DNA from: a virus
Strand: one strand, 5' to 3'
IMG/VR virus record: IMGVR_UViG_3300021964_007165
Span: 15,898 to 79,897 of that record
Length of the DNA stretch: 64,000 nt
Shown one piece after another: positions 1 to 64,000 of this stretch (the first letter of the stretch is position 1; the number at the start of each line of letters is the position of its first letter). Under the pieces are notes generated by a model, which saw only the letters and a list, made by a program, of their open reading frames with translations, had not been told where the DNA came from and ran no database searches. The position numbers were made by a program, and so were the translations under genes.

Positions 1-306
1 GCGTAAGTTAGGTGCCCAACGAGCACCAGTTGTTCCTGTTTCTTTTTCGTCATAGTTGTATCCAAACGCATCTTCACTCATCCAAGCATTTGTTTCACTA
101 CCGTGTCCGCTATCATCACGCAAACTTACTTTAAGTGCTTCACAACTAATACCAGTCATATTGCTAATAATAGTTGCAGGCACATTGCCGCCTCGTGTAA
201 TACCTACAATGTAGTCAGGACGCCATTTGTCCTTGTACATTTGATTAACAATACTGACGCACATTTTTTCTACGTCTTGCCAACTGTAAAACTTTTTCTT
301 AATCAT
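1..306 (-). CDS. Type I (purine/xanthine-guanine-like) phosphoribosyltransferase, runs off the left edge; not in ORF track
   Basis: Manual translation from ATG 306: MIKKKFYSWQDVEKMCVSIVNQMYKDKWRPDYIVGITRGGNVPATIISNM..., the PD.IVGI.RGG.VPA PRTase signature; open to base 1. Confidence 0.85.
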   Translation of the reverse strand, partial: MIKKKFYSWQDVEKMCVSIVNQMYKDKWRPDYIVGITRGGNVPATIISNMTGISCEALKVSLRDDSGHGSETNAWMSEDAFGYNYDEKETGTTGARWAPNLR

Positions 307-937
307 GACCTTTCCTTACCTCTATTAAGTTTGAGTTACCTTTTTCTACAATAATACCAGTTCCATTATTAAATCCAGCATTAACAAATTTAAGTGCGGG
401 AACAAATCTTGCATTAGATCTAAATCCTGTTGCACTGTGATTTATATTACTCTTAAAAAAACAAAAACGTCCTGGTACAGGAGCAACACTAATAATTAAC
501 GGATCAGTATTTCCTTGTACATCTTTAAGTTCATATCCTTCTAAGTCTTCAGTAGTAATAAAAAATTTAGTTTCACCTTTCTCGTCTGGACTCCAAGTAC
601 TATTACAATAATAAAGAAGTGTCCAATCGCAGTCGTCTTTATGGTAGTATGCATCTTCTCCAGTGGCAAAAAAGTTAAGATTGCTTCTACGATATTCTAA
701 CCCTTCGAGGTCATCTAATTTTTCATTAATAACGTTCCATATGGTTGACCAAGTATGTGTATGTTCAAATTCAAAACATTGTAATCCTGTGGGAGGTTGC
801 TCTGGGTTGTCTCTTGTCCCCCATTTGAAACTTAAATTTTGTATTTCATTTTCGAGAACTTTTATTACTTTAGGATTAAAAACGTTATCGTACGTTTTGA
901 TTAAACCTCCAAAGTATGTAGTGCGTTTAATCTCCAC
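299..937 (-). CDS. 2OG-Fe(II) dioxygenase (prolyl-hydroxylase-like)
   Basis: HKD...TLLYY.N..W...GET.F...H.A...R: HxD/H/R motifs. Confidence 0.8.
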   Translation of the reverse strand: MEIKRTTYFGGLIKTYDNVFNPKVIKVLENEIQNLSFKWGTRDNPEQPPTGLQCFEFEHTHTWSTIWNVINEKLDDLEGLEYRRSNLNFFATGEDAYYHKDDCDWTLLYYCNSTWSPDEKGETKFFITTEDLEGYELKDVQGNTDPLIISVAPVPGRFCFFKSNINHSATGFRSNARFVPALKFVNAGFNNGTGIIVEKGNSNLIEVRKGHD

Positions 938-1442
938 CTTTTGCTCCTATCCCTAAATATTCTTCATTGTGTATCCATTTGTAACCACGTTCCTCAATTT
1001 GACCTTTGTTAGTAAAAGGAAGGAATCCCCATTCTTTAACTTTACGTCCCATAAAGAATAAACTCCAACAAGGAATCTCGTTACCGTTTGCATCTTTCTC
1101 AAGTTCGAGCCAATGCAGATCGTCTGCTTTTCTATAACGGAAATGTCCAGGACCTCTCCACACTTTTGTACTACCCACAACTCCGCCTGTTGTTACATTT
1201 TTAAGCGGAATATGTTCCCAGTAACCACCTTTAAGAATAAGTGTTGCATAATTCCACGGATGGTCATGCAGTGTGGGCTCATCTCCTACAAGAACTTTGT
1301 GTAGTGTAATATTGAATGGAAAACGCTTTCTATTTTTTAGAAATACATAGTAACGGATAAGATAAGGTATCTTTCCGTCTCTATCGTAAATAACTCTTTT
1401 ACGTCCTAATAGTTCCATTAATTTAGAAAGGAATGTCATCAT
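927..1442 (-). CDS. Cupin-fold metal-binding protein
   Basis: LHDHPW...ILKGGYWE and distal H (DDLHWLEL), cupin motifs 1 and 2. Confidence 0.65.
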   Translation of the reverse strand: MMTFLSKLMELLGRKRVIYDRDGKIPYLIRYYVFLKNRKRFPFNITLHKVLVGDEPTLHDHPWNYATLILKGGYWEHIPLKNVTTGGVVGSTKVWRGPGHFRYRKADDLHWLELEKDANGNEIPCWSLFFMGRKVKEWGFLPFTNKGQIEERGYKWIHNEEYLGIGAKGGD

Positions 1443-1761
1443 TTGCTCTACTCTTATAATCGTCTTTTACTAAATTATACACTTCAATAAATTTTAGATA
1501 TTGAATTTTAAGTGCTGGATATATTTCAATCATTTTTTCAAGATCGTATTCACTTGGCCATTTTGCCGGACCAGTATCGAAATCTTCAAAAGTATATGTT
1601 GGTGCAAAAGCAGGAGATTCATATGATGATGTGTACTCATCGTTATTAAGTGAAATAGTAAAAGTACCATCTGTTTCGCATAAATCATCTTTGGCTATAG
1701 TAATACCATCAATACTTCCGTCTGAAGAGTAATTAACAGTATAAGAGTTATCATCATCCAT
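1423..1761 (-). CDS. Acidic hypothetical protein with SSB-type C-terminal tail (DDIPF)
   Basis: ORF track 1423..1791, ATG 1761 preferred (overlaps upstream stop); ends RANDDIPF. Confidence 0.6.
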   Translation of the reverse strand: MDDDNSYTVNYSSDGSIDGITIAKDDLCETDGTFTISLNNDEYTSSYESPAFAPTYTFEDFDTGPAKWPSEYDLEKMIEIYPALKIQYLKFIEVYNLVKDDYKSRANDDIPF

Positions 1762-2806
1762 TTGCAATTTTCTCGTATAGTTTTTTTCCACTAAAATATT
1801 CCTGTGCTAATTTCAATGTTTGCTTCTGCATGGGAATCAAGTAATCTTTATAATTTTCCATATAATTAATAATCCTATTACAAACTTGTTCTTTGTGCTT
1901 TTTATAAGTTTCAAAATCTTTTGTCCATATACTTGGATACTTGAATTCTTCAAGTGCCATCTCACTATAACTAAGTCTATCAGGAACCATAGGAATAGCA
2001 TCTACAAGTGCGCCTTCATACCAACTAATACCAAGTGTTTCTTGTAGGTTAGCAGAGAATATAAGTTTTGCTTTTCCTAATAAATTATGATACTCATTTT
2101 TAGTCAACTGTTTTTCTTGGCAAACTACAAATTCATATTGTGGTAATTTCTCTTTTAGATCTCTAAAGATATCAATCTGTTTCTCTGGTGCAATTCTGTG
2201 TGGGAAAAGAATTAAATTTTCTTTATCCATATTTTTATACATATTAAAACTATTAGCCAAATACTCCATAGGCCAACCAACACGTACTGGTTCATGCTCT
2301 ACAGTAATTTCTCTAAACGATTCTTCAAACAAATCAATATGGAAGTCTGTAGCAAAGAAGTTATCGTCATAACATTCATACATTGACCGCTCTGCATTTC
2401 TTACCCAAGGCTTATCGCCAATTAGTCTGCCCAAGAAATCCTGTGGGTCATAACTACCAGCATGCCACAAGCCACCAATGCGAATGTTAACACCCAATAG
2501 TTCTGCCATGTAGCGTAGTTGTATAACTGTAGGGTTCCAGGCATCGGTATAGAGAAAATAATCGCCGTCCTTAATAGTTCCTGCACAGAACATTTCTCCT
2601 ATTTGTTCTAATTGTTTACTTTTATAAACATTAGTACCGCCGAAATTAAGGAAAGCCCCAGGCGTAGTTGCCTGAGGCGTTTCCCCACCACTAATGACTT
2701 TTATATCTTCATTTGTAGCACGTTGAAGTTGCTTTGGCAGATGTTCTTTCCATTGCTTAGTATAGCGTGTGTCTACTGCTTCAATGTCTACAATATAAAC
2801 TGCCAT
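1754..2806 (-). CDS. GT-B fold (GT4-like) glycosyltransferase, resembles GTDC1/QTMAN family
   Basis: FPHRIAPEK and SANLQETLGISWYEG (Ex7E) ...PMVPDRLSYSEM donor-binding motifs. Confidence 0.8.
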   Translation of the reverse strand: MAVYIVDIEAVDTRYTKQWKEHLPKQLQRATNEDIKVISGGETPQATTPGAFLNFGGTNVYKSKQLEQIGEMFCAGTIKDGDYFLYTDAWNPTVIQLRYMAELLGVNIRIGGLWHAGSYDPQDFLGRLIGDKPWVRNAERSMYECYDDNFFATDFHIDLFEESFREITVEHEPVRVGWPMEYLANSFNMYKNMDKENLILFPHRIAPEKQIDIFRDLKEKLPQYEFVVCQEKQLTKNEYHNLLGKAKLIFSANLQETLGISWYEGALVDAIPMVPDRLSYSEMALEEFKYPSIWTKDFETYKKHKEQVCNRIINYMENYKDYLIPMQKQTLKLAQEYFSGKKLYEKIANG

Positions 2807-3039
2807 TAGTGCCTCCTGTTGTTAAACTTCTTATTTTTATTAAAAGGGCGTGGTTTCTTGCCCTTTTTAAAATTACAAAAGTTACGCCACGCTTCACTTT
2901 TGTTATTATACAAGTCTCTCTCATCAAACTTGTATGCACGATGGTAACCTAACACCCAAGAACTCGCACAAAATTCTTTAAATGCTTCAAGGTCATTAAA
3001 AACCTTGTTGTAAACTTCACGATCAAACTTAATCGCCAT
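2806..3039 (-). CDS. Small basic hypothetical protein
   Basis: ATG 3039 after GAGGT RBS; MAIKFDREVYNK...; tightly packed in operon. Confidence 0.6.
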   Translation of the reverse strand: MAIKFDREVYNKVFNDLEAFKEFCASSWVLGYHRAYKFDERDLYNNKSEAWRNFCNFKKGKKPRPFNKNKKFNNRRH

Positions 3040-3052
3040 TTGATTATACCTC

Positions 3053-3496
3053 TCAGTATTTTGCGTACTCAATATGGGCACCATTCTCTCCATCTTCACT
3101 GATATCGATATGAACTTCACGCCCGGGGAATTTTTCAGAGATCTTTTCGTAAAGATCATCTGCCATCATTTCACATGATTTATAATCTAAGTTTAAAGTT
3201 CCTTCGCTATATAATTTCTCCATCCACCGTTTAAATTGAATAAATTCAATATCTCTGTCGTTGTGTGTAACAGTGATACCTACTTTAAAATGGAATATGT
3301 GTCTATGGGGATATCCCAAGAACGAAACATCATATTCATCACCTGTTGCCAGTGCTGGATCTTCCAGTGCCGCAGGATACTTGTGGATACCTTCTTTACG
3401 GAAAGTTACCCAAATCATTCTCTTTGCTGTATTCATAATTTTTTCATGTGTTTCTTTTGACATTGCTTCTTTAATCATTGTATCAGTTATACTCAT
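3053..3496 (-). CDS. T-fold QueD paralog, DpdL-like (putative 7-carboxy-7-deazaguanine decarboxylase family)
   Basis: LGYPHRHIF = LxxxHRHxF in place of QueD CxxxHGH; DIEFI and SCEM T-fold motifs; near dpdA-like gene. Confidence 0.7.
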   Translation of the reverse strand: MSITDTMIKEAMSKETHEKIMNTAKRMIWVTFRKEGIHKYPAALEDPALATGDEYDVSFLGYPHRHIFHFKVGITVTHNDRDIEFIQFKRWMEKLYSEGTLNLDYKSCEMMADDLYEKISEKFPGREVHIDISEDGENGAHIEYAKY

Positions 3497-3502
3497 ACTA
3501 TA

Positions 3503-4051
3503 CTACCTTTCTTTGTTGTTGTCAACCGGATTATCGTTCTCATATTTGGACCAATCTGTAAAAGTTGAACGTTTTTGCAAATCATGTACTTGATGAATCC
3601 AAACACCAGCATTTGATGCTTTAAAGTCTTTGTCATCAATTTTGATACAAGCATTATAATTAAGTTGATCAATATAAGGCAGTTTAACACTAATCTGACT
3701 AATAAATTTACTTTCTTCATTGTAACCAGATTCAATTACATATTCGTGATATTTTACATCATAATCAAGTGTTACAGTATACCCTTCTTTAAGCAAACCA
3801 TATACAAGTGAATCCCATGCTTTGTTAGTAGCATCATCTCCGTATGGTAATGTAACTGCAAAACTTTGATTAGCACCAAGATAGATATGATCAACGTGTG
3901 TCTTTTTTGCTTGTTCCAGAACTTCTTCTAATGGTCGGCATCCTACTACAAATAGTGTATCCATGTCATATGCCGGTGTATGTTCTACTTCATAACCAGT
4001 GAAGTATACTACATTGTCTTTTACTTGTCCGTCGCTATAATCACGCTTCAC
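3503..4051 (-). CDS. Hypothetical protein in deazaguanine locus
   Basis: 182 aa, globular-looking (EVEHTPAY, HIYLGAN); no family recognised. Confidence 0.6.
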   Translation of the reverse strand: MKRDYSDGQVKDNVVYFTGYEVEHTPAYDMDTLFVVGCRPLEEVLEQAKKTHVDHIYLGANQSFAVTLPYGDDATNKAWDSLVYGLLKEGYTVTLDYDVKYHEYVIESGYNEESKFISQISVKLPYIDQLNYNACIKIDDKDFKASNAGVWIHQVHDLQKRSTFTDWSKYENDNPVDNNKER

Positions 4052-4241
4052 TTTTAAATGCCTTCATTAATTCTTTAATTTGATCCTTAATCGCTAACTT
4101 AGTTTTCTTTAATTTAAGTAGAAGACTCTTGTGTACAAAAGATCTATCGTAGGTTCTTTCGTCTTCAAGTTCTTTTACTTTAGCATCATACCAAGCATGA
4201 TGTTCTTTTAGTTTTTCTATTTTTTTACTTGCTTTTGCCAT
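4041..4241 (-). CDS. Small coiled-coil protein (YdcH/DUF465-like)
   Basis: LKEHH...D.KVKELE...LKK.KLAIKDQI pattern; ATG 4241 after GAGGAG. Confidence 0.55.
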   Translation of the reverse strand: MAKASKKIEKLKEHHAWYDAKVKELEDERTYDRSFVHKSLLLKLKKTKLAIKDQIKELMKAFKSEA

Positions 4242-4242
4242 T

Positions 4243-5700
4243 TTATAACTCCTCAAAGAGATTGCCGAATTGTGTTTGGGCATTTACTGTTTTCTTTCCT
4301 GTTGCTCCTCTGGTTCCAATAATTGACATCCAGAATTTGTTAAATTCTTCTATGACTGCATTTGCTTCATCTCTGCTTGACGTTGCGAATATTGCTTCCA
4401 CAACATCTCTAAAAAATAACCTGTCGAACCGTTCTTCCACAAGCATCGCTGGAAGTACTCCGTTGTCGTATTGTCTATTCGCTTCTTGTACTGCATTAAT
4501 ATGACTCCATACATTATGACCCATCTGGATTGCATATGAAAAACTATCCCAAGATGTTTTTCCTTCTTTACCTATTTTATTTAGGTCGCCTGGAGCATAA
4601 ATGCACACGTCTTTGGCTTGTAAATTTTGGGTAATAGGTGAATTTAAGAAACTTCTATGTTTCCCTTCACGAACAAACGCATCGCTAAAAGGTGATGTAT
4701 CAGTTGCCAATGCCTTATCATCAATGCCAGGTACCATTCTGTATACCCATTTCTTTCTATCTTGTGTTTCAAGTTCGCAGTAAATCTGTCCATTTGCAGT
4801 TGCAAGGAATGGTGAAGCACAATCAAATGTAATAGTAAAGTTTTCATTGTGGTACTTACGTACGGCTCTTTGTACATCAGTTAGTAGTGTCGCCCATTCT
4901 AATTTGCTTGTGCCTAAGAAGTGCATAAAGTCGTGTTTGCCCTTTTCAAGCAATCCATCGAAACGCAGTGCTACAAGTCTTTTTAGTACCAAGTGTACAT
5001 CACACATATTCTGACCACCCATTGACCAACCATTAAAGTGTGTACTTGGATATACTTTAGGATCACAGTAGTCTTTCATCTGTTGATACCAGTCTTCAGC
5101 ATCAGCATGATTTTCACCTTGCAATACGTTTAAAAACTTACAAGAACCCGAACGGTTTTTCATAAAGTAGTCGTTATTGATACGTGTAGCATTTACAGCA
5201 TCTTGATAGTTGTCAATACCTGTTGCTTTTGCTCCTTCTGGAGAACGTGCTACCCAGGCAGGAATATCAAGAATCATACCATAGTCCATATAAGCATCCA
5301 TCCACGCAAGAACTTGCTCACGTTTCTTTTTTGCTTTAGGACAGTTAGGATCTTTCCAATCACCTTCCCAGACTCCTTTACCAATTTGGAAACCACCTGA
5401 GTCGCCTAACAACCAACTGTTGTTACGATCTCTATTCCTAATCATATCTTCTTTAGGCGAATCCTTATTGATATCTAACTCTGCATGACCTGCTGAATAC
5501 AAACTCCAATGATAGTTGAATAGACCGTCTTTAGTATTAAACCAATTAAGACTTTCCATCTCATTGTTAGGAAAAGGAATACGACTTTTGTCTACATATT
5601 CTTCCTTACGTTGTTTGCCTATAAAAGTTGCATAAAAGCCACTAATAGCCGGAAGAAAGATTGCGTAGTCTTTCTGTTCTTTAGTTAAGTCCGTATTCAA
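4243..5700 (-). CDS. dpdA: TGT-superfamily transglycosylase, DpdA-like (7-deazaguanine insertion into DNA)
   Basis: DSGGFQ, MILDIP, NVLQG, GWSMGG, HFLG, FDCASP and C-terminal HN motifs of TGT fold; no CxCxxC; adjacent to replication genes; subclass not resolved. Confidence 0.8.
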   Translation of the reverse strand: MNTDLTKEQKDYAIFLPAISGFYATFIGKQRKEEYVDKSRIPFPNNEMESLNWFNTKDGLFNYHWSLYSAGHAELDINKDSPKEDMIRNRDRNNSWLLGDSGGFQIGKGVWEGDWKDPNCPKAKKKREQVLAWMDAYMDYGMILDIPAWVARSPEGAKATGIDNYQDAVNATRINNDYFMKNRSGSCKFLNVLQGENHADAEDWYQQMKDYCDPKVYPSTHFNGWSMGGQNMCDVHLVLKRLVALRFDGLLEKGKHDFMHFLGTSKLEWATLLTDVQRAVRKYHNENFTITFDCASPFLATANGQIYCELETQDRKKWVYRMVPGIDDKALATDTSPFSDAFVREGKHRSFLNSPITQNLQAKDVCIYAPGDLNKIGKEGKTSWDSFSYAIQMGHNVWSHINAVQEANRQYDNGVLPAMLVEERFDRLFFRDVVEAIFATSSRDEANAVIEEFNKFWMSIIGTRGATGKKTVNAQTQFGNLFEEL

Positions 5701-5710
5701 AATATTCTCC

Positions 5711-6439
5711 TTATTTAGTTTGTGCTGGAAGAATATAATTATATTCTGCTAATCCAGAGTCTACAGTAAGTTGCATTGCACCTTGATCTGAAATACTCAT
5801 TGTAACTTTACCATCTAAGTTTAAGATTGCTTGTACTTGTGCTACAGGCCAACTCCAAGAATGTTTTAAAGATCCTGTAATATCTGTATGGAATACAAAT
5901 GAACCTGCATGTTGTGAAGCATCACCGAAACTAAACACTAAGTTAGTACCGTCGGTTTTTACACTAAACACAGTTTCTTCAGAATGTGCAAGACTTTGAA
6001 ACTTCATTCTTTGAATAGCCGCCATTGTTGGTTCAACTTCAACATCCCATGAAGCACCTTTAAACTTAACTGTCTTAAGTTTTTCTTCAATAATTTGTTT
6101 ATTCATAAAACGATAATCGTTTTCAAAGTCACCTGTTTCGTTTTCAAAGTGGATATGTGTTGGAATAGTTTCGCCATTACGCTCTGCCTGTTCTACAGTA
6201 ATTTTAGAATTCTTTTGATATTCCGGACACTTCAAATGCAAACTTAATTTATCTAAGTTAGGCATTCCAAATGTACCTGTGAATTCTGCTACAGGATTTT
6301 TAGTTTTAGAACTAAGAATCACTGAACGATCTTCTGCCATCGATTCGATAGTAGTATCAGTTTCGTTCGTTACCTTTACAATGTTAAGAAATCCTAACGA
6401 GTGTGTATGGGCAACAATGTCTTGTAAAATGTCTTTCAT
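5711..6439 (-). CDS. DNA sliding clamp (gp45/PCNA-like)
   Basis: 242 aa alpha/beta pattern ending Y.YILPA; polB and clamp loader in the same window. Confidence 0.7.
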   Translation of the reverse strand: MKDILQDIVAHTHSLGFLNIVKVTNETDTTIESMAEDRSVILSSKTKNPVAEFTGTFGMPNLDKLSLHLKCPEYQKNSKITVEQAERNGETIPTHIHFENETGDFENDYRFMNKQIIEEKLKTVKFKGASWDVEVEPTMAAIQRMKFQSLAHSEETVFSVKTDGTNLVFSFGDASQHAGSFVFHTDITGSLKHSWSWPVAQVQAILNLDGKVTMSISDQGAMQLTVDSGLAEYNYILPAQTK

Positions 6440-7206
6440 GTTTGTTCTCCTATTGTTACATTATATTTAGAAAATGCTTCTTTGTCAAGTGTTTTTTCCT
6501 GGCACAAGAAGTCAATTACATCAATTTGTGGCCGCCAGCCAATACTTGTTAATTGAGTAATATCGGCAGTATTATCTATGCGTTCATGCTTACTGCCATT
6601 ACGCATTGGTATGTTTTTTATACCCTTTGCATCTAACAGTTTTGATAAGTGATAACTGTTTCCAGTACCAATATCAATAACGCCTTTTAAATCACTATTC
6701 ATTATCATAGTAATTGCTCTACACACATCTGCCATATGTATAAAATCTCTTGTATGATTGTTAATATATTCAACATCATTTCTTAGCAACTTTGGTATAA
6801 ACATATTAGGTCTTGCATCAGAACCGTACATTGTAGTAAAACGTAATCCAATACAGTGTTCTAAAGCATATCTTTCCATAATAAACTTTGAGTAAGCATA
6901 TGGATTCTTATCCGGTTCTTTTGCTGTACTTGAACTTGCATAATATATTGGGCAAGTATAATAATCAAATAATCTTTTTGATGCTAATACATTATTTTCC
7001 CAATAGTCTGTTGGATTATCAATACTTTCTCTTACTCCGCTTTTGCCTGCTAAATGAATTACAGCATCTATATCATTAGGTAGTTCACAAGTATTTAGGT
7101 CTGTTCCTAATTTTAAGTCAATAAAAGTCATTTGGTGTATACCGCGCCAAAACATTTTTAGAACTGAACCAAGCATTCCTTCACTTCCTGTAATTAATAA
7201 TTTCAT
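6436..7206 (-). CDS. NAD-dependent NDP-sugar epimerase/dehydratase (extended SDR)
   Basis: ITGSEGMLG, HLAG, ASSS, YAYSK, RDFIH motifs. Confidence 0.9.
   Translation of the reverse strand: MKLLITGSEGMLGSVLKMFWRGIHQMTFIDLKLGTDLNTCELPNDIDAVIHLAGKSGVRESIDNPTDYWENNVLASKRLFDYYTCPIYYASSSTAKEPDKNPYAYSKFIMERYALEHCIGLRFTTMYGSDARPNMFIPKLLRNDVEYINNHTRDFIHMADVCRAITMIMNSDLKGVIDIGTGNSYHLSKLLDAKGIKNIPMRNGSKHERIDNTADITQLTSIGWRPQIDVIDFLCQEKTLDKEAFSKYNVTIGEQT
6460..6488 (-). promoter_or_regulatory. sigma70-type promoter for the clamp/dpdA operon
   Basis: TTGACA (6488-6483)-N17-TATAAT (6465-6460). Confidence 0.8.
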
Positions 7207-7451
7207 ATTCCTATCCAATTATAAACGCCTCTAACTGCTAAAAGCAAATACATTAATTCCATTAATGCTCGAGGTATGTCTTTATCTTTTACACCCATCC
7301 ATATCCATATACTACAAGATGCTAATGCTACTGACCATCCTAACCATTGTAATTCGGGATCTCCTCCACTTAAGGTAAAAGCACTCACCATAGCAAGTAT
7401 AAATCCTAACCATCTCCAACCGTCAATCTTATGATAGTAGCGTATTTTCAA
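7203..7451 (-). CDS. Small 3-TM membrane protein (PnuC/SemiSWEET-like half unit)
   Basis: Three hydrophobic segments, ends G.YNW. Confidence 0.5.
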   Translation of the reverse strand: MKIRYYHKIDGWRWLGFILAMVSAFTLSGGDPELQWLGWSVALASCSIWIWMGVKDKDIPRALMELMYLLLAVRGVYNWIGI

Positions 7452-7833
7452 ATTCTTCCTTTACATAACGTTTAAGTTCATGATCGCCTATATTGTTAGG
7501 CACTCTTTTTTTATAAAATAGTTCATAACTGTCACTGCCATATTTTCCGATACCGTATAGTTGTGTAGCATCTTCTCCGTCCCAGTCCTTAAACTGTTCA
7601 CTCATTCGATACAGTCTTTCTGCTCTAACGTGTCGCATACCAAGTGGAGCAATTATGTCTTCAATTTGTTTACGTGTTGCATGGAGTAGACTTGTGTGTG
7701 TAGGCCACTTAGCAAAAAACTTTGGCAGTACACGTTTTACTTGTTTACGATTTGTCAAGTTCAAACAAATAACACCAACCATGTGTTGCCACGCATTATC
7801 CACTTGTTGTTGTACCATTAAATCATCTCTCAT
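7429..7833 (-). CDS. HhH DNA glycosylase, MBD4-like
   Basis: ICLN.T, PLG, LYGIGKYGSDSY.LF, DHEL motifs match MBD4 catalytic domain. Confidence 0.8.
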   Translation of the reverse strand: MRDDLMVQQQVDNAWQHMVGVICLNLTNRKQVKRVLPKFFAKWPTHTSLLHATRKQIEDIIAPLGMRHVRAERLYRMSEQFKDWDGEDATQLYGIGKYGSDSYELFYKKRVPNNIGDHELKRYVKEEFENTLLS

Positions 7834-8372
7834 TTCTTAACTCCGAAATGTTTAAAAGTTGATTGTACACATTTTGCCTGATAGTAACAATCTGCTAATG
7901 CATTGTGTAGACTTTCTTGTATTGCTTTACGAGGATCTATAGGCATCATACTAAACAAAGTTCTACTATCTCTAATCTGCCAAAAGTTCCAAGGACAAGG
8001 TTTACCAATATTTTTATATAAATTTTGTAATATCGCATAATCAAACAGCGGACCTTGACACCATAGTTGATCAACACCTACACAAAATTTGTTGATTGCT
8101 TTTGTTAGTGTGTCCATGTTCACACGATCTTCATGATCACCAAATGCTTCGTCTTGTATTTTTTGATCTTGTTTTGTCCACCAAGCAAGGGTATTGTCAT
8201 CAATACTTCTACCATATTTTTCACTTTGTTCTTCTATATCGCAACGCATATACAATCCAGAATGTGGTTCAGAATCGGAATAAGGATCAAACTTTATAGC
8301 ACCAAGTGTAATAATTACACTGTCTGGTTCAACACCAAGTGTCTCTAAGTCAATCATTCCGTGTACTGCCAT
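7830..8372 (-). CDS. DEDDh 3'-5' exonuclease (DexA/Rv2179c-like)
   Basis: MIDLETLG, FDYAIL, RDSRT, HNALAD motifs. Confidence 0.85.
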   Translation of the reverse strand: MAVHGMIDLETLGVEPDSVIITLGAIKFDPYSDSEPHSGLYMRCDIEEQSEKYGRSIDDNTLAWWTKQDQKIQDEAFGDHEDRVNMDTLTKAINKFCVGVDQLWCQGPLFDYAILQNLYKNIGKPCPWNFWQIRDSRTLFSMMPIDPRKAIQESLHNALADCYYQAKCVQSTFKHFGVKK

Positions 8373-11047
8373 TATTCGTCACCTCCGAAATCAAACAAAT
8401 TATTAAAAGTATTTTTAGTTTTTGTACTTTCTAAATCATAATTAAGAACACCAATCAAGTTATCAAGTTTGTTGTCGATAATCGTTCCCTCCATAGCATC
8501 TCCATCAAATGGTAACTCCTTAAACCATTGTGGTAAATGCATTTCGTCTACAGGATATGCTACACTGGTGTAACCCATTGGATTCTGTTTTAGTTTACAA
8601 ACAATAACTTTCATACCGTCTACAATCTCTTGCGAGTACTTGTCACCGTTCATACGCTTGAGTGTGTTCCAATTAATACTTGCTCTTACATGCCCTGGCA
8701 TGTTTGCTTTACCTTGCTTCTTTTCAAGTCGTTCATAATGTCCAATTTTATTTGCACGTTTAGGTGAACCTTTTTCATGTCCGGGACGTGATTTAAACTC
8801 TGTACGGAATTCTGTAATACGATTTAAGATACTTTCTTCGCTTTCGAACTGCAATACTTTAAGTAGTAATTCACTTAAAAACTCTTGCATAAACACAGGA
8901 GTATCACTACGCTTTAGATCAAGACCCATGGCTTTTACTTTACCTGGCTTGCCGTCAACGTCTGTACGTTCGCCTTCGTTATCATAAATTAAAGCCGCAT
9001 ACCGCTTCTTAGTAATAAACAATCCTGATTCTGCAACAATCTCACGGCCTGCCGCAATAACATCTGTACGACTCTTTGGACAATGAAATGCATCAAGCAT
9101 AAATTTAGGAAATGACTTGTTTGCTTCTGTACATACTTGGTCATACAGTGCAATCACATTGTCTTTACTCCACGGAATATTACCTGCATCAATATCTTTC
9201 TTTAATATCGGATATGCACTAAAATAGCAAGAGTCAGTGTCACCATATATTATTGCTTTACCTACATGATTGTATTCACCTGTAACAACTTTGTTTACTT
9301 CTGCACTCATGTGTTTTACGATCTGTCTACCTGTAAGTGTAGTTGATTGACCAATTCGACCATCAAAGAATCTACAACCTGGATTAAGAATAGCACCATA
9401 CAAACTGTTCAAATTAATTTTTTTAACAAGTTGACGTTTATCCCAAAACTCAATTTCCGCTTTATTTCCTGCATCAATGGCTTTCTTTTTCATTGCCTGC
9501 ATATCCTTACGTTCGCTGTACCAACGTTTAAGTAGTCCAGGGATAACTCCCTCAAACTCGTATGTAAAGATAGTTCCATTAGCACTCATCATCCAAGGAT
9601 TGTTACTATCATAGATAATTTTATACACTTGAGCACCACTCATTACATCGCTTTGTCCGTTCTCCCAATCTACAGTTATGCTTACATCTCTACGTTGTTC
9701 CATAACAGCATCATACTCCATAGTACCAAATCGGCCTTCCCATGCCGCCGCAAATGATTTCTTTTTCAAGTTCATTTGTTCGCCTACATATTTGTTTGTA
9801 AGTTCAGGACGTAGTTGACCTATCACAGTTTCCGGAGCCATGTTTAATGCTCTAATAACAGAAGGATACAGTGAATTTAAGTCCATTGAACCAATCCAAC
9901 TGTGTACACCTACTTTTGGAAATGCAACATATGCTCCAGCCGCTGGATCACTACCAGGTTCACGTTGTACTCTATTAGGCACTTGCATACCTCTATGATG
10001 TGCTTCGTTGATAATTGCTTGTTCTGTAACTGCAACAGCACCCATTGTGGTCTGTAGCAAAACAGTATTTGCGTGTGCAAGTTCATTACTAAGATCGATA
10101 AATCTTAGTTTTTTGTCCAGTTTGTCCAGTAGAGCAACGTCTTGTCGGTTGTACTCAATGAACGTTCTGAAGTCATTGTTATAAAGTTGATCGAGCGTAC
10201 CTTCGTACACAGTTTTTCTTTCACCAACTTCCATTTCACCAATGGCATCAAGTCTGTAAGTATGTCTTTCTTCATATGTGTATTTACGATATAATTCCAA
10301 ACTATCTAAATGCACTCTGCCTATTAGGTCATAGGTTTCTTGTTGCCTTCCAAATTTTTCATACTCACGCTTCTTAGGAAACTGATCAAACAAACAAAAA
10401 CGTCTGGTATCATCCTTGCTTAATACTTTTGCTACACGGTTAACAGTATAAGGAATATCATAACCTTCACTGTTCCAACCAGTAATAATATCACTATCTT
10501 GGATTAGATCTAAAAATGTTTTAAGCATATCTGCTTCATCACTAAACAGATGGGTATTTGGAAAATCTTTACATTGTTCTTCTGCTTGTTCCATTGTCAA
10601 TCCCTTAGGCGGAACAGCAAGTGTTACAAGAGTATCTAACCATTGCAAATGAACTGAAATAGCAGTAATAGGCATAAACGGATCACTTGGATCAGCAAAG
10701 CCACGTTCTGGATCAAAATCTGTTTCAATGTCAAAAAATGCAACGTTCAACTTAGGAGCATCGTGATTAAGATAATTTTCACTTAAACACTGGAAGATTG
10801 GATTTACATCACTTTCGAATAATTCTTTATTCTTGTTAATTGCAAGTTCTTTGCGAAAGTCTTTTGTATTTTTACATACAATTCTATTTAGAGGATCTCC
10901 ATAGATACTTTTATATTTTCCTCTTGGGTCAGCATAATAAAAAGTATATTTTACAGGATATTCGGTAAAGTGTCTTTTACCGTCTTTACGTTCTACAACG
11001 CGAATAATATCAGCATTGCGATCAAAGTGTGCGTCTACATAACTCAT
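8372..11047 (-). CDS. Family B DNA polymerase (gp43-like)
   Basis: DIET ExoI, DLNSLYPS, KINLNSLYG, YGDTDS, KKRYA; no intein seen. Confidence 0.97.
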   Translation of the reverse strand: MSYVDAHFDRNADIIRVVERKDGKRHFTEYPVKYTFYYADPRGKYKSIYGDPLNRIVCKNTKDFRKELAINKNKELFESDVNPIFQCLSENYLNHDAPKLNVAFFDIETDFDPERGFADPSDPFMPITAISVHLQWLDTLVTLAVPPKGLTMEQAEEQCKDFPNTHLFSDEADMLKTFLDLIQDSDIITGWNSEGYDIPYTVNRVAKVLSKDDTRRFCLFDQFPKKREYEKFGRQQETYDLIGRVHLDSLELYRKYTYEERHTYRLDAIGEMEVGERKTVYEGTLDQLYNNDFRTFIEYNRQDVALLDKLDKKLRFIDLSNELAHANTVLLQTTMGAVAVTEQAIINEAHHRGMQVPNRVQREPGSDPAAGAYVAFPKVGVHSWIGSMDLNSLYPSVIRALNMAPETVIGQLRPELTNKYVGEQMNLKKKSFAAAWEGRFGTMEYDAVMEQRRDVSITVDWENGQSDVMSGAQVYKIIYDSNNPWMMSANGTIFTYEFEGVIPGLLKRWYSERKDMQAMKKKAIDAGNKAEIEFWDKRQLVKKINLNSLYGAILNPGCRFFDGRIGQSTTLTGRQIVKHMSAEVNKVVTGEYNHVGKAIIYGDTDSCYFSAYPILKKDIDAGNIPWSKDNVIALYDQVCTEANKSFPKFMLDAFHCPKSRTDVIAAGREIVAESGLFITKKRYAALIYDNEGERTDVDGKPGKVKAMGLDLKRSDTPVFMQEFLSELLLKVLQFESEESILNRITEFRTEFKSRPGHEKGSPKRANKIGHYERLEKKQGKANMPGHVRASINWNTLKRMNGDKYSQEIVDGMKVIVCKLKQNPMGYTSVAYPVDEMHLPQWFKELPFDGDAMEGTIIDNKLDNLIGVLNYDLESTKTKNTFNNLFDFGGDE

Positions 11048-11058
11048 TTTTTCTCCTA

Positions 11059-11113
11059 TACCATTTTAGGCTGGCAAATACCCAAGTTATTCGTTTATTG
11101 GCCGAAAATACCA
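11059..11113 (-). promoter_or_regulatory. Two tandem compact H-type RNA pseudoknots abutting the polB Shine-Dalgarno
   Basis: UGGU-AUU-UUCG-GCCA-AUAAA-CGAA and GGGU-AUU-UGCCA-GCCU-AAAA-UGGUA; stem 2 differs in sequence but pairs in both copies. Confidence 0.6.
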
Positions 11114-11361
11114 TCTTGTACAAGTCCAGCAATATATATTATTGTAAGTCCTGCGTTTAAAATAATCAACGATTTTTCTTTCCAAAGCACTCCTACTGCT
11201 ACCCAAATACCATTAGCAATAGTAAAAGCATAACTGTAGTAAGGATACATATTAAATGCGGCCATTGTAGCGGCAATCAATAATACCGTTGTTCCTGTCC
11301 AAGCCAACCATTGGTATGGCTTAGGTTGCGTCTTTAATGTTTTTAAAGTATTGTTTGTCAT
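11095..11361 (-). CDS. Small 3-TM membrane protein
   Basis: Three hydrophobic helices; W...G.LWKE.SL pattern. Confidence 0.6.
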   Translation of the reverse strand: MTNNTLKTLKTQPKPYQWLAWTGTTVLLIAATMAAFNMYPYYSYAFTIANGIWVAVGVLWKEKSLIILNAGLTIIYIAGLVQDGIFGQ

Positions 11362-11632
11362 TTTGTGCCTTATCGTCTATCCAAATGTCGTAATGTGGTT
11401 TGTGAAATAAAATAGAACTGTATTTTACTTCCCATTCCTCTAATTGCCTTTGTGTGAATTGTTTCCAATCCAAATGTGATTTTGCGCCTCTTGCTGTCCA
11501 ATAATTAATTTCATGGCCTTCGTCATACAATTGATTAAAGTGTTCAATTCTTTCTTTAATAGGCTTACTATTTTCATAATCACTGTTAGTAGTATAGCAT
11601 ATTGTATTATCAATGTCAACCATATAAATCAT
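11321..11632 (-). CDS. Minimal HAD-superfamily phosphatase
   Basis: VDIDNTI, WTARG, KP, IDDK motifs I-IV. Confidence 0.85.
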   Translation of the reverse strand: MIYMVDIDNTICYTTNSDYENSKPIKERIEHFNQLYDEGHEINYWTARGAKSHLDWKQFTQRQLEEWEVKYSSILFHKPHYDIWIDDKAQNDKQYFKNIKDAT

Positions 11633-12078
11633 GTATTTTGACCTCTTATTTGTCTAAATTGTTTGTTGTCTGGATACTCACTATAGTATCCTTTTTCTAA
11701 TAATTTATTACTTGCTTGTTTGGTTTCATCTAATCGTTGTAAAACAAAGAATTTAATAGTTGGGTCGTTTAAGTCATTTTCATAATCCATGTATTTGTAT
11801 TCAATAAACAACACATTTCTATCTAAAAAGTATTGGGTTCGACATAGTCCGAATAGTTCTTTACCTTCGTTTGGATCTTGAACATTGTGTAAAATTACAA
11901 GAACAGCATGACTGTCATAACTGTCAAACTCAAACATCACTTTCAGTATATCTAAGTATTGATCTGTATGTACTCTTTTTACGTCTTTACTGTTTGCCCA
12001 AGGGCACTTACCCTTTGCCAATTCGTTTAAATGTAGATCTAACCAAGTATCTATTCTTTGTACATTCATCACCACCAA
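11629..12078 (-). CDS. Hypothetical protein
   Basis: ORF with CPWA motif, packed between neighbours. Confidence 0.55.
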   Translation of the reverse strand: MVVMNVQRIDTWLDLHLNELAKGKCPWANSKDVKRVHTDQYLDILKVMFEFDSYDSHAVLVILHNVQDPNEGKELFGLCRTQYFLDRNVLFIEYKYMDYENDLNDPTIKFFVLQRLDETKQASNKLLEKGYYSEYPDNKQFRQIRGQNT

Positions 12079-12350
12079 CCTATAGCAATTCCATACCCAA
12101 ATATGTTGACCAAACTAAAATAAAATGTCAGTAGCATTACCCAAGCCGCCCCTCGTCTATAAGCGGCATAACACTGTGTAATACTGCCAACAAAAAATCC
12201 TGGATACACAATTAACATATTAGGATCTCTTGCATTTACAGCAAGTGTTAAACTGGCGCCTACTGTAAAGATAAAACTGATTAGTTCAAAACAAAACGCT
12301 GTTTTATCAGAGTGATAACTGTTTATCCAAAAATCTTTTATCTTTTGCAA
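12069..12350 (-). CDS. Small 3-TM membrane protein
   Basis: Three hydrophobic helices, ends VNIFGY. Confidence 0.6.
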   Translation of the reverse strand: MQKIKDFWINSYHSDKTAFCFELISFIFTVGASLTLAVNARDPNMLIVYPGFFVGSITQCYAAYRRGAAWVMLLTFYFSLVNIFGYGIAIGWW

Positions 12351-12611
12351 TTACTTGTCCTTGCCGACAGTAACTACAAGTGTTTCAAGATCATCAAATT
12401 CGTCAGCAACTTTGTGCCAATCTGCTTTGTGTGCAATCTTAATTGCTTTATTGATCAAACTTGACTTTATATCAAGTTCTTGAGAAACTGCTTTCACGGT
12501 TTCTCTAAGTCCTTCTTGGAGATCTTCAATCTCTCTCATTACGTTTGCGCCTTCGTTAACCAATCTTTCGAGTTTGGCTTTTTCGTCTGGGCCGTATGTT
12601 CTACTTGACAT
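12351..12611 (-). CDS. Small helical dsDNA-binding protein (T4 DsbA-like)
   Basis: 86 aa helical; ELDIK..LINKAIKIAHK pattern. Confidence 0.55.
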   Translation of the reverse strand: MSSRTYGPDEKAKLERLVNEGANVMREIEDLQEGLRETVKAVSQELDIKSSLINKAIKIAHKADWHKVADEFDDLETLVVTVGKDK

Positions 12612-12612
12612 C

Positions 12613-13035
12613 TTATTCTCCTTTGTAAGCGTCTAAAGTTTTTTGAAACTTACCTGCGTGTGATTTCTCTGCTTTTGCAAGTGTTTCAAACCAATCAGCA
12701 ATTTCTTCAAAACCTTCTTCTCTGGCTGTTCTTGCCATACCTGGGTACATATCTGTGTACTCATGGATTTCACCTTTGATAGCAGAAGAAAGATTTTGCT
12801 CTGTATTACCCATAGGTTCGCCAGTTGCTGGATCACCTACTTCTTCTAAGTATTCTAAGTGACCGTGTGCATGACCCGTTTCACCTTCTGCTGTGCTTCT
12901 AAATACCTGTGCTACTTCATTAGCACCTTCGATATCTGCTTTTTGAGCAAAGTATAAGTATCTTCTATTTGCTTCTGATTCGCCTTGAAATGCGGCTCTT
13001 AAATTATCTTTTGTTTTGCTGTCTTTTAAGTCCAT
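12613..13035 (-). CDS. Rubrerythrin/erythrin (ferritin-like diiron)
   Basis: [20 protein letters not shown]...MYP, KAEKSH. Confidence 0.93.
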
Positions 13036-13075
13036 AAATTACCTATAAGTTAATATATTTTTGTTAATGTATAGT

Positions 13076-13104
13076 ATTATATATTCGCTTAAGGTAGAAG
13101 TCAA
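13076..13104 (-). promoter_or_regulatory. sigma70-type promoter heading the rubrerythrin-to-polB run
   Basis: TTGACT-N17-TATAAT. Confidence 0.75.
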
Positions 13105-13109
13105 GTGTT

Positions 13110-13706
13110 TTATTGAGACATTGCAAATAAATCAAAATATTTTTTAGTCCACCATTTTTCATTTTCACGACTATCAAATACGATATTTTTGGTAGCAAAA
13201 TGATTTGGCCTTTCGCGATATCTCACTTTAACAGGTCCAGCATCGTGCCAAACATCTGCCTGTCGGTTTAATATAAATCCTCTTGGTGCAGTTGCTCCAA
13301 ATCGTTTTTGAAAAGGTAATTGAGCAAAGTCTAAAATCCACTCTGGTGTGACTACTACTTGATGCGTAGCAACCATGCCTCCTTGTTCGTGGTCATTATG
13401 ACCAACTTTTGCATTCCAACCTTTTGTAGGATGTTTAATATCTACTTCGTACTGTTTTACGTGTGCTTCAATTCCATGAAGCCTTAATATTCTTCGTAGT
13501 GTTTGTGACAGTAAGATACATTGGTTGCCAATTTCATACAGCATATCCATTTGATACATTCTGCAATACACTGTTACAAGTCTATAATCTAAATTGACAA
13601 CATCTTTACCAACGGCTAAACTATAATCCTCTGGAGCAAGATCCCAGTCTGGATCAAACTTCATAAGCGAGTTAAAGAGTACTCGACCTTGTTCGTCAAC
13701 GTTCAT
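13110..13706 (-). CDS. Transglutaminase-like (Cys-His-Asp) protein, lasso peptidase B2-like fold
   Basis: GNQCILLS..L..IL..HGI, THQVVV, ILDFA give a papain-like triad. Confidence 0.55.
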   Translation of the reverse strand: MNVDEQGRVLFNSLMKFDPDWDLAPEDYSLAVGKDVVNLDYRLVTVYCRMYQMDMLYEIGNQCILLSQTLRRILRLHGIEAHVKQYEVDIKHPTKGWNAKVGHNDHEQGGMVATHQVVVTPEWILDFAQLPFQKRFGATAPRGFILNRQADVWHDAGPVKVRYRERPNHFATKNIVFDSRENEKWWTKKYFDLFAMSQ

Positions 13707-13875
13707 TGTGTTCCTCCACAGTTAAACTTTTCGTTAACAATGAATGAACTGAACAAACTGTAACGTCACCTTATGTAAAATAGTAACCTCTGTTTTGTCA
13801 CCAGCCGTGTCGTACGCGAGCACTGTCACCAAAAGTAGGCGTTCCTATAAGTCACCGTCAATCAGTATTAACGTA
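13707..13875 (-). other. Long non-coding leader with four GGUGAC repeats separated by hairpins
   Basis: GTCACC on + at 13765, 13797, 13825, 13851; downstream of TAAATA at 13885-13880. Confidence 0.45.
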
Positions 13876-13896
13876 TAGATATTTATGATATTACAA

Positions 13897-14451
13897 TCAA
13901 CTTGATAGTCGTTGTGATACTTTACTAACCAAGTACTCTAAAGATACGTCAGACCAAATATTATGTTCTTGTGCCTTATAATCGTATATAGGCATAATGC
14001 TTTTCATTTCAGGAATAAATTCTTTAGTAATTAAGTTTCCGATATATAAAGATTCATTAAACTTAGTTTCGTCACTTAGCGTAACGTCAAACAAAGTTGG
14101 ACCATTAAACATTAGGTGTTCGAATTCTACTGTATCTTTTGCTTGTATTTTTATTGGAAAAGGTCTTTGGATTAGTTCTTTTCCATTCCAAGTGAACAAT
14201 GGAATTTTAATAGGTTGATCAAATGTTACTTTGCCTTTCTTACCATTGATAATTGCAGGGTAATCTACTAAACATTTTTCTAAAGTAAGTGTACCTTCGA
14301 TAACTTCGATACGTACACTGTAACTGTCGTGTACAGTTGTTTCTGTTTCAAACTCGTAAATTAAATTTGCAGTGCATGATTCTTCTAATTTGTTGTTTAT
14401 GAAAACTCTATATACAGCATCATCAGAGCCGTAAACTTTTAACTTCCGCAT
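13897..14451 (-). CDS. Hypothetical protein
   Basis: 184 aa ORF with AAAGGG RBS-like site. Confidence 0.6.
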   Translation of the reverse strand: MRKLKVYGSDDAVYRVFINNKLEESCTANLIYEFETETTVHDSYSVRIEVIEGTLTLEKCLVDYPAIINGKKGKVTFDQPIKIPLFTWNGKELIQRPFPIKIQAKDTVEFEHLMFNGPTLFDVTLSDETKFNESLYIGNLITKEFIPEMKSIMPIYDYKAQEHNIWSDVSLEYLVSKVSQRLSS

Positions 14452-14486
14452 AGTGTCCCTTTCAGTGTGTAAAAATACTTATGCGT

Positions 14487-15137
14487 TTATGTGTCGAGAG
14501 TCTCGTCTTTTGACTTGTATGCCCATTCGTCTGTGTGTCCTACACTCCACTTAGGTGTATTTTCAACTGTATAGTTTTGAGTGCATACTTTAAAGTCTGG
14601 AGTAAGTCTATCTGGATTTACAAGACTTTGATCTGTGAATACTACTCTATTGTTTGGTTGTGCGGCAAATTGTCCATTGTCTAATTTAATGATATTAAAA
14701 GTTTTGTGTTCAGGATCATGCTCGCTAAAATTAATATCAAGTGTTGAGTGTTGTGCGTGACAAGTATCAAGTGTAAACATATATTCACCCTTGTGCATCT
14801 TTCGGTCCTTGCCAAAGAACTCGCAGTCGCTGAGCATTGGCTTTTTGATCACTGTGATGTCATAGTCAAAGCAGTCCCATATCTGTAGAGTGTCAAGAGG
14901 AAGTTGATTGTCCTTATCATAATCTTCTTTCCACACAAATGCTGAGATGGGTAACTTGTCATATAGTGCGCCATACTCTAATAATAATGTTTCAAAGTAC
15001 AATGCTTTTGATTGTATACTTCTAATGCTTATCCAAGTGCCAGGTGTGAGTTCACCGTGTCCTTTTTGATGATCGTAGAGATATTCTTTTTTTACATATA
15101 CTTCAACAGGTGGTAGATTATGCACTAAGAAAGCCAT
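14487..15137 (-). CDS. Hypothetical protein, late promoter upstream
   Basis: 216 aa; QIWDCF, YMFTLD, EHK, AAQPNNR; TAAATA at 15172-15167. Confidence 0.7.
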   Translation of the reverse strand: MAFLVHNLPPVEVYVKKEYLYDHQKGHGELTPGTWISIRSIQSKALYFETLLLEYGALYDKLPISAFVWKEDYDKDNQLPLDTLQIWDCFDYDITVIKKPMLSDCEFFGKDRKMHKGEYMFTLDTCHAQHSTLDINFSEHDPEHKTFNIIKLDNGQFAAQPNNRVVFTDQSLVNPDRLTPDFKVCTQNYTVENTPKWSVGHTDEWAYKSKDETLDT

Positions 15138-15207
15138 AAAGAGTCCTCTTTAAATTTGTTACAATGTATTTATGTGAAAGTGTTTAAGATATGAGTAGTT
15201 AACTAAA

Positions 15208-15762
15208 CTACATCTTAACGCAGTTGTCTACAGTCTTGCCACCTTTTTTCTTGGTGCCCATACGCTTGTAGCCTTTCCAGCATACTTTGCCGTCAACGCC
15301 TTTTTGTTTTTCTTCTGGGAGTGTAGTGTAACTTGGATTGCCACATTCAGAGCAAATACCTAATTTGCTTTCTAACATAGATGCTAAAGATGATTTATAA
15401 GATTCGTCTTTCTTTTCTTTTTTGTCTTTGATAGCCTTCTTCATTGGCTCTTTTTTATCGCCGTCTTTGTCAACGTCAAGAAAGTCTGGTTTAGATTTCT
15501 TTGCTTCTTGAACTTCATCAAATTTCTGTTCATAATCCATGTGATGATAAACTGAACTCATATAGTCAGCGGCCTTAGTAATTTTAGATTGAACCCATCC
15601 TTCAAGACCTTCTTTTTCAGTTACGCCTTTAAGCATTTCATGAAGTTTAATTGCATACTTTGCAACCTTGTATAATTCAGCACGAGCCATTTGTACTTCG
15701 TGATCTGACTCAACTTTATATGCTAAATCTGCTAAACCTTCTTTTAGATCTTTTTGTCTCAT
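15208..15762 (-). CDS. Putative internal head protein, modular
   Basis: MRQKDLKE leader; DHEVQMAR...WVQSKITKA module, D.DKDGD module, CWKGY...NCV module. Confidence 0.6.
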   Translation of the reverse strand: MRQKDLKEGLADLAYKVESDHEVQMARAELYKVAKYAIKLHEMLKGVTEKEGLEGWVQSKITKAADYMSSVYHHMDYEQKFDEVQEAKKSKPDFLDVDKDGDKKEPMKKAIKDKKEKKDESYKSSLASMLESKLGICSECGNPSYTTLPEEKQKGVDGKVCWKGYKRMGTKKKGGKTVDNCVKM

Positions 15763-15763
15763 G

Positions 15764-16732
15764 TTAGTTCCTCTTTACGGTTTTACCGCCCATTAAATTA
15801 TTTGACATATCTAAAGCATTAATTGTTGTACCATCTGCTTTTTTCTTTTGGGGTGCTTTAGGCATTCCCTTTGAATCTTTTGGTCTTTGTCCGTAAGCCA
15901 TGCTTGGGTTAGCAACACTTGCAATATTACCTGCGGAAGTTGCTCCTGCTGTTGCAGTTTCTGTTTTAATACCAGCAAGTGCTTTCATTTCATTAGCAAA
16001 GTCCGATGCTTGATTTTGTTGCTGTGTAGAAGCACCTGATACTAATTTGGCTAATTGCATAATACTATCTGCTTCGTCAACTGGCTTGTCTTTTTCTAAT
16101 GATGCTTTACGCTTCATTAGTTCTTTTTTAAGTTCTGGATCTTTTGTTGTGTTTGGATCCGCTTGTAAATCTTGGATTGCTTTCTGTTTGGCATCGTAAT
16201 CATCTTTGTCTTTGGTAGGTGTATAGTTAGAAGATTCTGCGGGTCCTGCTTGAGCACCTTTTTCTGCTTGTTTCACTAACATCATAAACTTTTGACGCAT
16301 TGCTTGATTACCAAGAATAGTTGTTAACTGCTTTGCAAAAGGAGCAATCTGTTTAGCAAGATTACCTTGTAATGCACCGCCTGATGCAAGTTTATCTAAA
16401 CCTTTTGCCATCATAGCGCCTGAGCCGCCTTTTGCACCCATAGCCGCACCAGCCATTTTAGCACCTTGTGCTGTTTTTTGTTGTGCTTTAGGGTCAGCAC
16501 CTGAAGCCATTCCTGCTACTTTGCCAGCAATGCCGCCTTGTTGTTGTGCCGCTGATTTAACATCGTCTTTTGAAGCACCTGTAGCATTTGCTACTGCGCC
16601 TACAGCCGCATTAGCACCTTTTTGTGCTACTGCACCAGCCGCTTTTTTAACAGAGCCAGCCGCTTTTTCTGCACCTGTTTTTAATGCATTTAACGGATTT
16701 GCTTCGGTTGTTGTTAATTCTCTTAGTTTCAT
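15764..16732 (-). CDS. Putative internal head protein, Ala/Gly/Lys-rich
   Basis: MKLRELTTTE leader; MKALAGI and ETATAGATS motifs. Confidence 0.6.
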   Translation of the reverse strand: MKLRELTTTEANPLNALKTGAEKAAGSVKKAAGAVAQKGANAAVGAVANATGASKDDVKSAAQQQGGIAGKVAGMASGADPKAQQKTAQGAKMAGAAMGAKGGSGAMMAKGLDKLASGGALQGNLAKQIAPFAKQLTTILGNQAMRQKFMMLVKQAEKGAQAGPAESSNYTPTKDKDDYDAKQKAIQDLQADPNTTKDPELKKELMKRKASLEKDKPVDEADSIMQLAKLVSGASTQQQNQASDFANEMKALAGIKTETATAGATSAGNIASVANPSMAYGQRPKDSKGMPKAPQKKKADGTTINALDMSNNLMGGKTVKRN

Positions 16733-16736
16733 ATTA

Positions 16737-18518
16737 CTATTTACCTTTTTTACCGCCCTTCATGTTAGCACACCAGTGGTACATTTTGCCTTTTTCACCA
16801 CTGTATTTACGGGCCTTTGCTCTTAAACTACTTACTGATCCTTTGCAACTTGCACCTGCTTTTTTGACTCTTCCTGGTTTACTTTTGCCCTTCTTCTTGC
16901 CATCCGCAAAGTTTTCAGTTATATTTTGAACATAATCATCAACCATGATAACACGAGCCATGTCTTTACCTTGTGTAGCAAGTGCATCATATCTATGATG
17001 CCCGTTGACTATTCTTCCTCTACGATCAACTACGATTGGTTCGTATGTATCTTCACGTACTCTCTTATATTGTTTTGTAAGTTTGCCAAAGTCTCTATCT
17101 TTTTGAACAGGCTTAATATTTGACAATTTCATTACACCTTGTTTGCCGTCTATATTCTTGCCTTTGATTTGTGGTGGCGGATTACCGTCAGTAGGTTCTG
17201 GATCATAATTATGATCTTGATATCCACTTACATCACCTAATGAATATCCTAAACGTTTTAAATTTTTAACCATATGCTCGGCTTCTTTTTTGCCTCCAAA
17301 AAAGTTGATGTAAATATCTTGATCACCCATATTAACATTATCTTTGTCAACAGATTGCACATTTGCCATGTTGCGGCCTATTTTCATAAAGTCGTAATCT
17401 GTTGCATCACTATCAACTGCTACACTATTTTTTGGTAGTGGAAGTAGATCGCCTTCGTTGGCTTTGAAGTCTGATGAAAATGCTTTTTTATCACCTTTGG
17501 CCGCCGCGGCTCTTCTTGCTTTTATTTTATCTGCTACACTTTGTTCCTCTGGTGGACGTTTCTTCTTAATAGTTGCACGTTTAGGACTGCGACCAATAGT
17601 GAATCCCATAATTTCATTTGTATCTTCTTCTGCTGGTTTTGTAAAATAATCTTTTAGATTTGAAGCCGTTCTTTCAAACTTATGATCCTTATGCTTGAAT
17701 CCTACACCACCTGCGCCTTCCCACTTACTAACATTTTGACCAAAGTCGTCAATTAATATGTTAGGAGTGCCATCTGGATTTTTTGCATATGCTTGTTTAT
17801 CTGTAGTAATAATAACTTTCTTAGGAGGAAAAGCACTCAAGTTTTTCTTTACCCATTCACGTTTGTGTGGCTCTGCTCTATCATCATTTGCCAACGGAGC
17901 AGATAGGATATTATATTCTCCTTTAATATTTTTAATTATACCTAACAATTTATCAGCATTTGCTGTCGGTTTTAGTTTAAGCCAAAAGTCATCTGTATCT
18001 CTAATCTTTTGCAGTGCTTGGTCAACATTCTTAATTTGTTTCCAGTCGCTAACACCCATCATTTTAGTCCAAGCACCAAAGAAGTCTACCAGTACCCCAT
18101 CCATGTCAACGTAAATTTCTGAATCGCTTGAAAGTTCTTTACCTTTTAATTCGTTAACTTGACTTTCTTTTGCCATTTTAGTTGCTGTTGCATACATAAC
18201 TGCTTCAGCATCTTTGCCGTAACGGTCTTTAAAATCGCCCTTAGACTTCTTCATACCTTTAACGTATTTTTCTTTTTTCTTTTCTTCGCCTTTAGTTAAT
18301 GAACGTTCTTCAACGCTTTCCGCCATACCTAAATTAAATAATACGTTTGTTTTAGAACCTTTTACCTTTTTGCTTAGTGTAGGCGGACGTCCGTCTTTGT
18401 CTACAGTGTTTCCAAATTTTGCGGCTTGTTTTTTAATAGCATCAACGCCAACATCGGGTGTAGTATTAACACCCTTTACAACACGACCACCATTTTCTTT
18501 TATTTCGCTAAACTTCAT
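16737..18518 (-). CDS. Multi-module protein: HAD 5'(3')-deoxyribonucleotidase plus ParB/Srx-like domain, probably head-packaged
   Basis: IYVDMDGVLVDF...ILIDD (NT5C-like); PIVVD...IVNGHHRY (ParB-N); MKFSEIKE leader. Confidence 0.75.
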   Translation of the reverse strand: MKFSEIKENGGRVVKGVNTTPDVGVDAIKKQAAKFGNTVDKDGRPPTLSKKVKGSKTNVLFNLGMAESVEERSLTKGEEKKKEKYVKGMKKSKGDFKDRYGKDAEAVMYATATKMAKESQVNELKGKELSSDSEIYVDMDGVLVDFFGAWTKMMGVSDWKQIKNVDQALQKIRDTDDFWLKLKPTANADKLLGIIKNIKGEYNILSAPLANDDRAEPHKREWVKKNLSAFPPKKVIITTDKQAYAKNPDGTPNILIDDFGQNVSKWEGAGGVGFKHKDHKFERTASNLKDYFTKPAEEDTNEIMGFTIGRSPKRATIKKKRPPEEQSVADKIKARRAAAAKGDKKAFSSDFKANEGDLLPLPKNSVAVDSDATDYDFMKIGRNMANVQSVDKDNVNMGDQDIYINFFGGKKEAEHMVKNLKRLGYSLGDVSGYQDHNYDPEPTDGNPPPQIKGKNIDGKQGVMKLSNIKPVQKDRDFGKLTKQYKRVREDTYEPIVVDRRGRIVNGHHRYDALATQGKDMARVIMVDDYVQNITENFADGKKKGKSKPGRVKKAGASCKGSVSSLRAKARKYSGEKGKMYHWCANMKGGKKGK

Positions 18519-18733
18519 TTTTTACGTCCTCTAAATTGAGGCATACCGCCAGTCATGTGTGGCAAACTAAACCATAGTTTAAACCAATCTGGATCTCCAG
18601 GTTTAATTCCTTTTTCTCTTTCAATTTTTCTTTTTTCGGTTCCTGTAATAGATAGATTTTCATCTACAGGCTGTAATCCTTTAAAAGAGTATTCGCCAAT
18701 ACCTGCTAACTGTTTTAAAGTTTCTAAATCCAT
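18515..18733 (-). CDS. Small hypothetical head-associated protein
   Basis: LKQLAGI motif; IKPGDPDWFKLWF. Confidence 0.6.
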   Translation of the reverse strand: MDLETLKQLAGIGEYSFKGLQPVDENLSITGTEKRKIEREKGIKPGDPDWFKLWFSLPHMTGGMPQFRGRKK

Positions 18734-19704
18734 TATGCTGACGCCTTAAGTTCTGCTTTTAATTCTTTTTCTAATTCACTAACGTAACTGTTATCAGGTT
18801 TAAAGTTTTTAATTACCTCAGTCATTTCTTTTCTGGACTTGCCTTCTTTTTCTGCACTAACTAATTCATCATATAATTTTTTACCACCATATAATGCTAT
18901 AGCAATACCAACTGCTGGCAAACCGTATTTTAATAATCCTTTTACAATAGGATGATCAATAATATCTTGTACAAATTCTATTGCATCTGATATCCAACTT
19001 ATACCTTTCCATGCAACTAATGAAAAACTAATTAGCCATTTGTTGTTCCATAAAAACTTACCAAGTGTTAGTGCATGTTTACCGTATTTTAATGTATTCA
19101 TTATTGCTGGTATAGCAAACTCATCTACTTGTTCTTCTTGTTTACCCCCAAGTATTGTTGATAAGTTATCAAACATTTTTTTAGCATAAGGTTGTGCAGA
19201 CTTAGTTACACCTTTGCTAAATGCCTCAAAGTTATTATCCATAACTGCTTGACGCATTTTACTTGCACTCATCCCTGATGCATCATCTGCATCTGGATTA
19301 CGTGAAAGTCTTTGAAATTTAATTTCTTCAAAGTCAAAGAACCCGTGATCTTTTTTAATACCGTTGTAATTTTCTAATAGTTTTCCTAACTTATCTTCAC
19401 CTTCAAAGAATGTTACACTTCTGTAACCTCTTGCATATAAATCACTTGCGGCAAACATAATATTTTTAGATAATTCTATTTTAATATCTGGAAAACTTTT
19501 TCGTGCCCAATCTAATTTTTCATTTGGATTCAAAGGATCTGTTGGAAGTTTTGCGGCTCTGTCTGTCAAGAACAGTATTGCATCACCCGGACCTTGTTTA
19601 AGTGCTTCAACAAGTAAGCCGTGTCCTGTTGTAGCAGGATTTAATCTTCCTAAAGCAAAACTTACTTCTTTTTTTGGTGCTTCAAATAGTTCTCTCAAAA
19701 ACAT
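18733..19704 (-). CDS. HIGH-family nucleotidyltransferase (phage cytidyltransferase-like) with hydrophobic C-terminal extension
   Basis: GRLNPATTGH (TxGH), PL, MSASKMR motifs; MFLRELFE leader. Confidence 0.8.
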   Translation of the reverse strand: MFLRELFEAPKKEVSFALGRLNPATTGHGLLVEALKQGPGDAILFLTDRAAKLPTDPLNPNEKLDWARKSFPDIKIELSKNIMFAASDLYARGYRSVTFFEGEDKLGKLLENYNGIKKDHGFFDFEEIKFQRLSRNPDADDASGMSASKMRQAVMDNNFEAFSKGVTKSAQPYAKKMFDNLSTILGGKQEEQVDEFAIPAIMNTLKYGKHALTLGKFLWNNKWLISFSLVAWKGISWISDAIEFVQDIIDHPIVKGLLKYGLPAVGIAIALYGGKKLYDELVSAEKEGKSRKEMTEVIKNFKPDNSYVSELEKELKAELKASA

Positions 19705-20033
19705 TAGTACTCGCCTTGTTTAAATCCGTCTACTTCTTCTTCGTAAATTTGTTCAGCAAGTCCTTTTCGTTCGTCCATTGTAATTAAATCTTCTGGATTA
19801 CCTGCAATATCAAATTTCTTAATATAATCATTAACACCTTGGTTTACCATAGGTAAAATAATTTCTAAGGCTTTATTAGAATCACCATTGTTATAGCAGT
19901 CTTGACATTTTGCCATAGTCGGGTAGTACATCTGTCTATAAAATCTTGTATCGTCTCGCATGTGACAAAGTAAGTCACTTGGAACATCATATGAAGGATT
20001 GTCTTCTCTACCTAAAATATCATCAAATTTCAT
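19704..20033 (-). CDS. Hypothetical protein
   Basis: MKFDDILG...FYRQMYYP...GEY; ATG 20033 adjacent to upstream stop. Confidence 0.6.
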   Translation of the reverse strand: MKFDDILGREDNPSYDVPSDLLCHMRDDTRFYRQMYYPTMAKCQDCYNNGDSNKALEIILPMVNQGVNDYIKKFDIAGNPEDLITMDERKGLAEQIYEEEVDGFKQGEY

Positions 20034-20034
20034 G

Positions 20035-20697
20035 CTACCACTTCCTGCAAGACCAATATCTTGCCTTATGTCTCGGACCTGGATTATCACAGTTGTGTCT
20101 TGCTCTAAAACTTCTGCGTCTTGCCGGGTTAGACTTTTTAATTTTCATATTAGGATCACCAAAGTTAACTTTTACTACATTACCTTTTGGATTCTTAACA
20201 TACACTTTAAACTTCTTAACATCACCACGCATTGGCTTGCCAAGTTTTACTTTACGTCCTTGATACTCTGCTTCGTCTACAATTTCGTCTTCGTTAAACC
20301 ATAGTTCGCCGTATGCATTATAAAAGTCGTCACCGTCATATGTTTCTTCGTCGATGTTAGAAAGTTCTTTGATTCTATCTAATTCGTCTGCTTCACCATA
20401 TGGATCTTCTGCTTCTGTGCCACATTTTACACACTTGTCACCATAATGCATTCCACTGTCTTCACCTTGGTCCATTAACAAATTATCCAATGCACCTTGA
20501 CCGGTTTCGCCATCTGCTACAAGATCTTGATTGTCTGCTTCCCAGTCATCGATGTATTCTTGTTTTTCTTGTGGAGTCATTGAGAATTCATTTTCATCGC
20601 CACACTTTTTGCAGTTCCAAGTATATGCATAATCATCTTGTTCTTCTGCAACTTCGTTGACAGTTTCAGCAAGATAATCTCTAAATGTTTTAGTCAT
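20035..20697 (-). CDS. Putative head protein: acidic Zn-ribbon N-part plus basic C-terminal domain
   Basis: MTKTFRDYLAE leader; CKKC/CVKC; KVNFGDP...SFRARH.C...ARYWSC..W. Confidence 0.65.
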   Translation of the reverse strand: MTKTFRDYLAETVNEVAEEQDDYAYTWNCKKCGDENEFSMTPQEKQEYIDDWEADNQDLVADGETGQGALDNLLMDQGEDSGMHYGDKCVKCGTEAEDPYGEADELDRIKELSNIDEETYDGDDFYNAYGELWFNEDEIVDEAEYQGRKVKLGKPMRGDVKKFKVYVKNPKGNVVKVNFGDPNMKIKKSNPARRRSFRARHNCDNPGPRHKARYWSCRKW

Positions 20698-20753
20698 ATG
20701 ATAGTCCCTTTATACGTATATAAAGTATTTATCACAGTTTGTCAACTAAAAGA

Positions 20754-21023
20754 TTATACAGAGATTTCGATATCGAACTTGTCAAATCCTAAATCAAACA
20801 GTCTATTTGCTATTCTTTCTGCAACAGCGTTAGATTCTGCTTCATCTAACTGTTTGTGGGTATCTATTGTAAGTATAGTTTCGCCCTTGTCAGACTCAAA
20901 TACTTCGTATAGTGCTTCAGATTCGGTTAGTGCTTCGTCTGTGCAATTCAGCACTTGTTCGGCAATAATAGCATCAACATCTTCTTGTTTGCCTTGCCAC
21001 ACAATATTAATAAAATTACTCAT
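20754..21023 (-). CDS. Acidic hypothetical protein
   Basis: 89 aa, AGGAG RBS. Confidence 0.6.
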   Translation of the reverse strand: MSNFINIVWQGKQEDVDAIIAEQVLNCTDEALTESEALYEVFESDKGETILTIDTHKQLDEAESNAVAERIANRLFDLGFDKFDIEISV

Positions 21024-21031
21024 AACTACTC

Positions 21032-21373
21032 CTAATGGTTTAACAAGATACTATTGATAGTACCGTCTGTGTAAACTACTTTTGCTCTAACCCATACAAA
21101 GTTACCAGTAAAATTAGCATGTTTATTTCCAGTCTCTTGAGCGGCAGTGTACGAATGTACTTCAAACCAGTCTGCTTCTACAGGTACAGTTGCCAGTGTT
21201 GCTTCAACACTAATGGTTCCAGTTAAACCTGAATAGTTATATTGAACTGTATGTACACCGTCTGCTCTGCTGTAATATCCGTCACCTTTAAACTTCTCGC
21301 CTGTGATAGTTTCTGTTGTGCTATCACCTGGATGAGTATTTGCTGGTAAAATTATTTCACTGTTACTTGGCAT
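21032..21373 (-). CDS. Beta-rich hypothetical (possible structural) protein, leaderless late gene
   Basis: GDGYY...HTVQY...NFTGNFVWVRA; TAAATA-N5-ATG. Confidence 0.6.
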   Translation of the reverse strand: MPSNSEIILPANTHPGDSTTETITGEKFKGDGYYSRADGVHTVQYNYSGLTGTISVEATLATVPVEADWFEVHSYTAAQETGNKHANFTGNFVWVRAKVVYTDGTINSILLNH

Positions 21374-21391
21374 ACAACTATTTATCTAAAT

Positions 21392-23644
21392 CTATGCTGT
21401 TACAGATTTAGTTTGTGTTTTAGGCACGAGTATAATTTTGCGTTCTTTGATATCAATATGCAAATGTCCGCCATCCTTAAGTTCCCCAAACAGTAGTATT
21501 TTACTTAAATTACTTTTAATTTCTTTATCAATAGTACGTTGTAATGGTCTTGCACCCATCTTCTTATCAAAGCCTACTTCTACAAGATAATCAATAGTAT
21601 CATCTGTAATGTCAACAGTAACATTCTTCTCTTTAAGCATATCACGCAGTTCAACAAGGAATTTACCTACAATCTTAATCATAGTATTCTTCTCAAGTTT
21701 GCCAAATGCAATTACTCCGTCAAGTCTATTACGGAATTCTGGAGCAAAGAACTTCTTAAGTTCAGTATCTTCATAGTCCATTTCCATATCTTCGTTGAAG
21801 CCGATAGCATTTTTTTCTGCTTGTTCTGCTCCTAAGTTCGTGGTTAGGATTAACACAGCATTTTTTGCATCGGCTTCTTTACCGTTGCTTCCAGTAACTT
21901 TTCCATTATCCATTAATTGTAATAGGATCTGTGACACATCGGGATGTGCCTTTTCAATTTCGTCTAACAGTAGAACACAGTTAGGATGTTCTTGCAATTT
22001 AGTAATCAATTGTCCTGCATTGTCTTCGAAGCCTACGTAGCCAGGAGGTGAACCAATTAATTTAGCAACTGAATGCTTCTCTTGATATTCACTCATATCA
22101 AAACGTACAAGTTCCACACTTAGTTCGTTTGCTAACTGTTTTGCAGTTTCGGTTTTACCCACTCCTGTTGGGCCCATAAACACAAAACTACCAACAGGTT
22201 TATTCTCCGATTTTAATCCTGCTTGTGCTACAAGTATCTTATCAACAATCTCATCAATCGCTTTGTCTTGTCCGTAAACTTGTTTCTTTAAGTTTTCTTC
22301 AAGGTGCGCCAGATTACTTGATTCTTTTTGTGAAATTGTTTCTGGTGGTAATTTAATTGCTTTAGCAAGTTCAAATTCAATTTCTTCTTTGCCTACAATC
22401 TTGTCACCTTCAACTTTTTTCAAATTAAATCTTGAACAAGCAAGATCAATTAAGTCAATTGCTTTGTCTGGTAACTTCTTGTCAGCCATATATTTAACAC
22501 TTAACTTGATTGCGGCATCAATACCACTTTCAGTAATTATGGTCTTATGATAATCTTCGTAGTATTTTTTAATGCCTTGCAAAATAGATTTAGTTGTTTC
22601 TTTGTCTGGCTCGGATACACTAACACGCTGGAAACGTCTCATCAATGCACGATCTTTTTCAAAATACTTGCGGTATTCTTCCCAGGTAGTTGATGCCACT
22701 ACTTTAATATCACCTTTACCTAAGGCTGGCTTTAACATGTTTGCAAGATCATTTGAACTATTACTTCCTCCTGCGGCTCCTGCACCGTTCATCATATGTG
22801 CTTCGTCAATAAAAATAATAGTTTTACCTTGTTTTTTAATTGCCTGCATAACAAGTTTAAAACGTTCCTCAAAGTCTCCTCTATACTTAGAACCTGCCAG
22901 CATAGCACTAATATCTAAGTTATATACAGAATATTCTTGTAAAAATTCTGGTACTGCTTTATTAACAATATTCCATGCAAGGCCTTCAGCAATCGCAGTT
23001 TTACCTACACCCGGATCACCTACAAGTAGTACATTATTTTTTGAACGTCTGCCTAATGAAAGTGCAATACTTTCTAATTCTTCATGTCTTCCAATTACAG
23101 GGTCTACTTTATTTTTTTCTACTTCTTTGTTTAAGTTTGTTGAAAACTCACGTAGTGCTTTTTGTGCCACTTGATTCATTTCTGAATCTTCATATACTGC
23201 TTCTAATTCGTTGTTGAGATAATCAGCAAAACCTTCTTTTGTTATTCCTGCCTTCTGAATATGATAGTATGACCAAGATTTCTTTTCATTCATAATACTT
23301 AAGAATACATCAGTAATTTCGATATTGTGTCTACCACTAAATAATACCTGTGTAAAAGACCTATTCAAAACACGTTCAACTGTTGATGTTTTCTTAGGTT
23401 TAAATTTTTTAGAATTTTCAGCAGGTAATACAATATCTGTTAAATCATTTTTTAAGTAGTTTTCTATATTCTTTTTAATAAACTCAGGGTCTGCACCAGA
23501 ACCTTCCACAATCTTAGAAAACTTTTCACTACATAACATTGCAAATAATAAATGTTCAAGAGTAACATACTCGTGATTTAACTTTTTAGCATCGTTCATT
23601 GCTTTGTCAAATACTGCTTGTAAGTCGTCGCTTGGTTCAACCAT
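21392..23644 (-). CDS. clpA: ClpA-like Hsp100 AAA+ chaperone
   Basis: Clp N domain, GDPGVGKT and GPTGVGKT Walker A, no ClpB middle domain, IGF ClpP-docking loop. Confidence 0.92.
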   Translation of the reverse strand: MVEPSDDLQAVFDKAMNDAKKLNHEYVTLEHLLFAMLCSEKFSKIVEGSGADPEFIKKNIENYLKNDLTDIVLPAENSKKFKPKKTSTVERVLNRSFTQVLFSGRHNIEITDVFLSIMNEKKSWSYYHIQKAGITKEGFADYLNNELEAVYEDSEMNQVAQKALREFSTNLNKEVEKNKVDPVIGRHEELESIALSLGRRSKNNVLLVGDPGVGKTAIAEGLAWNIVNKAVPEFLQEYSVYNLDISAMLAGSKYRGDFEERFKLVMQAIKKQGKTIIFIDEAHMMNGAGAAGGSNSSNDLANMLKPALGKGDIKVVASTTWEEYRKYFEKDRALMRRFQRVSVSEPDKETTKSILQGIKKYYEDYHKTIITESGIDAAIKLSVKYMADKKLPDKAIDLIDLACSRFNLKKVEGDKIVGKEEIEFELAKAIKLPPETISQKESSNLAHLEENLKKQVYGQDKAIDEIVDKILVAQAGLKSENKPVGSFVFMGPTGVGKTETAKQLANELSVELVRFDMSEYQEKHSVAKLIGSPPGYVGFEDNAGQLITKLQEHPNCVLLLDEIEKAHPDVSQILLQLMDNGKVTGSNGKEADAKNAVLILTTNLGAEQAEKNAIGFNEDMEMDYEDTELKKFFAPEFRNRLDGVIAFGKLEKNTMIKIVGKFLVELRDMLKEKNVTVDITDDTIDYLVEVGFDKKMGARPLQRTIDKEIKSNLSKILLFGELKDGGHLHIDIKERKIILVPKTQTKSVTA

Positions 23645-24164
23645 ATTGTATCATTCCTTTAATTTTTTTAAAATATTTTTGTTGTTTCTTTTTTGCCATA
23701 TCTAATTTCATCTTACTTACGCGATCAATATAATTGATGCCATATAGATGATCAAATTCATGTTGAAAGATTCTTGCATTCCATCCTTTAAACTCTATTT
23801 TACATTCTTTTCCGCTACTGTCAAGAAACTTTGCTACCAAAGCCTCTGCACGTTTTACCTTAAAAAATAATCCAGGAAAACTTAAACAACCTTCTTCACC
23901 TAATACTGTTTGGTCTGATACTGCTTCAATACGTGGATTAATAATTGCAAACGATTCTCCGTCTTTATATCCTTCTAAATCTTTTGGCTCTAAAATAAAA
24001 ATTTGTGCATCTAAATCAACTTGGTTAGCACTTAATCCAACGCCATGTTCTTTTCGCATGATGTCAATCATATTTTTTTCAATGTTTTTTGCATCTAATT
24101 TATCAAAGTCAAACTCTTTTACTTGCTTTAACAAAGCCTGATGCGGATGATATACTAAGTTCAT
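23637..24164 (-). CDS. def: Peptide deformylase
   Basis: GVGLSANQ, EGCLS, QHEFDHL. Confidence 0.95.
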   Translation of the reverse strand: MNLVYHPHQALLKQVKEFDFDKLDAKNIEKNMIDIMRKEHGVGLSANQVDLDAQIFILEPKDLEGYKDGESFAIINPRIEAVSDQTVLGEEGCLSFPGLFFKVKRAEALVAKFLDSSGKECKIEFKGWNARIFQHEFDHLYGINYIDRVSKMKLDMAKKKQQKYFKKIKGMIQYG

Positions 24165-25000
24165 TCCTTAATCTCTCTTATTTTTTCGTATTGATCTTGG
24201 GTTAAATTTTTTGGAATAACGCCGTTTACTTTTAAGTAAACATTTCCAGATGTGCCTGAATTATAATCGGGTAAACCTTGCCCGCCTATACTTAAAACTG
24301 TGCCTGGTTGTGTGCCTCTTGGTATATTAATACTTATAGTTTTACCTGAAGGTAATGCAAGATTTGTGGTAGTTCCTAATATCATTTCAAAAATATCAAT
24401 TGATGTTGTTGTGTGTAAATTTAAATGGTCTACTTCAAAATTAGGATGTCTTTTGATCCTTACCTTGACATTTAAGTTACCTCTTGGAACTGTTGGAACG
24501 CTATCGTCACCAAGTCCTCCATAACGTATGGTATCTCCATGTCTTGCGCCTTTTGGAATATCGATATTGACTGTTTGCTCTTTTCCAGTATTGGTTCTAA
24601 ATGTAGCAATTATTCCTTTGCCTGTGTAAACTTCACCAAGTTCGATATCACAAGCGATTGTTATATCTCTATTTTGTTGTGGTCTACGTTGCTGTTGAAA
24701 TCCTCTACCAAAAAATGTACTGAACATTTCATTTATGTCACCATTAAATTCAAAATTACCTGGTCCGCCAAAACCTTGTTGTTGGAATCCTGCTTGTTGT
24801 GGATCAGTAGTTCCAAACTGATCATACATTTGTTTCTTTTGTGGATCGGTAAGTGTTTGGTATGCTTCGTTTAACTGTGTGAATTTTTTATGATCTCCGC
24901 CTTTGTCAGGATGATGCTTTGCCGCAAGTTTACGGAAAGCCGTTTTAATATCCTTTTCAGAGGCATTTCGAGAAACGCCTAATAGTTCATAATAATCCAT
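24161..25000 (-). CDS. DnaJ class B co-chaperone (CbpA-like)
   Basis: J domain with HPD, G/F region, C-terminal domain, no Zn finger. Confidence 0.93.
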   Translation of the reverse strand: MDYYELLGVSRNASEKDIKTAFRKLAAKHHPDKGGDHKKFTQLNEAYQTLTDPQKKQMYDQFGTTDPQQAGFQQQGFGGPGNFEFNGDINEMFSTFFGRGFQQQRRPQQNRDITIACDIELGEVYTGKGIIATFRTNTGKEQTVNIDIPKGARHGDTIRYGGLGDDSVPTVPRGNLNVKVRIKRHPNFEVDHLNLHTTTSIDIFEMILGTTTNLALPSGKTISINIPRGTQPGTVLSIGGQGLPDYNSGTSGNVYLKVNGVIPKNLTQDQYEKIREIKE

Positions 25001-25006
25001 AACAGT

Positions 25007-25035
25007 ATTATATACTTATATTAGACGTTTGTCAA
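25007..25035 (-). promoter_or_regulatory. sigma70 promoter giving leaderless dnaJ mRNA
   Basis: TTGACA-N17-TATAAT-N6-ATG, no SD. Confidence 0.75.
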
Positions 25036-25038
25036 GTT

Positions 25039-25356
25039 TTATTTGTCTGATTTTGCTTTAGAACCTGTGTATAGACCAAACCATGCCGCGCCAGCACCAA
25101 CTACGATACTAACCAACCCCGATTGTTCCATAGTTGGATCTGGTAAATTCATATACCAAATTACAACTCTATACAATAAGATAATATAAACTGTAATAAA
25201 GATACGAGGAAAAATTCTCCAACTATCAACTGCTCTTGCTAAGTGTATTAATTTTGCATATGGATTAATACCCAAGTCTTTGACCGAAGTATCAACTTCT
25301 AAATCAACTTGAATTTTTTGTTTAGGTTCTGCAACCTTTACATCTTTGTCTAACAT
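25039..25356 (-). CDS. Two-TM membrane protein, holin candidate
   Basis: DSWRIFPR, two TM segments, in lysis cluster. Confidence 0.5.
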   Translation of the reverse strand: MLDKDVKVAEPKQKIQVDLEVDTSVKDLGINPYAKLIHLARAVDSWRIFPRIFITVYIILLYRVVIWYMNLPDPTMEQSGLVSIVVGAGAAWFGLYTGSKAKSDK

Positions 25357-25637
25357 TATTTTTTACCCTCTAATTTTTTAATTCGAGATTCTAACTCGTC
25401 TATCTTTTGTGTTACATGGGGATACTTTGTACGCCATGCATTTGGATCATTTTGAAACCAAGTCCAGCCCCAACGTATTGCAAGATATTCAAGAAAAGCA
25501 TCAAAATTTCTTACTGCCCACATTGCCATTTTTGTATCTTTAAACCAATACAAAAATGCGGCACCAAACAAAGAACCTGCGATTGCTGTGTAAATCCACA
25601 AACGGTCAGTTGCCAATCTTTCAATAATTTCCCACAT
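25356..25637 (-). CDS. Single-TM membrane protein with C-terminal coiled coil
   Basis: Hydrophobic N-part; KIDELESRIKKLE. Confidence 0.55.
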   Translation of the reverse strand: MWEIIERLATDRLWIYTAIAGSLFGAAFLYWFKDTKMAMWAVRNFDAFLEYLAIRWGWTWFQNDPNAWRTKYPHVTQKIDELESRIKKLEGKK

Positions 25638-25638
25638 A

Positions 25639-26118
25639 CTATTTCTTCTCCGATATTACAAATCGTAAATTTTTATGGTCTGGATAATTCACAACCACGG
25701 GTCCTTCCGGACACAGGTAATCTATGTGTGCCAACAGCGTTGCTTCGCCCTCTGTAATCATATCTTGATGCTCCTCGTCAATAGTAAATGAGAATCCAAA
25801 CTTGTCTATCTTGTCGCTGGCAGGTCCTGAAAACTTGGCCACGCTTGGTGTTGCCGTATGGATCATATACTTGCTGTCCTTGACTTCAAGCCTAAATCCT
25901 TCAACACTACAGTCATCTCTGTGCTTTTCACGGGCAACAATAACATCAAATGATCCATCTCTTGGGCCATCTGACACTTCAAAGTATTCTGGTGCCCAAG
26001 TAAGTATGTCCTTGCTTTCCAACTTGTCCCACAGGGTGTATCCGCCACCTATGAGAGCAAATGATGCTGTTACAACACCAATGCCCTTTGTAATATTTTC
26101 TACATCAAAACTAAACAT
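25639..26118 (-). CDS. Membrane-anchored protein with two-Cys periplasmic domain
   Basis: N-terminal TM then beta-rich domain; start 26118 lies downstream of TAAATA (26147-26142) and AGGAG. Confidence 0.55.
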   Translation of the reverse strand: MFSFDVENITKGIGVVTASFALIGGGYTLWDKLESKDILTWAPEYFEVSDGPRDGSFDVIVAREKHRDDCSVEGFRLEVKDSKYMIHTATPSVAKFSGPASDKIDKFGFSFTIDEEHQDMITEGEATLLAHIDYLCPEGPVVVNYPDHKNLRFVISEKK

Positions 26119-26158
26119 TCGTCCATGTTCTCCTATATGTGTATTTATCGGAATTTGG

Positions 26159-26338
26159 TTAGAAAGAACAGGCAACTTCGCCTTTAGTAACTACATTTTC
26201 TCGTACCTTGCTCATGTCTTGAGGAATATCCTTAACTTCTAAGCCAGGTTTTACGGTGCATTTAGATTGGGTGGAACAACTACTTAGGATCAGTAGTGTT
26301 AGGATCAGACTCGCCTTCGTAATAATCTTTGTAAGCAT
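26159..26338 (-). CDS. 59-aa lipoprotein not in ORF track
   Basis: MLTKIITKASLILTLLILSSCSTQSKCTVKPGLEVKDIPQDMSKVRENVVTKGEVACSF; lipobox LSS|C; fills an otherwise empty gap. Confidence 0.6.
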   Translation of the reverse strand: MLTKIITKASLILTLLILSSCSTQSKCTVKPGLEVKDIPQDMSKVRENVVTKGEVACSF

Positions 26339-26651
26339 CTATAATTTGTCTTTGTTTGATCATATAGGCACGGATCTGTGCAAAGTTCTTTGATAAAAGT
26401 TCATAGTCGTCATCGCTTAGTCCAAATAATACAGGATCTTTTCCTTGTTCTTTTAACTTAGCAAATACTTCTTCTGCATTTTCTGAAGTAATAATGACCC
26501 ATTTAATGTTTTCCATCTTAGCCGCTTCTGGCTGAGATAAATTTAAAGGTTCTCTTTCTACTTCTGTTTTAAAAACGTCCAATTTAGAAACAGTTGAACA
26601 ACCTGAAAGAAAGATTGCAAATAAACATACTATTAAAATATTCTTAGTCAT
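26280..26651 (-). CDS. Outer-membrane lipoprotein, o-spanin candidate
   Basis: Lipobox LSG|C; directly follows i-spanin-like gene. Confidence 0.75.
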   Translation of the reverse strand: MTKNILIVCLFAIFLSGCSTVSKLDVFKTEVEREPLNLSQPEAAKMENIKWVIITSENAEEVFAKLKEQGKDPVLFGLSDDDYELLSKNFAQIRAYMIKQRQIIDAYKDYYEGESDPNTTDPK

Positions 26652-27132
26652 AAGGTACATAATTAGGATTTGCTATACTTGGACATTCTGAATTAATTTC
26701 AGACTTTTTAGTAGCATTAATCTCTTTCTCTGTTAATGGAGAACCCATAGCAATTTCGGAACACCTCATTGCTTTGTTACTCGCACTATTAATAACACGT
26801 TCAACCAATTTTGCTTTTTCTTCAGCAAGTTTGCCAATATCTCTAACTTCGCCCTTGCCGTTGATTTTGTTGAAACGTTCGTCAAGTGCCGCAAACTCTT
26901 TGCGTAATATTGCATTTGTTTCTTCAAGTGCTTTATTGGTGGCAAGTATTGCTTTAAAATCATTTGCCTGTTGAGCAATTACTGCTTTTTGATTAGCAAC
27001 ACTATCTAATAATTTTGCATTATTGGCTTCGCTGGTAGCAAGGTCGCTCTTTAGTGTTTTTACATACATAACACCACCGCCGGCACCTGCCAACATAATT
27101 AAAACCATTGCTATTTTGATTGAACCTAACAT
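26644..27132 (-). CDS. i-spanin candidate
   Basis: N-terminal TM, long coiled coil, C-terminal Cys pair; follows endolysin. Confidence 0.7.
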   Translation of the reverse strand: MLGSIKIAMVLIMLAGAGGGVMYVKTLKSDLATSEANNAKLLDSVANQKAVIAQQANDFKAILATNKALEETNAILRKEFAALDERFNKINGKGEVRDIGKLAEEKAKLVERVINSASNKAMRCSEIAMGSPLTEKEINATKKSEINSECPSIANPNYVPYD

Positions 27133-27294
27133 TTAACGTCCTTGTTTACAAACTTCGATCGTAACTGTTTTGCTATCGCCATCTACCATATCTTTGAAAA
27201 GAGGTCCTTCGTGATATTCGTAGCCACAATTTTTACAAGTTACTCTGCCATCTCCTTGGCTTTGTCTTTTGTAGTGTTTACTCTGCTTGTCCAT
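27133..27294 (-). CDS. 53-aa Cys/His protein overlapping the endolysin 3' end; not in ORF track
   Basis: MDKQSKHYKRQSQGDGRVTCKNCGYEYHEGPLFKDMVDGDSKTVTIEVCKQGR; its stop abuts the next ATG. Confidence 0.55.
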   Translation of the reverse strand: MDKQSKHYKRQSQGDGRVTCKNCGYEYHEGPLFKDMVDGDSKTVTIEVCKQGR

Positions 27295-27767
27295 CCATTA
27301 CCAAATGTTTTAAATGTTGTTAGTGTTTCATAGTACTCTTGTCTTTTTGCACTATAATCGTCGATTGCTTTGTTAATTCCTACTGCTTCAACATATCCTA
27401 ATGTTTTTGCAATAGTGTTTGGACCAATCCAACCATCAATTTTTGTTCCAACTAAAATTTGTAAAATCTTAGTTGCTCTGTGTCTACCTGCATTTACACA
27501 CATATCAAACACACAAAGATCTAATCCTTTAGGAATATCATTTGCAAGAACTGCATTCCAATAGTTTTTCTTATAAATCGGAGTTACATCTTTTTCTGTT
27601 AAATTTTGTATTACTTCTTTAGTAACTACTTTACTCATCCAGTCTTCATACGTTTGTCTTGTAATTCCCATATTTGTAGCACCGCCCGGATCGCTTGGAT
27701 GATCAACGTATCCGCCTTCGTGTTCAAGTACTATTGCTAAACAATTCTTAAAATTATCTTTTGCCAT
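27240..27767 (-). CDS. Endolysin, glycoside hydrolase family 108 with peptidoglycan-binding domain
   Basis: HEGGYVDHPSDPGGATNMGIT, YW, FD..VN.G, DG.IGP, FG.GW..R. Confidence 0.93.
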   Translation of the reverse strand: MAKDNFKNCLAIVLEHEGGYVDHPSDPGGATNMGITRQTYEDWMSKVVTKEVIQNLTEKDVTPIYKKNYWNAVLANDIPKGLDLCVFDMCVNAGRHRATKILQILVGTKIDGWIGPNTIAKTLGYVEAVGINKAIDDYSAKRQEYYETLTTFKTFGNGWTSRVNTTKDKAKEMAE

Positions 27768-27770
27768 TTT

Positions 27771-28481
27771 TTAACCTCTTTTCAATATTAAACTGTAGTT
27801 ATTGTTTTCAAGCACAAGTTTCTTACCATATTTTGTAATATTATAATCACCTAAATACTTGCTCAAATATATAACTTCAGCGAAACCATTTATATCTAAT
27901 GCTTCAGTGATATTTACCTGATCTGTACGTGCAAAATCAACAACTCTGAATAGAATTGGATCCATGAAAGTGTTTTTTATTCTTAGAGTGTGTTCATTTA
28001 GCATATCTACTTCTTCGGCATAACTCTTACTAAAGAAGTTTTTATAATTATCCATGTTACTTTCATTTACACGAATATCGTAGGCTTCCTTATCTGTTGG
28101 AATCATTTCTGCTAAATTAGCATCTGTTGCATCATGACTTTTAAAACTTTTGTAGTATCTAAATTTCATACTATCTAAGCCACTAATTTTTGTAATACCG
28201 TCCACCATTTCATAGATATGTGCTGGTGAGTCTTTTCCTCTTTCAATTTCTACAAATACCTTATACATACCATCTGATTGTTCACCCGATGTTGCATCAG
28301 CGTCAAGTACAAATGGATATCCTTTTTCAAGGAAGTTCTCAAGATCTTTTGCACTACCTTCATTCTTTGTAGAAAAACTTAACACGACTATGTCACTGTC
28401 ACTGCCCATTTTAGATTTAAATGAATCTATTTCAAAAATACTATCTACTAAATCTTTAAGGTCGTCTTTTCTTAAACCCAT
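27771..28481 (-). CDS. Hypothetical protein
   Basis: 236 aa; IDSFKSKMG, FLEKGY.FVLDAD, VFVE.ER. Confidence 0.65.
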   Translation of the reverse strand: MGLRKDDLKDLVDSIFEIDSFKSKMGSDSDIVVLSFSTKNEGSAKDLENFLEKGYPFVLDADATSGEQSDGMYKVFVEIERGKDSPAHIYEMVDGITKISGLDSMKFRYYKSFKSHDATDANLAEMIPTDKEAYDIRVNESNMDNYKNFFSKSYAEEVDMLNEHTLRIKNTFMDPILFRVVDFARTDQVNITEALDINGFAEVIYLSKYLGDYNITKYGKKLVLENNNYSLILKRG

Positions 28482-29026
28482 TAAACTGCTCCTTCAGGTG
28501 CCGGTGCTTCTGCTCCTGCTCCTATGCCTGCTTCAACTCCGCCTTCTGCTGGCTGTGCTTCTGGTGCTGGAGATTGATCTGCTCCTGGTTCAGTAGTTAA
28601 ATCTACCATCTCATTGTATCCACTGTATATGTCAATGATTAATTTTTTAGGCATCATAATTTCTACTACCCAGATTTCTTTACGATCCAGTTTTCCTTTT
28701 TTAGTGCCTGGTCTAATATCATCTGGTGTTCTAATTTTCCTTGGAACTAAGATATGGTCTTTTTTATATGTTACTTTACAATCGTAATCAAGTAATCTTT
28801 TACCGCCCATTGGATCAGGCATTGCATCACGTGGCCACATAAATGAACAAATTATCCAGTGTCTTTTGATATTAGGACCTGAAACAATTTCTCCATCTTC
28901 CCAGTTTTCGTACACATATAAATCAAGTTCGTCAAGTACTCTTTCAAAGTCTTTTAGAACCGTAAATGCAGTATCACTTTCGTATATACCCTGTACGTTT
29001 TTGATTACTTCTAATACATCTTTCAT
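28481..29026 (-). CDS. Hypothetical protein (late promoter upstream)
   Basis: DFERVLDELDLYVYENW..GE...GP, MPDP.GG.RL; TAAATA at 29055-29050. Confidence 0.65.
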   Translation of the reverse strand: MKDVLEVIKNVQGIYESDTAFTVLKDFERVLDELDLYVYENWEDGEIVSGPNIKRHWIICSFMWPRDAMPDPMGGKRLLDYDCKVTYKKDHILVPRKIRTPDDIRPGTKKGKLDRKEIWVVEIMMPKKLIIDIYSGYNEMVDLTTEPGADQSPAPEAQPAEGGVEAGIGAGAEAPAPEGAV

Positions 29027-29181
29027 ATGAATATCCAATCTTATACAGTTATTTATCCTGTTTCGATTTATAACAGTGTAGTTTTATCACAGGCCAAACT
29101 TACTAAATATTTGTGTAGGAGGCACAGATAGTGTCAAAACTATGTGTGCAGACTAATTTACAACTCATAAAGGAGGACTGC

Positions 29182-29910
29182 ATGGGTGCAAAAAGAAGTG
29201 CTCGTAAGAGCAAAAACTACAATAGCAATATTGTAGAATTCAACAATTTTCTTCCCCAGAAGAAAAAAGAAGTCAAAATTATTCCAAGGAATGTTAATCA
29301 AGAAACTTATATGCTACAACTGTTAGACCCTAAGAAAGACATAGTTTTTGGCATAGGGCCGGCAGGAACAGGCAAAACGCTGTTAGCAGTACAGGTTGCA
29401 ATTAAACAGTTCAAAGACGGAATAGTTGATAAAATCATCGTAACAAGACCTGCTGTAAGTGCAGATGAAGATTTAGGATTTTTACCAGGTACATTAGAAC
29501 AAAAAATGGCACCATGGACAAGACCTATATTTGATGTGCTTCAGGAGTATTTTTCAGCAAAAGATATTGAAGGTATGATTGCAGAAGGAGTAATAGAAAT
29601 TTCTCCACTTGCATATATGCGTGGTAGAACATTTAAACGTTCTTATATTCTTGCTGACGAAATGCAAAATGCTACACAAAACCAAATGAAAATGTTATTG
29701 ACAAGATTAGGCGAAGGATCTAAGATGGCTGTTACAGGTGATCTTGCCCAAGCAGATAGACTTAAAGATAATGGACTAATTGATTTTTGTAGACATTTAG
29801 ATAATAAAGGTCGTGCAGAAAGAATTGATGTCGTAGAGTTTGCCAAAGGAGACATTGAACGACACGATGCAGTCAGAGAAGTTTTAGAAATTTATGGTGA
29901 TGTATGCTAA
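29182..29910 (+). CDS. phoH: PhoH-family ATPase
   Basis: GPAGTGKT, TRPAV, LGFLPG, YMRGRTF, DEMQN, LTRLG, GD..Q; alternative GTG start at 29131. Confidence 0.95.
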   Translation: MGAKRSARKSKNYNSNIVEFNNFLPQKKKEVKIIPRNVNQETYMLQLLDPKKDIVFGIGPAGTGKTLLAVQVAIKQFKDGIVDKIIVTRPAVSADEDLGFLPGTLEQKMAPWTRPIFDVLQEYFSAKDIEGMIAEGVIEISPLAYMRGRTFKRSYILADEMQNATQNQMKMLLTRLGEGSKMAVTGDLAQADRLKDNGLIDFCRHLDNKGRAERIDVVEFAKGDIERHDAVREVLEIYGDVC

Positions 29911-30671
29911 CCTGGGAGATCAGTATCTCGGGCATCAACAACATATAATTTTTTAGTTTTAACCCATTTTATCCAGCCTGCATACGTCATTTTATGTAGG
30001 CTGGATATTGCCCACTGACGTTTCATAACAGTTTCGTTAAGTTCCATAGTCTTTGCTACTTGCTTTTCACGTTTAAAAGGAATAACTTGAACTAACGGTT
30101 CACCCATCTTAATTGTTGTGGGTTTAATTTCTTTAAGCATAATATTAATAGGACTTTGCGGAGCACCTAAATCATGATCCATTACACCAGGAACTGCTTC
30201 CCAGTTTTTATCTTCATGATAATACATAGGCAAATATAATGTACTCCAACCGCTTTTATTCCATGTAAACCAAGGATTATCTAATTTAACAGCACCGCGA
30301 ACACTAAACTTCTGTTTCATAAAATTACCCAATTGTTCTTCGGGGTGATATGCATCATTATACATATCGTCACTGTATCTTGTTATAATATGTTTACCGT
30401 CGGGAGTTGGTTCGATTGTGATATCGCACCATGCAGGAATAACATATCCCATACTCATGTAATCTGTAATACCAGGACAGGCTCTTACAGTTTTATGACT
30501 ATCAATGTTATATTGTTCTTTTTTAAAATAAGGTGATAATTCTTTAAACTTATCTGGAAAGAATTTACCAGCAGGTTCAATTGGTGCATATTTCCGGACA
30601 CCCCAACTTTGACAAGCAAAGTTAATTACTGGCTCTTCTTTTTTGAATAAGTTTTTAATAAAATTTATCAT
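29907..30671 (-). CDS. Hypothetical beta-rich protein
   Basis: TVRACPGITDY...GYVIPAWCD, K..NPW, PGVMD.D, G.PLVQVIPFKR. Confidence 0.6.
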   Translation of the reverse strand: MINFIKNLFKKEEPVINFACQSWGVRKYAPIEPAGKFFPDKFKELSPYFKKEQYNIDSHKTVRACPGITDYMSMGYVIPAWCDITIEPTPDGKHIITRYSDDMYNDAYHPEEQLGNFMKQKFSVRGAVKLDNPWFTWNKSGWSTLYLPMYYHEDKNWEAVPGVMDHDLGAPQSPINIMLKEIKPTTIKMGEPLVQVIPFKREKQVAKTMELNETVMKRQWAISSLHKMTYAGWIKWVKTKKLYVVDARDTDLPG

Positions 30672-31099
30672 ACTTTAGTAACTGCTACCTTTGATTTTTC
30701 TAAGAATTCAATTCCGTCGTTACTACGATAGTTATCCTTGTAATACACTGTGCTAATACCACTCTGGTATATAAGTTTTGCACATTCTAAGCAAGGACTG
30801 TGTGTAACAAATAATGTAGCATTATTACCACTTTCGTTTGATTTTGCCAATTTAGCAATCGCATTTGATTCTGCATGAAGTACTTCTGGCTTTGATTTGA
30901 GTACAGAATGTCCCATTTCATCTTGTCTTACAACATCTTCGCAACAGTTATCCCATCCACTGGGCATACCATTGTAGCCAATTGAAATAATACGGTCGTC
31001 TTTAACAACAATAGCACCAACGTTTAGTCTTTTCGCTGTACTGAGGTTAGCAAAAGTTTTGGCTACCTCCATATATGCTTTTACAAACTTATCCTTCAT
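30668..31099 (-). CDS. dCMP deaminase (ComEB-like)
   Basis: GYNG, HAESNAI, SPCLEC. Confidence 0.93.
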   Translation of the reverse strand: MKDKFVKAYMEVAKTFANLSTAKRLNVGAIVVKDDRIISIGYNGMPSGWDNCCEDVVRQDEMGHSVLKSKPEVLHAESNAIAKLAKSNESGNNATLFVTHSPCLECAKLIYQSGISTVYYKDNYRSNDGIEFLEKSKVAVTKV

Positions 31100-31766
31100 T
31101 TACAAGTTCTTCTGCAAGAGGAAAGATTTGTGCAATTACTTTGGCACAAGCATGAGCAATATCCATGTGTTCTTTTTGGGTACCGTTAGCACCACGTAAT
31201 TCAATATAATGAATCCAACTACGCAGTGTGCCGTTCATATATAGTCTTGTTTTAGTACAACCTTCTGGCAATACAGCACGAGCCTGTTCTTTAGCAATGC
31301 CATTATTAATTGCCCATTCGTATGCTTCTTTGGCGGCATTGATTACTTTTTGCTGTTGCGATTCCCAATCATTAATTAAATTCATGTCTTGTTGTGTTGT
31401 GCTTAATGCAATTGAGTTTTGTCTATTCTTTGTGTCCTGTAGTCGTGCTTCACGTAACACAAATTGATCTCCAAATTCTGCTGGATTTGCATAACGCTGA
31501 CTAAACTCTTGGAAACTAAAACTACGGTGACGTACAATTTGATGTGCAATATCTCTTGTAGTATTAATTTCCAAACAAGCACTAACCATTTCTAAAGGTG
31601 ACCAATGAGCATGTTTAATCAGATACTTAATAAGTTTTTCACTGGTTTCTGAATTCATTTGGTTACTTGGATTTGAAACCCTTGCACAATAGGCAATAAG
31701 TTCTTGACAGTCTGTAAGGTCAGAGCCTTCTGGTGCTGTACTGTATGAAATTAATTTTACACTCAT
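31089..31766 (-). CDS. thyX: Flavin-dependent thymidylate synthase
   Basis: H.SPLE, RHRSFSFQEFSQRY, KEQAR.VLP, TQKEH. Confidence 0.95.
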   Translation of the reverse strand: MSVKLISYSTAPEGSDLTDCQELIAYCARVSNPSNQMNSETSEKLIKYLIKHAHWSPLEMVSACLEINTTRDIAHQIVRHRSFSFQEFSQRYANPAEFGDQFVLREARLQDTKNRQNSIALSTTQQDMNLINDWESQQQKVINAAKEAYEWAINNGIAKEQARAVLPEGCTKTRLYMNGTLRSWIHYIELRGANGTQKEHMDIAHACAKVIAQIFPLAEELVNEG

Positions 31767-32332
31767 TCTATTTCTCCTGGTTTTTTTACTGTGCAACTAA
31801 TGTTACCTGAAATTGCAACTCTATCGTGATTGCAAGTTTGAATTCCTACTTTATGGCTGACATTGCCTGGAAATATCACCATCAAACCACTAAAGGGTTT
31901 AACACTATAATTCACTGTTGTGAACTCTAACGGCGCACATTCTTCACAAGCATTTACGTAATAAACATAACTGAAAGTAGCAGGCCAATGAGCATGTTCT
32001 ATAGTATGATGATTATTATTACCTTTGTATACCATTCCCCAACAATCTACAACATCAAATCTTAACATTGATGCTCCTCGCTGACTTAGGCCTTCTATAC
32101 TACTAATGCATTGTAAAATTGCAAAGTCACAGATCTTTTTGAAGTCAGGATCTTTATACATTGTAAACTCAGTCATGTCTGCTTTGACATTACTAATATG
32201 TCCTACTTCATCTCCACGGCTTCTAATTTTTTCTTCAAGGATTGGATTTAATATTTCACTACGGTTATATTTGACCATAGTAATATCACAAGGTTCTTTT
32301 GATGTACCGTTGTGTACTTTGAAGTAATCCAT
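31763..32332 (-). CDS. 2OG-Fe(II) oxygenase-like (TIGR02466-like)
   Basis: HAH...SYVYYV...IFP...H.V...R..ISGN. Confidence 0.75.
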   Translation of the reverse strand: MDYFKVHNGTSKEPCDITMVKYNRSEILNPILEEKIRSRGDEVGHISNVKADMTEFTMYKDPDFKKICDFAILQCISSIEGLSQRGASMLRFDVVDCWGMVYKGNNNHHTIEHAHWPATFSYVYYVNACEECAPLEFTTVNYSVKPFSGLMVIFPGNVSHKVGIQTCNHDRVAISGNISCTVKKPGEIE

Positions 32333-32667
32333 TACCCTGTCCTTAATAAAACGTGATATCCGTATTCTGTTTTGATAGGAAATGTCAACATTTCATCTTT
32401 GTTAATTTGACTAATAGGCTTTGCAATCTCATATTCCATATCACCCGGATAATCAAACCAACCCAAGTCACCACCGTTCTTTGCACTTTTTCTACAAGCA
32501 CTATGTTCTTTGGCGGCTTGCTCAAATGTAAGTAAACCCTCTATAATATCTTGGATAATAAATCCTGCTTCTTGTTCTGCGGCAGGCGCAGGACGATTGC
32601 TTGTTTGTGCAGTAGCACCAAGATGACTGATTAAAATATGACTTGCTCTAAGTTTTTGAATCTTCAT
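32332..32667 (-). CDS. Parvulin peptidyl-prolyl isomerase (PpiC-like)
   Basis: RASHILI, F...A...S, GGDLGWF, T.YGYH. Confidence 0.9.
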
Positions 32668-33010
32668 TAACACTCCCACCTGGCTTTTCGGAAAAGAATC
32701 TTTCAAACTTGTTAGATTCATTTGCAAATGCTTCAGCGTCGGCAGGAACATCTTCAGGTCGTTTTTCTGTAATGTTAGGCCATTTAGCAGAGTACTCTTC
32801 GTTTACATATAACCATTTGTCTGCACCTTCAACGTTGTCTGGAATAATTGCATCTACAGGACATTCGGGTTCACAAACACCGCAATCAATACATTCGTTA
32901 GGATTGATTACAAGCATATTTTCACCCTCATAGAAACAATCTACGGGACAAACATCTACACAATCCATATGTTTACATTTGATACAGTTATCGTTTACAA
33001 GATATGTCAT
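32648..33010 (-). CDS. fdxA: 7Fe ferredoxin (FdxA-like)
   Basis: [18 protein letters not shown]...[12 protein letters not shown]. Confidence 0.93.
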
Positions 33011-33027
33011 ACTAATAATTATCCGTG

Positions 33028-33936
33028 TTATAAACGTGCTAAACGAATCATGGTTGCCGCTAAATTAATCTCTGGATCTGCAACAAGTGTGTGGTCTACA
33101 AGACCTTGCTTGATTATTAAGATAGCATCATCTTCTTTTTCTCCAAACAGTGTTACATTATCATACAACCATTTAAAAATATCTTCTACTTCGTCAGGAC
33201 GTACTTGGCTACAAACAAGTTTTCTCGCTTGATTAATTTTACCTGCTTTGAATAGTTCTACCATTTCAAGTTTATAGTCTGCTTCACCTGTATCACCTTC
33301 TTGTGGTTTTTGTAAAGCACCATCTACACTGTTCATTTGTACCATATTGATACACTTACGCAAGTCAGGATATGTTGCTTTTACAAAAGTATCAAGTGTG
33401 TCTAAGTCTGGAGTTACGCCTTCATCGATACAAATTTTTGCAACACGGGCAGTAAATTCTGTTTGATCAATACGTTCAATGTGAAATCCTTGACATCTTG
33501 AATGCAGTGCTGGAATAATTCTGTTAGGGTAGTTACAGGTTAAAATAAATCTGCTTGTGGTATGGTATTCTTCCATCACGCCACGCAGTGCCGCTTGAGC
33601 ATTTGGACTCAAGTAATCAGCCTCATCAAGCAGTACAACTTTAAATTCACCAAATGGAATCATCTGTACAAAATTGATAATCTTATCTCTTACATCATCA
33701 ACTGAGTTTGTACGGCTTGCATTGATTTCTAAAATATCTAAATCATTAATTTCTAATTCATTAAACAAGATTTTAGCAAGTGTTGTCTTACCAATACCTG
33801 CATTACCTGAAAACAACAAATGCGGGATAGTGCGTTCTTTAATCCACTGTTGTACTTGTTTCTTTTGATGTTCATCTCTGAACACATAACCGTCTATTGT
33901 TTTAGGACGATACTTTTCTACCCAAAGTTCTTTCAT
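33028..33936 (-). CDS. Clamp loader ATPase (gp44/RFC small subunit-like)
   Basis: [22 protein letters not shown] motif. Confidence 0.95.
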
Positions 33937-33968
33937 TTACCTGCCTCTACGTTATAATGTTGCCTTTT

Positions 33969-33997
33969 ATTATAATATATTTTTATGCCTTTGTCAA
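33969..33997 (-). promoter_or_regulatory. sigma70 promoter for the clamp loader-thyX run
   Basis: TTGACA-N17-TATAAT. Confidence 0.8.
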
Positions 33998-34012
33998 CAA
34001 AAATCTGCTATG

Positions 34013-34426
34013 TTATAAATCGCCGTCTTTTCGATTTTCCGAATAGTGTACATCAAATTCACCATCTGGATATCTTGACTCTAACTTCTTAACATTTTCT
34101 TCAATTACTTCATTAGGATCGAGACCCAATGCCCGACAAGAAGTAATCCAATACCACATAATATCGCCAAGTTCTCGTTTACAATGAAAGATAGTTTCAT
34201 CGTCCATTGGTTTACCTTGGAATATACATTTTTTAACAATTTCACTGAACTCTCCTCCTTCACTTGCAATGCCAATTGCGCCTGTCATCAATGACGCCGC
34301 ATTTACTTTCATTTTACTTTCGGTAGTTTCAATATCAATCATACGATTATACATCTGCATAGTTGATAGTGATTCACCGCTTGTGACTTTTTTTACAAAG
34401 TCCATATATTTGTTTAGATCGATCAA
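34013..34426 (-). CDS. MazG-like nucleotide pyrophosphohydrolase
   Basis: G...EGGE...VKK, ELGDIMWY, N..KL..RYP. Confidence 0.88.
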   Translation of the reverse strand: MIDLNKYMDFVKKVTSGESLSTMQMYNRMIDIETTESKMKVNAASLMTGAIGIASEGGEFSEIVKKCIFQGKPMDDETIFHCKRELGDIMWYWITSCRALGLDPNEVIEENVKKLESRYPDGEFDVHYSENRKDGDL

Positions 34427-34436
34427 TTTAACCTCT

Positions 34437-34841
34437 TTAATTTACAAAGTCTTCAGGACGGTGAGCATCTTGACTCAAATCAATAGCATCACCAAAGTAT
34501 GCAAGATCGCTTGGCGGTTCATTGGCAACACCCAATACACCCGAAGCGTCTACTGTTCGGAGAACTTTTTGTTCTCCATCTTCGTTTTCGACTGTGAATC
34601 CTCTTGACCACCTACCATGTTCAATTAAAATCCAATCTCCAACATTATAGTCGTCTGTATTTTCGTGTCCGATAGATACAATCTTTGCCCAGCGTGGTTT
34701 AATACCATGCTGTTGTCCGTCATCACTTGGAAGAATAATTCCGCCGTTACTGATAACTTCTCCAAACTCCATGTCGGAAACCATTAATCTATCATGCAAA
34801 GGTTTTACTTCACCCTTAATAACATCTAAACTAATTGCCAT
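34437..34841 (-). CDS. GroES-like co-chaperonin
   Basis: KPLHDR..V, GGIILP, VGD motifs. Confidence 0.85.
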   Translation of the reverse strand: MAISLDVIKGEVKPLHDRLMVSDMEFGEVISNGGIILPSDDGQQHGIKPRWAKIVSIGHENTDDYNVGDWILIEHGRWSRGFTVENEDGEQKVLRTVDASGVLGVANEPPSDLAYFGDAIDLSQDAHRPEDFVN

Positions 34842-35222
34842 TTATTCACCTTTTTGTACAAAATTACCATCTTCGTCTTCTACCCAATCGTCACCTGTTT
34901 CTTCTGCTACTTCTTTTACTTTTTGTTTTGCAGTCTTTTTAGGTGCTGTAGTTTCTTCTGCTACTACTGCTTCGGGTTGAGAGTTCTTTGCTACAGGTTG
35001 TTCATCTACAACTTTATTTGGATGATCTCTGTAATAGTCTGCAAGGACATCTTCTCTCTTACGAATAATCTTACCACCCGGACCTAATTCATCGCCACGT
35101 GCATTTACACGAGCGTTGCCTACTGCCGGAGTAAGTTCGTTCTTTTGACGTAATAGATCCATATCAACTGCTTTACCTTGCATTGTTTTATAAACCTTAC
35201 GCCCTGTTTGTTTTACTGCCAT
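34842..35222 (-). CDS. Hypothetical protein (late)
   Basis: GK.VDM, AVGN.RVNARGDELG.GG; TAAATA at 35249-35244. Confidence 0.65.
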   Translation of the reverse strand: MAVKQTGRKVYKTMQGKAVDMDLLRQKNELTPAVGNARVNARGDELGPGGKIIRKREDVLADYYRDHPNKVVDEQPVAKNSQPEAVVAEETTAPKKTAKQKVKEVAEETGDDWVEDEDGNFVQKGE

Positions 35223-35246
35223 TGTTTTCTCCTATTATGTGAGTAT

Positions 35247-35768
35247 TTATCTAAGGAACTCGCGCCAATCCAAGCCAAACTGGATTGGATCAATTCTATG
35301 TACACCAATTAAATATAGCACAAAACTCGATACTGAACTTCCTCTGCCCACTCCCCATACAATATTGTTTTCACGCATAAAGTCTACAAGATATTTCATA
35401 TACTGTAGTAACGGTAACATATTTCTATTTTGAAATTCTGTGAATTCTTCGTCAAGTCTTTGAACTTGTTCTGTTGTTTCGCAACGTTGCTCTAACCAAC
35501 TATAGATATCCATATTCTTATATTCATCAGGCATAAACCATTCACTTTGACATACATTGTCAAAAGTCTTTTGATCTACATCTAATGGAATATATTTTTG
35601 GATTTCTTTGCCACCTACTTCACTTACTTGCAGATTAAATTGGTCTATGTCATCACTTGGATCACATAATACTATATGGCATTTTTCTGCCTGACCAGAA
35701 TATATCATGTCAATCAAGTTACGAGCAGAGAAGATTGGTATTCCATTAGAATCTGTTTTTATAAGCAT
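35247..35768 (-). CDS. Stand-alone fragment of family C polymerase (DnaE palm N-part)
   Basis: GVGRGSSVSSFVLYLIGVHRIDP..FGL....FL matches DnaE GPGRGS.AGS.V.Y.LGIT..DP...L.FERFL. Confidence 0.75.
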   Translation of the reverse strand: MLIKTDSNGIPIFSARNLIDMIYSGQAEKCHIVLCDPSDDIDQFNLQVSEVGGKEIQKYIPLDVDQKTFDNVCQSEWFMPDEYKNMDIYSWLEQRCETTEQVQRLDEEFTEFQNRNMLPLLQYMKYLVDFMRENNIVWGVGRGSSVSSFVLYLIGVHRIDPIQFGLDWREFLR

Positions 35769-35777
35769 ACGTATATA

Positions 35778-36002
35778 TTAACTTACGTTGATTAAATTGT
35801 CAAGATCTTTATCTTGGTTCTTTGCCATTTCTTTGGCATATCTGGTTCTAAGTTCTAAACGATACATTTCTATCAATGTAGCCATTTGATTTTTGACTTC
35901 TGGGTTTCGAGTCATGTAGAACTTTTTGGAAAGTTCTTGCATTTTATCCTCAATTTGTGGAGTTGTGTATTTGTCTAAGTTATCTTCAATTGGGTGTAAC
36001 AT
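35778..36002 (-). CDS. Small helical hypothetical protein
   Basis: 74 aa, coupled to neighbours. Confidence 0.6.
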   Translation of the reverse strand: MLHPIEDNLDKYTTPQIEDKMQELSKKFYMTRNPEVKNQMATLIEMYRLELRTRYAKEMAKNQDKDLDNLINVS

Positions 36003-36595
36003 TAGTAAAATTTACCAATATAGTCTACAAAAATAGATGATCCTTGATTATATGTCATAAAGTCAATAATTACTGGATCCGAAGCACTGTCAATAGTTAT
36101 ATTGTTTGTAAACACATAGTCTGGTGCACTGCCTGTTTTATTAGGCCAGCGTTCATTAAATTTTAACGAACTACCTGCTTCTGTTCCAATAGTTAAGATT
36201 CTATCTTCACCGTCGTTAATTAAAATCAATCTAATTTTTCCAACTTTACCTGATTCAGGCCAATCAGTAGTGGTCAAAGTGATGTCCCCTCCTACTGTAA
36301 ATGTTTGTACAGCACCGAGTGTAAAGTTAACATCTTGAGAAGAACTTAATGTGCCGCCTGCGTTTAACTCCTCAGAAACATTAATTAAATTTGCATTTGT
36401 AATGTTGTTTCCTAAAAAGTTATTTGCTTCATTTTTCTTAGCAGTATTATCTTGCAGAGCCTCAATTTCGCCCTTTGATGCTACAAAGTTATTTTTAATA
36501 ATACCAAAATTATCTCTAAATCCTTGCGAATCGTTGTCTTGTCCTGCAACAGGATAGTCTGCGTTAATACTTACTTCATCAATATTACTTGCCAT
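36002..36595 (-). CDS. Virion structural protein (baseplate/fibre-associated)
   Basis: YPVAGQDNDSQGFRDNF..IK N-terminus then beta domain; late promoter at 36620-36615. Confidence 0.6.
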   Translation of the reverse strand: MASNIDEVSINADYPVAGQDNDSQGFRDNFGIIKNNFVASKGEIEALQDNTAKKNEANNFLGNNITNANLINVSEELNAGGTLSSSQDVNFTLGAVQTFTVGGDITLTTTDWPESGKVGKIRLILINDGEDRILTIGTEAGSSLKFNERWPNKTGSAPDYVFTNNITIDSASDPVIIDFMTYNQGSSIFVDYIGKFY

Positions 36596-36626
36596 TTTGT
36601 GTCCTCTCTACTTTTATTTATCTGCT

Positions 36627-39173
36627 TTATATGTTGTATTCATAGTTTCCGAACAGAATGTATTGTTCGGCACTTTTACCTGTAGTACTATCAATTATGT
36701 ACCTGTCAATATCAAAATCTATTGTATTAAAGTCGAAATTTTGATTTTTGATATTCAAAAGTATTTGATCGGCGCTTCCTGCTTGACAATATGCAATAGG
36801 TATAGCAGTTGTATAACCTAATTCTTGGACAGAATCTTCCTGTGCAGTACGCATCCATAATGGTAAAAAGTCTCTTTCTGTAACGCCTGTTTCACTAATA
36901 CGATCACGCATATTTTTAATATTGGAAATATACTTTTTATTGTGTGTATCTTGACTAATTTTTACAGCATCACTATCTACTTTTAATGTATTACTAATTG
37001 GTCTAAATCTATATGGTTCTGCTTTGCTGATTTCAAAGTTTTGTACAGATACTACACTCTGTCCGTTTCTAAGGACAATTCTAATATTTCCTACAGTTGG
37101 AAATACCACTCGACCGCTTCGTGTGATAATTTCTAAATCATTACCAATACTGGTTACATCAACTGTTGGAGTCCCTACTCCTCTAACGCCAAGTTCAAAT
37201 TGACTAACGCCACTACCTAACGCTGTATTGTCATCTAAAGATTCAAACTGTATACTATCTACTGTAATTTTTTTACCTAAAGTTGAAGTTGTTATTGTTT
37301 TTGCAACCTCACCTTTTATAGGCATATATGGGTCAATCACTTCTACATATATCACTTCATAAACAATATCATTTGTTCCTGGGTTTTTGGCTATAGCCTT
37401 TTTAATTTCACCAATTTTATATTTTTTTCTTTTATGATTTTTAGCCGCGGCGGCTACATAGTTCCTAATATTTTGAGTAAGTATTCCTGCATACGCCAAC
37501 ATCTTGACATCTTTTTGTACACCAAATTCTGGATCACCGCTTCTATAAATTAAATCTGGTGGAAAAATATTTGGATTAGAAATAAATGCAGTATACTCAT
37601 CGCGTTTTGTTTGAGTCATAAATGGTTTCATAAACAAGTTACTGTATAGATTGTCGTCTGGATCTAAAACGTCAATTGTAAATTCTTGTTCAATTGCACT
37701 AAAACCAAAACGATCTTCTGCTTTTACTGTAAACTTAAATTCTCTATCAATAATAGTTTTAGCACCATCAAATGTCATAGTACCGTTATCAAAAACTGTA
37801 AGTCCTTTTTTATCAGCAGTACCAAATTGGTTAACTTTTCCAATTATTTCCCCACTAATATCTAATTGTAATCCTGATGGAAGGTTACCACTTACAAGAC
37901 TATATATTAGTCTCGAGTCTGGTACACTTGTTTGTGCTTTGATCGATAATGTAGATATAAAGTTTGCACTTATGTTTCCTAAATTACTTGGTGTTGTAAA
38001 CTTAATAGTTGAATCAACTTCACCTAATATTTTTACTGTGAAAGTTTTTGTTTTACTTGCTAAGATTGTTTCTGGAACACCGCCGAATCTTGTTGCTTTT
38101 ACTGTAAATTTATATTGCTTTGTTACAGCCGGTTGATAAGGAACACGACCAGCAATCTCTCCTGTACTGCTATCTATTGACATACCTGGAGGTAACTCAC
38201 TTGCTGTATTATCGTCATTAGTTGCTTCTAATGTATATACAAGTCTACCTGCTATAGTTTCTGTATCTAATACATCAAGGAAAAATGTTAGGTAATTATT
38301 TGCTCTCCTAAATCCTAAGTTTGCAGGAGTCAACCATAATGGAGTTCTCAAGTAAGTGTTGTCAGCAGTAAACAATCCATTTGCAATTTGCATCTTGGTA
38401 TTATCTGCTCTTAAAAAATCGTCACCTACAAGATAAATTTGAAATTTACGTTTTGCAATAGTATCACCATCAGTTACACTTACTATAAATTCATAGTACC
38501 TATTTAACTTACGAGGTTGTTTGGTTGGAATTCTATCGTCATAGATTCTTGTGTCATAAAAGAAACTGTCAAAACCATTAGCACTTCTTTCGCCAAAGTC
38601 AAACGGAAATGTACCGTATATATTTGCATCATATGCACCACTGCCTGCTCTTGTATCTAATGCAAGTACTGGTTCTACAACACCAACCAGTTTACCATCT
38701 GTTGTTAATCGAACGCCTGGTGGAAGTTCTCCGTCATCGTCACCGATAAAATATTCTAATTCATCACCTGCAGGTAAGTCAGGATCAATCGCTTGTAATT
38801 TAAAATCAAGCAATGTGTTATCAAGTACAAAAAATTTGTTGTTTGGATCTACTTTTAAAAGACCCTCAGAGGTTACCCAAGTTGGTTCATCTGGACCTTC
38901 TATTATAATCGAAAGTGTTCGATCTTCAATTGCACCTGTATTGTCGGTTGCCCTTAGTACGAAAATAGATTCTGTTGATCTTTGTACCTCAAACGGAGTA
39001 CCTACAAGATACAAACCATCTAAACGTAATCCACCTGGTAAATTTCCAGTAATAAGTTTTACATTAGTAATAGTATTGCTTGTGGTGTTTAACGGTAACG
39101 CAGTTCGTACGGTATCATTTTCAGCAAATACGCCAAGTCTTTGTCCTGTTTTAACTGTCCAGAGTGTAGCCAT
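36627..39173 (-). CDS. Baseplate wedge-like protein with repeated Ig-like (He_PIG-type) domains
   Basis: Repeated G.LP.G..L...G.I.G and F.V.A motifs; LPLWMRT C-terminal motif. Confidence 0.65.
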   Translation of the reverse strand: MATLWTVKTGQRLGVFAENDTVRTALPLNTTSNTITNVKLITGNLPGGLRLDGLYLVGTPFEVQRSTESIFVLRATDNTGAIEDRTLSIIIEGPDEPTWVTSEGLLKVDPNNKFFVLDNTLLDFKLQAIDPDLPAGDELEYFIGDDDGELPPGVRLTTDGKLVGVVEPVLALDTRAGSGAYDANIYGTFPFDFGERSANGFDSFFYDTRIYDDRIPTKQPRKLNRYYEFIVSVTDGDTIAKRKFQIYLVGDDFLRADNTKMQIANGLFTADNTYLRTPLWLTPANLGFRRANNYLTFFLDVLDTETIAGRLVYTLEATNDDNTASELPPGMSIDSSTGEIAGRVPYQPAVTKQYKFTVKATRFGGVPETILASKTKTFTVKILGEVDSTIKFTTPSNLGNISANFISTLSIKAQTSVPDSRLIYSLVSGNLPSGLQLDISGEIIGKVNQFGTADKKGLTVFDNGTMTFDGAKTIIDREFKFTVKAEDRFGFSAIEQEFTIDVLDPDDNLYSNLFMKPFMTQTKRDEYTAFISNPNIFPPDLIYRSGDPEFGVQKDVKMLAYAGILTQNIRNYVAAAAKNHKRKKYKIGEIKKAIAKNPGTNDIVYEVIYVEVIDPYMPIKGEVAKTITTSTLGKKITVDSIQFESLDDNTALGSGVSQFELGVRGVGTPTVDVTSIGNDLEIITRSGRVVFPTVGNIRIVLRNGQSVVSVQNFEISKAEPYRFRPISNTLKVDSDAVKISQDTHNKKYISNIKNMRDRISETGVTERDFLPLWMRTAQEDSVQELGYTTAIPIAYCQAGSADQILLNIKNQNFDFNTIDFDIDRYIIDSTTGKSAEQYILFGNYEYNI

Positions 39174-39218
39174 TTTAATTCCTTATTCAGTAGTATTTAT
39201 CGGAATCTTTGACTATGC

Positions 39219-39884
39219 TTAAAGAGGATTTGTAATTGTGCCTACATCAATATTTACTGAAGAAGGTGTTGTTATTGTACCTAAATCAACATCAGCCGAT
39301 GCACTTAAGAATTCAATGATACTTGATGTTGAACCGTCAATAGTACTAAAATTAAATCCGTAAATATCACGCACATCTACATTGTAAACTAAACTTTGTA
39401 GATTTCGCACATTTAAAATATCATTTCCCTGGCCATCTAATTGTCCGCCAAGTTGTGGAGTTGCATCTGTGGATAATTCTGTAACAGAATTAATAGTTAT
39501 TCCGTTTGCACCATTAGTTTGTGTACTTGCATTAGTACCTCCGGAAATAGTAAACGTGTCGCCTTCTGCAAGTGTAATGTTTCCAGAATCAGTTGCTACT
39601 GTTAATTGCTGTAAGCCGCCTACACTTGAAATAATTACACCGTCAGCATTTGAAGATACTGTAACATTGCCGCCAGCAACAATCTTTTTAAATTGTAAAT
39701 CAAAGCCTGTTTTTTGTGCAAATACACCTTCACCTACACTTCCAAGATTACTTGCTGTAGTTTGCTCAGGATTACGATTATCAAGTTCTGTAAAGTTATT
39801 GTTAACTTTAACAAACGCTTCTCTTAGATCATCACCTGTTCCGTCATTTGCTACGCCGCCGATATTAACTGTTTGTATGCTCAT
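39219..39884 (-). CDS. Baseplate/fibre protein with T4 gp9/gp10-type N-terminus
   Basis: VNIG..ANDGTGD.LR.AF.KVN.NF.EL; true start 39884 (TAAATA-N5-ATG). Confidence 0.7.
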   Translation of the reverse strand: MSIQTVNIGGVANDGTGDDLREAFVKVNNNFTELDNRNPEQTTASNLGSVGEGVFAQKTGFDLQFKKIVAGGNVTVSSNADGVIISSVGGLQQLTVATDSGNITLAEGDTFTISGGTNASTQTNGANGITINSVTELSTDATPQLGGQLDGQGNDILNVRNLQSLVYNVDVRDIYGFNFSTIDGSTSSIIEFLSASADVDLGTITTPSSVNIDVGTITNPL

Positions 39885-39898
39885 ACTAATATTTATCC

Positions 39899-42823
39899 TT
39901 ATGTAACTGTTATGGTATTCCACATACTCAAATGGTTTGTACATTGATAACCATATGATCCTGCACCATCTATTGCAGTTTCCCAAACTTGAGCACCATT
40001 TTTGACTGTAACCCCTGTAACTTGATTTGCATCGCCGATTGATTGTGTTGTTTTGATACGCAATGGATGTAACGCCGCGGTAATTGAATGAGTCCAAAAT
40101 CTAACTATATCTCCATTATTAAATGCTAAAGTAGGTTGACTAACATTTACACCGATATTGCCGTTTCTGTCACTACCGGTCAAATAGTAATTTTCTCCGT
40201 TATTGTAAAAGTACACATCAAAAATTTTACTATTGGCTACCCTTTCTCTATGTTCAAATACTGTCCTACCATGTAGAGGAAAATATGCTCGTCTATTAGG
40301 ACCGCCTATAACACTATCCGTGTCAGTATAATCATCGTCCAATGATGTAATGTGTAAATCTGTTTTAGAATTTTTTATAAACCAATTTTTAACCTGAGCA
40401 GGTGTCCAGTCTGGATGTGCTTGTAACATACAGGCCATCATGCCTACCATCTGTGGTGCCGCCATAGAAGTGCCTGAATATTTGGCTTGACGCCAAGCAC
40501 TATCCGCAAAGTAAGTTGAACCTTGATTGTTGGGCTGGGCACTTATTACCTGTCTACCTACAGTGTATATTTCTACTGCTGGTCCTGTATCACTGAAGTT
40601 TGCTTTGCGGTTAATACGAGCCCCATTGCTTGGTACATCAACTTGATATCCTGATTCTCCTGCTTGACTTGGATCGTCCTGTGCTGGTGTATTGCCATCT
40701 TGGAATATGCTTCTAATTGTTGCAAGTGATGGTTTACTAATAACTGGTGCAATGTACGTGTTGTGGAAAGCATAACCTAATGGGTTATTTGCTTGAATGC
40801 CTGCTTGGGTACGCATACTGTCTGACCACTCTGGAGCAAGACTTCCACCGTCCCATAATTCTGTGTATTCAAACATACAGAAGTTTAGTAGGAACAAGTA
40901 TTCTTTTGCGGCTACTTCAAATGCATCTGCGTTTGTCTTCCAATCATCTGGATTTTCTTGATAACCTGATGGATCCCAGAACCCGCCGTCAAATGCTTCT
41001 TCCATTGCGGCATACAAATCACCTGTCTGCCAGTCAGCGGCTAAGAAACTATATAATTTTATATCATCTGCAGGTAACCCGTGCATGTGTAGTGTGTGGA
41101 ATACGTGTTCAATAACTTCTTGTGCGTCTATATCACCGTCGCCATAGCCATCACCTGTTGAGTTCAAATACCAAACCATATCATTAGCAACGTGAGTGTC
41201 AAACAAGTTAGTTAGGTTCCAACTAATAACACCTGCGTCAGTTAAGAAGTTTGGAGTATAATCTGCTCCTGCACCTCTTGCTACTCGTTGTAGTGTTGGT
41301 AAGCCTGCGTGATAAGTTCCTGTGTCACCACTTAGTGTTTTTATTAAGTTTCTTTGATATATTTCGTTAATACCTGCGCCATTTGGATCTGTAAACAATT
41401 CAAACATACGTGCTACTTTTTCTAACCACGCATCTGGAACTGCTGTTTGTCCACCCACTGTGCCAGCACCCATAACTCTTACACCATTAACAGTAACTTC
41501 TCGTTTAAAGAAATCGCTACCATCGCCAGTAACATTAATGATTGCACCATTGTTATATTCATTATCTAATGCACCAGATTTAGTATTGTCAGAAGCATCA
41601 ATAGCACCAACTTCAAAACCTGCATTGATATCACCTACTGGATTTGATAGCGTAGGGTTATAAGTATCTCCACCTTCAAAGGTTGAAGGTGATTTTCCTC
41701 TATGATAATATTGATAATAGTTACTTCCGCTGAGATTAAATGTTATAAAATTGTTATAATCCGGACCTCCTGGATGATCGATTTTCATATAATTGTTTCC
41801 TGCGGCAGTACAAACATGGATTCCAGCGGAAATTAGTTGTTCAACATCTGCATCGATAAATGCGTATTTTCTGCCAAACATATAATATCCAGCACCAAAA
41901 TCAGGACGAAAAGTACCAACTACTCCGTATTGTGTTAGATTAGATCGAACAGTGTCTGTATGATCAGTCCCTCTATAATTTCCGCCAGTAACATCATATC
42001 CAGTTGAAGAAAGTACGACTTGATTTGGAGTAACTGAAGTGTTAAGAAACCAACTGTATTGAAAACTCATGTTTACCACAGTAGGTCTACTTCCGTTTTT
42101 AGCATTGTGCCAACCTATCAAACAATCAATCATATTATTCCAACTTATATTATTATTTGCATTTGAATACAGTGTGATGTTGTAAATTCTTGCGTTCTTG
42201 GCCCAACCAAAGTTTTTACCTGCCATAGTACCTATGCAGTGTGTTCCGTGACCATTTGTGTCTGTGTAGAAGTTTGCAGGTTGTGTGCCTGAGACTCCTG
42301 ATTCTGTGAACCAATTAATTTTTTGCAGTCTTGAAACACCATCAGCATCTTCCCATTCAGGATGCCCGTCTTGTATGCCCGTATCAACTATAACTACATC
42401 TACACCGGTGCCATCAAGGGCGTAGTTGTAATCGCCCATGCCCGGGTCACTGTTAAGACCTTGATATGGATTGTATTCAGAAGTATGTAATTTAAGTCCC
42501 CAATTAGCCTGTGCCCCTGTTGCAGTAGATGTCCTGTTAAAATCTCCTACAAAATTTGCAGTAGGTGTAGGTTCAGGAACATCGTTAATATCCTGCACAT
42601 CTATAATCCTTGGATCATTTCTCAATTGATTTGCTTCAGCATCTGTGAGATGATAGTGAGTGTTCCTTTTGTTGAGTGGGCGTTCGTTACAACATTCACA
42701 GGCTCTGTCTGGTATGATGTTGGAATCTACAGCATCATCAGTGCTGGTATCGTTGATTATGTCTGCGTGTACTTCACGCCAATCAACATCTTTTCTAACT
42801 GTTACAACGTATTCTTTTTCCAT
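39899..42823 (-). CDS. Subtilisin-like S8 protease with large internal insertion, probably virion-associated
   Basis: VVIVDTG, HGTHC.G, AAGN, GTSMAAP catalytic motifs. Confidence 0.88.
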   Translation of the reverse strand: MEKEYVVTVRKDVDWREVHADIINDTSTDDAVDSNIIPDRACECCNERPLNKRNTHYHLTDAEANQLRNDPRIIDVQDINDVPEPTPTANFVGDFNRTSTATGAQANWGLKLHTSEYNPYQGLNSDPGMGDYNYALDGTGVDVVIVDTGIQDGHPEWEDADGVSRLQKINWFTESGVSGTQPANFYTDTNGHGTHCIGTMAGKNFGWAKNARIYNITLYSNANNNISWNNMIDCLIGWHNAKNGSRPTVVNMSFQYSWFLNTSVTPNQVVLSSTGYDVTGGNYRGTDHTDTVRSNLTQYGVVGTFRPDFGAGYYMFGRKYAFIDADVEQLISAGIHVCTAAGNNYMKIDHPGGPDYNNFITFNLSGSNYYQYYHRGKSPSTFEGGDTYNPTLSNPVGDINAGFEVGAIDASDNTKSGALDNEYNNGAIINVTGDGSDFFKREVTVNGVRVMGAGTVGGQTAVPDAWLEKVARMFELFTDPNGAGINEIYQRNLIKTLSGDTGTYHAGLPTLQRVARGAGADYTPNFLTDAGVISWNLTNLFDTHVANDMVWYLNSTGDGYGDGDIDAQEVIEHVFHTLHMHGLPADDIKLYSFLAADWQTGDLYAAMEEAFDGGFWDPSGYQENPDDWKTNADAFEVAAKEYLFLLNFCMFEYTELWDGGSLAPEWSDSMRTQAGIQANNPLGYAFHNTYIAPVISKPSLATIRSIFQDGNTPAQDDPSQAGESGYQVDVPSNGARINRKANFSDTGPAVEIYTVGRQVISAQPNNQGSTYFADSAWRQAKYSGTSMAAPQMVGMMACMLQAHPDWTPAQVKNWFIKNSKTDLHITSLDDDYTDTDSVIGGPNRRAYFPLHGRTVFEHRERVANSKIFDVYFYNNGENYYLTGSDRNGNIGVNVSQPTLAFNNGDIVRFWTHSITAALHPLRIKTTQSIGDANQVTGVTVKNGAQVWETAIDGAGSYGYQCTNHLSMWNTITVT

Positions 42824-42830
42824 TTATATA

Positions 42831-44699
42831 CTACGAGACAATGGCTCTGTCACTGACTCTTCTCCAATTTGTTCCATCGTAAAAAGCAGGTATAGCGCCG
42901 CCCGATTCATCTGTACAAAATACCATTGCACCCACTGACGATACCAATGAACCTAATTGTGTAACTGTTTTGTTAACCAACTTCATAGGAGCATCGTTAA
43001 TAATTTCGTTAGTAGGATCAAGTGTGATAGTTGTTGGTGATGAAATAGTATATGTGCCTGTTAGAGTAGAAGGTGCTTGAATTGTTTCTACTTCAATATT
43101 AGTTACTGTAAGTGTATCTGTGGTTTTATTATATGTAAATCCAGCATCGCCGCCAAATGCACCACCGTCATTAAATTGAACCTGTGTATCTGTTCCGCCG
43201 GGCGTGCCAGTGCCGCCACCGCCTGATGAAGCAAAAGTTATTGTTCTATTTGTTGCCGATGTTGTAATCGTCATACCAGTGCCAGCAATAAGTTCTATAC
43301 TGTCTAATGTGCTTTCAGCGCCAATTGTACTTTGTCCTGCTACAGTAAACTCTGCAAAAATATTTTGATCTTCGTTTGGTGATGTGTTTGTAATTGTTAG
43401 TGTATCACCGACAATGGTTGTACTCACACCACTACCTACAATATTAAAAGTATCAGTTGCTGTATCTGCTGTTGTAGTACCAGTCTCAGCACTCATTGTT
43501 GCAAATAAATTCTGCGGAGTCACTGCTGAATCTACATATGCTTTAATAGCACTTTGAGTTGCAAGTCTTGTTCCACTGTTTGCTGTGAATGTACTGTCAT
43601 TGTCAATATTGTTTACTGTAACCGCACTACTGTCAAAATTCAAACTTGTTATTGATGTAAGTACTGCATCAGTAAGTGTGTTTGTAAATGTAAACGATCC
43701 TGAGCCATCTGTCTTTAAAAATTGATTTGCAGTTCCATCTGTCACGCCTACGTCAGTAAGTGTGGTAGGAGAATCAGTAATTCCATATCCTGCAAGTGTA
43801 GTTGGTTTATTTTGAATATCTGAAAAGTTAGGTTGATTAGTTGAGTTAATCCAACTTAATCCATCATAATATAATATTTGTCCACTTGTTGGTGATGATA
43901 TACTAACATCATTTAAATTTGTTATAGCATATGTAGGTTTATTTGTAGCATTGTTGAAATCTAAAAAGTATGCACTATCAAATCCATCAAGCGTGTCGGC
44001 GTCCAACCCCGAACCACCGGATGTAATATCATCTGCAGGAGCCCATTTAATTCCGTCCCATTTCAAAACTTGTCCTGTTCGTGGAGGTGTTGACTGTGTA
44101 TCAACATCTACCATGTCGCTAATATCGTTTGGAATAATCGGTTTGTTGCTTAAATCATTATAACTACCTGTGGTTGCTACTGTTGCAAGACTTGGTCTAC
44201 CAGTTAGTTCTGTATAGGCTACTGCACTGTTTACCCAAGCAGTGCCATTGTATTTTAAAACTTGTGTGTTGGCTGGAGCAACAAGTGTTACATCTGTGAG
44301 TCCGTCAAGTGCAGTAGCACCTCCTCCACCTCCTCCAGATCCTACGCCAGTTGCTTCAATAGTAAGAGTATTTGCTCCGTCATTGTACACTAAATTAATA
44401 CCTGTACCGGCTACAAGCAGATTAGCAATACGATCGTCAACACGTTCATTGCTAAAATATAATTTTGTGCCTTCTACAATGTCGTCTGTGTTTACTGGAA
44501 TAGTTGGAGTACCTATTAGATCAGCATACTGACCACTGAAAGGATTATATAGTACTCCTGCGATTGTTAAACTTGTTGCAGAAATATTACCAGCACCAAC
44601 GATACCAGATCCTGTTAAATTTAAATTATCACCGATGGGTAATTCTTTTAACTTATTACCGTCATCTATGTCTACTATTAGTGGTATTCTATCTGCCAT
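42831..44699 (-). CDS. Tail fibre-like protein
   Basis: Repeats L..L.DV, GQVL.WDG..W, Y.DL...P, DADTLDG, PTTLAGYGITD. Confidence 0.8.
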   Translation of the reverse strand: MADRIPLIVDIDDGNKLKELPIGDNLNLTGSGIVGAGNISATSLTIAGVLYNPFSGQYADLIGTPTIPVNTDDIVEGTKLYFSNERVDDRIANLLVAGTGINLVYNDGANTLTIEATGVGSGGGGGGATALDGLTDVTLVAPANTQVLKYNGTAWVNSAVAYTELTGRPSLATVATTGSYNDLSNKPIIPNDISDMVDVDTQSTPPRTGQVLKWDGIKWAPADDITSGGSGLDADTLDGFDSAYFLDFNNATNKPTYAITNLNDVSISSPTSGQILYYDGLSWINSTNQPNFSDIQNKPTTLAGYGITDSPTTLTDVGVTDGTANQFLKTDGSGSFTFTNTLTDAVLTSITSLNFDSSAVTVNNIDNDSTFTANSGTRLATQSAIKAYVDSAVTPQNLFATMSAETGTTTADTATDTFNIVGSGVSTTIVGDTLTITNTSPNEDQNIFAEFTVAGQSTIGAESTLDSIELIAGTGMTITTSATNRTITFASSGGGGTGTPGGTDTQVQFNDGGAFGGDAGFTYNKTTDTLTVTNIEVETIQAPSTLTGTYTISSPTTITLDPTNEIINDAPMKLVNKTVTQLGSLVSSVGAMVFCTDESGGAIPAFYDGTNWRRVSDRAIVS

Positions 44700-44719
44700 T
44701 TTGTTTTCCTATACTATAT

Positions 44720-45160
44720 TTATAGCGCCGCTATCCTTGTTTGGAAGTCAGCAAAGTCTATACTTGCCGCTACCTCTGTTTTTAATGTTGCTAAACTAAC
44801 ATATCCTGGTATTGTGCTATTCACACCATCTACTAATAGTGTGCTGTCATCACCGAATACACTGCCAGTGATATCACCATCAACTGTACCTGTATGTGTT
44901 CCTACTGTATTGTTGTTAAGTGTTCCGCTGATTACTGCCGCTGGAATGATAGCATTAACAGCATCAACTAAGAGCGTTGAATCATCTGCAAAAATGCTTC
45001 CTTGCGTATCCTGTACTTGTGCAATTTGTCCATTTTCAAGAACAGTAACTTTACCATAAAGTTCTGTAAAATTATCATTGACTTTGCCAAACGCTGTGCG
45101 GATTGGATCACCGTCTCCTTTGTTAGCACTTGATCCAATGTTTATAGTTCTTTGTGCCAT
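44720..45160 (-). CDS. Short fibre/baseplate protein with gp9/gp10-type N-terminus
   Basis: INIG..AN.G.GD..R.AF.KVN.NF.ELY; two GS.F.DDSTLLVD repeats. Confidence 0.7.
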   Translation of the reverse strand: MAQRTINIGSSANKGDGDPIRTAFGKVNDNFTELYGKVTVLENGQIAQVQDTQGSIFADDSTLLVDAVNAIIPAAVISGTLNNNTVGTHTGTVDGDITGSVFGDDSTLLVDGVNSTIPGYVSLATLKTEVAASIDFADFQTRIAAL

Positions 45161-48100
45161 TATACTCTCCCTACCACTGCTTCAATTGTGCCGTATCCGG
45201 GATCGTCTTTGGCTTGTAATGCTTTACCAATTACTGTTCCAACTTTTGCATTGTTGTCTACTATTGCATATCCTGGAATACTTGCTGAAACTAACAAGTC
45301 TCCTTTCTTAGCAATACCTACAACATTTACAGGAACTCTACCCTGTAATGCAATCGCTGTAACAAAATCGCCCTCTGCACCTGCGTTCATTAAGTAACCA
45401 GGTTTTTCTGAAACAACACCTGCTACTCTTGTATCGCCTTTTAATTTAGTTACTGTTACTTCTTGCTCCCCACCAAATATTAAAACACTACCTACTTCAT
45501 ATGTAGCATCTGCAAGATAGTTCTCAGCCAAGTCAGCGTATAATGCTGTGTTTGCTTGAGCACTTGTTGAAATAGCATATATATTTTGGAAACGTTTTGT
45601 CGCACTACCTAAATCATAAACATCTGTTTCTCCTGGAAGAGTTGCTGTGTTTGTTACAGTAAGTCTATTTGTACCACCAGTAATGAATCCAATTTGATCT
45701 GCACTTGTGAAACCTGTATTTGCACCAATTCCAATACCAGTTGAATTATTATCATTTTCATCTGGTGCTTCAATAAATGATGTATAAGTCCAATCAGCCG
45801 CCAAGTAGTTTTCGCCTGCCAACGCACTGTTAGACTGGAATGTACTTTCTGCAGATTTAGCATTACCAATATTCAAATTACCTGACATATTATTGTTGGT
45901 AACTCCACCACCTGTTGTCTGTGAACTCAAGAACAGTGTTGCACTTGGGTTAGTAAAGTTAACCGTTGTGCCTGAAGTATCAATAATTCTTGCACTGTCA
46001 ACTTCCAACGCCTGTACATTAATAGATCCATCTGTATGTGTCTTAACAATAGCACTTGGTGCACCAATAGTAGTAAATGTACCTCCACTGTTTACAATAG
46101 TTGAGAAAGGAATAGCACTTACATCACCTGTGGCGCTATCACCTTGTGCTCTACCAATTACACTATCGTCTGGAATGTTTGCTAATTTTTCAATTGGTAG
46201 TTGACCATCATCAATACTAATAAAACCGTTCGTGCTACTAAACACAACACTATCAAATACTGCAAGACCCAAGTTACCTTGAACAATTCCTGCGGCAGTT
46301 GCTCTTACACCAGCGGCTTGCATATTAAGTTTACTTTGTGCAATCTGTGCCGCGGCATTTACATCTGCATTTACAATACTTCCATCTGCAATTCCTGTTG
46401 CTACAGTTTTGTCAACAGCATTGTAAGTAAATTCAAAATATCCTGTTGGTGTAGCAGTATCCCAATTTGTTCCAGTCCATACTAAGATATCATTTGTATC
46501 TCTTGTGCCATTAGCACCTGTACCATACATTAATGATTCACCAAAAGGCGTTCTACCATCTACATAACGCTTGTTAGTTGCATCAAATGGATCACCTGGA
46601 TCTCCTAATGCTGTAAGATTATTATTTGCAAAACTAATATTTTGACTCGGTGATGTTGATCCGTCTCGTGCTAAGAAACCAGCACCAATTGGATTAGAAA
46701 CTGCAAGTGATGTTTCGTCAACACCTAAGCGTCTATTGATGTAACCACGCACTGCTGATTCAGTTGGTACTGAGTCAACTGCGTTATCAGTCATTCCGTC
46801 ATCACTTGAGAATTCAGTAATAACAACACCACGTTTAAATCCAATACCGTCCAAGTTACTCAAAGCAATACTTGCCGCAAATGTTACTCGTCCAGTACCT
46901 TGGTCAACTGTGAAGAATCTACCAACACGGAAGAAACCATCTTGGTCAGTACTTACGTAGAACACTCTACCTTTGTCTCGTTCTTGTACTTCGTTAGCCT
47001 GTTGTGGTTCTTGCGGAGCACCAAAAATTTTACTTGGATAGTTGGAAGTATTAAATCCTCCTGATCCAATATCATTAAAGTCATGTCCTGTTGCTCTTGC
47101 TACAGAAATATTAACTGTTAGTCCTGCGTTTTCATTTCCATCAAGACCAACACGTAGCGTGATTGCATCTGCACTTGCTACTGGACTATTCAATCCGGAG
47201 GCCACAACTGTGTCACCTAAAGCCGCATCGTTAATGTCGTTCACATCTTCAATAGTGATAAGTCCGTGATCTGTTTGGTCTGAGTAACTTAAAATTCTGT
47301 GTACTTTACCATCCCATCCAAACAACATATCGCCATTGTTAAGTCTGTTAATTTCTGATTGCTCAGTCAATCTTGTTACAGCAACAACAGTATCGCCTTG
47401 TGTGCCTCCCTGTGTGCCGCCGCCGCCATTAACATCAGATACCTTTGTTTGATCTACAATCAATCTAATATAATCATAATTAGAATCAAATGTAACCAAC
47501 TGTTGGTTAGCACCTGGAAGAGCATTACCTACTGCATCAGTACTGTTAAATGCGATAGTTCTATATGTAAAGTCGTCTTGCTCATCAAACACAATAGCAG
47601 TTGATGGTCTAATAACTGCTACATCATCTAAATTATCAAATACAAAATTTTGTAATTGTCTAATAGTTACTTTTTGGTTATTTGTTAATGCTGTTGCTAA
47701 ACCTTCATTACCTGTAATGTTAAGTTTATAAATTGTGCCATCTCGAGAAGCACCAGCAATATCTGCAAATGATGTAGTCTGAATACTTGCTACTTCGTAT
47801 CTTATAATGCCTGTAGTTCCGCCATGATCAATTTCAAGTTCTGATACGTTGGTTGGAATATAATCAACATCGTAAACGTAAACAATATTTTTTCCTGCTT
47901 CGTTTAGAGCGTCAACTCCGTTGTCGTAAACACGAGCATTCTGTACCATTTTCTCAACAAGAGTAATTTGATCAATGACTTCGTTTGGATCCGAACCTGC
48001 CGCAACCAAACCATAGTTACCATTTGAGTTAGAACCGTTTAGTGATCTAATTTGTGAACCGTTGTTGGCCATATATGCCGCATGACAGTAGTACGTAAAT

Positions 48101-51100
48101 GTTGATACTTGCTCTGTTAATGCACCGTTGTTTACAACAATACCGTAACCTAAATCGTTAACTTGTGTATAGTCGTTGGCTAACATTGAAGTGTTACCAG
48201 CACTTTGTAGTACAATATCTGTAAAGTCTGCAAACTGGAATCCGTTACCATCTCCTGATGTTGGATTTAGGAATAGTGTTGCTGTACCTGCGGCTTGGTC
48301 ATAATTTGTAACAGCATCAACTTGATAACGCACACCTTGAATATAAAAAGGACATGGTGTTTCCGGACGTCTTTGTCTAAGTCCACTGCCAACACCACTT
48401 GATACGTTTAATGTAAATGCATCATCTTTGCTAATAACAGTCATTGTTAAGTTAGATGTAAAGTTATCAATATACATACCACCTGCAAACACTTGTTTGT
48501 TCTGTGATTTACTAAACGATCCACAAACCTGTACGTAAGGTGATTTGATTAAGATTTGTCCATCTGGATCAAGCACTTGTGCAAATCCGCCATGACCTTG
48601 ATGTGTTACGTTCATGATTCTGTTTGAATCGTTCATCATGAACACATCAATTTCGTCATTATTTTTAGGTGGATTAAAGTTTACATCATTAAAGAACACA
48701 ACACAATCTATTAGATTGTTGTGGTTTGTTAATGCATTGGCTTCTGCAACTGCACTGGCTGTTGTATTTTGTGCAACATCTGTTTGTCTGCTGTTTGCAA
48801 ACGCTGTTTTTGCTAAAACGGCTGAACCAATCTGTTTTATGTGATTGATAGAAGCCACCGTTTCTGTTTCTTGACCGTTGACTGCACCTTCATAATATGC
48901 CGCTTGGTTAGCCAGTGAACTTACTCTTCCGCCATCTACTAAGTCACTAACTAATCCATCTACAATTAGGCCTGTATCTCTACGACACTTGTTTTCGTTG
49001 TATGTAAGTGTTGGATAAGTTGCATTGATATATGCAATAGTTTCTTCAACAATAAATTCTTTGTTAAGTTCGATAAGTTCAGCCGCGCCTGTAAACCCTC
49101 CTGGATTATCAGACCCTGCACTGCCTTGGTTAACTGATTTGGTAGGATCAACTGTATAATGATAACCGTAACGTGGATCAATCAAGTCTGGCAAGTTTGC
49201 AAGACCGTTGATAATAACATCGCTAATGTAATTCATCAATGTTGTAACAGTAGTAGTGGTACCACTTTCTGCGGTGTCTAATCCTGTTATTTGAGTTGTA
49301 ATTGATTGTAACGGTGTATATGCCGCTTGTGGTAAAATTGTGTTTACTACAAGATCTCTTGTAAAGTTTAATGCGGCCGCTGTTTGCTGTTCCTGACCAT
49401 TGATTAAACTCTGTGTTCCTATATAGTATTTTGCGGCATTTTCATAAGTCTTTGCATTACCGTTGTATTTTAAATCGTGTGCAATACCATCAAGAATAAT
49501 TCCTGTGTCTCTTTCACATTTTGCCGCGTTGTATGTAAACCCGTCCCAAATACTTCCAGGAGTTGCACCTGCTACTTGAGCAGTAATATAAGCAATAGTT
49601 TCATCTTTGATAAATTCTTTATTAGCCTTAAGGATTGCTTCAGCATTGAGATTGTTTGTTGGTAATAATTCTAAGCCATCGAAGTTTGCATCTCTATAGA
49701 AGTATGTGTTAATCCATTTAGATTGTGATGCTCTCTTTGCTGGACGAATTTGACAACGTCTAAAGTCTGTACCTTTAATAGAACAGTTAGCAGGAAGTTT
49801 AATTGGATAGTCTTCGTAGTAAATTCCTGATTCAACATGAATACAAATTTGTGTTGTATTTGTAAAGTTACCATACTCAAATTTTTCACCTGGTACAAAC
49901 TGTTTAGGTTCAACTAAAAATACTCTTAGAGTATCGTCGTTTGCTCCTCTGGTATATCTTACAATTCTACCCATTGCTCCAGACGTCTTACCTCTTAGTA
50001 TTTTACCTGGTAAAATATCTACATTGTTTGGAGCACCTTGGTCTACATAACCTTGACCGCCATTTTGCACAACAAGAGAGATGGTAGAGCCTTCAATTAA
50101 GGTTGTAGTGTCGAGTGTTCTTAAACCGTTTTCAATGATGTTAGTTGAAATATCAATTTTAGAAAGAACTGCATTTCTTACAGTAGATGTAACTGTTTGA
50201 TCAGTATCAATAACCTGTGTAATACCATCTGTGTTTCTTATAGGTGCAAGGGTACCATTTTGTAAAATGATATTAATAATTGTTTTACCATAATTAATAC
50301 CTGCTAATAATTCTGTAATTTGTGTTCTTCTTTTAATTTGGCCTTTTACAGAAGCATAATATCTTTTACCATTTTCAATTGCTTGGAAGTTTGCATTTAA
50401 TCCGTTTTCAATATCAATAGCAAGACCTTCAACAATTCTTTCCATATCATTTTCATAATCATCTTCGTCAAATTGGAAAGTTGTATAGATTGCTTTAATA
50501 TACGCTACTACTTCTTTTTTAATCAGTTCTTTGTTTTTTCTTAAAAGAACTGCCGCCGGCACACCATCTGTGTGCGGTGATGTAATATTCAAAGAAATAA
50601 TATCCGAATCAGTTGCACCTTCATTGTAGGTTACTGTTTGTACATATGCTCCAGGCTCTAATGGTGCAGTTCGAACTAATTCTTCTGCTTTTTCACAGGC
50701 CTGACCAATTGTTTTGTAAGCAAACTGTAGTGAACGTCCTTCTTTACCCACTGGTGAAAATTCTTGCGAATCATCGCCATTTGTTCTTACATACAAATCA
50801 ACAATAGAAGTAAAACTTGAATTGTCTACATAAAACTTTGTAGCGGCCTGTAAATCATCTACGTCATTTGGAGTACCACTACCTGCTAAGTTTCCTGGAT
50901 GATCATGTAGATACAAAGGACCTTCCATGTCATCGCCCTGTCTACGTACTGTAGCACTTCTCGGCAATGCTTCTGTGCTTAGATAAGTTCCGTATAGTGC
51001 AGAATTGTAATCATCGTCAACTAATTCATGAGTTCCACCCGGATTACCAGATGCACCTTGGTTAGCACTAATTTTATTTGTGTTAGCAATAGCGTCTGCC

Positions 51101-51822
51101 GCTGATGGGTGTATACTTAATTGATTAGCATTTACAAATCGTACATAATAAACTGTGTTGTTTGTAAGTTCTGGCGCCGCACTTCCTCCTGACACTTGAT
51201 ATTTAAATGGTGTACCATTTACATTATGATCAAAGCCGTGTCCAGCAACAATTAGATTATTGTTGATAAAACTGCCAATAGTTAAAGTGTATTCAGATCC
51301 ATCTACTGGCTCACTACGCATTCTATTTGCAGTAAATCTTTTTTGATAACTTACATCATTGTATTTTTTATCTGTAACCAAGTCATGTACTTGAATCTGT
51401 GTGCTGTGAGTTGTGTTAAATTCTGTTGCTGATGCATCATTAATAGGCGCAATGTTACCAAGTGTATAATTACCGGTGCCATCCAGCATACCACCAAGTT
51501 GTGGTTGTAGGTCTGAACTAATTTTTCCACCACTGTTCGTAATAACAAGTTGTGTTGGATCTGTGTTATCAACAAGGATACCTGGACCACCTACAACATC
51601 TTTCATTAATAGTGATGAACCACTATCGTTTGAAACTGGAATCTTATTAGCGCCTAATTCGTTTGGCGTGTCTGAAAGTGCAGTAAATCTAATAGTACCA
51701 CCTTGTCCAAACACTGCATACAGTTCGGAAAAGTTGTCATTACTTTTACTAAACGCATCTCTGATACTATCGCCGGTTGCGTCATTACCTTCAACACCTA
51801 TATTAATTACTTTTTTTGGCAT
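45160..51822 (-). CDS. 2220-aa tail/baseplate structural protein with C-terminal intramolecular-chaperone-like domain
   Basis: gp9/10-type N-terminus; beta-helix-like core; YADLAENY...GVVS..P..M...AL.GRVPV.V.G...KGD C-terminus. Confidence 0.75.
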   Translation of the reverse strand: MPKKVINIGVEGNDATGDSIRDAFSKSNDNFSELYAVFGQGGTIRFTALSDTPNELGANKIPVSNDSGSSLLMKDVVGGPGILVDNTDPTQLVITNSGGKISSDLQPQLGGMLDGTGNYTLGNIAPINDASATEFNTTHSTQIQVHDLVTDKKYNDVSYQKRFTANRMRSEPVDGSEYTLTIGSFINNNLIVAGHGFDHNVNGTPFKYQVSGGSAAPELTNNTVYYVRFVNANQLSIHPSAADAIANTNKISANQGASGNPGGTHELVDDDYNSALYGTYLSTEALPRSATVRRQGDDMEGPLYLHDHPGNLAGSGTPNDVDDLQAATKFYVDNSSFTSIVDLYVRTNGDDSQEFSPVGKEGRSLQFAYKTIGQACEKAEELVRTAPLEPGAYVQTVTYNEGATDSDIISLNITSPHTDGVPAAVLLRKNKELIKKEVVAYIKAIYTTFQFDEDDYENDMERIVEGLAIDIENGLNANFQAIENGKRYYASVKGQIKRRTQITELLAGINYGKTIINIILQNGTLAPIRNTDGITQVIDTDQTVTSTVRNAVLSKIDISTNIIENGLRTLDTTTLIEGSTISLVVQNGGQGYVDQGAPNNVDILPGKILRGKTSGAMGRIVRYTRGANDDTLRVFLVEPKQFVPGEKFEYGNFTNTTQICIHVESGIYYEDYPIKLPANCSIKGTDFRRCQIRPAKRASQSKWINTYFYRDANFDGLELLPTNNLNAEAILKANKEFIKDETIAYITAQVAGATPGSIWDGFTYNAAKCERDTGIILDGIAHDLKYNGNAKTYENAAKYYIGTQSLINGQEQQTAAALNFTRDLVVNTILPQAAYTPLQSITTQITGLDTAESGTTTTVTTLMNYISDVIINGLANLPDLIDPRYGYHYTVDPTKSVNQGSAGSDNPGGFTGAAELIELNKEFIVEETIAYINATYPTLTYNENKCRRDTGLIVDGLVSDLVDGGRVSSLANQAAYYEGAVNGQETETVASINHIKQIGSAVLAKTAFANSRQTDVAQNTTASAVAEANALTNHNNLIDCVVFFNDVNFNPPKNNDEIDVFMMNDSNRIMNVTHQGHGGFAQVLDPDGQILIKSPYVQVCGSFSKSQNKQVFAGGMYIDNFTSNLTMTVISKDDAFTLNVSSGVGSGLRQRRPETPCPFYIQGVRYQVDAVTNYDQAAGTATLFLNPTSGDGNGFQFADFTDIVLQSAGNTSMLANDYTQVNDLGYGIVVNNGALTEQVSTFTYYCHAAYMANNGSQIRSLNGSNSNGNYGLVAAGSDPNEVIDQITLVEKMVQNARVYDNGVDALNEAGKNIVYVYDVDYIPTNVSELEIDHGGTTGIIRYEVASIQTTSFADIAGASRDGTIYKLNITGNEGLATALTNNQKVTIRQLQNFVFDNLDDVAVIRPSTAIVFDEQDDFTYRTIAFNSTDAVGNALPGANQQLVTFDSNYDYIRLIVDQTKVSDVNGGGGTQGGTQGDTVVAVTRLTEQSEINRLNNGDMLFGWDGKVHRILSYSDQTDHGLITIEDVNDINDAALGDTVVASGLNSPVASADAITLRVGLDGNENAGLTVNISVARATGHDFNDIGSGGFNTSNYPSKIFGAPQEPQQANEVQERDKGRVFYVSTDQDGFFRVGRFFTVDQGTGRVTFAASIALSNLDGIGFKRGVVITEFSSDDGMTDNAVDSVPTESAVRGYINRRLGVDETSLAVSNPIGAGFLARDGSTSPSQNISFANNNLTALGDPGDPFDATNKRYVDGRTPFGESLMYGTGANGTRDTNDILVWTGTNWDTATPTGYFEFTYNAVDKTVATGIADGSIVNADVNAAAQIAQSKLNMQAAGVRATAAGIVQGNLGLAVFDSVVFSSTNGFISIDDGQLPIEKLANIPDDSVIGRAQGDSATGDVSAIPFSTIVNSGGTFTTIGAPSAIVKTHTDGSINVQALEVDSARIIDTSGTTVNFTNPSATLFLSSQTTGGGVTNNNMSGNLNIGNAKSAESTFQSNSALAGENYLAADWTYTSFIEAPDENDNNSTGIGIGANTGFTSADQIGFITGGTNRLTVTNTATLPGETDVYDLGSATKRFQNIYAISTSAQANTALYADLAENYLADATYEVGSVLIFGGEQEVTVTKLKGDTRVAGVVSEKPGYLMNAGAEGDFVTAIALQGRVPVNVVGIAKKGDLLVSASIPGYAIVDNNAKVGTVIGKALQAKDDPGYGTIEAVVGRV

Positions 51823-51831
51823 ATATAACCC

Positions 51832-52158
51832 CTAAAATCCTATTGACTCACCACAACCACAACTTGATGTTGAAGCAGGGTTTTCTATTGTAAAGTATGA
51901 TCCAAACACTTCTTTTTTGTAATCTATTGTACTTCCTAACAAATACATAACACTGGCCGAATCTACAGCGAATTCACCTTTATCAAGTTTGATAACTTCA
52001 TCATCGAATTCTTTGCTTTCATCTAAGGACCAATCGTATTTAAAACCAGCACAACCACCGCCTTTTAAACTTAACCTTACGACAGGCTTCGCATGTTCTT
52101 GAAGCATTTCATTCATGCGTTCAACTGCATTAGGTGTTAGTTTAACTATATCTGGCAT
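51832..52158 (-). CDS. A-type Fe-S carrier (IscA/HesB family)
   Basis: GGGCAGF.Y and CGCGES motifs. Confidence 0.93.
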   Translation of the reverse strand: MPDIVKLTPNAVERMNEMLQEHAKPVVRLSLKGGGCAGFKYDWSLDESKEFDDEVIKLDKGEFAVDSASVMYLLGSTIDYKKEVFGSYFTIENPASTSSCGCGESIGF

Positions 52159-52222
52159 ACTTTGTTCTCCTTAGTATTTATTATAATTTTTGTAATCCGA
52201 ATGTAATTAGGTAAATAATTGT

Positions 52223-52510
52223 ATGTTTATTAGAACAGAACAAGAAGTGAAGTGGTATGTAAGGAAGTCAAAAAAGGGCAAGACCCATCCATACAAGCGT
52301 GTAAAAACTGTAGTAGTTTTTGAGTGCGATAATTGTCACGATGAATTTAAACGTGACAAAGGTAAAGTAGATCCTAAAAGATTAGATAATGCCTACAACC
52401 ATGTGTGCCCAAGTTGCGACCCTAAGCGTTTCGCACAAAAGAAAGGTGTTGAACAAAGGCGTAAATTGAACACAACGGTTGATGGCTTGTTAACTATAGA
52501 TCAACTATAA
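52223..52510 (+). CDS. Small Zn-ribbon protein, leaderless late gene
   Basis: CDNC...HVCPSC; TAAATA-N5-ATG. Confidence 0.7.
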   Translation: MFIRTEQEVKWYVRKSKKGKTHPYKRVKTVVVFECDNCHDEFKRDKGKVDPKRLDNAYNHVCPSCDPKRFAQKKGVEQRRKLNTTVDGLLTIDQL

Positions 52511-52684
52511 TTATTCTGATTTCCAAATAGTCCAAGCACCATATGCGATTGCCGCATACGCTAATAGCCCAGCAAGTGGTTTAGCAATAAGCACTACAAT
52601 GCCTAATGCAATAAGTGCCGCTCCGTCCCACGATGTTCTTTCTGTGAAACGTTTTGCTACCCAAGATTTAAATTTATCTAACAT
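52511..52684 (-). CDS. 57-aa two-TM membrane protein; not in ORF track
   Basis: MLDKFKSWVAKRFTERTSWDGAALIALGIVVLIAKPLAGLLAYAAIAYGAWTIWKSE, AGGAGAG RBS. Confidence 0.7.
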   Translation of the reverse strand: MLDKFKSWVAKRFTERTSWDGAALIALGIVVLIAKPLAGLLAYAAIAYGAWTIWKSE

Positions 52685-52695
52685 ATTACTCTCCT

Positions 52696-52938
52696 TTATT
52701 TTTGTAGTGACTTCATATGTTTGTATAACTCGTTGATCAACTTATCTTTTGCAAGTCTACGATCGAGTTCAATACCATTTTTTCTACCCATTTCTTCTAA
52801 CTTCACTTTTGTTAATTTTTTAAGTTCTGCTTTAGAAGGAACAAGTAATAATGGTTTCTTATTTGCTACGTGATCAGAAAGTTTTAGAGTTTTCTTTTCT
52901 TCACTCGCACCAAAAATATTTTTAATCCAATTAAACAT
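52696..52938 (-). CDS. Small basic protein with SAP/Rho-N-like helical C-terminus
   Basis: LKKLTK..LEE.GR..GIELDRR..KD.LI..L. Confidence 0.6.
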   Translation of the reverse strand: MFNWIKNIFGASEEKKTLKLSDHVANKKPLLLVPSKAELKKLTKVKLEEMGRKNGIELDRRLAKDKLINELYKHMKSLQK

Positions 52939-53487
52939 TTATTCTCCTTTAGTAAGAGTAATTACCCCACAGGCCAGTCTTTCGCCTGCATTTCCGGTTT
53001 TAAGCGATTCTTGATCTCCACCTTTGCCGAGATCATCTTTGTTCTCATGTATGACTATTGCTCTGCCTACAATGCTTCTATCGCCTATCAAATCAATTCT
53101 GTCTGCTTTAATTGTAAACTCAGCGACCCCGTTTGAGTTTGCTTGAACATTGCCCAAATCACCGACATGGCCGTTTTTGAGATCGCCATGCTCCACTCCG
53201 TCAGGGTTGTAATGGCCACCGGCACTTTCACAACCATTGGATAGGTCCCCAAATTCATGGACATGAAATCCATGAAGTCCTTCACTTAAACCAGTTATTC
53301 GACCCTTTATAAGGGTGGCAGTGCCTGGCTTTTGCATGAATAGAATTGTGCCTTTAACAGTGTCTGAATGGACTAAGTCACAAACAGCCGTGACTGCTTC
53401 TTCTGCTTCAACTATTCTTTTCAGGCTTTCACACTGACAAGTTCTTGAGCGTGTTCTGTTGCATTCTGTGAATTGTTTAAATCGCAT
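52939..53487 (-). CDS. sodC: Cu/Zn superoxide dismutase with capsid-targeting-like N-terminus
   Basis: HGFHVH, GCES.GGHYNP, HVGDLGN, GRAIVIH...DDLG, GNAG.R.ACG; start 53487 (TAAATA-N4-ATG). Confidence 0.92.
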
Positions 53488-54512
53488 ACTGTATTTAGCC
53501 AGTAATTGTATAGAGCGATGCTGGCAAGATTCTTCATCTTGCTTTCGCACATGATGTCTGCGTATTCAAGGAATGATAGTGCATACTTATTTACTACAGG
53601 GTTAGGAAAGTAATCGCTATGAGCACGAAGTTTAGCCTTCTTATGCCCTGCTTCTAATAGTGCAGGCATATCAGGCATTGTATCGTGTGCAAATCCTTCG
53701 GGTAGTGCTTCATCTCTGCTGTATGAATAATGTATTACAGGACGCACACCACGCCACGAATCTATTACGCGAGCAAATTGATCACTGGTTGGTGAAACGT
53801 ATGTTCCTTCACGACACCATGAATGGTGTATATCGAGTACAAGGGCACAGGTGTCAACAAGTTCGAGGCTGTGTTCGAGTCCCCATTTGTTCTCGTCGTT
53901 TTCGATCGTGATGCAGTTTCTCGCTTCTTGAGAAAGTCTTGTGTTAACTGCGTGTTTGATACCGGCTGGACCTTGCCTGCCTGATATATGGACGTTGCAT
54001 TTAAAGTCCTGGAATGTACGTCCGTACCCCATCCAGCGGATGACATCGGTGTGATATTCAAATTCCTCTACACTCCTATCTACAATATCAGGATTATCTG
54101 ACGCAAGTACAGTAAACTGACCAGGGTGCATAGACAACCTAACATCAAGTTCACGAGCCTTTGCGCCGACGTTAGCGAAGTTGGTTTCGCAATATTGTCG
54201 TACATCAGGCTTGCGCCAGAAGTAAGACCAAGTAGGCTCAGTATAAACAGGAAGGACGTCACTTCCCAACCTAACCATTCGTAATTCATTCGGTAATTCT
54301 CCTACGTATCTAATCAAGTTTTCGTATGACTTGATGTTGTGTACCATGATATCCCACAAGCGTTCTTCAGCAACATCACGTGTCTGTCGGTTAAGCCACT
54401 GTACTGTTGTGCTACGTGTGTTCAATGGTCGCTGAATTTCCTCAAGAAGTTTTTTCTTCTGAGACTGATCAGGGTGCATATATTTGCAGGCAAAGCCTAT
54501 ACGTTTAATCAT
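53421..54512 (-). CDS. UV damage endonuclease (UvdE/UvsE)
   Basis: [42 protein letters not shown]. Confidence 0.92.
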
Positions 54513-54518
54513 AGTATA

Positions 54519-54547
54519 ATTATACTACCTTTAGTTGGCGAAGTCAA
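54519..54547 (-). promoter_or_regulatory. sigma70 promoter giving leaderless uvdE mRNA
   Basis: TTGACT-N17-TATAAT-N6-ATG. Confidence 0.75.
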
Positions 54548-54549
54548 GT

Positions 54550-55248
54550 TTATTTCCAATTATCTTTACACCACTGATCTACACAATTATGCGGATGTGG
54601 TTCTCCATGGAATACCGCTACATTAGTTTCTGGTTTGATTTTTGGCTCACCTGGTATAGTAAAATTCCTTACACCATTTATTCTTGTCATATCAGGTTTA
54701 CCACGCATCTCCCATTTGTAACTTTGTATCCATTCGTCAGGCCAAAAACAAAAATCTTTACGTACTTGACTATAGATCCAATCTTGGTCTCCATGCATAC
54801 GCTTAGTTGCGATAAACTCTTGTTTAACAAAATTTGTCCATACGTGATCTTGTGTACCTGACTTTAAACGGAACACACTTGAATTCATCTTTTTCCAATC
54901 CGGACGAAGGTGTCGATTAAAGTCTTTACAAATGCAAAATTTATCTGGATTATATGTAAACAAATTATCAATGTTATTAAAAATAATAACATCAAGATCA
55001 AAATATAATATATTTCCGTTGATAGGTAAAGTAGGATCAAAGAACATTGGTTTATACCACCAACCAATGACTGGGAGTTTAGGTAGCGGTAAAACACGTA
55101 TTCCTGCTTGGATGCCTCTTGAATTATCTGTAAAACAAATAAATTCATAAGGAACTGTGGTATTTCGTGCAACCATATTGGCTAACACATTAACATATTC
55201 TGCACTATATTTGTCGCCCCACTTTAGGCATACAACATAGTTTTTCAT
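54550..55248 (-). CDS. GT-A fold glycosyltransferase (GT8-like)
   Basis: KWGDKY, FICFTD, YFDLD (DxD), NSSV, GDQD, FHG.P.P. Confidence 0.8.
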   Translation of the reverse strand: MKNYVVCLKWGDKYSAEYVNVLANMVARNTTVPYEFICFTDNSRGIQAGIRVLPLPKLPVIGWWYKPMFFDPTLPINGNILYFDLDVIIFNNIDNLFTYNPDKFCICKDFNRHLRPDWKKMNSSVFRLKSGTQDHVWTNFVKQEFIATKRMHGDQDWIYSQVRKDFCFWPDEWIQSYKWEMRGKPDMTRINGVRNFTIPGEPKIKPETNVAVFHGEPHPHNCVDQWCKDNWK

Positions 55249-55251
55249 TAA

Positions 55252-55701
55252 CTAACCTTCGTAAATTGCTGAATTAGCGCCATGCTCTGAACATTCGACA
55301 CTTACACAATAACAACGATTATCTGTTGCTTCTCGAATCAGTTTGTCTGCAAAGTTAAATGCATGTTCTGCAAATTTCTCTGCACCAACTCCGTCAAACT
55401 CTCTTACTTCGCACAGGTCTTTGTCTTGTAATTCATAAAAGTCTTGTTTGTGAGGATCATTAATGTCTACACAAGTCTTGTGATCAAAACTATCTTCAAG
55501 CCAAGCCTTCAAAGGTTTAAGTCCACCAAAGTCTACTGCCCAATTTTTGTTGTCCAGTTTGTCGCAACCAAATGTAAATTTAAATGCAAGACTGTAACCA
55601 TGTAGTAAATGACAGTGTGAGTGATCTGCGTTTGGCTGTCTAAAGACTGCCGATAGGCCAATGTTATGACCATATGTTTTTGTGCTATAATGTTTTCCCA
55701 T
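55252..55701 (-). CDS. queD: 6-carboxy-5,6,7,8-tetrahydropterin synthase (QueD)
   Basis: CHLLHGY, VDFG, FDH, AE..A, E...NSA.Y; ATG 55701 with AAGGAG. Confidence 0.85.
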   Translation of the reverse strand: MGKHYSTKTYGHNIGLSAVFRQPNADHSHCHLLHGYSLAFKFTFGCDKLDNKNWAVDFGGLKPLKAWLEDSFDHKTCVDINDPHKQDFYELQDKDLCEVREFDGVGAEKFAEHAFNFADKLIREATDNRCYCVSVECSEHGANSAIYEG

Positions 55702-55763
55702 TATTATCTCCTTTATTAATAATGGCGGCAGAATTATAAGGGTTGACGCCAAGTCCTGTATTA
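55698..55763 (-). promoter_or_regulatory. Structured queD 5' leader, riboswitch candidate
   Basis: AGG/CCU stem, UGGCG/CGCCA pseudoknot, 9-bp CCAUUAUUA/UAAUAAUGG hairpin over SD and AUG. Confidence 0.5.
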
Positions 55764-55769
55764 TTCATT

Positions 55770-55798
55770 AGTATATATGATTTATTCATCCTTGTCAA
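55770..55798 (-). promoter_or_regulatory. sigma70 promoter for queD
   Basis: TTGACA-N17-TATACT. Confidence 0.75.
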
Positions 55799-56423
55799 CC
55801 GGTAAATGTCCATAATGATGCATTTTGGCGGCTACAAGTGGAATTAATTTTTTACGCATAGTATTAAAACTAACTGTGACTCTTTTATCTGATGGATTTG
55901 GATCTGTTCTATGTTCAAGCCAACTTGGAAAAATTAGTAACAATCCAGTTCTTGGTCTGCAACTTGCAAAATAACTACTGTATGGATTTTGGTCTTCAAA
56001 CACATCATTCATACGTAATGGGCGTAACGGAGATTCAAAAATTAATGGACAACTATCTTGGTCAACATATGGATAAAATGCTCCACTTATTACACTACCT
56101 TCATGTCTATGTTTATCTACTTGTCCGTCTTTACCTAACACATTAAACCAACTTGTTCCAAGGATACTTTCTTCAAGTCCTGCGGTCTTACAGTATAAGT
56201 CAATACAATTTTGAATGTCTGCTCTTAACTTTGCAAGTTTTGGATTGAATAAAAATTCTTCATCACCATTAATAAAACTGCTTTTTCCTCCAATGATCAG
56301 GCCATGATCGCCTGTCTCATATTCTTCAATAATCTTATTACAAGTTTCAAGTTCGCTATGACCACTTAAATCAAACGCACTAACAAGGGTAGGGAATAAG
56401 GATAGATTTTCTTGGTTATACAT
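55782..56423 (-). CDS. 2OG-Fe(II) oxygenase-like (TIGR02466-like)
   Basis: LFPT, SWFN, HRH...ISGAFY, LIFPSWLEH, R.TVSFN. Confidence 0.8.
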   Translation of the reverse strand: MYNQENLSLFPTLVSAFDLSGHSELETCNKIIEEYETGDHGLIIGGKSSFINGDEEFLFNPKLAKLRADIQNCIDLYCKTAGLEESILGTSWFNVLGKDGQVDKHRHEGSVISGAFYPYVDQDSCPLIFESPLRPLRMNDVFEDQNPYSSYFASCRPRTGLLLIFPSWLEHRTDPNPSDKRVTVSFNTMRKKLIPLVAAKMHHYGHLPVDKDE

Positions 56424-57030
56424 CTTTATAGTTTAACATCTCTTTAAATTGTGTCAAGTTAAAAAAGGATACATTTTCCTTTTTCCAACTGTCGGGTATT
56501 GTCCAATCTTCTTGATTAAAAATTCTAAATTTTCTGTTGGAGTATCTTTCAAATATTTTTGATATTTGATGAATCCAAAAACTTGGATCAATAGCATGAG
56601 AATCTGCACCTTCATAATTAGGTGTTCCTTTGTAAATATTATTGACAGTTTCCGAATTACTGTATAGATCAAATCCCAACAAGTCAATAACTTCTTCCGG
56701 TTTTGATATTGTACACCCTATATAAACAGCATAAGGTCCGCTCCCCCAATGAAATGGTTGATCTTTTTTTGCTTCTGTGCTATACCAAAGACCAGGAACA
56801 GTATTAATATTATGCTTTCCGCCGAACTCTTCTCTCCAATCAGATCTTGTCCAAATACCTGATTTTTGATTAATGTACTTTGACACCGCTTCTTTGACCA
56901 TGCGTCTATCGCAACAAACGATGTGTCTTACCTTTGCTTCTCGAAATATAGCATTACATCCTATCTTTTCGCAGGATATATTATCTAATTTAATGCCTTT
57001 ACGGCTTTCTCCGTTACCAATTATGAGCAT
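56416..57030 (-). CDS. MptE/Maf/sialyltransferase-like Rossmannoid protein
   Basis: IIGNGESR, GCNA..R, D, SG..A, LLGFD motifs. Confidence 0.5.
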   Translation of the reverse strand: MLIIGNGESRKGIKLDNISCEKIGCNAIFREAKVRHIVCCDRRMVKEAVSKYINQKSGIWTRSDWREEFGGKHNINTVPGLWYSTEAKKDQPFHWGSGPYAVYIGCTISKPEEVIDLLGFDLYSNSETVNNIYKGTPNYEGADSHAIDPSFWIHQISKIFERYSNRKFRIFNQEDWTIPDSWKKENVSFFNLTQFKEMLNYKDV

Positions 57031-57034
57031 ACTA

Positions 57035-57047
57035 TATTTAATAAATA
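57035..57047. promoter_or_regulatory. Back-to-back divergent T4-late-like promoters
   Basis: TATTTA-A-TAAATA between divergent genes (57030 minus, 57075 plus). Confidence 0.65.
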
Positions 57048-57074
57048 CATGTAACGATAGGAAAAATACTGGCT

Positions 57075-60000
57075 ATGCCTACAGCAATACACGACATATT
57101 TAGATATATTAAACTTTATTCACCAGACGGAAGTAGTCTTGAGATGACTCTTGAGGCAGACTCTGTAACAGATACTCTAAGCATACGCAGAGGTGACGGA
57201 GTTAGTTGGAATGTACCAACTGTAAACCCAGGCGGAACTATTGCTGTTACTGTTGGGTTTCACACCGGCACAGGACAAAATACAGGTGCTTTTTATATTG
57301 ATGGAGTAGAGCGTAAAACTATTACACTTGTAAAAGGACAAACTTATATCTTTGATCAAAGCGATGCATCGAATGCAGGCTATGGCGGATATAACCATCC
57401 TATGACATTCAGTAACACTGATGACGGTGCAGTGAGTGGTGCAATTAGTGGTGAAGAATATGCAACAGGTGTAACATATCTAATCGATGATATAGCAGTA
57501 AGTAAAACAATTTATAGACAAGATTTTACTACTACAACTAATAGAAAAATCAAGATTGAACTAAACGATTCTGCTCCAGGAACATTGTATTATTGTTCAC
57601 ATGATAACATTGACCAAGGTGGACAAATACTAACATCAGCAGGCAATGACCTAATGATGATTGATGTTGACTATTCTTTAGATGTTCCGCCTGGTACGAC
57701 AAGAGTGGAATTAACAGATGTAAACTCAGCAACTTCTCATGTAGAATTATCAGCGACTGGCGGTATTACACTTACAAGAAAAAATGCAAATGAAATTGAA
57801 ATAGGATCATTTGCTGTAGCAGAAGTTGATACATTACATACAGTCACTAAAAGAAATGCTATTACAACAAACAAATTATACATAGAAGATATTGAAGTTG
57901 GAGACGTAAGAAGCGTCACAGGAGTAGACGGCTTTGTTTCTCCAAGTGTTGAATTTTTAGGTAATGGTACTATAGATGATGCTTTGAGGTTAACAGTAGC
58001 AGAGCGTGAAGTAACTACAAATACAGTTACAAAAACATTTAATTTTAATAGTCAAGCAATGCCCGGTGTGTTAAATTATACAATAGGTTATCAATTAGAC
58101 AGTGGTGCAAATGCAACTTCGGTAACAGCAAGTATCCAAAGATATAATACAGCAACAACTATTTGGGAAACACTTGATACAATATCTGGTGTTACAGGAA
58201 TTCCATATGAAGTCTCTAATATGTACAACGAAACAGATGTTGCAGGTGGACAGTATAGAGTTGTTTATAATATAAGTGGCAACACAGGAACTATTACGCT
58301 TGAATTACGAGCATACTATGAAATACTGGAGATTACACATAACCCCGTGCTTAGAACAGAAAGTGCAGTAGGTACTTTAAGAACACGCGACCTCGCTCCA
58401 TTAGGAACCAATGACATTGGTAGAGGTAGTGAACCATATGACAATGTGTATGCTAATATATTTCACGGACACCTACAAGGAACATTTGATGGTGACTTAA
58501 CTGGTTCATTGTATTCAGACGATAGTACATTACTTGTTGATGCTATTAACGGAATTATATATGGTACTGTTGATGCTAACATTAACAGAGGTACTAATGC
58601 ATTTACATTAGATGCAAACAGCGTAAAAATAGAAGTACCACAAGGATCAAACGAGATCCGTTTACTCTCCTACGGCAACACCGATAGTTCACTGATTTCC
58701 ATAATTGCTGATGACGCTACTACTATAAATTCAGGTAACGGTAATCTTGATTTATATTCTGCTAATCCTAACGATATAACTGTAAATTCAGGACGTGACG
58801 CATACTATTACAGTGATTTTGGTAATACACTTATTAATGCTGGCGGAGACATAACACTCTCAGCAGTAGACGGTATTAACATCAACAGTCCTGTAAACAC
58901 AGTTATATTTGGAACTGCTGGATTTGTTGGAGACTTAACAGGTTCAGTATATGGACCAGACTCAACTACTATAATTGACAACAATGGTGTTGTTACAGGT
59001 GAAGTAAACAACGCAAACATTGGAACAGGCAATCTTGATGCAGGAACCATTACAGATGGTGTGATGACAATTACAAATGGTGTAGGAACAGCATTTACAG
59101 AAATTGAATCTACTCTGTTTGACGGTGTGCTTGAAGGCGATGTGTACGGCAATGACGGAACAAGCCAACTTGTAGACGCAACTGCAAATCAAATTGTAGG
59201 TGAAGTAAATGCAAACATAAACAGAACAGGTGCATTAACGATTGTATCAGATACAAGCATTGCATTTAACAGTGGTGTGGGTGTTGACGTAAACGGTAAA
59301 CTTGTAAACAGTGCTAATGCGGCACAGCCATTTACTATTGGCAGTCCAGTAACACTTGAAAAAGAATTTAGAGCATTTCCAGGTGCTCAAGAAGTTACAT
59401 CATATACAAATGTATCATCTGCTACATATGTAATTGATACCAGTGCAACCCAAAATGTTTACTGGAACGCACCAAGTGGTCCTTGTGTTGCTAACTTTAC
59501 CAACCTTGAAACAAGTACACAAAGATTAAGAAAATGTAGAATCATTATCAACACAGGTGCAACTGCTGTTATTCCAACTATTGAAATTAATGGTGTTTCT
59601 CAGGCATTTTCAAACATAGGCCCAGTTGCGGCACAGATTAATACACTTAATATATTTGAATTTTGGTTCTATAGAACACACACAAATACATGGGAAGTTT
59701 ACTGTAGAAATGTAGATGCAAATGCTTATGATCTACAAGCAATTACAGATTACGGTGCAACAACTACTAACTCGATTACCACAGCAGGATTAGATGCTGG
59801 CAGTGGCACAATTGAAACCACAGGTGCTGTCCAAGGTGGCAGTGGTTCATTTAATGGTGTTCCAACTCCAACCAGAGGCGGCGAACTTACATTAGGCGTT
59901 ACTCCAAGTTGGTCAGGCAGTATTGGTATTACTCCTACAAGACAAAGTGCGGGTAATTATAGATTAACATTCTCAAGTGCTTATGCTGGCTCAACAGACT

Positions 60001-60155
60001 ATAGTGTATTAGTAACAGGAATGGATACCACTGGTGAAGTTGTTTATGACATTACACGAGCAACTACTCACGTTGATATTGCTATATCAACAGCAGGATC
60101 AACACAAACCGCAGTTGATGCAGGTGCAATTACTGTTATTGTTTATGAATTTTAA
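57075..60155 (+). CDS. Tail fibre/receptor-binding-like structural protein
   Basis: Thr/Gly/Asn-rich beta repeats; GDLTGS...DDST.LVD repeats; cupredoxin-like module (TY.FDQSD.SN...HP...LYY.C..H). Confidence 0.7.
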   Translation: MPTAIHDIFRYIKLYSPDGSSLEMTLEADSVTDTLSIRRGDGVSWNVPTVNPGGTIAVTVGFHTGTGQNTGAFYIDGVERKTITLVKGQTYIFDQSDASNAGYGGYNHPMTFSNTDDGAVSGAISGEEYATGVTYLIDDIAVSKTIYRQDFTTTTNRKIKIELNDSAPGTLYYCSHDNIDQGGQILTSAGNDLMMIDVDYSLDVPPGTTRVELTDVNSATSHVELSATGGITLTRKNANEIEIGSFAVAEVDTLHTVTKRNAITTNKLYIEDIEVGDVRSVTGVDGFVSPSVEFLGNGTIDDALRLTVAEREVTTNTVTKTFNFNSQAMPGVLNYTIGYQLDSGANATSVTASIQRYNTATTIWETLDTISGVTGIPYEVSNMYNETDVAGGQYRVVYNISGNTGTITLELRAYYEILEITHNPVLRTESAVGTLRTRDLAPLGTNDIGRGSEPYDNVYANIFHGHLQGTFDGDLTGSLYSDDSTLLVDAINGIIYGTVDANINRGTNAFTLDANSVKIEVPQGSNEIRLLSYGNTDSSLISIIADDATTINSGNGNLDLYSANPNDITVNSGRDAYYYSDFGNTLINAGGDITLSAVDGININSPVNTVIFGTAGFVGDLTGSVYGPDSTTIIDNNGVVTGEVNNANIGTGNLDAGTITDGVMTITNGVGTAFTEIESTLFDGVLEGDVYGNDGTSQLVDATANQIVGEVNANINRTGALTIVSDTSIAFNSGVGVDVNGKLVNSANAAQPFTIGSPVTLEKEFRAFPGAQEVTSYTNVSSATYVIDTSATQNVYWNAPSGPCVANFTNLETSTQRLRKCRIIINTGATAVIPTIEINGVSQAFSNIGPVAAQINTLNIFEFWFYRTHTNTWEVYCRNVDANAYDLQAITDYGATTTNSITTAGLDAGSGTIETTGAVQGGSGSFNGVPTPTRGGELTLGVTPSWSGSIGITPTRQSAGNYRLTFSSAYAGSTDYSVLVTGMDTTGEVVYDITRATTHVDIAISTAGSTQTAVDAGAITVIVYEF

Positions 60156-60454
60156 TGTTTAATATCTTTTTTTAACTTTTTAATCTCTTTGATTACTTCA
60201 TCAAATTTTTCTGTAGTTCGAGTAAGCATAGAATTTAGATCTCTTACTGCATAGATTACCCACCACCACCAAGTAAACGCTACAACAGCAAATGCTAATG
60301 CAACCGCTCCTATAAGATATTCAGCATATGTGTTAAACTCAAAGAAAACTATCAAACATAAAAATGTAAGTGCAGTAAGTGGTGCTACTTTACCCAACCA
60401 CGCCCATAACTTTACTTGATGTTCTATTGAAAACTTCTTTAGTTTTTGAATCAA
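60152..60454 (-). CDS. Two-TM membrane protein with coiled-coil tail
   Basis: Two hydrophobic segments, WWWW. Confidence 0.6.
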   Translation of the reverse strand: MIQKLKKFSIEHQVKLWAWLGKVAPLTALTFLCLIVFFEFNTYAEYLIGAVALAFAVVAFTWWWWVIYAVRDLNSMLTRTTEKFDEVIKEIKKLKKDIKH

Positions 60455-60458
60455 TGTA

Positions 60459-61586
60459 CTACCCCTCTATATGTCCAAAGGGCTTCCATTCTCCTGGTGT
60501 GCCTTCTCGCACACATATGAATCCTATAAACCCGTTTGGTACTGGTTCGCTATTCCAAATAATATCACCTTTGCTCCATAAACCGTCAACTGGAGCGGCA
60601 CTTCCTCTTCCAAACTTCTTACCTTCAAACTTAATTGGACCTGCTACTTCAAAATTAGCACTTGGATTAGAAACACCAAATCCTACCTTACCAAACACTG
60701 ATACTTTGGTTTCACTGTTTTGTGCTTGACCTATAGTTACGTGTCCGTAAGATGAAATTGTAATTCTTGGTGTATTATCAGTTATAACCTGTAATTCACT
60801 TGTCGAATAAGTTCCGAGTTTTACTGATTCGTGTTCTGGATCTATAATAAATTCTGCACGTTCACTACTAATGCTTAACTGTCCATTTGGTGCTTCTGTA
60901 CCAATTGACATACGCATAGATGCTCCGTCCCAGAATATAAAGTCGTCGACGTTTAAATCTCCGTCAATTATTAATCCTTGTAATCTTCCTACTGTACGTA
61001 GGCTTGAGTTTGTTACTGTTTCGCCTAATGTTGTTGCTGTAATTACAGGAACATTATCAATTTGATAAGATGCTTCTCTATGCAAATCAATAGGTTCACT
61101 GCTGTAAAGCCTTGATGGATTTGTTTGTAATATAAATGATTTAATTGTGCCTTCACCTTGCCACACAAGACCCTTACCAATTGGAGAGTCTCCGTTGCTG
61201 GAGTCGAATAAAAGTGAATCGCTTCTTTCTTGTCTTATGTCAGCAGTAAGTTCGTTAACGTGTAGACTGTTACATTCGAGATGACCTTCTACTGTCAACG
61301 CACCTGTAACTGTTGTATCACCCGAAATAGTATCTGCATTCACAGTGTCAACAGTTATACCATTGTTGTCTACAAGCAATACAGTTTTATTAGATTGATC
61401 TGTAATACCTGTACTACGGAACTGTGTAATTTTTCCACCCTGGATATGGTTACCAGTTAACTGCCTATCTTGAATAGGTTGCTGTGGTACTACACGATTT
61501 GCTATTACTTCAATAGCCTCACCGAGTTCTTGTAACCCTACTTTAACCTTTAAAATTTCATTATTGTCGATATCATTGTACTGCAT
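60459..61586 (-). CDS. Fibre-like structural protein, leaderless late gene
   Basis: SSL..VG.L, IGT..P, G.W..GDI.WN..P......C...GTPG.W..FG; TAAATA-N5-ATG. Confidence 0.65.
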   Translation of the reverse strand: MQYNDIDNNEILKVKVGLQELGEAIEVIANRVVPQQPIQDRQLTGNHIQGGKITQFRSTGITDQSNKTVLLVDNNGITVDTVNADTISGDTTVTGALTVEGHLECNSLHVNELTADIRQERSDSLLFDSSNGDSPIGKGLVWQGEGTIKSFILQTNPSRLYSSEPIDLHREASYQIDNVPVITATTLGETVTNSSLRTVGRLQGLIIDGDLNVDDFIFWDGASMRMSIGTEAPNGQLSISSERAEFIIDPEHESVKLGTYSTSELQVITDNTPRITISSYGHVTIGQAQNSETKVSVFGKVGFGVSNPSANFEVAGPIKFEGKKFGRGSAAPVDGLWSKGDIIWNSEPVPNGFIGFICVREGTPGEWKPFGHIEG

Positions 61587-61594
61587 ATTAGTAT

Positions 61595-62884
61595 TTATCT
61601 AACTGCCTTTAGTAATATAGTATCACTATTAATTCTGCCGTTTAATTTGATGTCTACTGCATTGATATCTTCAAGATAAGTGTTGAGTTTACGCTTGCCT
61701 GCTTCACTAAATTCTTTAAGTTTTTCTTCAGGCTTACGTAAGGTTTTTTGTACGCTGGATTCTTCATTGAATCCAATAACAGTAGTGCCTTTCACACTAA
61801 GTCCCGAACCTTCTCTTTCTGCGCCGAGTGGATCAATTACTTTAGCAACATATTTTCCTATCTTACGGGTCTTTACATTGAATACCCAAAGTTCATTACA
61901 TCCGATAATTTCAATCGGATTAATGCTGGCTAATTGGAATTTATCATCGTTTACTGCATATTTTAATTTAGCAATCAACTTCTCTTTTGATCGAGGTTGT
62001 TTCTTCCTTGGCTTTCTTAAGGCTTTTGCGGTATTAATTACCACATCTAATGCACCCATGTATAATTCTAATGCTTGTAATTTCTTTTTAAGATCAACCT
62101 TACTGAAAATAGCATATCCCTCTTTCAATTGAGAAAACCAATCTTTTTCTTGATCAGTTGCGTCTGCTTTTAACTTTGGTGGATTTAAAACTTCCTTTAG
62201 TTCCACTATTTCTGACTCATAATACTCTTTGATCTTCCGAGCGTGTGCCTGTGTAATTTTAACCTCGTAGAAATGTTTCTTAAAATCAAAGCCTTTATTA
62301 TCAAACTTTGCAGGATCATCAATCCAACTGTCTAACCATTCTTGAGGCTTTTCATCCATTAACCATGCTTGGTTAGTAATGCGTTCTTGAATAGTTGGCA
62401 CATAGATATTTGCTTTCTTTGATTCTTCTTTTTTCTTTTCTTCTTCTTCTGCTTGTGCAAATGCGTCGGCTTTGTATTTTAAATCATCTAAAAACTTATC
62501 AATACTTTCGTTTGCTGGCTTAACACTGCCCATAGTACCAGGTAGGCTTTCCCAGTATTTACTGTATGCTTCGTTGACATTGGGTTTGCCTAATAAAGAC
62601 ATACGACACATACCGCCTACTGTGCAATGAAATCTACTATCTGGTATCTTAGAAAACTTATTTGCTTCTTTAATCCACTTTTCAGTGCTACGCATATATT
62701 CAATAGTCCAACTCTTAAAGTCAGTAGGCTTACAATCTAACCTGTAATAATCAAGTGCTGTGCTGATTCTGCGTCCATACTCCTCTGGTGAAATCTTTTC
62801 CCAGTCGGCCCATTGAGGTTCTTGTTTAGATACCTTTGGTGCTCTTACTACTTTGCGTTTTTTACGAGGGGCTGTCAAAGCCAT
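61595..62884 (-). CDS. Hypothetical protein (early)
   Basis: 429 aa; P.IQER, LWVFN.K.RK, G.SVKGTT, KTLRKP, LNGRIN; sigma70 promoter upstream. Confidence 0.7.
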   Translation of the reverse strand: MALTAPRKKRKVVRAPKVSKQEPQWADWEKISPEEYGRRISTALDYYRLDCKPTDFKSWTIEYMRSTEKWIKEANKFSKIPDSRFHCTVGGMCRMSLLGKPNVNEAYSKYWESLPGTMGSVKPANESIDKFLDDLKYKADAFAQAEEEEKKKEESKKANIYVPTIQERITNQAWLMDEKPQEWLDSWIDDPAKFDNKGFDFKKHFYEVKITQAHARKIKEYYESEIVELKEVLNPPKLKADATDQEKDWFSQLKEGYAIFSKVDLKKKLQALELYMGALDVVINTAKALRKPRKKQPRSKEKLIAKLKYAVNDDKFQLASINPIEIIGCNELWVFNVKTRKIGKYVAKVIDPLGAEREGSGLSVKGTTVIGFNEESSVQKTLRKPEEKLKEFSEAGKRKLNTYLEDINAVDIKLNGRINSDTILLKAVR

Positions 62885-62909
62885 TCCTAATCTCCTTTAA
62901 GTTTTAACT

Positions 62910-62937
62910 ATTATATATTAAAAAAAATAAAAGTCAA
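62910..62937 (-). promoter_or_regulatory. sigma70-type promoter
   Basis: TTGACT-N16-TATAAT. Confidence 0.65.
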
Positions 62938-62957
62938 CTAAAAATGGCTTCGAAGTT

Positions 62958-63206
62958 TTAGTTATTTGCAATTTTTGAAAACAAATTAATAATTTGTTCC
63001 TTATTTTTTGCTAACTGATCTTTACCTTGTTGCCAATTATTTGCTTGGAATGTTTTAATTTCATTCCACTCATCGATGACCCAACCTTTTACTTTTTGCT
63101 CAATTGGTTTTTTCTCTGGTGTAATTTCTTCACTCATTACTTCTGTAGTAACTAATGCAAAGAAAACTGTAATTGCAACGGCTAAACCTATTATAAGTTT
63201 ATTCAT
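62958..63206 (-). CDS. Small secreted/membrane-anchored protein
   Basis: Signal-like N-terminus. Confidence 0.6.
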   Translation of the reverse strand: MNKLIIGLAVAITVFFALVTTEVMSEEITPEKKPIEQKVKGWVIDEWNEIKTFQANNWQQGKDQLAKNKEQIINLFSKIANN

Positions 63207-63423
63207 TATATACTTTACCTCCCTTCTTTCTGAACTGTTGTTTTAGATACCATTTGTTTTTATGGTAATAATCCTCTATCGTATAGTTTGTAACTGCCTT
63301 TTTTTCCCATGCAAGTACTTCATCTTTGTGTTTAAACCACATTTCACTTACAAACTCTCGCCATGGATTAGTTTTGTGATTTAATTGATAATTACATTCT
63401 ATATGATTTAGATTCTTTTCCAT
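63199..63423 (-). CDS. Hypothetical protein
   Basis: MEKNL...FV.EMW..H.DE...W; ATG 63423 preferred. Confidence 0.55.
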   Translation of the reverse strand: MEKNLNHIECNYQLNHKTNPWREFVSEMWFKHKDEVLAWEKKAVTNYTIEDYYHKNKWYLKQQFRKKGGKVYNE

Positions 63424-63538
63424 TCTTTTTGTTCCTTCGAAGGACTTGAGTCCTACCATCTGCAATATAGTAACCAATGATTTCGTAATCACTATCTGCT
63501 TTTTTATTATTAGGCTTCTTCTTTTTCTTTTTTTGCAT
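63392..63538 (-). CDS. 48-aa very basic protein; not in ORF track
   Basis: AAGGAGG-ACT-ATG; MQKKKKKKPNNKKADSDYEIIGYYIADGRTQVLRRNKKNGKESKSYRM. Confidence 0.45.
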   Translation of the reverse strand: MQKKKKKKPNNKKADSDYEIIGYYIADGRTQVLRRNKKNGKESKSYRM

Positions 63539-63998
63539 AGTCCTCCTTTTTAGGTACAAGAAACTCATTAATGCCTATCACTTTTACATAGGCTGAGATT
63601 GTATCAATGTACCTATCAATGTATGGTTGTTGCCTATAAGGCATCCAAGGTTTTCCATCTTGTAAGCCTGTATAATCATATTGGAATCTGTAGCATAATC
63701 TACCATCGGTACTACCCTGTCTACGATGTTGGGTAATACTGTTATCAAACAAGCACAAGTCTCCGTCTTGTTGATACCAATGGTCGTAAATATATTCTGG
63801 TTTACAGAGGTCTTCTCTGATCTTTGTAAGCAATACGTCTGCTTCGTGCTGACTCATGCCTTTTATACCAGTAACTGTATTAAAACTGTAGTGTAATCCG
63901 GTGTGTCCTCCTGGAGAAGTAATTACCATAGGAATTTCTTCGTCCTTATGTGGAGCCATGTTTTTGTACATAACATTATCTTGAATATCACGTAGTCC
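63510..63998 (-). CDS. TauD/TfdA-family 2OG dioxygenase, C-terminal part (5' end beyond window)
   Basis: HW...GD...FDN....HRR...R motif; frame open to the right edge. Confidence 0.8.
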   Translation of the reverse strand, partial: GLRDIQDNVMYKNMAPHKDEEIPMVITSPGGHTGLHYSFNTVTGIKGMSQHEADVLLTKIREDLCKPEYIYDHWYQQDGDLCLFDNSITQHRRQGSTDGRLCYRFQYDYTGLQDGKPWMPYRQQPYIDRYIDTISAYVKVIGINEFLVPKKEDYAKKEKEEA

Positions 63999-64000
63999 TG

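What the first reader, a model, noticed from the sequence alone, without database searches (positions are those of the whole stretch)
11053..11113. Tandem covarying mini-pseudoknots directly before the DNA polymerase ribosome-binding site
Seen (minus strand): copy 1 UGGU-AUU-UUCG-GCCA-AUAAA-CGAA (11113-11090); copy 2 GGGU-AUU-UGCCA-GCCU-AAAA-UGGUA (11083-11059), then U-AGGAG and the polB AUG. Both keep GGUAUUU, GCC and an A-rich L3, while stem 2 changes sequence yet stays paired (UUCG/CGAA versus UGCCA/UGGUA), which is internal covariation. Established: T4 gp43 represses its own translation through an operator hairpin and T4 gene 32 uses a pseudoknot. Inference: an undescribed operator for polymerase autoregulation, or a tandem small-ligand sensor.
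Basis: partly seen in the sequence, partly recalled or inferred. Interest (0 to 1): 0.8.

Follow-up and report, generated by a model that had tools for sequence, protein, structure and literature searches.

The report
Twin pseudoknot leader of phage polymerase
The short RNA stretch in front of this uncultured giant marine phage's DNA polymerase gene folds into two tiny pseudoknots pressed against the ribosome-binding site; related phages keep them through compensating base changes, no RNA catalogue lists them, and they most likely limit how much polymerase is made, as phage T4 does with a simpler hairpin.

Summary
Two H-type mini-pseudoknots lie on the minus strand at 11113-11090 and 11083-11059. 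They are followed by U, the Shine-Dalgarno AGGAG (11057-11053) and the AUG of an 891-aa family-B (gp43-type) DNA polymerase.

In this one sequence the pattern is not above chance. In 160 related viral contigs it is strongly supported:
- about 20 stem-2 sequences all stay paired;
- the first pair of stem 1 swaps G-C for A-U in several lineages, with no violation;
- the element abuts or overlaps the SD in 86 of 88 distinct leaders;
- it occurs once per genome, always at the head of the polB message.

Rfam holds nothing like it, and cultured relatives lack it.

Copy 1 overlaps the last codons and the stop of an upstream DUF6552 gene. Only three stem-1 pairs are conserved. The tandem form is lineage-specific, because most relatives carry a plain covarying hairpin in place of copy 1.

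Best reading: a translational operator, probably bound by the polymerase itself. The effector is untested. A riboswitch is less likely because loop 1 varies freely.

This scan reported the same element family earlier on at least eight other genomes, and I reached the same view independently.

The parts
11090..11113 (-). Distal pseudoknot (unit 1). S1a UGGU 11113-11110, L1 AUU 11109-11107, S2a UUCG 11106-11103, S1b GCCA 11102-11099, L3 AUAAA 11098-11094, S2b CGAA 11093-11090.
   Evidence: Sequence read. In the unbiased alignment A1 the first S1 pair is G-C in 11 rows and A-U in 8, with none broken. S2 changes as UUCG/CGAA, CUUG/CAAG, GUCG/CGAC, AACG/CGUU and GCGG/CCGC. R2 scores it 21.7 bits.
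11095..11097 (-). TAA stop codon of the upstream DUF6552 ORF, lying inside loop 3 of unit 1.
   Evidence: In relatives the stop (TAA or TAG) also falls in S1b or L3.
11084..11089 (-). Six-base linker UAACUU between the two units.
   Evidence: It varies in length and sequence in relatives.
11059..11083 (-). Proximal pseudoknot (unit 2). S1a (G)GGU 11083-11080, L1 AUU 11079-11077, S2a UGCCA 11076-11072, S1b GCC(U) 11071-11068, L3 AAAA 11067-11064, S2b UGGUA 11063-11059.
   Evidence: S2 is paired in 100% of 19 clade A rows, with 6, 2 and 1 double changes. About 20 S2 types occur across 88 distinct leaders. S1 combinations are GGC/GCC 50, GGU/GCC 37 and AGU/GCU 1, with no violation, plus AGU/GCU in L059 and L119. 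R1 scores it 42.7 bits.
11053..11057 (-). Shine-Dalgarno AGGAG, one base after S2b of unit 2.
   Evidence: The SD core starts -4 to +5 nt from the end of S2b in 86 of 88 distinct leaders and overlaps it in 44.
11045..11047 (-). AUG start codon of polB.
8372..11047 (-). polB, an 891-aa family-B (T4 gp43-type) DNA polymerase. This is the regulated gene.
   Evidence: Pfam PF00136 (3e-32) and PF03104 (1.3e-21). The nearest cultured relatives are Sinorhizobium phage Phosso (50%), Atu_ph07 (47%) and RaK2-like jumbo phages (about 43%).
11095..11361 (-). Upstream 88-aa ORF (DUF6552, small membrane protein). Its last six codons and stop overlap unit 1.
   Evidence: Pfam PF20189, 3.4e-11. Relatives L019-L024, L038 and L039 keep unit 1 without this overlap.

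Best explanation
The leader of the polB message carries a cis-acting translational operator built from compact H-type pseudoknots.

Anatomy of each unit:
- A three-pair G+C stem 1: RGY pairs with GCY at the 5' end of the loop of the next hairpin.
- A free loop 1 of 1-4 nt.
- A variable stem 2 of 3-6 pairs, with no loop 2.
- An A-rich loop 3 (NNAAR) that can lie in the minor groove of stem 1.

The proximal unit ends at, or two bases inside, the Shine-Dalgarno sequence. Each helix alone is weak. I therefore infer that the fold is fully formed, and blocks 30S binding, only when a partner holds it. The most likely partner is free DNA polymerase that is not engaged on DNA, as in T4, RB69 and RB49 gene 43. 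That would tie polymerase synthesis to replication demand.

In this window's lineage the distal unit overlaps the end of the upstream DUF6552 gene. Ribosomes finishing that gene would melt unit 1 and probably reach the start of unit 2. This would give transient coupling.

Shown here: the structure, its conservation, its position and its single-copy link to polB. Inferred: that it represses, and that polB is the effector.
For: Structure:
- Unbiased MAFFT alignment of 19 clade A leaders: 88.5% of cells paired against 14-45% when partners are slid, and 0 of 500 shuffles reach the covariation score.
- RNAalifold on its own picks stem 1 of unit 1 and stem 2 of unit 2.
- 67 distinct clade C leaders: the inner three stem-2 pairs are 98.5-100% paired with 12-21 double changes each, and stem 1 is 100% paired.
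- Stem 1 swaps G-C for A-U in unit 1 (8 of 19 rows) and in unit 2 of L059, L119 and L154. There is no mismatched combination among 88 leaders.
- In unit 1, a coding change in DUF6552 (F to L, UUCG to CUUG) is matched by a change after the stop codon (CGAA to CAAG).

Position:
- The SD core starts -4 to +5 nt from the end of stem 2 in 86 of 88 leaders and overlaps it in 44.
- UUG start codons occur in 26 of 88.

Specificity:
- 147 of 180 strict hits in 1.06 Mb of related DNA lie in polB leaders. The other 33 are at the shuffle level of 43.
- In a complete 337-kb relative the polB leader scores 33.2 bits and the next hit, in coding DNA, 17.1 bits.
- In four of five large records searched with R2 the top hit is the polB leader.
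- When an extra ORF (HNH endonuclease, or ORFs of 15, 50 or about 100 aa) is inserted, the leader stays at the head of the polB operon.

Weak helices: each helix alone has -1.5 to -8 kcal/mol.

Precedent:
- T4 gp43 represses its own translation through an 18-nt hairpin next to the SD. AA or AC bases in the 3' part of that loop matter (PMC3014915; T4 leader read).
- This polB belongs to the same polymerase family.
- Small RNA pseudoknots bind the template-primer cleft of HIV-1 RT (PMC2588506).
Against: - No binding or expression data exist. The RNA runs gave no usable cover of the leader.
- The review states that some T4-related polymerases do not autoregulate and that the T4 operator is not a pseudoknot.
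- The models built here do not recognise the T4 leader: 7.2 bits over a partial match.
- In clade A the SD itself is left free, 1-5 nt beyond stem 2, so occlusion would have to be steric.
- About 33 of 161 related polB loci have no such unit, and the cultured relatives have none. The control is therefore dispensable.
Confidence: 0.5

Rival explanations
1. The same operator is bound by another protein: a phage translational repressor, a single-strand-binding protein, or a host protein such as ribosomal protein S1. The polymerase is not the partner.
For: The structure, position and conservation are as above. T4 also uses RegA and gp32 as translational repressors. The two-module leader (hairpin or pseudoknot plus pseudoknot) resembles two-site operators such as that of ribosomal protein L20 (abstract of PMC1888825).
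Against: The element is single-copy and tied to polB, whereas a general repressor would be expected to have several targets. No RegA family member (PF01818) was found in the window's contig or in four related records, one of them complete. That negative is weak because the control genomes were silent.
Confidence: 0.15
2. An effector-free structural element. The pseudoknots would protect the 5' end or an intercistronic junction from RNases, mark a processing site, or hold the SD region in a defined, standby-friendly shape. No factor would switch them.
For: - The conserved letters are those that build the fold: the stem-1 G-C pairs, the loop-3 adenines and the purine at the helix junction.
- In several relatives a sigma-70-like promoter, TTGACT-N17-TATAAT, lies just upstream, so the element sits at the very 5' end of the transcript.
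- The distal module is interchangeable between a hairpin and a pseudoknot.
Against: In 44 of 88 leaders stem 2 uses the first bases of the SD. That would lower initiation rather than help it. The element is found on polB only and not on other early genes of the same genomes. UUG starts in 30% of leaders fit a throttled gene.
Confidence: 0.2
3. A riboswitch. Each mini-pseudoknot would be an aptamer for a small molecule such as a nucleotide or dNTP. Ligand binding would close the fold over the SD, as in preQ1-I.
For: The topology is the same as preQ1-I: an H-type pseudoknot, an A-rich loop 3, and a 3' stem that reaches the SD (own knowledge). The helices are marginally stable alone. The tandem arrangement in clade A recalls tandem aptamers.
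Against: - Loop 1 varies in length (1-4 nt) and in sequence, and there is no loop 2, so few conserved unpaired bases remain to form a pocket.
- The distal unit is replaced by a plain hairpin in most relatives.
- The element is never seen before any gene other than polB or an ORF inserted in front of it.
- No Rfam family, preQ1-I included, matches even at E up to 10.
Confidence: 0.1
4. A chance pattern, or a DNA-level signal such as a promoter or protein-binding repeat, with no RNA structure.
For: In the single window sequence the pattern is not above chance and the MFE z-score is 0.2. GGTATTT occurs 12 times in the window, as expected by chance.
Against: There are compensatory changes in both stems across 160 contigs. 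The loop variants GCAAAT and ACAAGC do not fit a -10 hexamer.
Confidence: 0.02

Closest known systems
Translational operator of gene 43 (DNA polymerase) of T4, RB69 and RB49
   Same: It lies in the leader of a gp43-family polymerase gene as a small hairpin just 5' of the SD. T4 has a 5-bp stem and an 8-nt loop (AGCCU-AAUAACUC-GGGCU). Stem 2 here is UGCCA/UGGUA, also with an 8-nt loop. Adenines in the 3' part of the loop are conserved here, and the review says AA/AC loop bases matter there.
   Different: Here the first three loop bases pair with an upstream GGY to make a pseudoknot, whereas the review says there is no evidence of one in T4. There is no sequence similarity: R2 gives 7.2 bits on the T4 leader. 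A second module lies upstream. Binding by the polymerase is untested.
T4/T2/RB69 gene 32 leader pseudoknot
   Same: A phage replication gene whose leader carries an H-type pseudoknot used in autogenous translational control.
   Different: The gene 32 pseudoknot is larger and lies tens of bases from the SD. It nucleates cooperative coating of unstructured RNA (own knowledge). Here the knot abuts the SD and the gene is the polymerase.
preQ1-I riboswitch (Rfam RF00522)
   Same: A very small H-type pseudoknot with an A-rich loop 3 lying along stem 1. Its 3' stem can include the first bases of the SD (own knowledge).
   Different: Stem lengths are reversed: here the 5' stem has 3 bp and the 3' stem 3-6 bp. 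There is no loop 2 and no conserved loop-1 or loop-2 bases. Rfam gives no match at E up to 10. The element is found only before polB.
Compact luteovirus-type frameshifting pseudoknots (e.g. BWYV)
   Same: Fold class: a G+C stem 1, a short loop 1, a 3-bp CCG/CGG-like stem 2 and an adenine-rich loop 3 forming minor-groove triples. This is own knowledge and was not tested here.
   Different: Those lie inside coding sequence, downstream of a slippery site. This one lies upstream of a start codon, with no slippery site and often no upstream ORF.
In-vitro selected pseudoknot aptamers of HIV-1 reverse transcriptase
   Same: They show that a nucleic-acid polymerase can bind a pseudoknot of about 30 nt tightly in its template-primer cleft (PMC2588506).
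   Different: They are artificial, the polymerase family is unrelated, and the sequences are different.

Membership tests
T4-type gene 43 translational operator | Lies in the 5' leader of a gp43-family DNA polymerase gene, with a hairpin directly 5' of the SD | tested here: met
   The T4 leader was read.
T4-type gene 43 translational operator | Simple hairpin (16-18 nt) without a pseudoknot, with a UAAC/UAAA loop core | tested here: not met
   The loop bases GCC pair with an upstream GGY, with compensatory A-U swaps. The loop is GCC+NNAAR. R2 does not match the T4 leader.
T4-type gene 43 translational operator | Bound by its own polymerase, which represses translation | not testable with these tools
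   Needs binding, toeprint or reporter assays.
preQ1-I riboswitch | Match to the Rfam covariance model RF00522 | tested here: not met
   No match at the gathering score nor at E up to 10 on 301 bases.
preQ1-I riboswitch | Conserved loop bases that form the ligand pocket, and association with queuosine genes | tested here: not met
   Loop 1 is free in length and sequence and loop 2 is absent. The downstream gene is always polB or an ORF inserted before it.
H-type RNA pseudoknot (fold class) | Two stems in which loop bases of hairpin 1 pair outside it, both supported by covariation | tested here: met
H-type RNA pseudoknot (fold class) | Loop 3 adenines docked in the minor groove of stem 1 | not testable with these tools
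   Only the conservation of AA in loop 3 is seen. Confirmation needs probing or a solved structure.
Programmed frameshift or readthrough pseudoknot | Slippery site or leaky stop 5-9 nt upstream, inside an ORF continued in another frame | tested here: not met
   Many relatives have a promoter-like site and no ORF upstream. In the window the stop lies 11 nt before unit 2 and no extended frame follows.

The most novel reading that the evidence does not exclude
The mini-pseudoknot is a new riboswitch class. It would be among the smallest aptamers known. It would sense a nucleotide-pool metabolite and set DNA polymerase synthesis in giant marine and freshwater phages. The tandem copies in this lineage would give a steeper response.
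Probability: 0.1. Interest if true: 0.9.

Novelty: new variant of a known kind. Interest (0 to 1): 0.65.

Why it matters
Autogenous control of a replicative DNA polymerase is known experimentally only from T4-type phages, where the RNA is a plain hairpin.

Here a distant branch of the same polymerase family, from uncultured giant phages with estimated genomes of about 340-350 kb, has a different and far better constrained RNA. It is a 21-26-nt pseudoknot with about 80 natural sequence variants.

That offers three things:
- A ready-made natural mutational map for testing how a family-B polymerase, or another effector, recognises RNA.
- A compact regulatory part.
- A new family for RNA catalogues, which would also mark polB starts in viral metagenomes.

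Tried and rejected
- **Rfam.** At gathering thresholds on the whole window, and at E up to 10 on 301 bases, only noise appeared.
- **Nested MFE fold.** Not different from shuffles. This is expected for a pseudoknot.
- **Motif words in the window.** GGTATTT and the 15-mer occur at chance level, with no second copy.
- **Pattern scan of the 79.9-kb contig.** No other unit with an A-rich loop 3.
- **Model R1 (clade A unit 2).** Too specific: unit 1 scores only 14.6 bits.
- **MAFFT of isolated units (A2).** Not in structural register, so not used for counts.
- **Alignments A5 and A8.** They were assembled from sequences picked by a pairing-dependent scanner. Their percentage paired is therefore not independent evidence. 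The unbiased counts are A1 and A7.
- **R2 hit at window 33196-33219(+).** A hairpin with loop GCUACAAA but no stem-1 partner, antisense to an ORF. Taken as chance.
- **Other R2 and R3 hits in large records.** They lack stem 1 or an SD, or lie in coding DNA.
- **Cultured relatives.** Phosso, Atu_ph07, RaK2, PA5oct and Vibrio phage 2.275.O carry no unit.
- **Extending stem 1 to 4-5 pairs in clade C (AUGGC/GCCAU).** No compensation, because the partner A is invariant.
- **RegA family search.** Negative, but the controls were silent.
- **Sequencing runs.** Only assembled contigs were available. No RNA contig covers the leader. One contig of a relative joins 11057 to 11361, with unknown letters between. 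No conclusion on transcription is possible.
- **Literature.** PMC137073 (Petrov and Karam 2002) is not held. One paper search failed on syntax. A search for 'jumbo phage' plus 'pseudoknot' found nothing relevant.

Full report
**What is in the window**

- Unit 1 is UGGU-AUU-UUCG-GCCA-AUAAA-CGAA at 11113-11090.
- A six-base linker follows.
- Unit 2 is GGGU-AUU-UGCCA-GCCU-AAAA-UGGUA at 11083-11059.
- Then come U, AGGAG (11057-11053), five A and AUG (11047-11045).

The AUG opens an 891-aa ORF (8372-11047) that matches Pfam DNA_pol_B and its exonuclease domain. Its nearest cultured relatives are the polymerases of the jumbo phages Phosso (50%), Atu_ph07 (47%) and the RaK2 group (about 43%, annotated gp43-like). 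The window is part of a 79.9-kb viral contig that CheckV rates 23% complete, which suggests a genome near 350 kb.

The upstream 88-aa ORF 11095-11361 (DUF6552) ends with a TAA at 11097-11095, so most of unit 1 is coding sequence and its loop 3 holds the stop codon.

**Is it more than chance in this sequence alone? No**

A loose scan for the same architecture finds 29 places on the two strands of the window, against a mean of 18 (range 8-31) in shuffles. The nested minimum-free-energy fold has z = 0.2. GGTATTT occurs as often as chance predicts. Only these two hits have an adenine-rich loop 3, and no other exists in the 79.9-kb contig. The agreement between the two copies within one sequence is therefore a lead, not evidence.

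**Comparative evidence**

Two scans of viral contigs with polB proteins gave 160 loci at 57-95% identity. I located each polB start with tblastn and read the upstream DNA.

Three leader types appear.
- *Clade A* comprises the window, L001-L025, L038-L040, L043 and L044. It has two tandem units.
- *Clade B* has about 80% polB identity. *Clade C* has about 61-65%, is very diverse, and gave 67 distinct leaders. Both have a covarying plain hairpin, a conserved CAUG-N6-7 linker and one unit next to the SD.

Counts on unbiased MAFFT alignments:
- For the 19 clade A leaders, 88.5% of cells are paired, against 14-45% when partners are slid. No shuffle out of 500 reaches the covariation score.
- RNAalifold independently chose stem 1 of unit 1 and stem 2 of unit 2.
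- For the 67 clade C leaders, the three inner stem-2 pairs are 98.5-100% paired with 12, 20 and 21 double changes. Stem 1 is 100% paired. The distal hairpin shows 28, 13 and 9 double changes.

In all I found 80 distinct unit sequences and about 20 different stem-2 sequences.

**Is it a pseudoknot or only a hairpin with a conserved loop?**

Stem 1 is short and mostly invariant (GGY with GCC), so the test rests on the rare variants.
- In unit 1 the first pair is G-C in 11 rows of the unbiased alignment and A-U in 8, and it is never broken (UGGU/GCCA against UAGU/GCUA and UAGC/GCUA).
- In the proximal unit, L059, L119 and L154 carry AGU with GCU.
- An anchor-free table that required only the stem-2 hairpin gives GGC/GCC 50, GGU/GCC 37 and AGU/GCU 1, with no mismatched combination.
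- In L119 and L154 the distal element is itself a pseudoknot. Its stem 1 reads AGUC/GACU in one and GGUC/GACC in the other.

The pairing is thus supported by compensatory change in at least three lineages. An extension to five pairs in clade C shows no compensation.

Unit 1 gives a further argument. In L002 the DUF6552 codon TTC (F) becomes CTT (L), and the non-coding bases after the stop change from CGAA to CAAG. This keeps stem 2 paired across a coding boundary. Unit 1 also persists in L019-L024, L038 and L039, where it is fully intergenic.

**Anatomy**

A unit is RGY, then loop 1 (1-4 nt, free sequence), then stem 2a (3-6 nt), then GCY directly with no loop 2, then loop 3 (5-6 nt, NNAAR), then stem 2b. 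Loop 1 plus stem 2a always total 6-8 nt. Each helix alone is weak, at -1.5 to -8 kcal/mol.

The conserved letters are those that build the fold. From general knowledge, this is the compact H-type class with an adenine-rich loop 3 in the minor groove of stem 1. I could not test that tertiary contact.

**Position and specificity**

- In 86 of 88 distinct leaders the SD core begins between 4 bases inside and 5 bases beyond the end of stem 2b. In 44 leaders it overlaps, typically with the GG of GGAG serving as the last two bases of stem 2b.
- UUG is the start codon in 26 of 88.
- A strict scan of 1.06 Mb of related DNA gives 147 hits in polB leaders and 33 elsewhere, against 43 in shuffles.
- Covariance models place the polB leader first in four of five large records.
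- In a complete 337-kb genome the polB leader scores 33.2 bits and the next hit, in coding DNA, scores 17.1 bits.
- Where an extra ORF has been inserted (an HNH endonuclease in L105, small ORFs in L059, L119, L066 and L090), the leader stays in front of the new first gene of the polB operon.
- About 33 of 161 loci, and all cultured relatives examined, lack the unit.
- Several relatives have a near-consensus TTGACT-N17-TATAAT just upstream, so there the element begins the transcript. In the window the nearest such sites on the minus strand are at 11619-11591 and 13104-13076. Here the leader is probably intercistronic.

**How it most likely works**

A weak, precisely conserved fold that touches or uses the SD of one gene is the signature of a translational operator that a partner stabilises.

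The closest precedent is gene 43 of T4, RB69 and RB49. There the polymerase binds a 16-18-nt hairpin next to the SD and represses its own translation. Adenines in the 3' part of the loop matter for binding (PMC3014915; T4 leader read). The polymerase here belongs to the same family. In-vitro selection has also shown that a polymerase cleft can hold a small pseudoknot (PMC2588506).

I therefore put polymerase autoregulation at about 0.5. The rest divides as follows.
- Another protein: about 0.15. No RegA homologue was found, but that negative is weak.
- An effector-free stability or standby element: about 0.2. The SD overlap and the restriction to polB argue against it.
- A riboswitch: about 0.1. 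It is disfavoured by the free loop 1, the missing loop 2, the replacement of the distal unit by a plain hairpin, and the single gene context.

In this window's lineage, ribosomes terminating at the DUF6552 stop inside unit 1 should unfold unit 1. By their footprint they should also reach the start of unit 2, 11 bases downstream. This would give transient coupling. That step is inference.

**Comparison with what is known**

The element works like the T4 gene 43 operator in place and probable logic, but it is not a member of that RNA family.
- Its loop is part of a pseudoknot, which the review says is not seen in T4.
- There is no sequence similarity.
- A second module precedes it.

It is not preQ1-I and not a frameshift signal. 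Rfam 15 has no match, and the two successful literature searches found no description.

This scan has reported the same element family on at least eight other genomes, with the same reading. I consulted those notes only after forming my own view, and I tested the shared claims here independently.

**Verdict**

I file it as a new variant of a known kind (a phage polymerase translational operator) carried by an uncatalogued RNA fold family.

Noticed in passing
L045:2929-3003 and 66 other clade C leaders (alignment A7, columns 20-52): In clades B and C the distal pseudoknot is replaced by a plain 4-5-bp hairpin (GCUC/GAGC, GUUC/GAAC, GCCC/GGGC, GUUGC/GCAAC). Its flanks are invariant: UCG before the stem and CAUG-N6-7 after it, up to the GGY of the unit. 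What the conserved flanks do is unexplained.
   Followed up: partly
L119:1286-1340 and L154:1429-1503: The distal element here is itself an H-type pseudoknot with a different stem 1: AGUC/GACU in L119 and GGUC/GACC in L154. Stem 2 is GCCG/CGGC and loop 3 is adenine-rich. Both also have the rare AGU/GCU stem 1 in the proximal unit.
   Followed up: partly
L105:873-1500; also L059:2948-3003, L119:1340-1500, L066 and L090 (about 305-310 nt before polB): Extra ORFs are inserted between the leader and polB. L105 has an HNH homing endonuclease that starts with the polB-like residues (M)SY. L059 has a 15-aa ORF with an ATGA overlap. L119 has a 50-aa Cys-rich ORF. L066 and L090 have ORFs of about 100 aa. 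The leader stays with the new first gene.
   Followed up: partly
window 13076-13104 (-) and 11591-11619 (-); L033, L054, L067 upstream of polB: Near-consensus sigma-70-type promoters (TTGACT-N17-TATAAT, 11 of 12 matches) recur in this phage group. In some relatives they sit directly before the polB leader.
   Followed up: no
L014-L018 and many clade C loci (e.g. L045, L093-L117): UUG is the polB start codon in 26 of 88 distinct leaders that carry the unit.
   Followed up: no
window 33196-33219 (+): A hairpin CUUG/CAAG with loop GCUACAAA resembles stem 2 and the loop of the unit (R2 16.9 bits). It has no stem-1 partner and lies antisense to ORF 33028-33936. It is probably chance.
   Followed up: yes
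window 11058-11360: A contig in a marine metatranscriptome run joins 11057 to 11361. A relative therefore appears to lack these 303 bases, which hold DUF6552 and both units, or to have other letters there. The side of the joint is only 24 bases long.
   Followed up: no
several polB-flanking loci (strict-scan hits such as AGC-GA-TCCGT-GCT-CTTAAC-ATGGG and GGC-CA-TTCGT-GCC-ATGAAC-ATGGG): A recurring unit-like pattern lies outside the leader, and its first and last triplets also change together (AGC/GCT against GGC/GCC). It probably lies in conserved coding sequence. I did not locate or examine it.
   Followed up: no
window 11321-11361 (-): The DUF6552 ORF as listed overlaps the preceding 103-aa ORF (11321-11632) by 41 bases. 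The true start of one of them may differ.
   Followed up: no

Follow-up and report, generated by a model that had tools for sequence, protein, structure and literature searches.

The leader of phage T4 gene 32 contains a pseudoknot that serves as a protein-binding translational operator in a T4-type phage and is not linked to a metabolic pathway. Other small leader pseudoknots, among them preQ1-I, SAM-II and SAM-V, respond to metabolites. In preQ1-I, as described in PMC10622847, a specificity cytidine at the end of L2 is conserved, as are a ligand-contacting uridine in L1 and a ligand-contacting adenine in L3, and L3 is A-rich. According to PMC10622847 and PMC11625349, the known preQ1 riboswitches are all OFF switches. 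In SAM-II and SAM-V, about 7 nt serve as the third strand of a major-groove triple helix, and P2 is highly conserved (PMC6061858).

Here we analyse the leader of a queD gene from an uncultured phage, for which the original prediction, made from the sequence of this DNA, proposed a variant riboswitch in which a preQ1-I-like pseudoknot competes with a hairpin that buries the start codon, possibly as an ON switch. We find that the pseudoknot recurs upstream of queD in 65 distinct IMG/VR phage sequences. A full-text literature search found no description of this queD-leader motif.

Genomic context and promoter

The window analysed, 64,000 nt in length, is part of the genome of an uncultured myophage, represented by an IMG/VR record of 79.9 kb that is 23% complete according to CheckV. 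Coding density is high on the minus strand, where there are tail-fibre genes and a gene for a T4-type DNA polymerase, which shows 43–50% identity to the polymerases of Phosso, Atu_ph07 and large E. coli phages, all with genomes of 350–490 kb. By this sequence relationship, the phage is a distant T4-like jumbo myophage. The queD gene (55252–55701, minus strand) encodes a QueD-like 6-carboxytetrahydropterin synthase of the PTPS family with 149 amino acids (PF01242, 3.8e-13; phrog_2389, 2.4e-39). The protein is 47% identical to QueD of Pseudomonas phage Iggy, with a C-x3-HGY motif common to both, and Iggy queD belongs to a queE-queC-queD-folE-dpdA cluster. Judged by both DNA polymerase and QueD, the closest cultured relative is Sinorhizobium phage Phosso, whose queD has no such element upstream. 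Downstream of the window queD lie a glycosyltransferase-like gene, a Cu/Zn superoxide dismutase gene and a UvdE UV-damage endonuclease gene; the listed reading frames of the latter two (52939–54512, minus strand) overlap by about 130 nt, so the real start of the superoxide dismutase gene is probably further downstream.

Upstream, a 2OG-Fe(II) oxygenase gene (55782–56423, minus strand) is separated from queD by a spacer of 80 nt on the minus strand. The promoter TTGACA-N17-TATACT is located on the minus strand where it had been predicted, with the −35 hexamer TTGACA at 55793–55798 and, after a 17-nt spacer, the −10 hexamer TATACT at 55770–55775. Matching the consensus at 11 of 12 positions, it is the top promoter match across 55000–57200. 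The −35 hexamer overlaps the 3′ end of the oxygenase gene, the stop codon of which falls between the two hexamers. Hexamer spacing, the sole basis of the estimate, would put the transcription start near 55763. Among 69 homologous leaders, 59 have a sigma-70-like promoter 6–18 nt upstream of P1, counted when the −35 has at most 2 mismatches, the −10 at most 1 mismatch and the end of the −10 lies 6–18 nt before P1. Only this promoter consensus places the pseudoknot in a putative 5′ leader. Contigs from RNA-library runs are short and mostly belong to relatives; one relative's contig covers the leader and the 5′ end of queD, and the contigs show neither start site nor strand.

Pseudoknot architecture in the window

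The leader sequence quoted in the original prediction, and every motif listed with it, are present at the predicted positions on the minus strand, to which all coordinates of the element refer. In P1, AGG (55757–55755) pairs with CCU (55741–55739), and the helix can optionally be extended past a bulged C55758 by AUA (55761–55759) and UAU (55738–55736), with A55759, U55760 and A55761 pairing with U55738, A55737 and U55736; the extended strands span 55755–55761 and 55736–55741. L1 (ACUU, 55751–55754) has a C in 64 of 65 sequences and a first base that varies among A, U and C. In P2, the 5′ strand GGCG (55747–55750) pairs with the 3′ strand CGCC(A) (55723–55727), that is, G55750–G55747 with C55727–C55724, and U55751 can give a fifth pair with A55723; the 3′ strand is common to the start-codon hairpin described below. 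L2 (UCAAC, 55742–55746) has an invariant U, C and last C in 65 of 65 sequences, and this last base, C55742, is unpaired and lies immediately 5′ of the P1 3′ strand. L3 (UAUAAUUCUGC, 55728–55738) is not A-rich; the A, U, C, G and C of its block AAUUCUGC are invariant. The whole aptamer measures about 35 nt, or about 40 nt with flanking bases, with 3–5 bp in P1 and 4–5 bp in P2. Its G+C content is 47%, compared with about 36% in the window, in keeping with the earlier description of the leader as GC-rich for this genome.

As an isolated hairpin, the window P1 is marginal (3 bp, −0.2 kcal/mol), and the nested fold of the window leader taken alone is ordinary relative to shuffles (z = −0.41). Since the nested fold is no better than that of shuffled sequence, the case for the element depends on how it compares with its relatives. 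Folding of the leader to minimum energy (−10.2 kcal/mol) gives a P2-like helix (55727–55751, minus strand) in a register displaced by 3 nt, UGGCG/UGCCG, which is compatible with the complete start-codon hairpin. In the folding model, this shifted register is a possible apo-state register; it has no covariation support. Other pairings within the knot were rejected. A GAC/GUC mini-hairpin fails because A-to-U changes in GGAC are uncompensated, and a role of the P1 3′ strand as an anti-Shine–Dalgarno sequence finds no support, since the GUGG/CCAC and UCGG/CCGA variants still have a GGAGG Shine–Dalgarno.

Conservation and covariation among relatives

A search of IMG/VR with the window QueD protein and two relatives yielded about 200 loci with QueD proteins 83–100% identical, most of which have the same element directly upstream of queD. 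In a MAFFT alignment of 41 distinct copies, 88% of cells were paired and double-sided changes were found at 7 of 9 pairs; the observed covariation was equalled by 0 of 500 shuffles. A covariance model that had been given P1 only aligned 70 copies, 65 of them distinct. On this alignment, 88.9% of P2 cells were paired, with double-sided changes at all 5 of 5 P2 pairs and at 3 of 5 P1 pairs. The covariation score was 0.363; shuffles gave 0.115 and slid registers no more than 0.19. When the register was slid by −3, double-sided changes remained at 1 pair only, compared with 8 in the pseudoknot register.

The variants show how the two helices change. GGCG/CGCC of P2 appears in relatives as AGCG/CGCU, GACG/CGUC, AACG/CGUU, AUGC/GCAU and UGACAU/GUGUCA, and P1 appears as AGG/CCU, GAGG/CCUC, GUGG/CCAC, GCGG/CCGC and UCGG/CCGA. 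Two G–C pairs of P1 are invariant, and the third pair (A–U, U–A or C–G) and the fourth pair (G–C, A–U or U–A) co-vary. Across the 65 distinct sequences, conservation is highest at unpaired bases, namely the C of L1, the U-C-R-N-C of L2 and the A..UC.GC of L3. By analogy, such invariant unpaired bases look as they do in ligand pockets.

Compensatory changes in both helices across 65 distinct relatives bear out the H-type pseudoknot of AGG/CCU and UGGCG/CGCCA that had been proposed, which is conserved and co-varies upstream of homologous queD genes. They also refute the view that the helices are chance complementary words in an intergenic spacer, to which we give practically no credence even though the shuffle comparison of the nested leader fold (z = −0.41) would be in its favour. 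Together, these sequence comparisons indicate that the H-type pseudoknot in the phage queD leader is a real, conserved cis-regulatory element.

Distribution of the element

Scanning viral contigs for the pattern gave 79 evaluable matches, every one of them upstream of queD, and each phage record has one copy, including records of 268 and 237 kb. At one locus (L318:5113–5182), the same aptamer precedes a gene of the canonical QueD subfamily, which encodes 179 amino acids, has a C-x3-HGH motif and is only 33% identical to the window QueD; the RNA therefore tracks gene function, not one gene lineage. The presence of one aptamer before two QueD subfamilies so far apart also argues against autoregulation by the QueD protein. 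In 36 related queD loci (L018–L021, L027, L028, L034, L037 and others), the aptamer is missing and a short leader immediately follows TTGACA-N17-TATAAT; the element is therefore an optional, dispensable regulatory module.

BLAST searches against 50,697 GenBank phage records returned no match for the queD locus or for the 47-nt window aptamer. A scan of 185,579 species genomes gave no true instance of the type-B pattern, which needs at least 6 nt between CCCT and AYTCYGCCG and thus covers the type-B form only, not the type-A form of the window. The two matches that it gave, close to chance expectation, were rejected: each falls within a coding sequence and has no complementary P2. From these sequence searches, the element appears confined to uncultured giant aquatic phages. 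Within the window, a second model match (61616–61645, plus strand) scored 21 bits with R1, the P1 model, and 8 bits with R2, and was attributed to chance; it reflects a 15-nt similarity to the L3 and P2 3′ sequence, runs antisense inside an open reading frame and has neither P1 nor P2.

Overlap of P2 with a start-codon hairpin

The hairpin predicted to bury the start codon is a perfect 9-bp helix of −7.2 kcal/mol (55725–55717 with 55706–55698). It joins the 5′ arm CCAUUAUUA (55717–55725, minus strand) to the 3′ arm UAAUAAUGG (55698–55706, minus strand), loops out AUAAAGGAGA and pairs the AUG at 55701–55699, with the Shine–Dalgarno AGGAG (55708–55712, minus strand) in its 10-nt loop. C55725, C55724 and A55723 are common to P2 and the hairpin. 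The hairpin falls from −7.2 kcal/mol to −0.7 kcal/mol when P2 takes CC, and to +0.6 kcal/mol when P2 takes CCA. Because both folds need the same three bases and the hairpin is weak without them, the two would be mutually exclusive, in agreement with the proposal that they share CCA and compete.

The competing folds bear on the direction of a switch. An OFF riboswitch would operate by coaxial stacking of a ligand-stabilised P2 on the adjoining AU-rich hairpin, burying the start codon and giving feedback by preQ0, preQ1 or CDG. P2 and the hairpin are directly adjacent, the minimum-energy fold at −10.2 kcal/mol has the 3-nt-shifted P2-like helix beside the complete hairpin, and the known preQ1 riboswitches all act in this direction (PMC10622847, PMC11625349). 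The register supported by covariation nevertheless uses the CC(A) of the hairpin, the −3 slid register has 1 double-sided pair against 8, and the hairpin without its two C–G pairs retains only −0.7 kcal/mol; we regard an OFF switch as improbable.

Complementarity between the tail of the knot and the start of the gene extends to relatives. In most lineages, the P2 3′ strand and the next bases are complementary to the start codon and the second codon, with combinations specific to the lineage: CCCAU with AUGGG, GCCAU with AUGGC, and UGUCAUUG with CAAUGGCA. The native tail-to-start duplexes have a mean of −7.33 kcal/mol, compared with −5.14 ± 0.20 kcal/mol for permuted partners (equalled in 0 of 2,000 permutations). 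In 52 of 69 leaders, a duplex of −4 kcal/mol or stronger takes in two or more nucleotides each of the P2 3′ strand and the start codon. In the type-B subgroup, CUCC of L3 pairs with the Shine–Dalgarno GGAG instead (9 of 12 leaders).

In a nested-fold apo/holo model in which the aptamer bases were blocked, the cost of opening the ribosome-binding site was lower by a median of 3.1 kcal/mol, with a gain of only 0.7 kcal/mol in the window itself. Shuffled copies of the aptamer closed the ribosome-binding site equally well in the nested-fold model (mean z = −0.28), so the 3.1 kcal/mol difference is not specific and is not counted as support. The ON-type wiring suggested in the original prediction draws on the overlap between P2 and the hairpin and on the co-varying tail-to-start helix, and finds no backing in the shuffled-aptamer control, which was negative.

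folE leader and pathway genes

In the phage record and two larger relatives, FolE adjoins a divergent QueE-like radical-SAM protein. On contig L089 (the G000 contig), the QueE-like radical-SAM gene (11646–12542, minus strand) is adjacent to folE (12720–13412, minus strand). The called ATG of folE, at 13412, is 1 nt after GGAG; comparison with relatives makes a UUG the more likely start, which lies 5 nt farther downstream and some 7 nt past GGAG. Searches of five records, 23–75% complete, yielded no QueC (with PF06508 and the Iggy protein as queries), no TGT (PF01702) and no counterpart of Iggy DpdA, and a QueF-type partner likewise did not turn up in the incomplete phage records.

The folE leader carries a conserved element of its own (L089 13401–13443, minus strand), about 2.5 kb outside the window, which 71 of 80 related folE loci possess. 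The element consists of a hairpin of 4–5 bp, four pairs of which co-vary, with AUCCNC as its invariant loop, and of the tail UAAC(A)UCGGAG; it has no match in Rfam. The loop UCC could pair with GGA of the Shine–Dalgarno to form an OFF-type mini-pseudoknot, a possibility suggested by the sequence, in which these bases never vary. In the folE and the queD element alike, AC precedes the P1 3′ strand and UAAYUC follows it.

Proposed mechanism and candidate ligands

The structure, conserved loops and position of the queD-leader element make it a probable riboswitch. More specifically, we propose an ON riboswitch that senses a small-molecule member of the GTP-to-7-deazaguanine or pterin pathway, a prediction to which we give about an even chance of being correct. 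In the ligand-free state, the P2 3′ strand and the bases following it would pair with the start and second codons and close the ribosome-binding site; in one subgroup, CUCC of L3 would close it by pairing with the Shine–Dalgarno. Once the knot forms, P2 would take those bases, the closing helix would lose its only G–C pairs and QueD translation would be switched ON. If a ligand stabilises the knot, its binding frees the start site, and the element is then an ON switch. We infer the existence and the identity of such a ligand as well as its stabilisation of the knot, the last by analogy with the pseudoknot riboswitches compared below. The ON direction is the better-supported wiring compared with OFF. 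Points against the ON riboswitch reading are the unusual use of an ON switch for a biosynthetic gene, the negative shuffled-aptamer control and, in the window, a very weak P1 (3 bp, −0.2 kcal/mol) with a modelled gain of only 0.7 kcal/mol.

A structured leader need not sense a small molecule. The pseudoknot could be an operator for a phage or host protein, or a constitutive element of mRNA stability or translation timing. Covariation is proof of structure and not of a bound ligand; no thermodynamic sign of a specific switch emerges from the shuffled-aptamer control; and the phage is a distant T4-like jumbo myophage, which recalls the operator of T4 gene 32. On the other side, the loop bases are invariant while the helices vary, the element is tied to a single pathway gene, queD, and the start-codon helix co-varies and overlaps P2. 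With these points weighed, we consider a leader of this kind unlikely, though a serious contender.

For the ON riboswitch that we prefer, a small compound from the GTP-to-7-deazaguanine or pterin pathway would be the most likely ligand. If the folE and queD RNAs read the same molecule, our most economical guess would be the FolE product and QueD substrate, with a 7-deazaguanine as the alternative. On a more speculative level, the two elements may represent a phage-only riboswitch class with two wirings per genome, in which a minimal folE knot, made of the hairpin and the Shine–Dalgarno and acting as an OFF switch, and a larger queD knot acting as an ON switch respond to the same pathway intermediate (dihydroneopterin triphosphate or a 7-deazaguanine) and balance the first two deazapurine/pterin steps during infection; we hold this idea only tentatively.

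If a ligand binds, the element would be a new riboswitch class, seemingly confined to uncultured giant aquatic phages. It would switch translation ON, whereas the preQ1 and SAM-II/SAM-V pseudoknot switches used for comparison repress, and it would mean that phages regulate their own nucleobase-modification or pterin pathway through metabolite sensing. The identity of the ligand would show which product these phages obtain from FolE, QueD and a QueE-like enzyme, with no QueC or transglycosylase evident. An aptamer of about 35 nt would also offer a compact ON-switch scaffold.

Comparison with known RNA families

Rfam 15 gave no relevant match at E ≤ 10 in the window, in searches of either 701 nt or 81 nt. 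A 15-bit match to Mu-gpT-DE in the window was rejected, as it reflects the Shine–Dalgarno and AUG region only. Of 12 variant loci, 11 had no Rfam match and the twelfth gave only a sub-threshold match to SAM-II.

The closest likeness is to preQ1-I (RF00522, types I–III), which is also a small H-type pseudoknot in which P1 is short and the 3′ tail pairs to form P2. In each of the two, L2 ends at its 3′ side in a conserved C, here C55742 (alignment column 27; C in 65 of 65 sequences), an equivalence by position only. Both lie upstream of a gene of the GTP-to-7-deazaguanine pathway, with control at translation, which for queD is a prediction. The description of the element as preQ1-I-like but not canonical holds in its H-type topology, in the C before the P1 3′ strand and in an L3 that is not A-rich; membership of the family finds no support, as RF00522 does not match. 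At the L1 position adjoining P1, 52 sequences have A, 11 have U and 2 have C, where preQ1-I has a conserved U. L3 is pyrimidine-rich and ends in an invariant UCYGC, where preQ1-I has an A-tract with a ligand-contacting A. P2 is a regular, G+C-rich, co-varying helix. The Shine–Dalgarno of preQ1-I lies in or next to the P2 3′ strand, whereas that of queD (55712–55708) is 12 nt downstream of P2. In the folding model, P2 overlaps the arm that pairs with the start codon and the wiring reads ON, whereas preQ1-I is OFF. The element has been found only in uncultured phage contigs, and the RF00522 model does not score it.

These comparisons also weigh on a reading of the element as a divergent preQ1-I family member that senses preQ1, which its topology, the conserved C ending L2 before the P1 3′ strand and its location upstream of a queuosine-pathway gene would suit. 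We judge such membership very improbable: RF00522 gave no match at E ≤ 10 in the window, even in the 81-nt search, or in the 12 variant loci, the L1 base next to P1 is variable (A, U or C), L3 ends in an invariant G-C and is not A-rich, the Shine–Dalgarno lies outside P2, and the incomplete phage records yielded neither QueC nor a QueF-type partner nor a TGT/DpdA gene.

SAM-II and SAM-V (RF00521, RF01826) are likewise H-type pseudoknots and are common in marine alphaproteobacteria. They differ from the queD motif, which has no U-rich L1 third strand and no conserved A–U triplex in P2, the features by which the SAM pocket is defined (PMC6061858); its L1 has 3–4 nt in most sequences, its P2 is G+C-rich and varies freely, and the element has no link to methionine or SAM genes. 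A divergent lineage of the queD element (L040:2426–2490 and L090:318–393) is set apart by an L1 of 10 nt and by extra sequence inserted into L3. This lineage scores 26.3 bits with SAM-II (RF00521), below the gathering score of 36, and the similarity lies in the P1 3′ strand and L3.

THF-II (the folE motif) and THF-I provide a precedent for the sensing of pterin-type ligands and control folate and pterin genes, including folE. Their architecture appears to differ from that of the queD-leader element, and neither gave an Rfam match to the queD leader or the folE leader. The T4 gene 32 leader is similar in being a 5′ leader pseudoknot that controls translation in a T4-type phage. With riboswitches in general, the queD element shares a covarying structure and conserved unpaired bases in a predicted 5′ leader.
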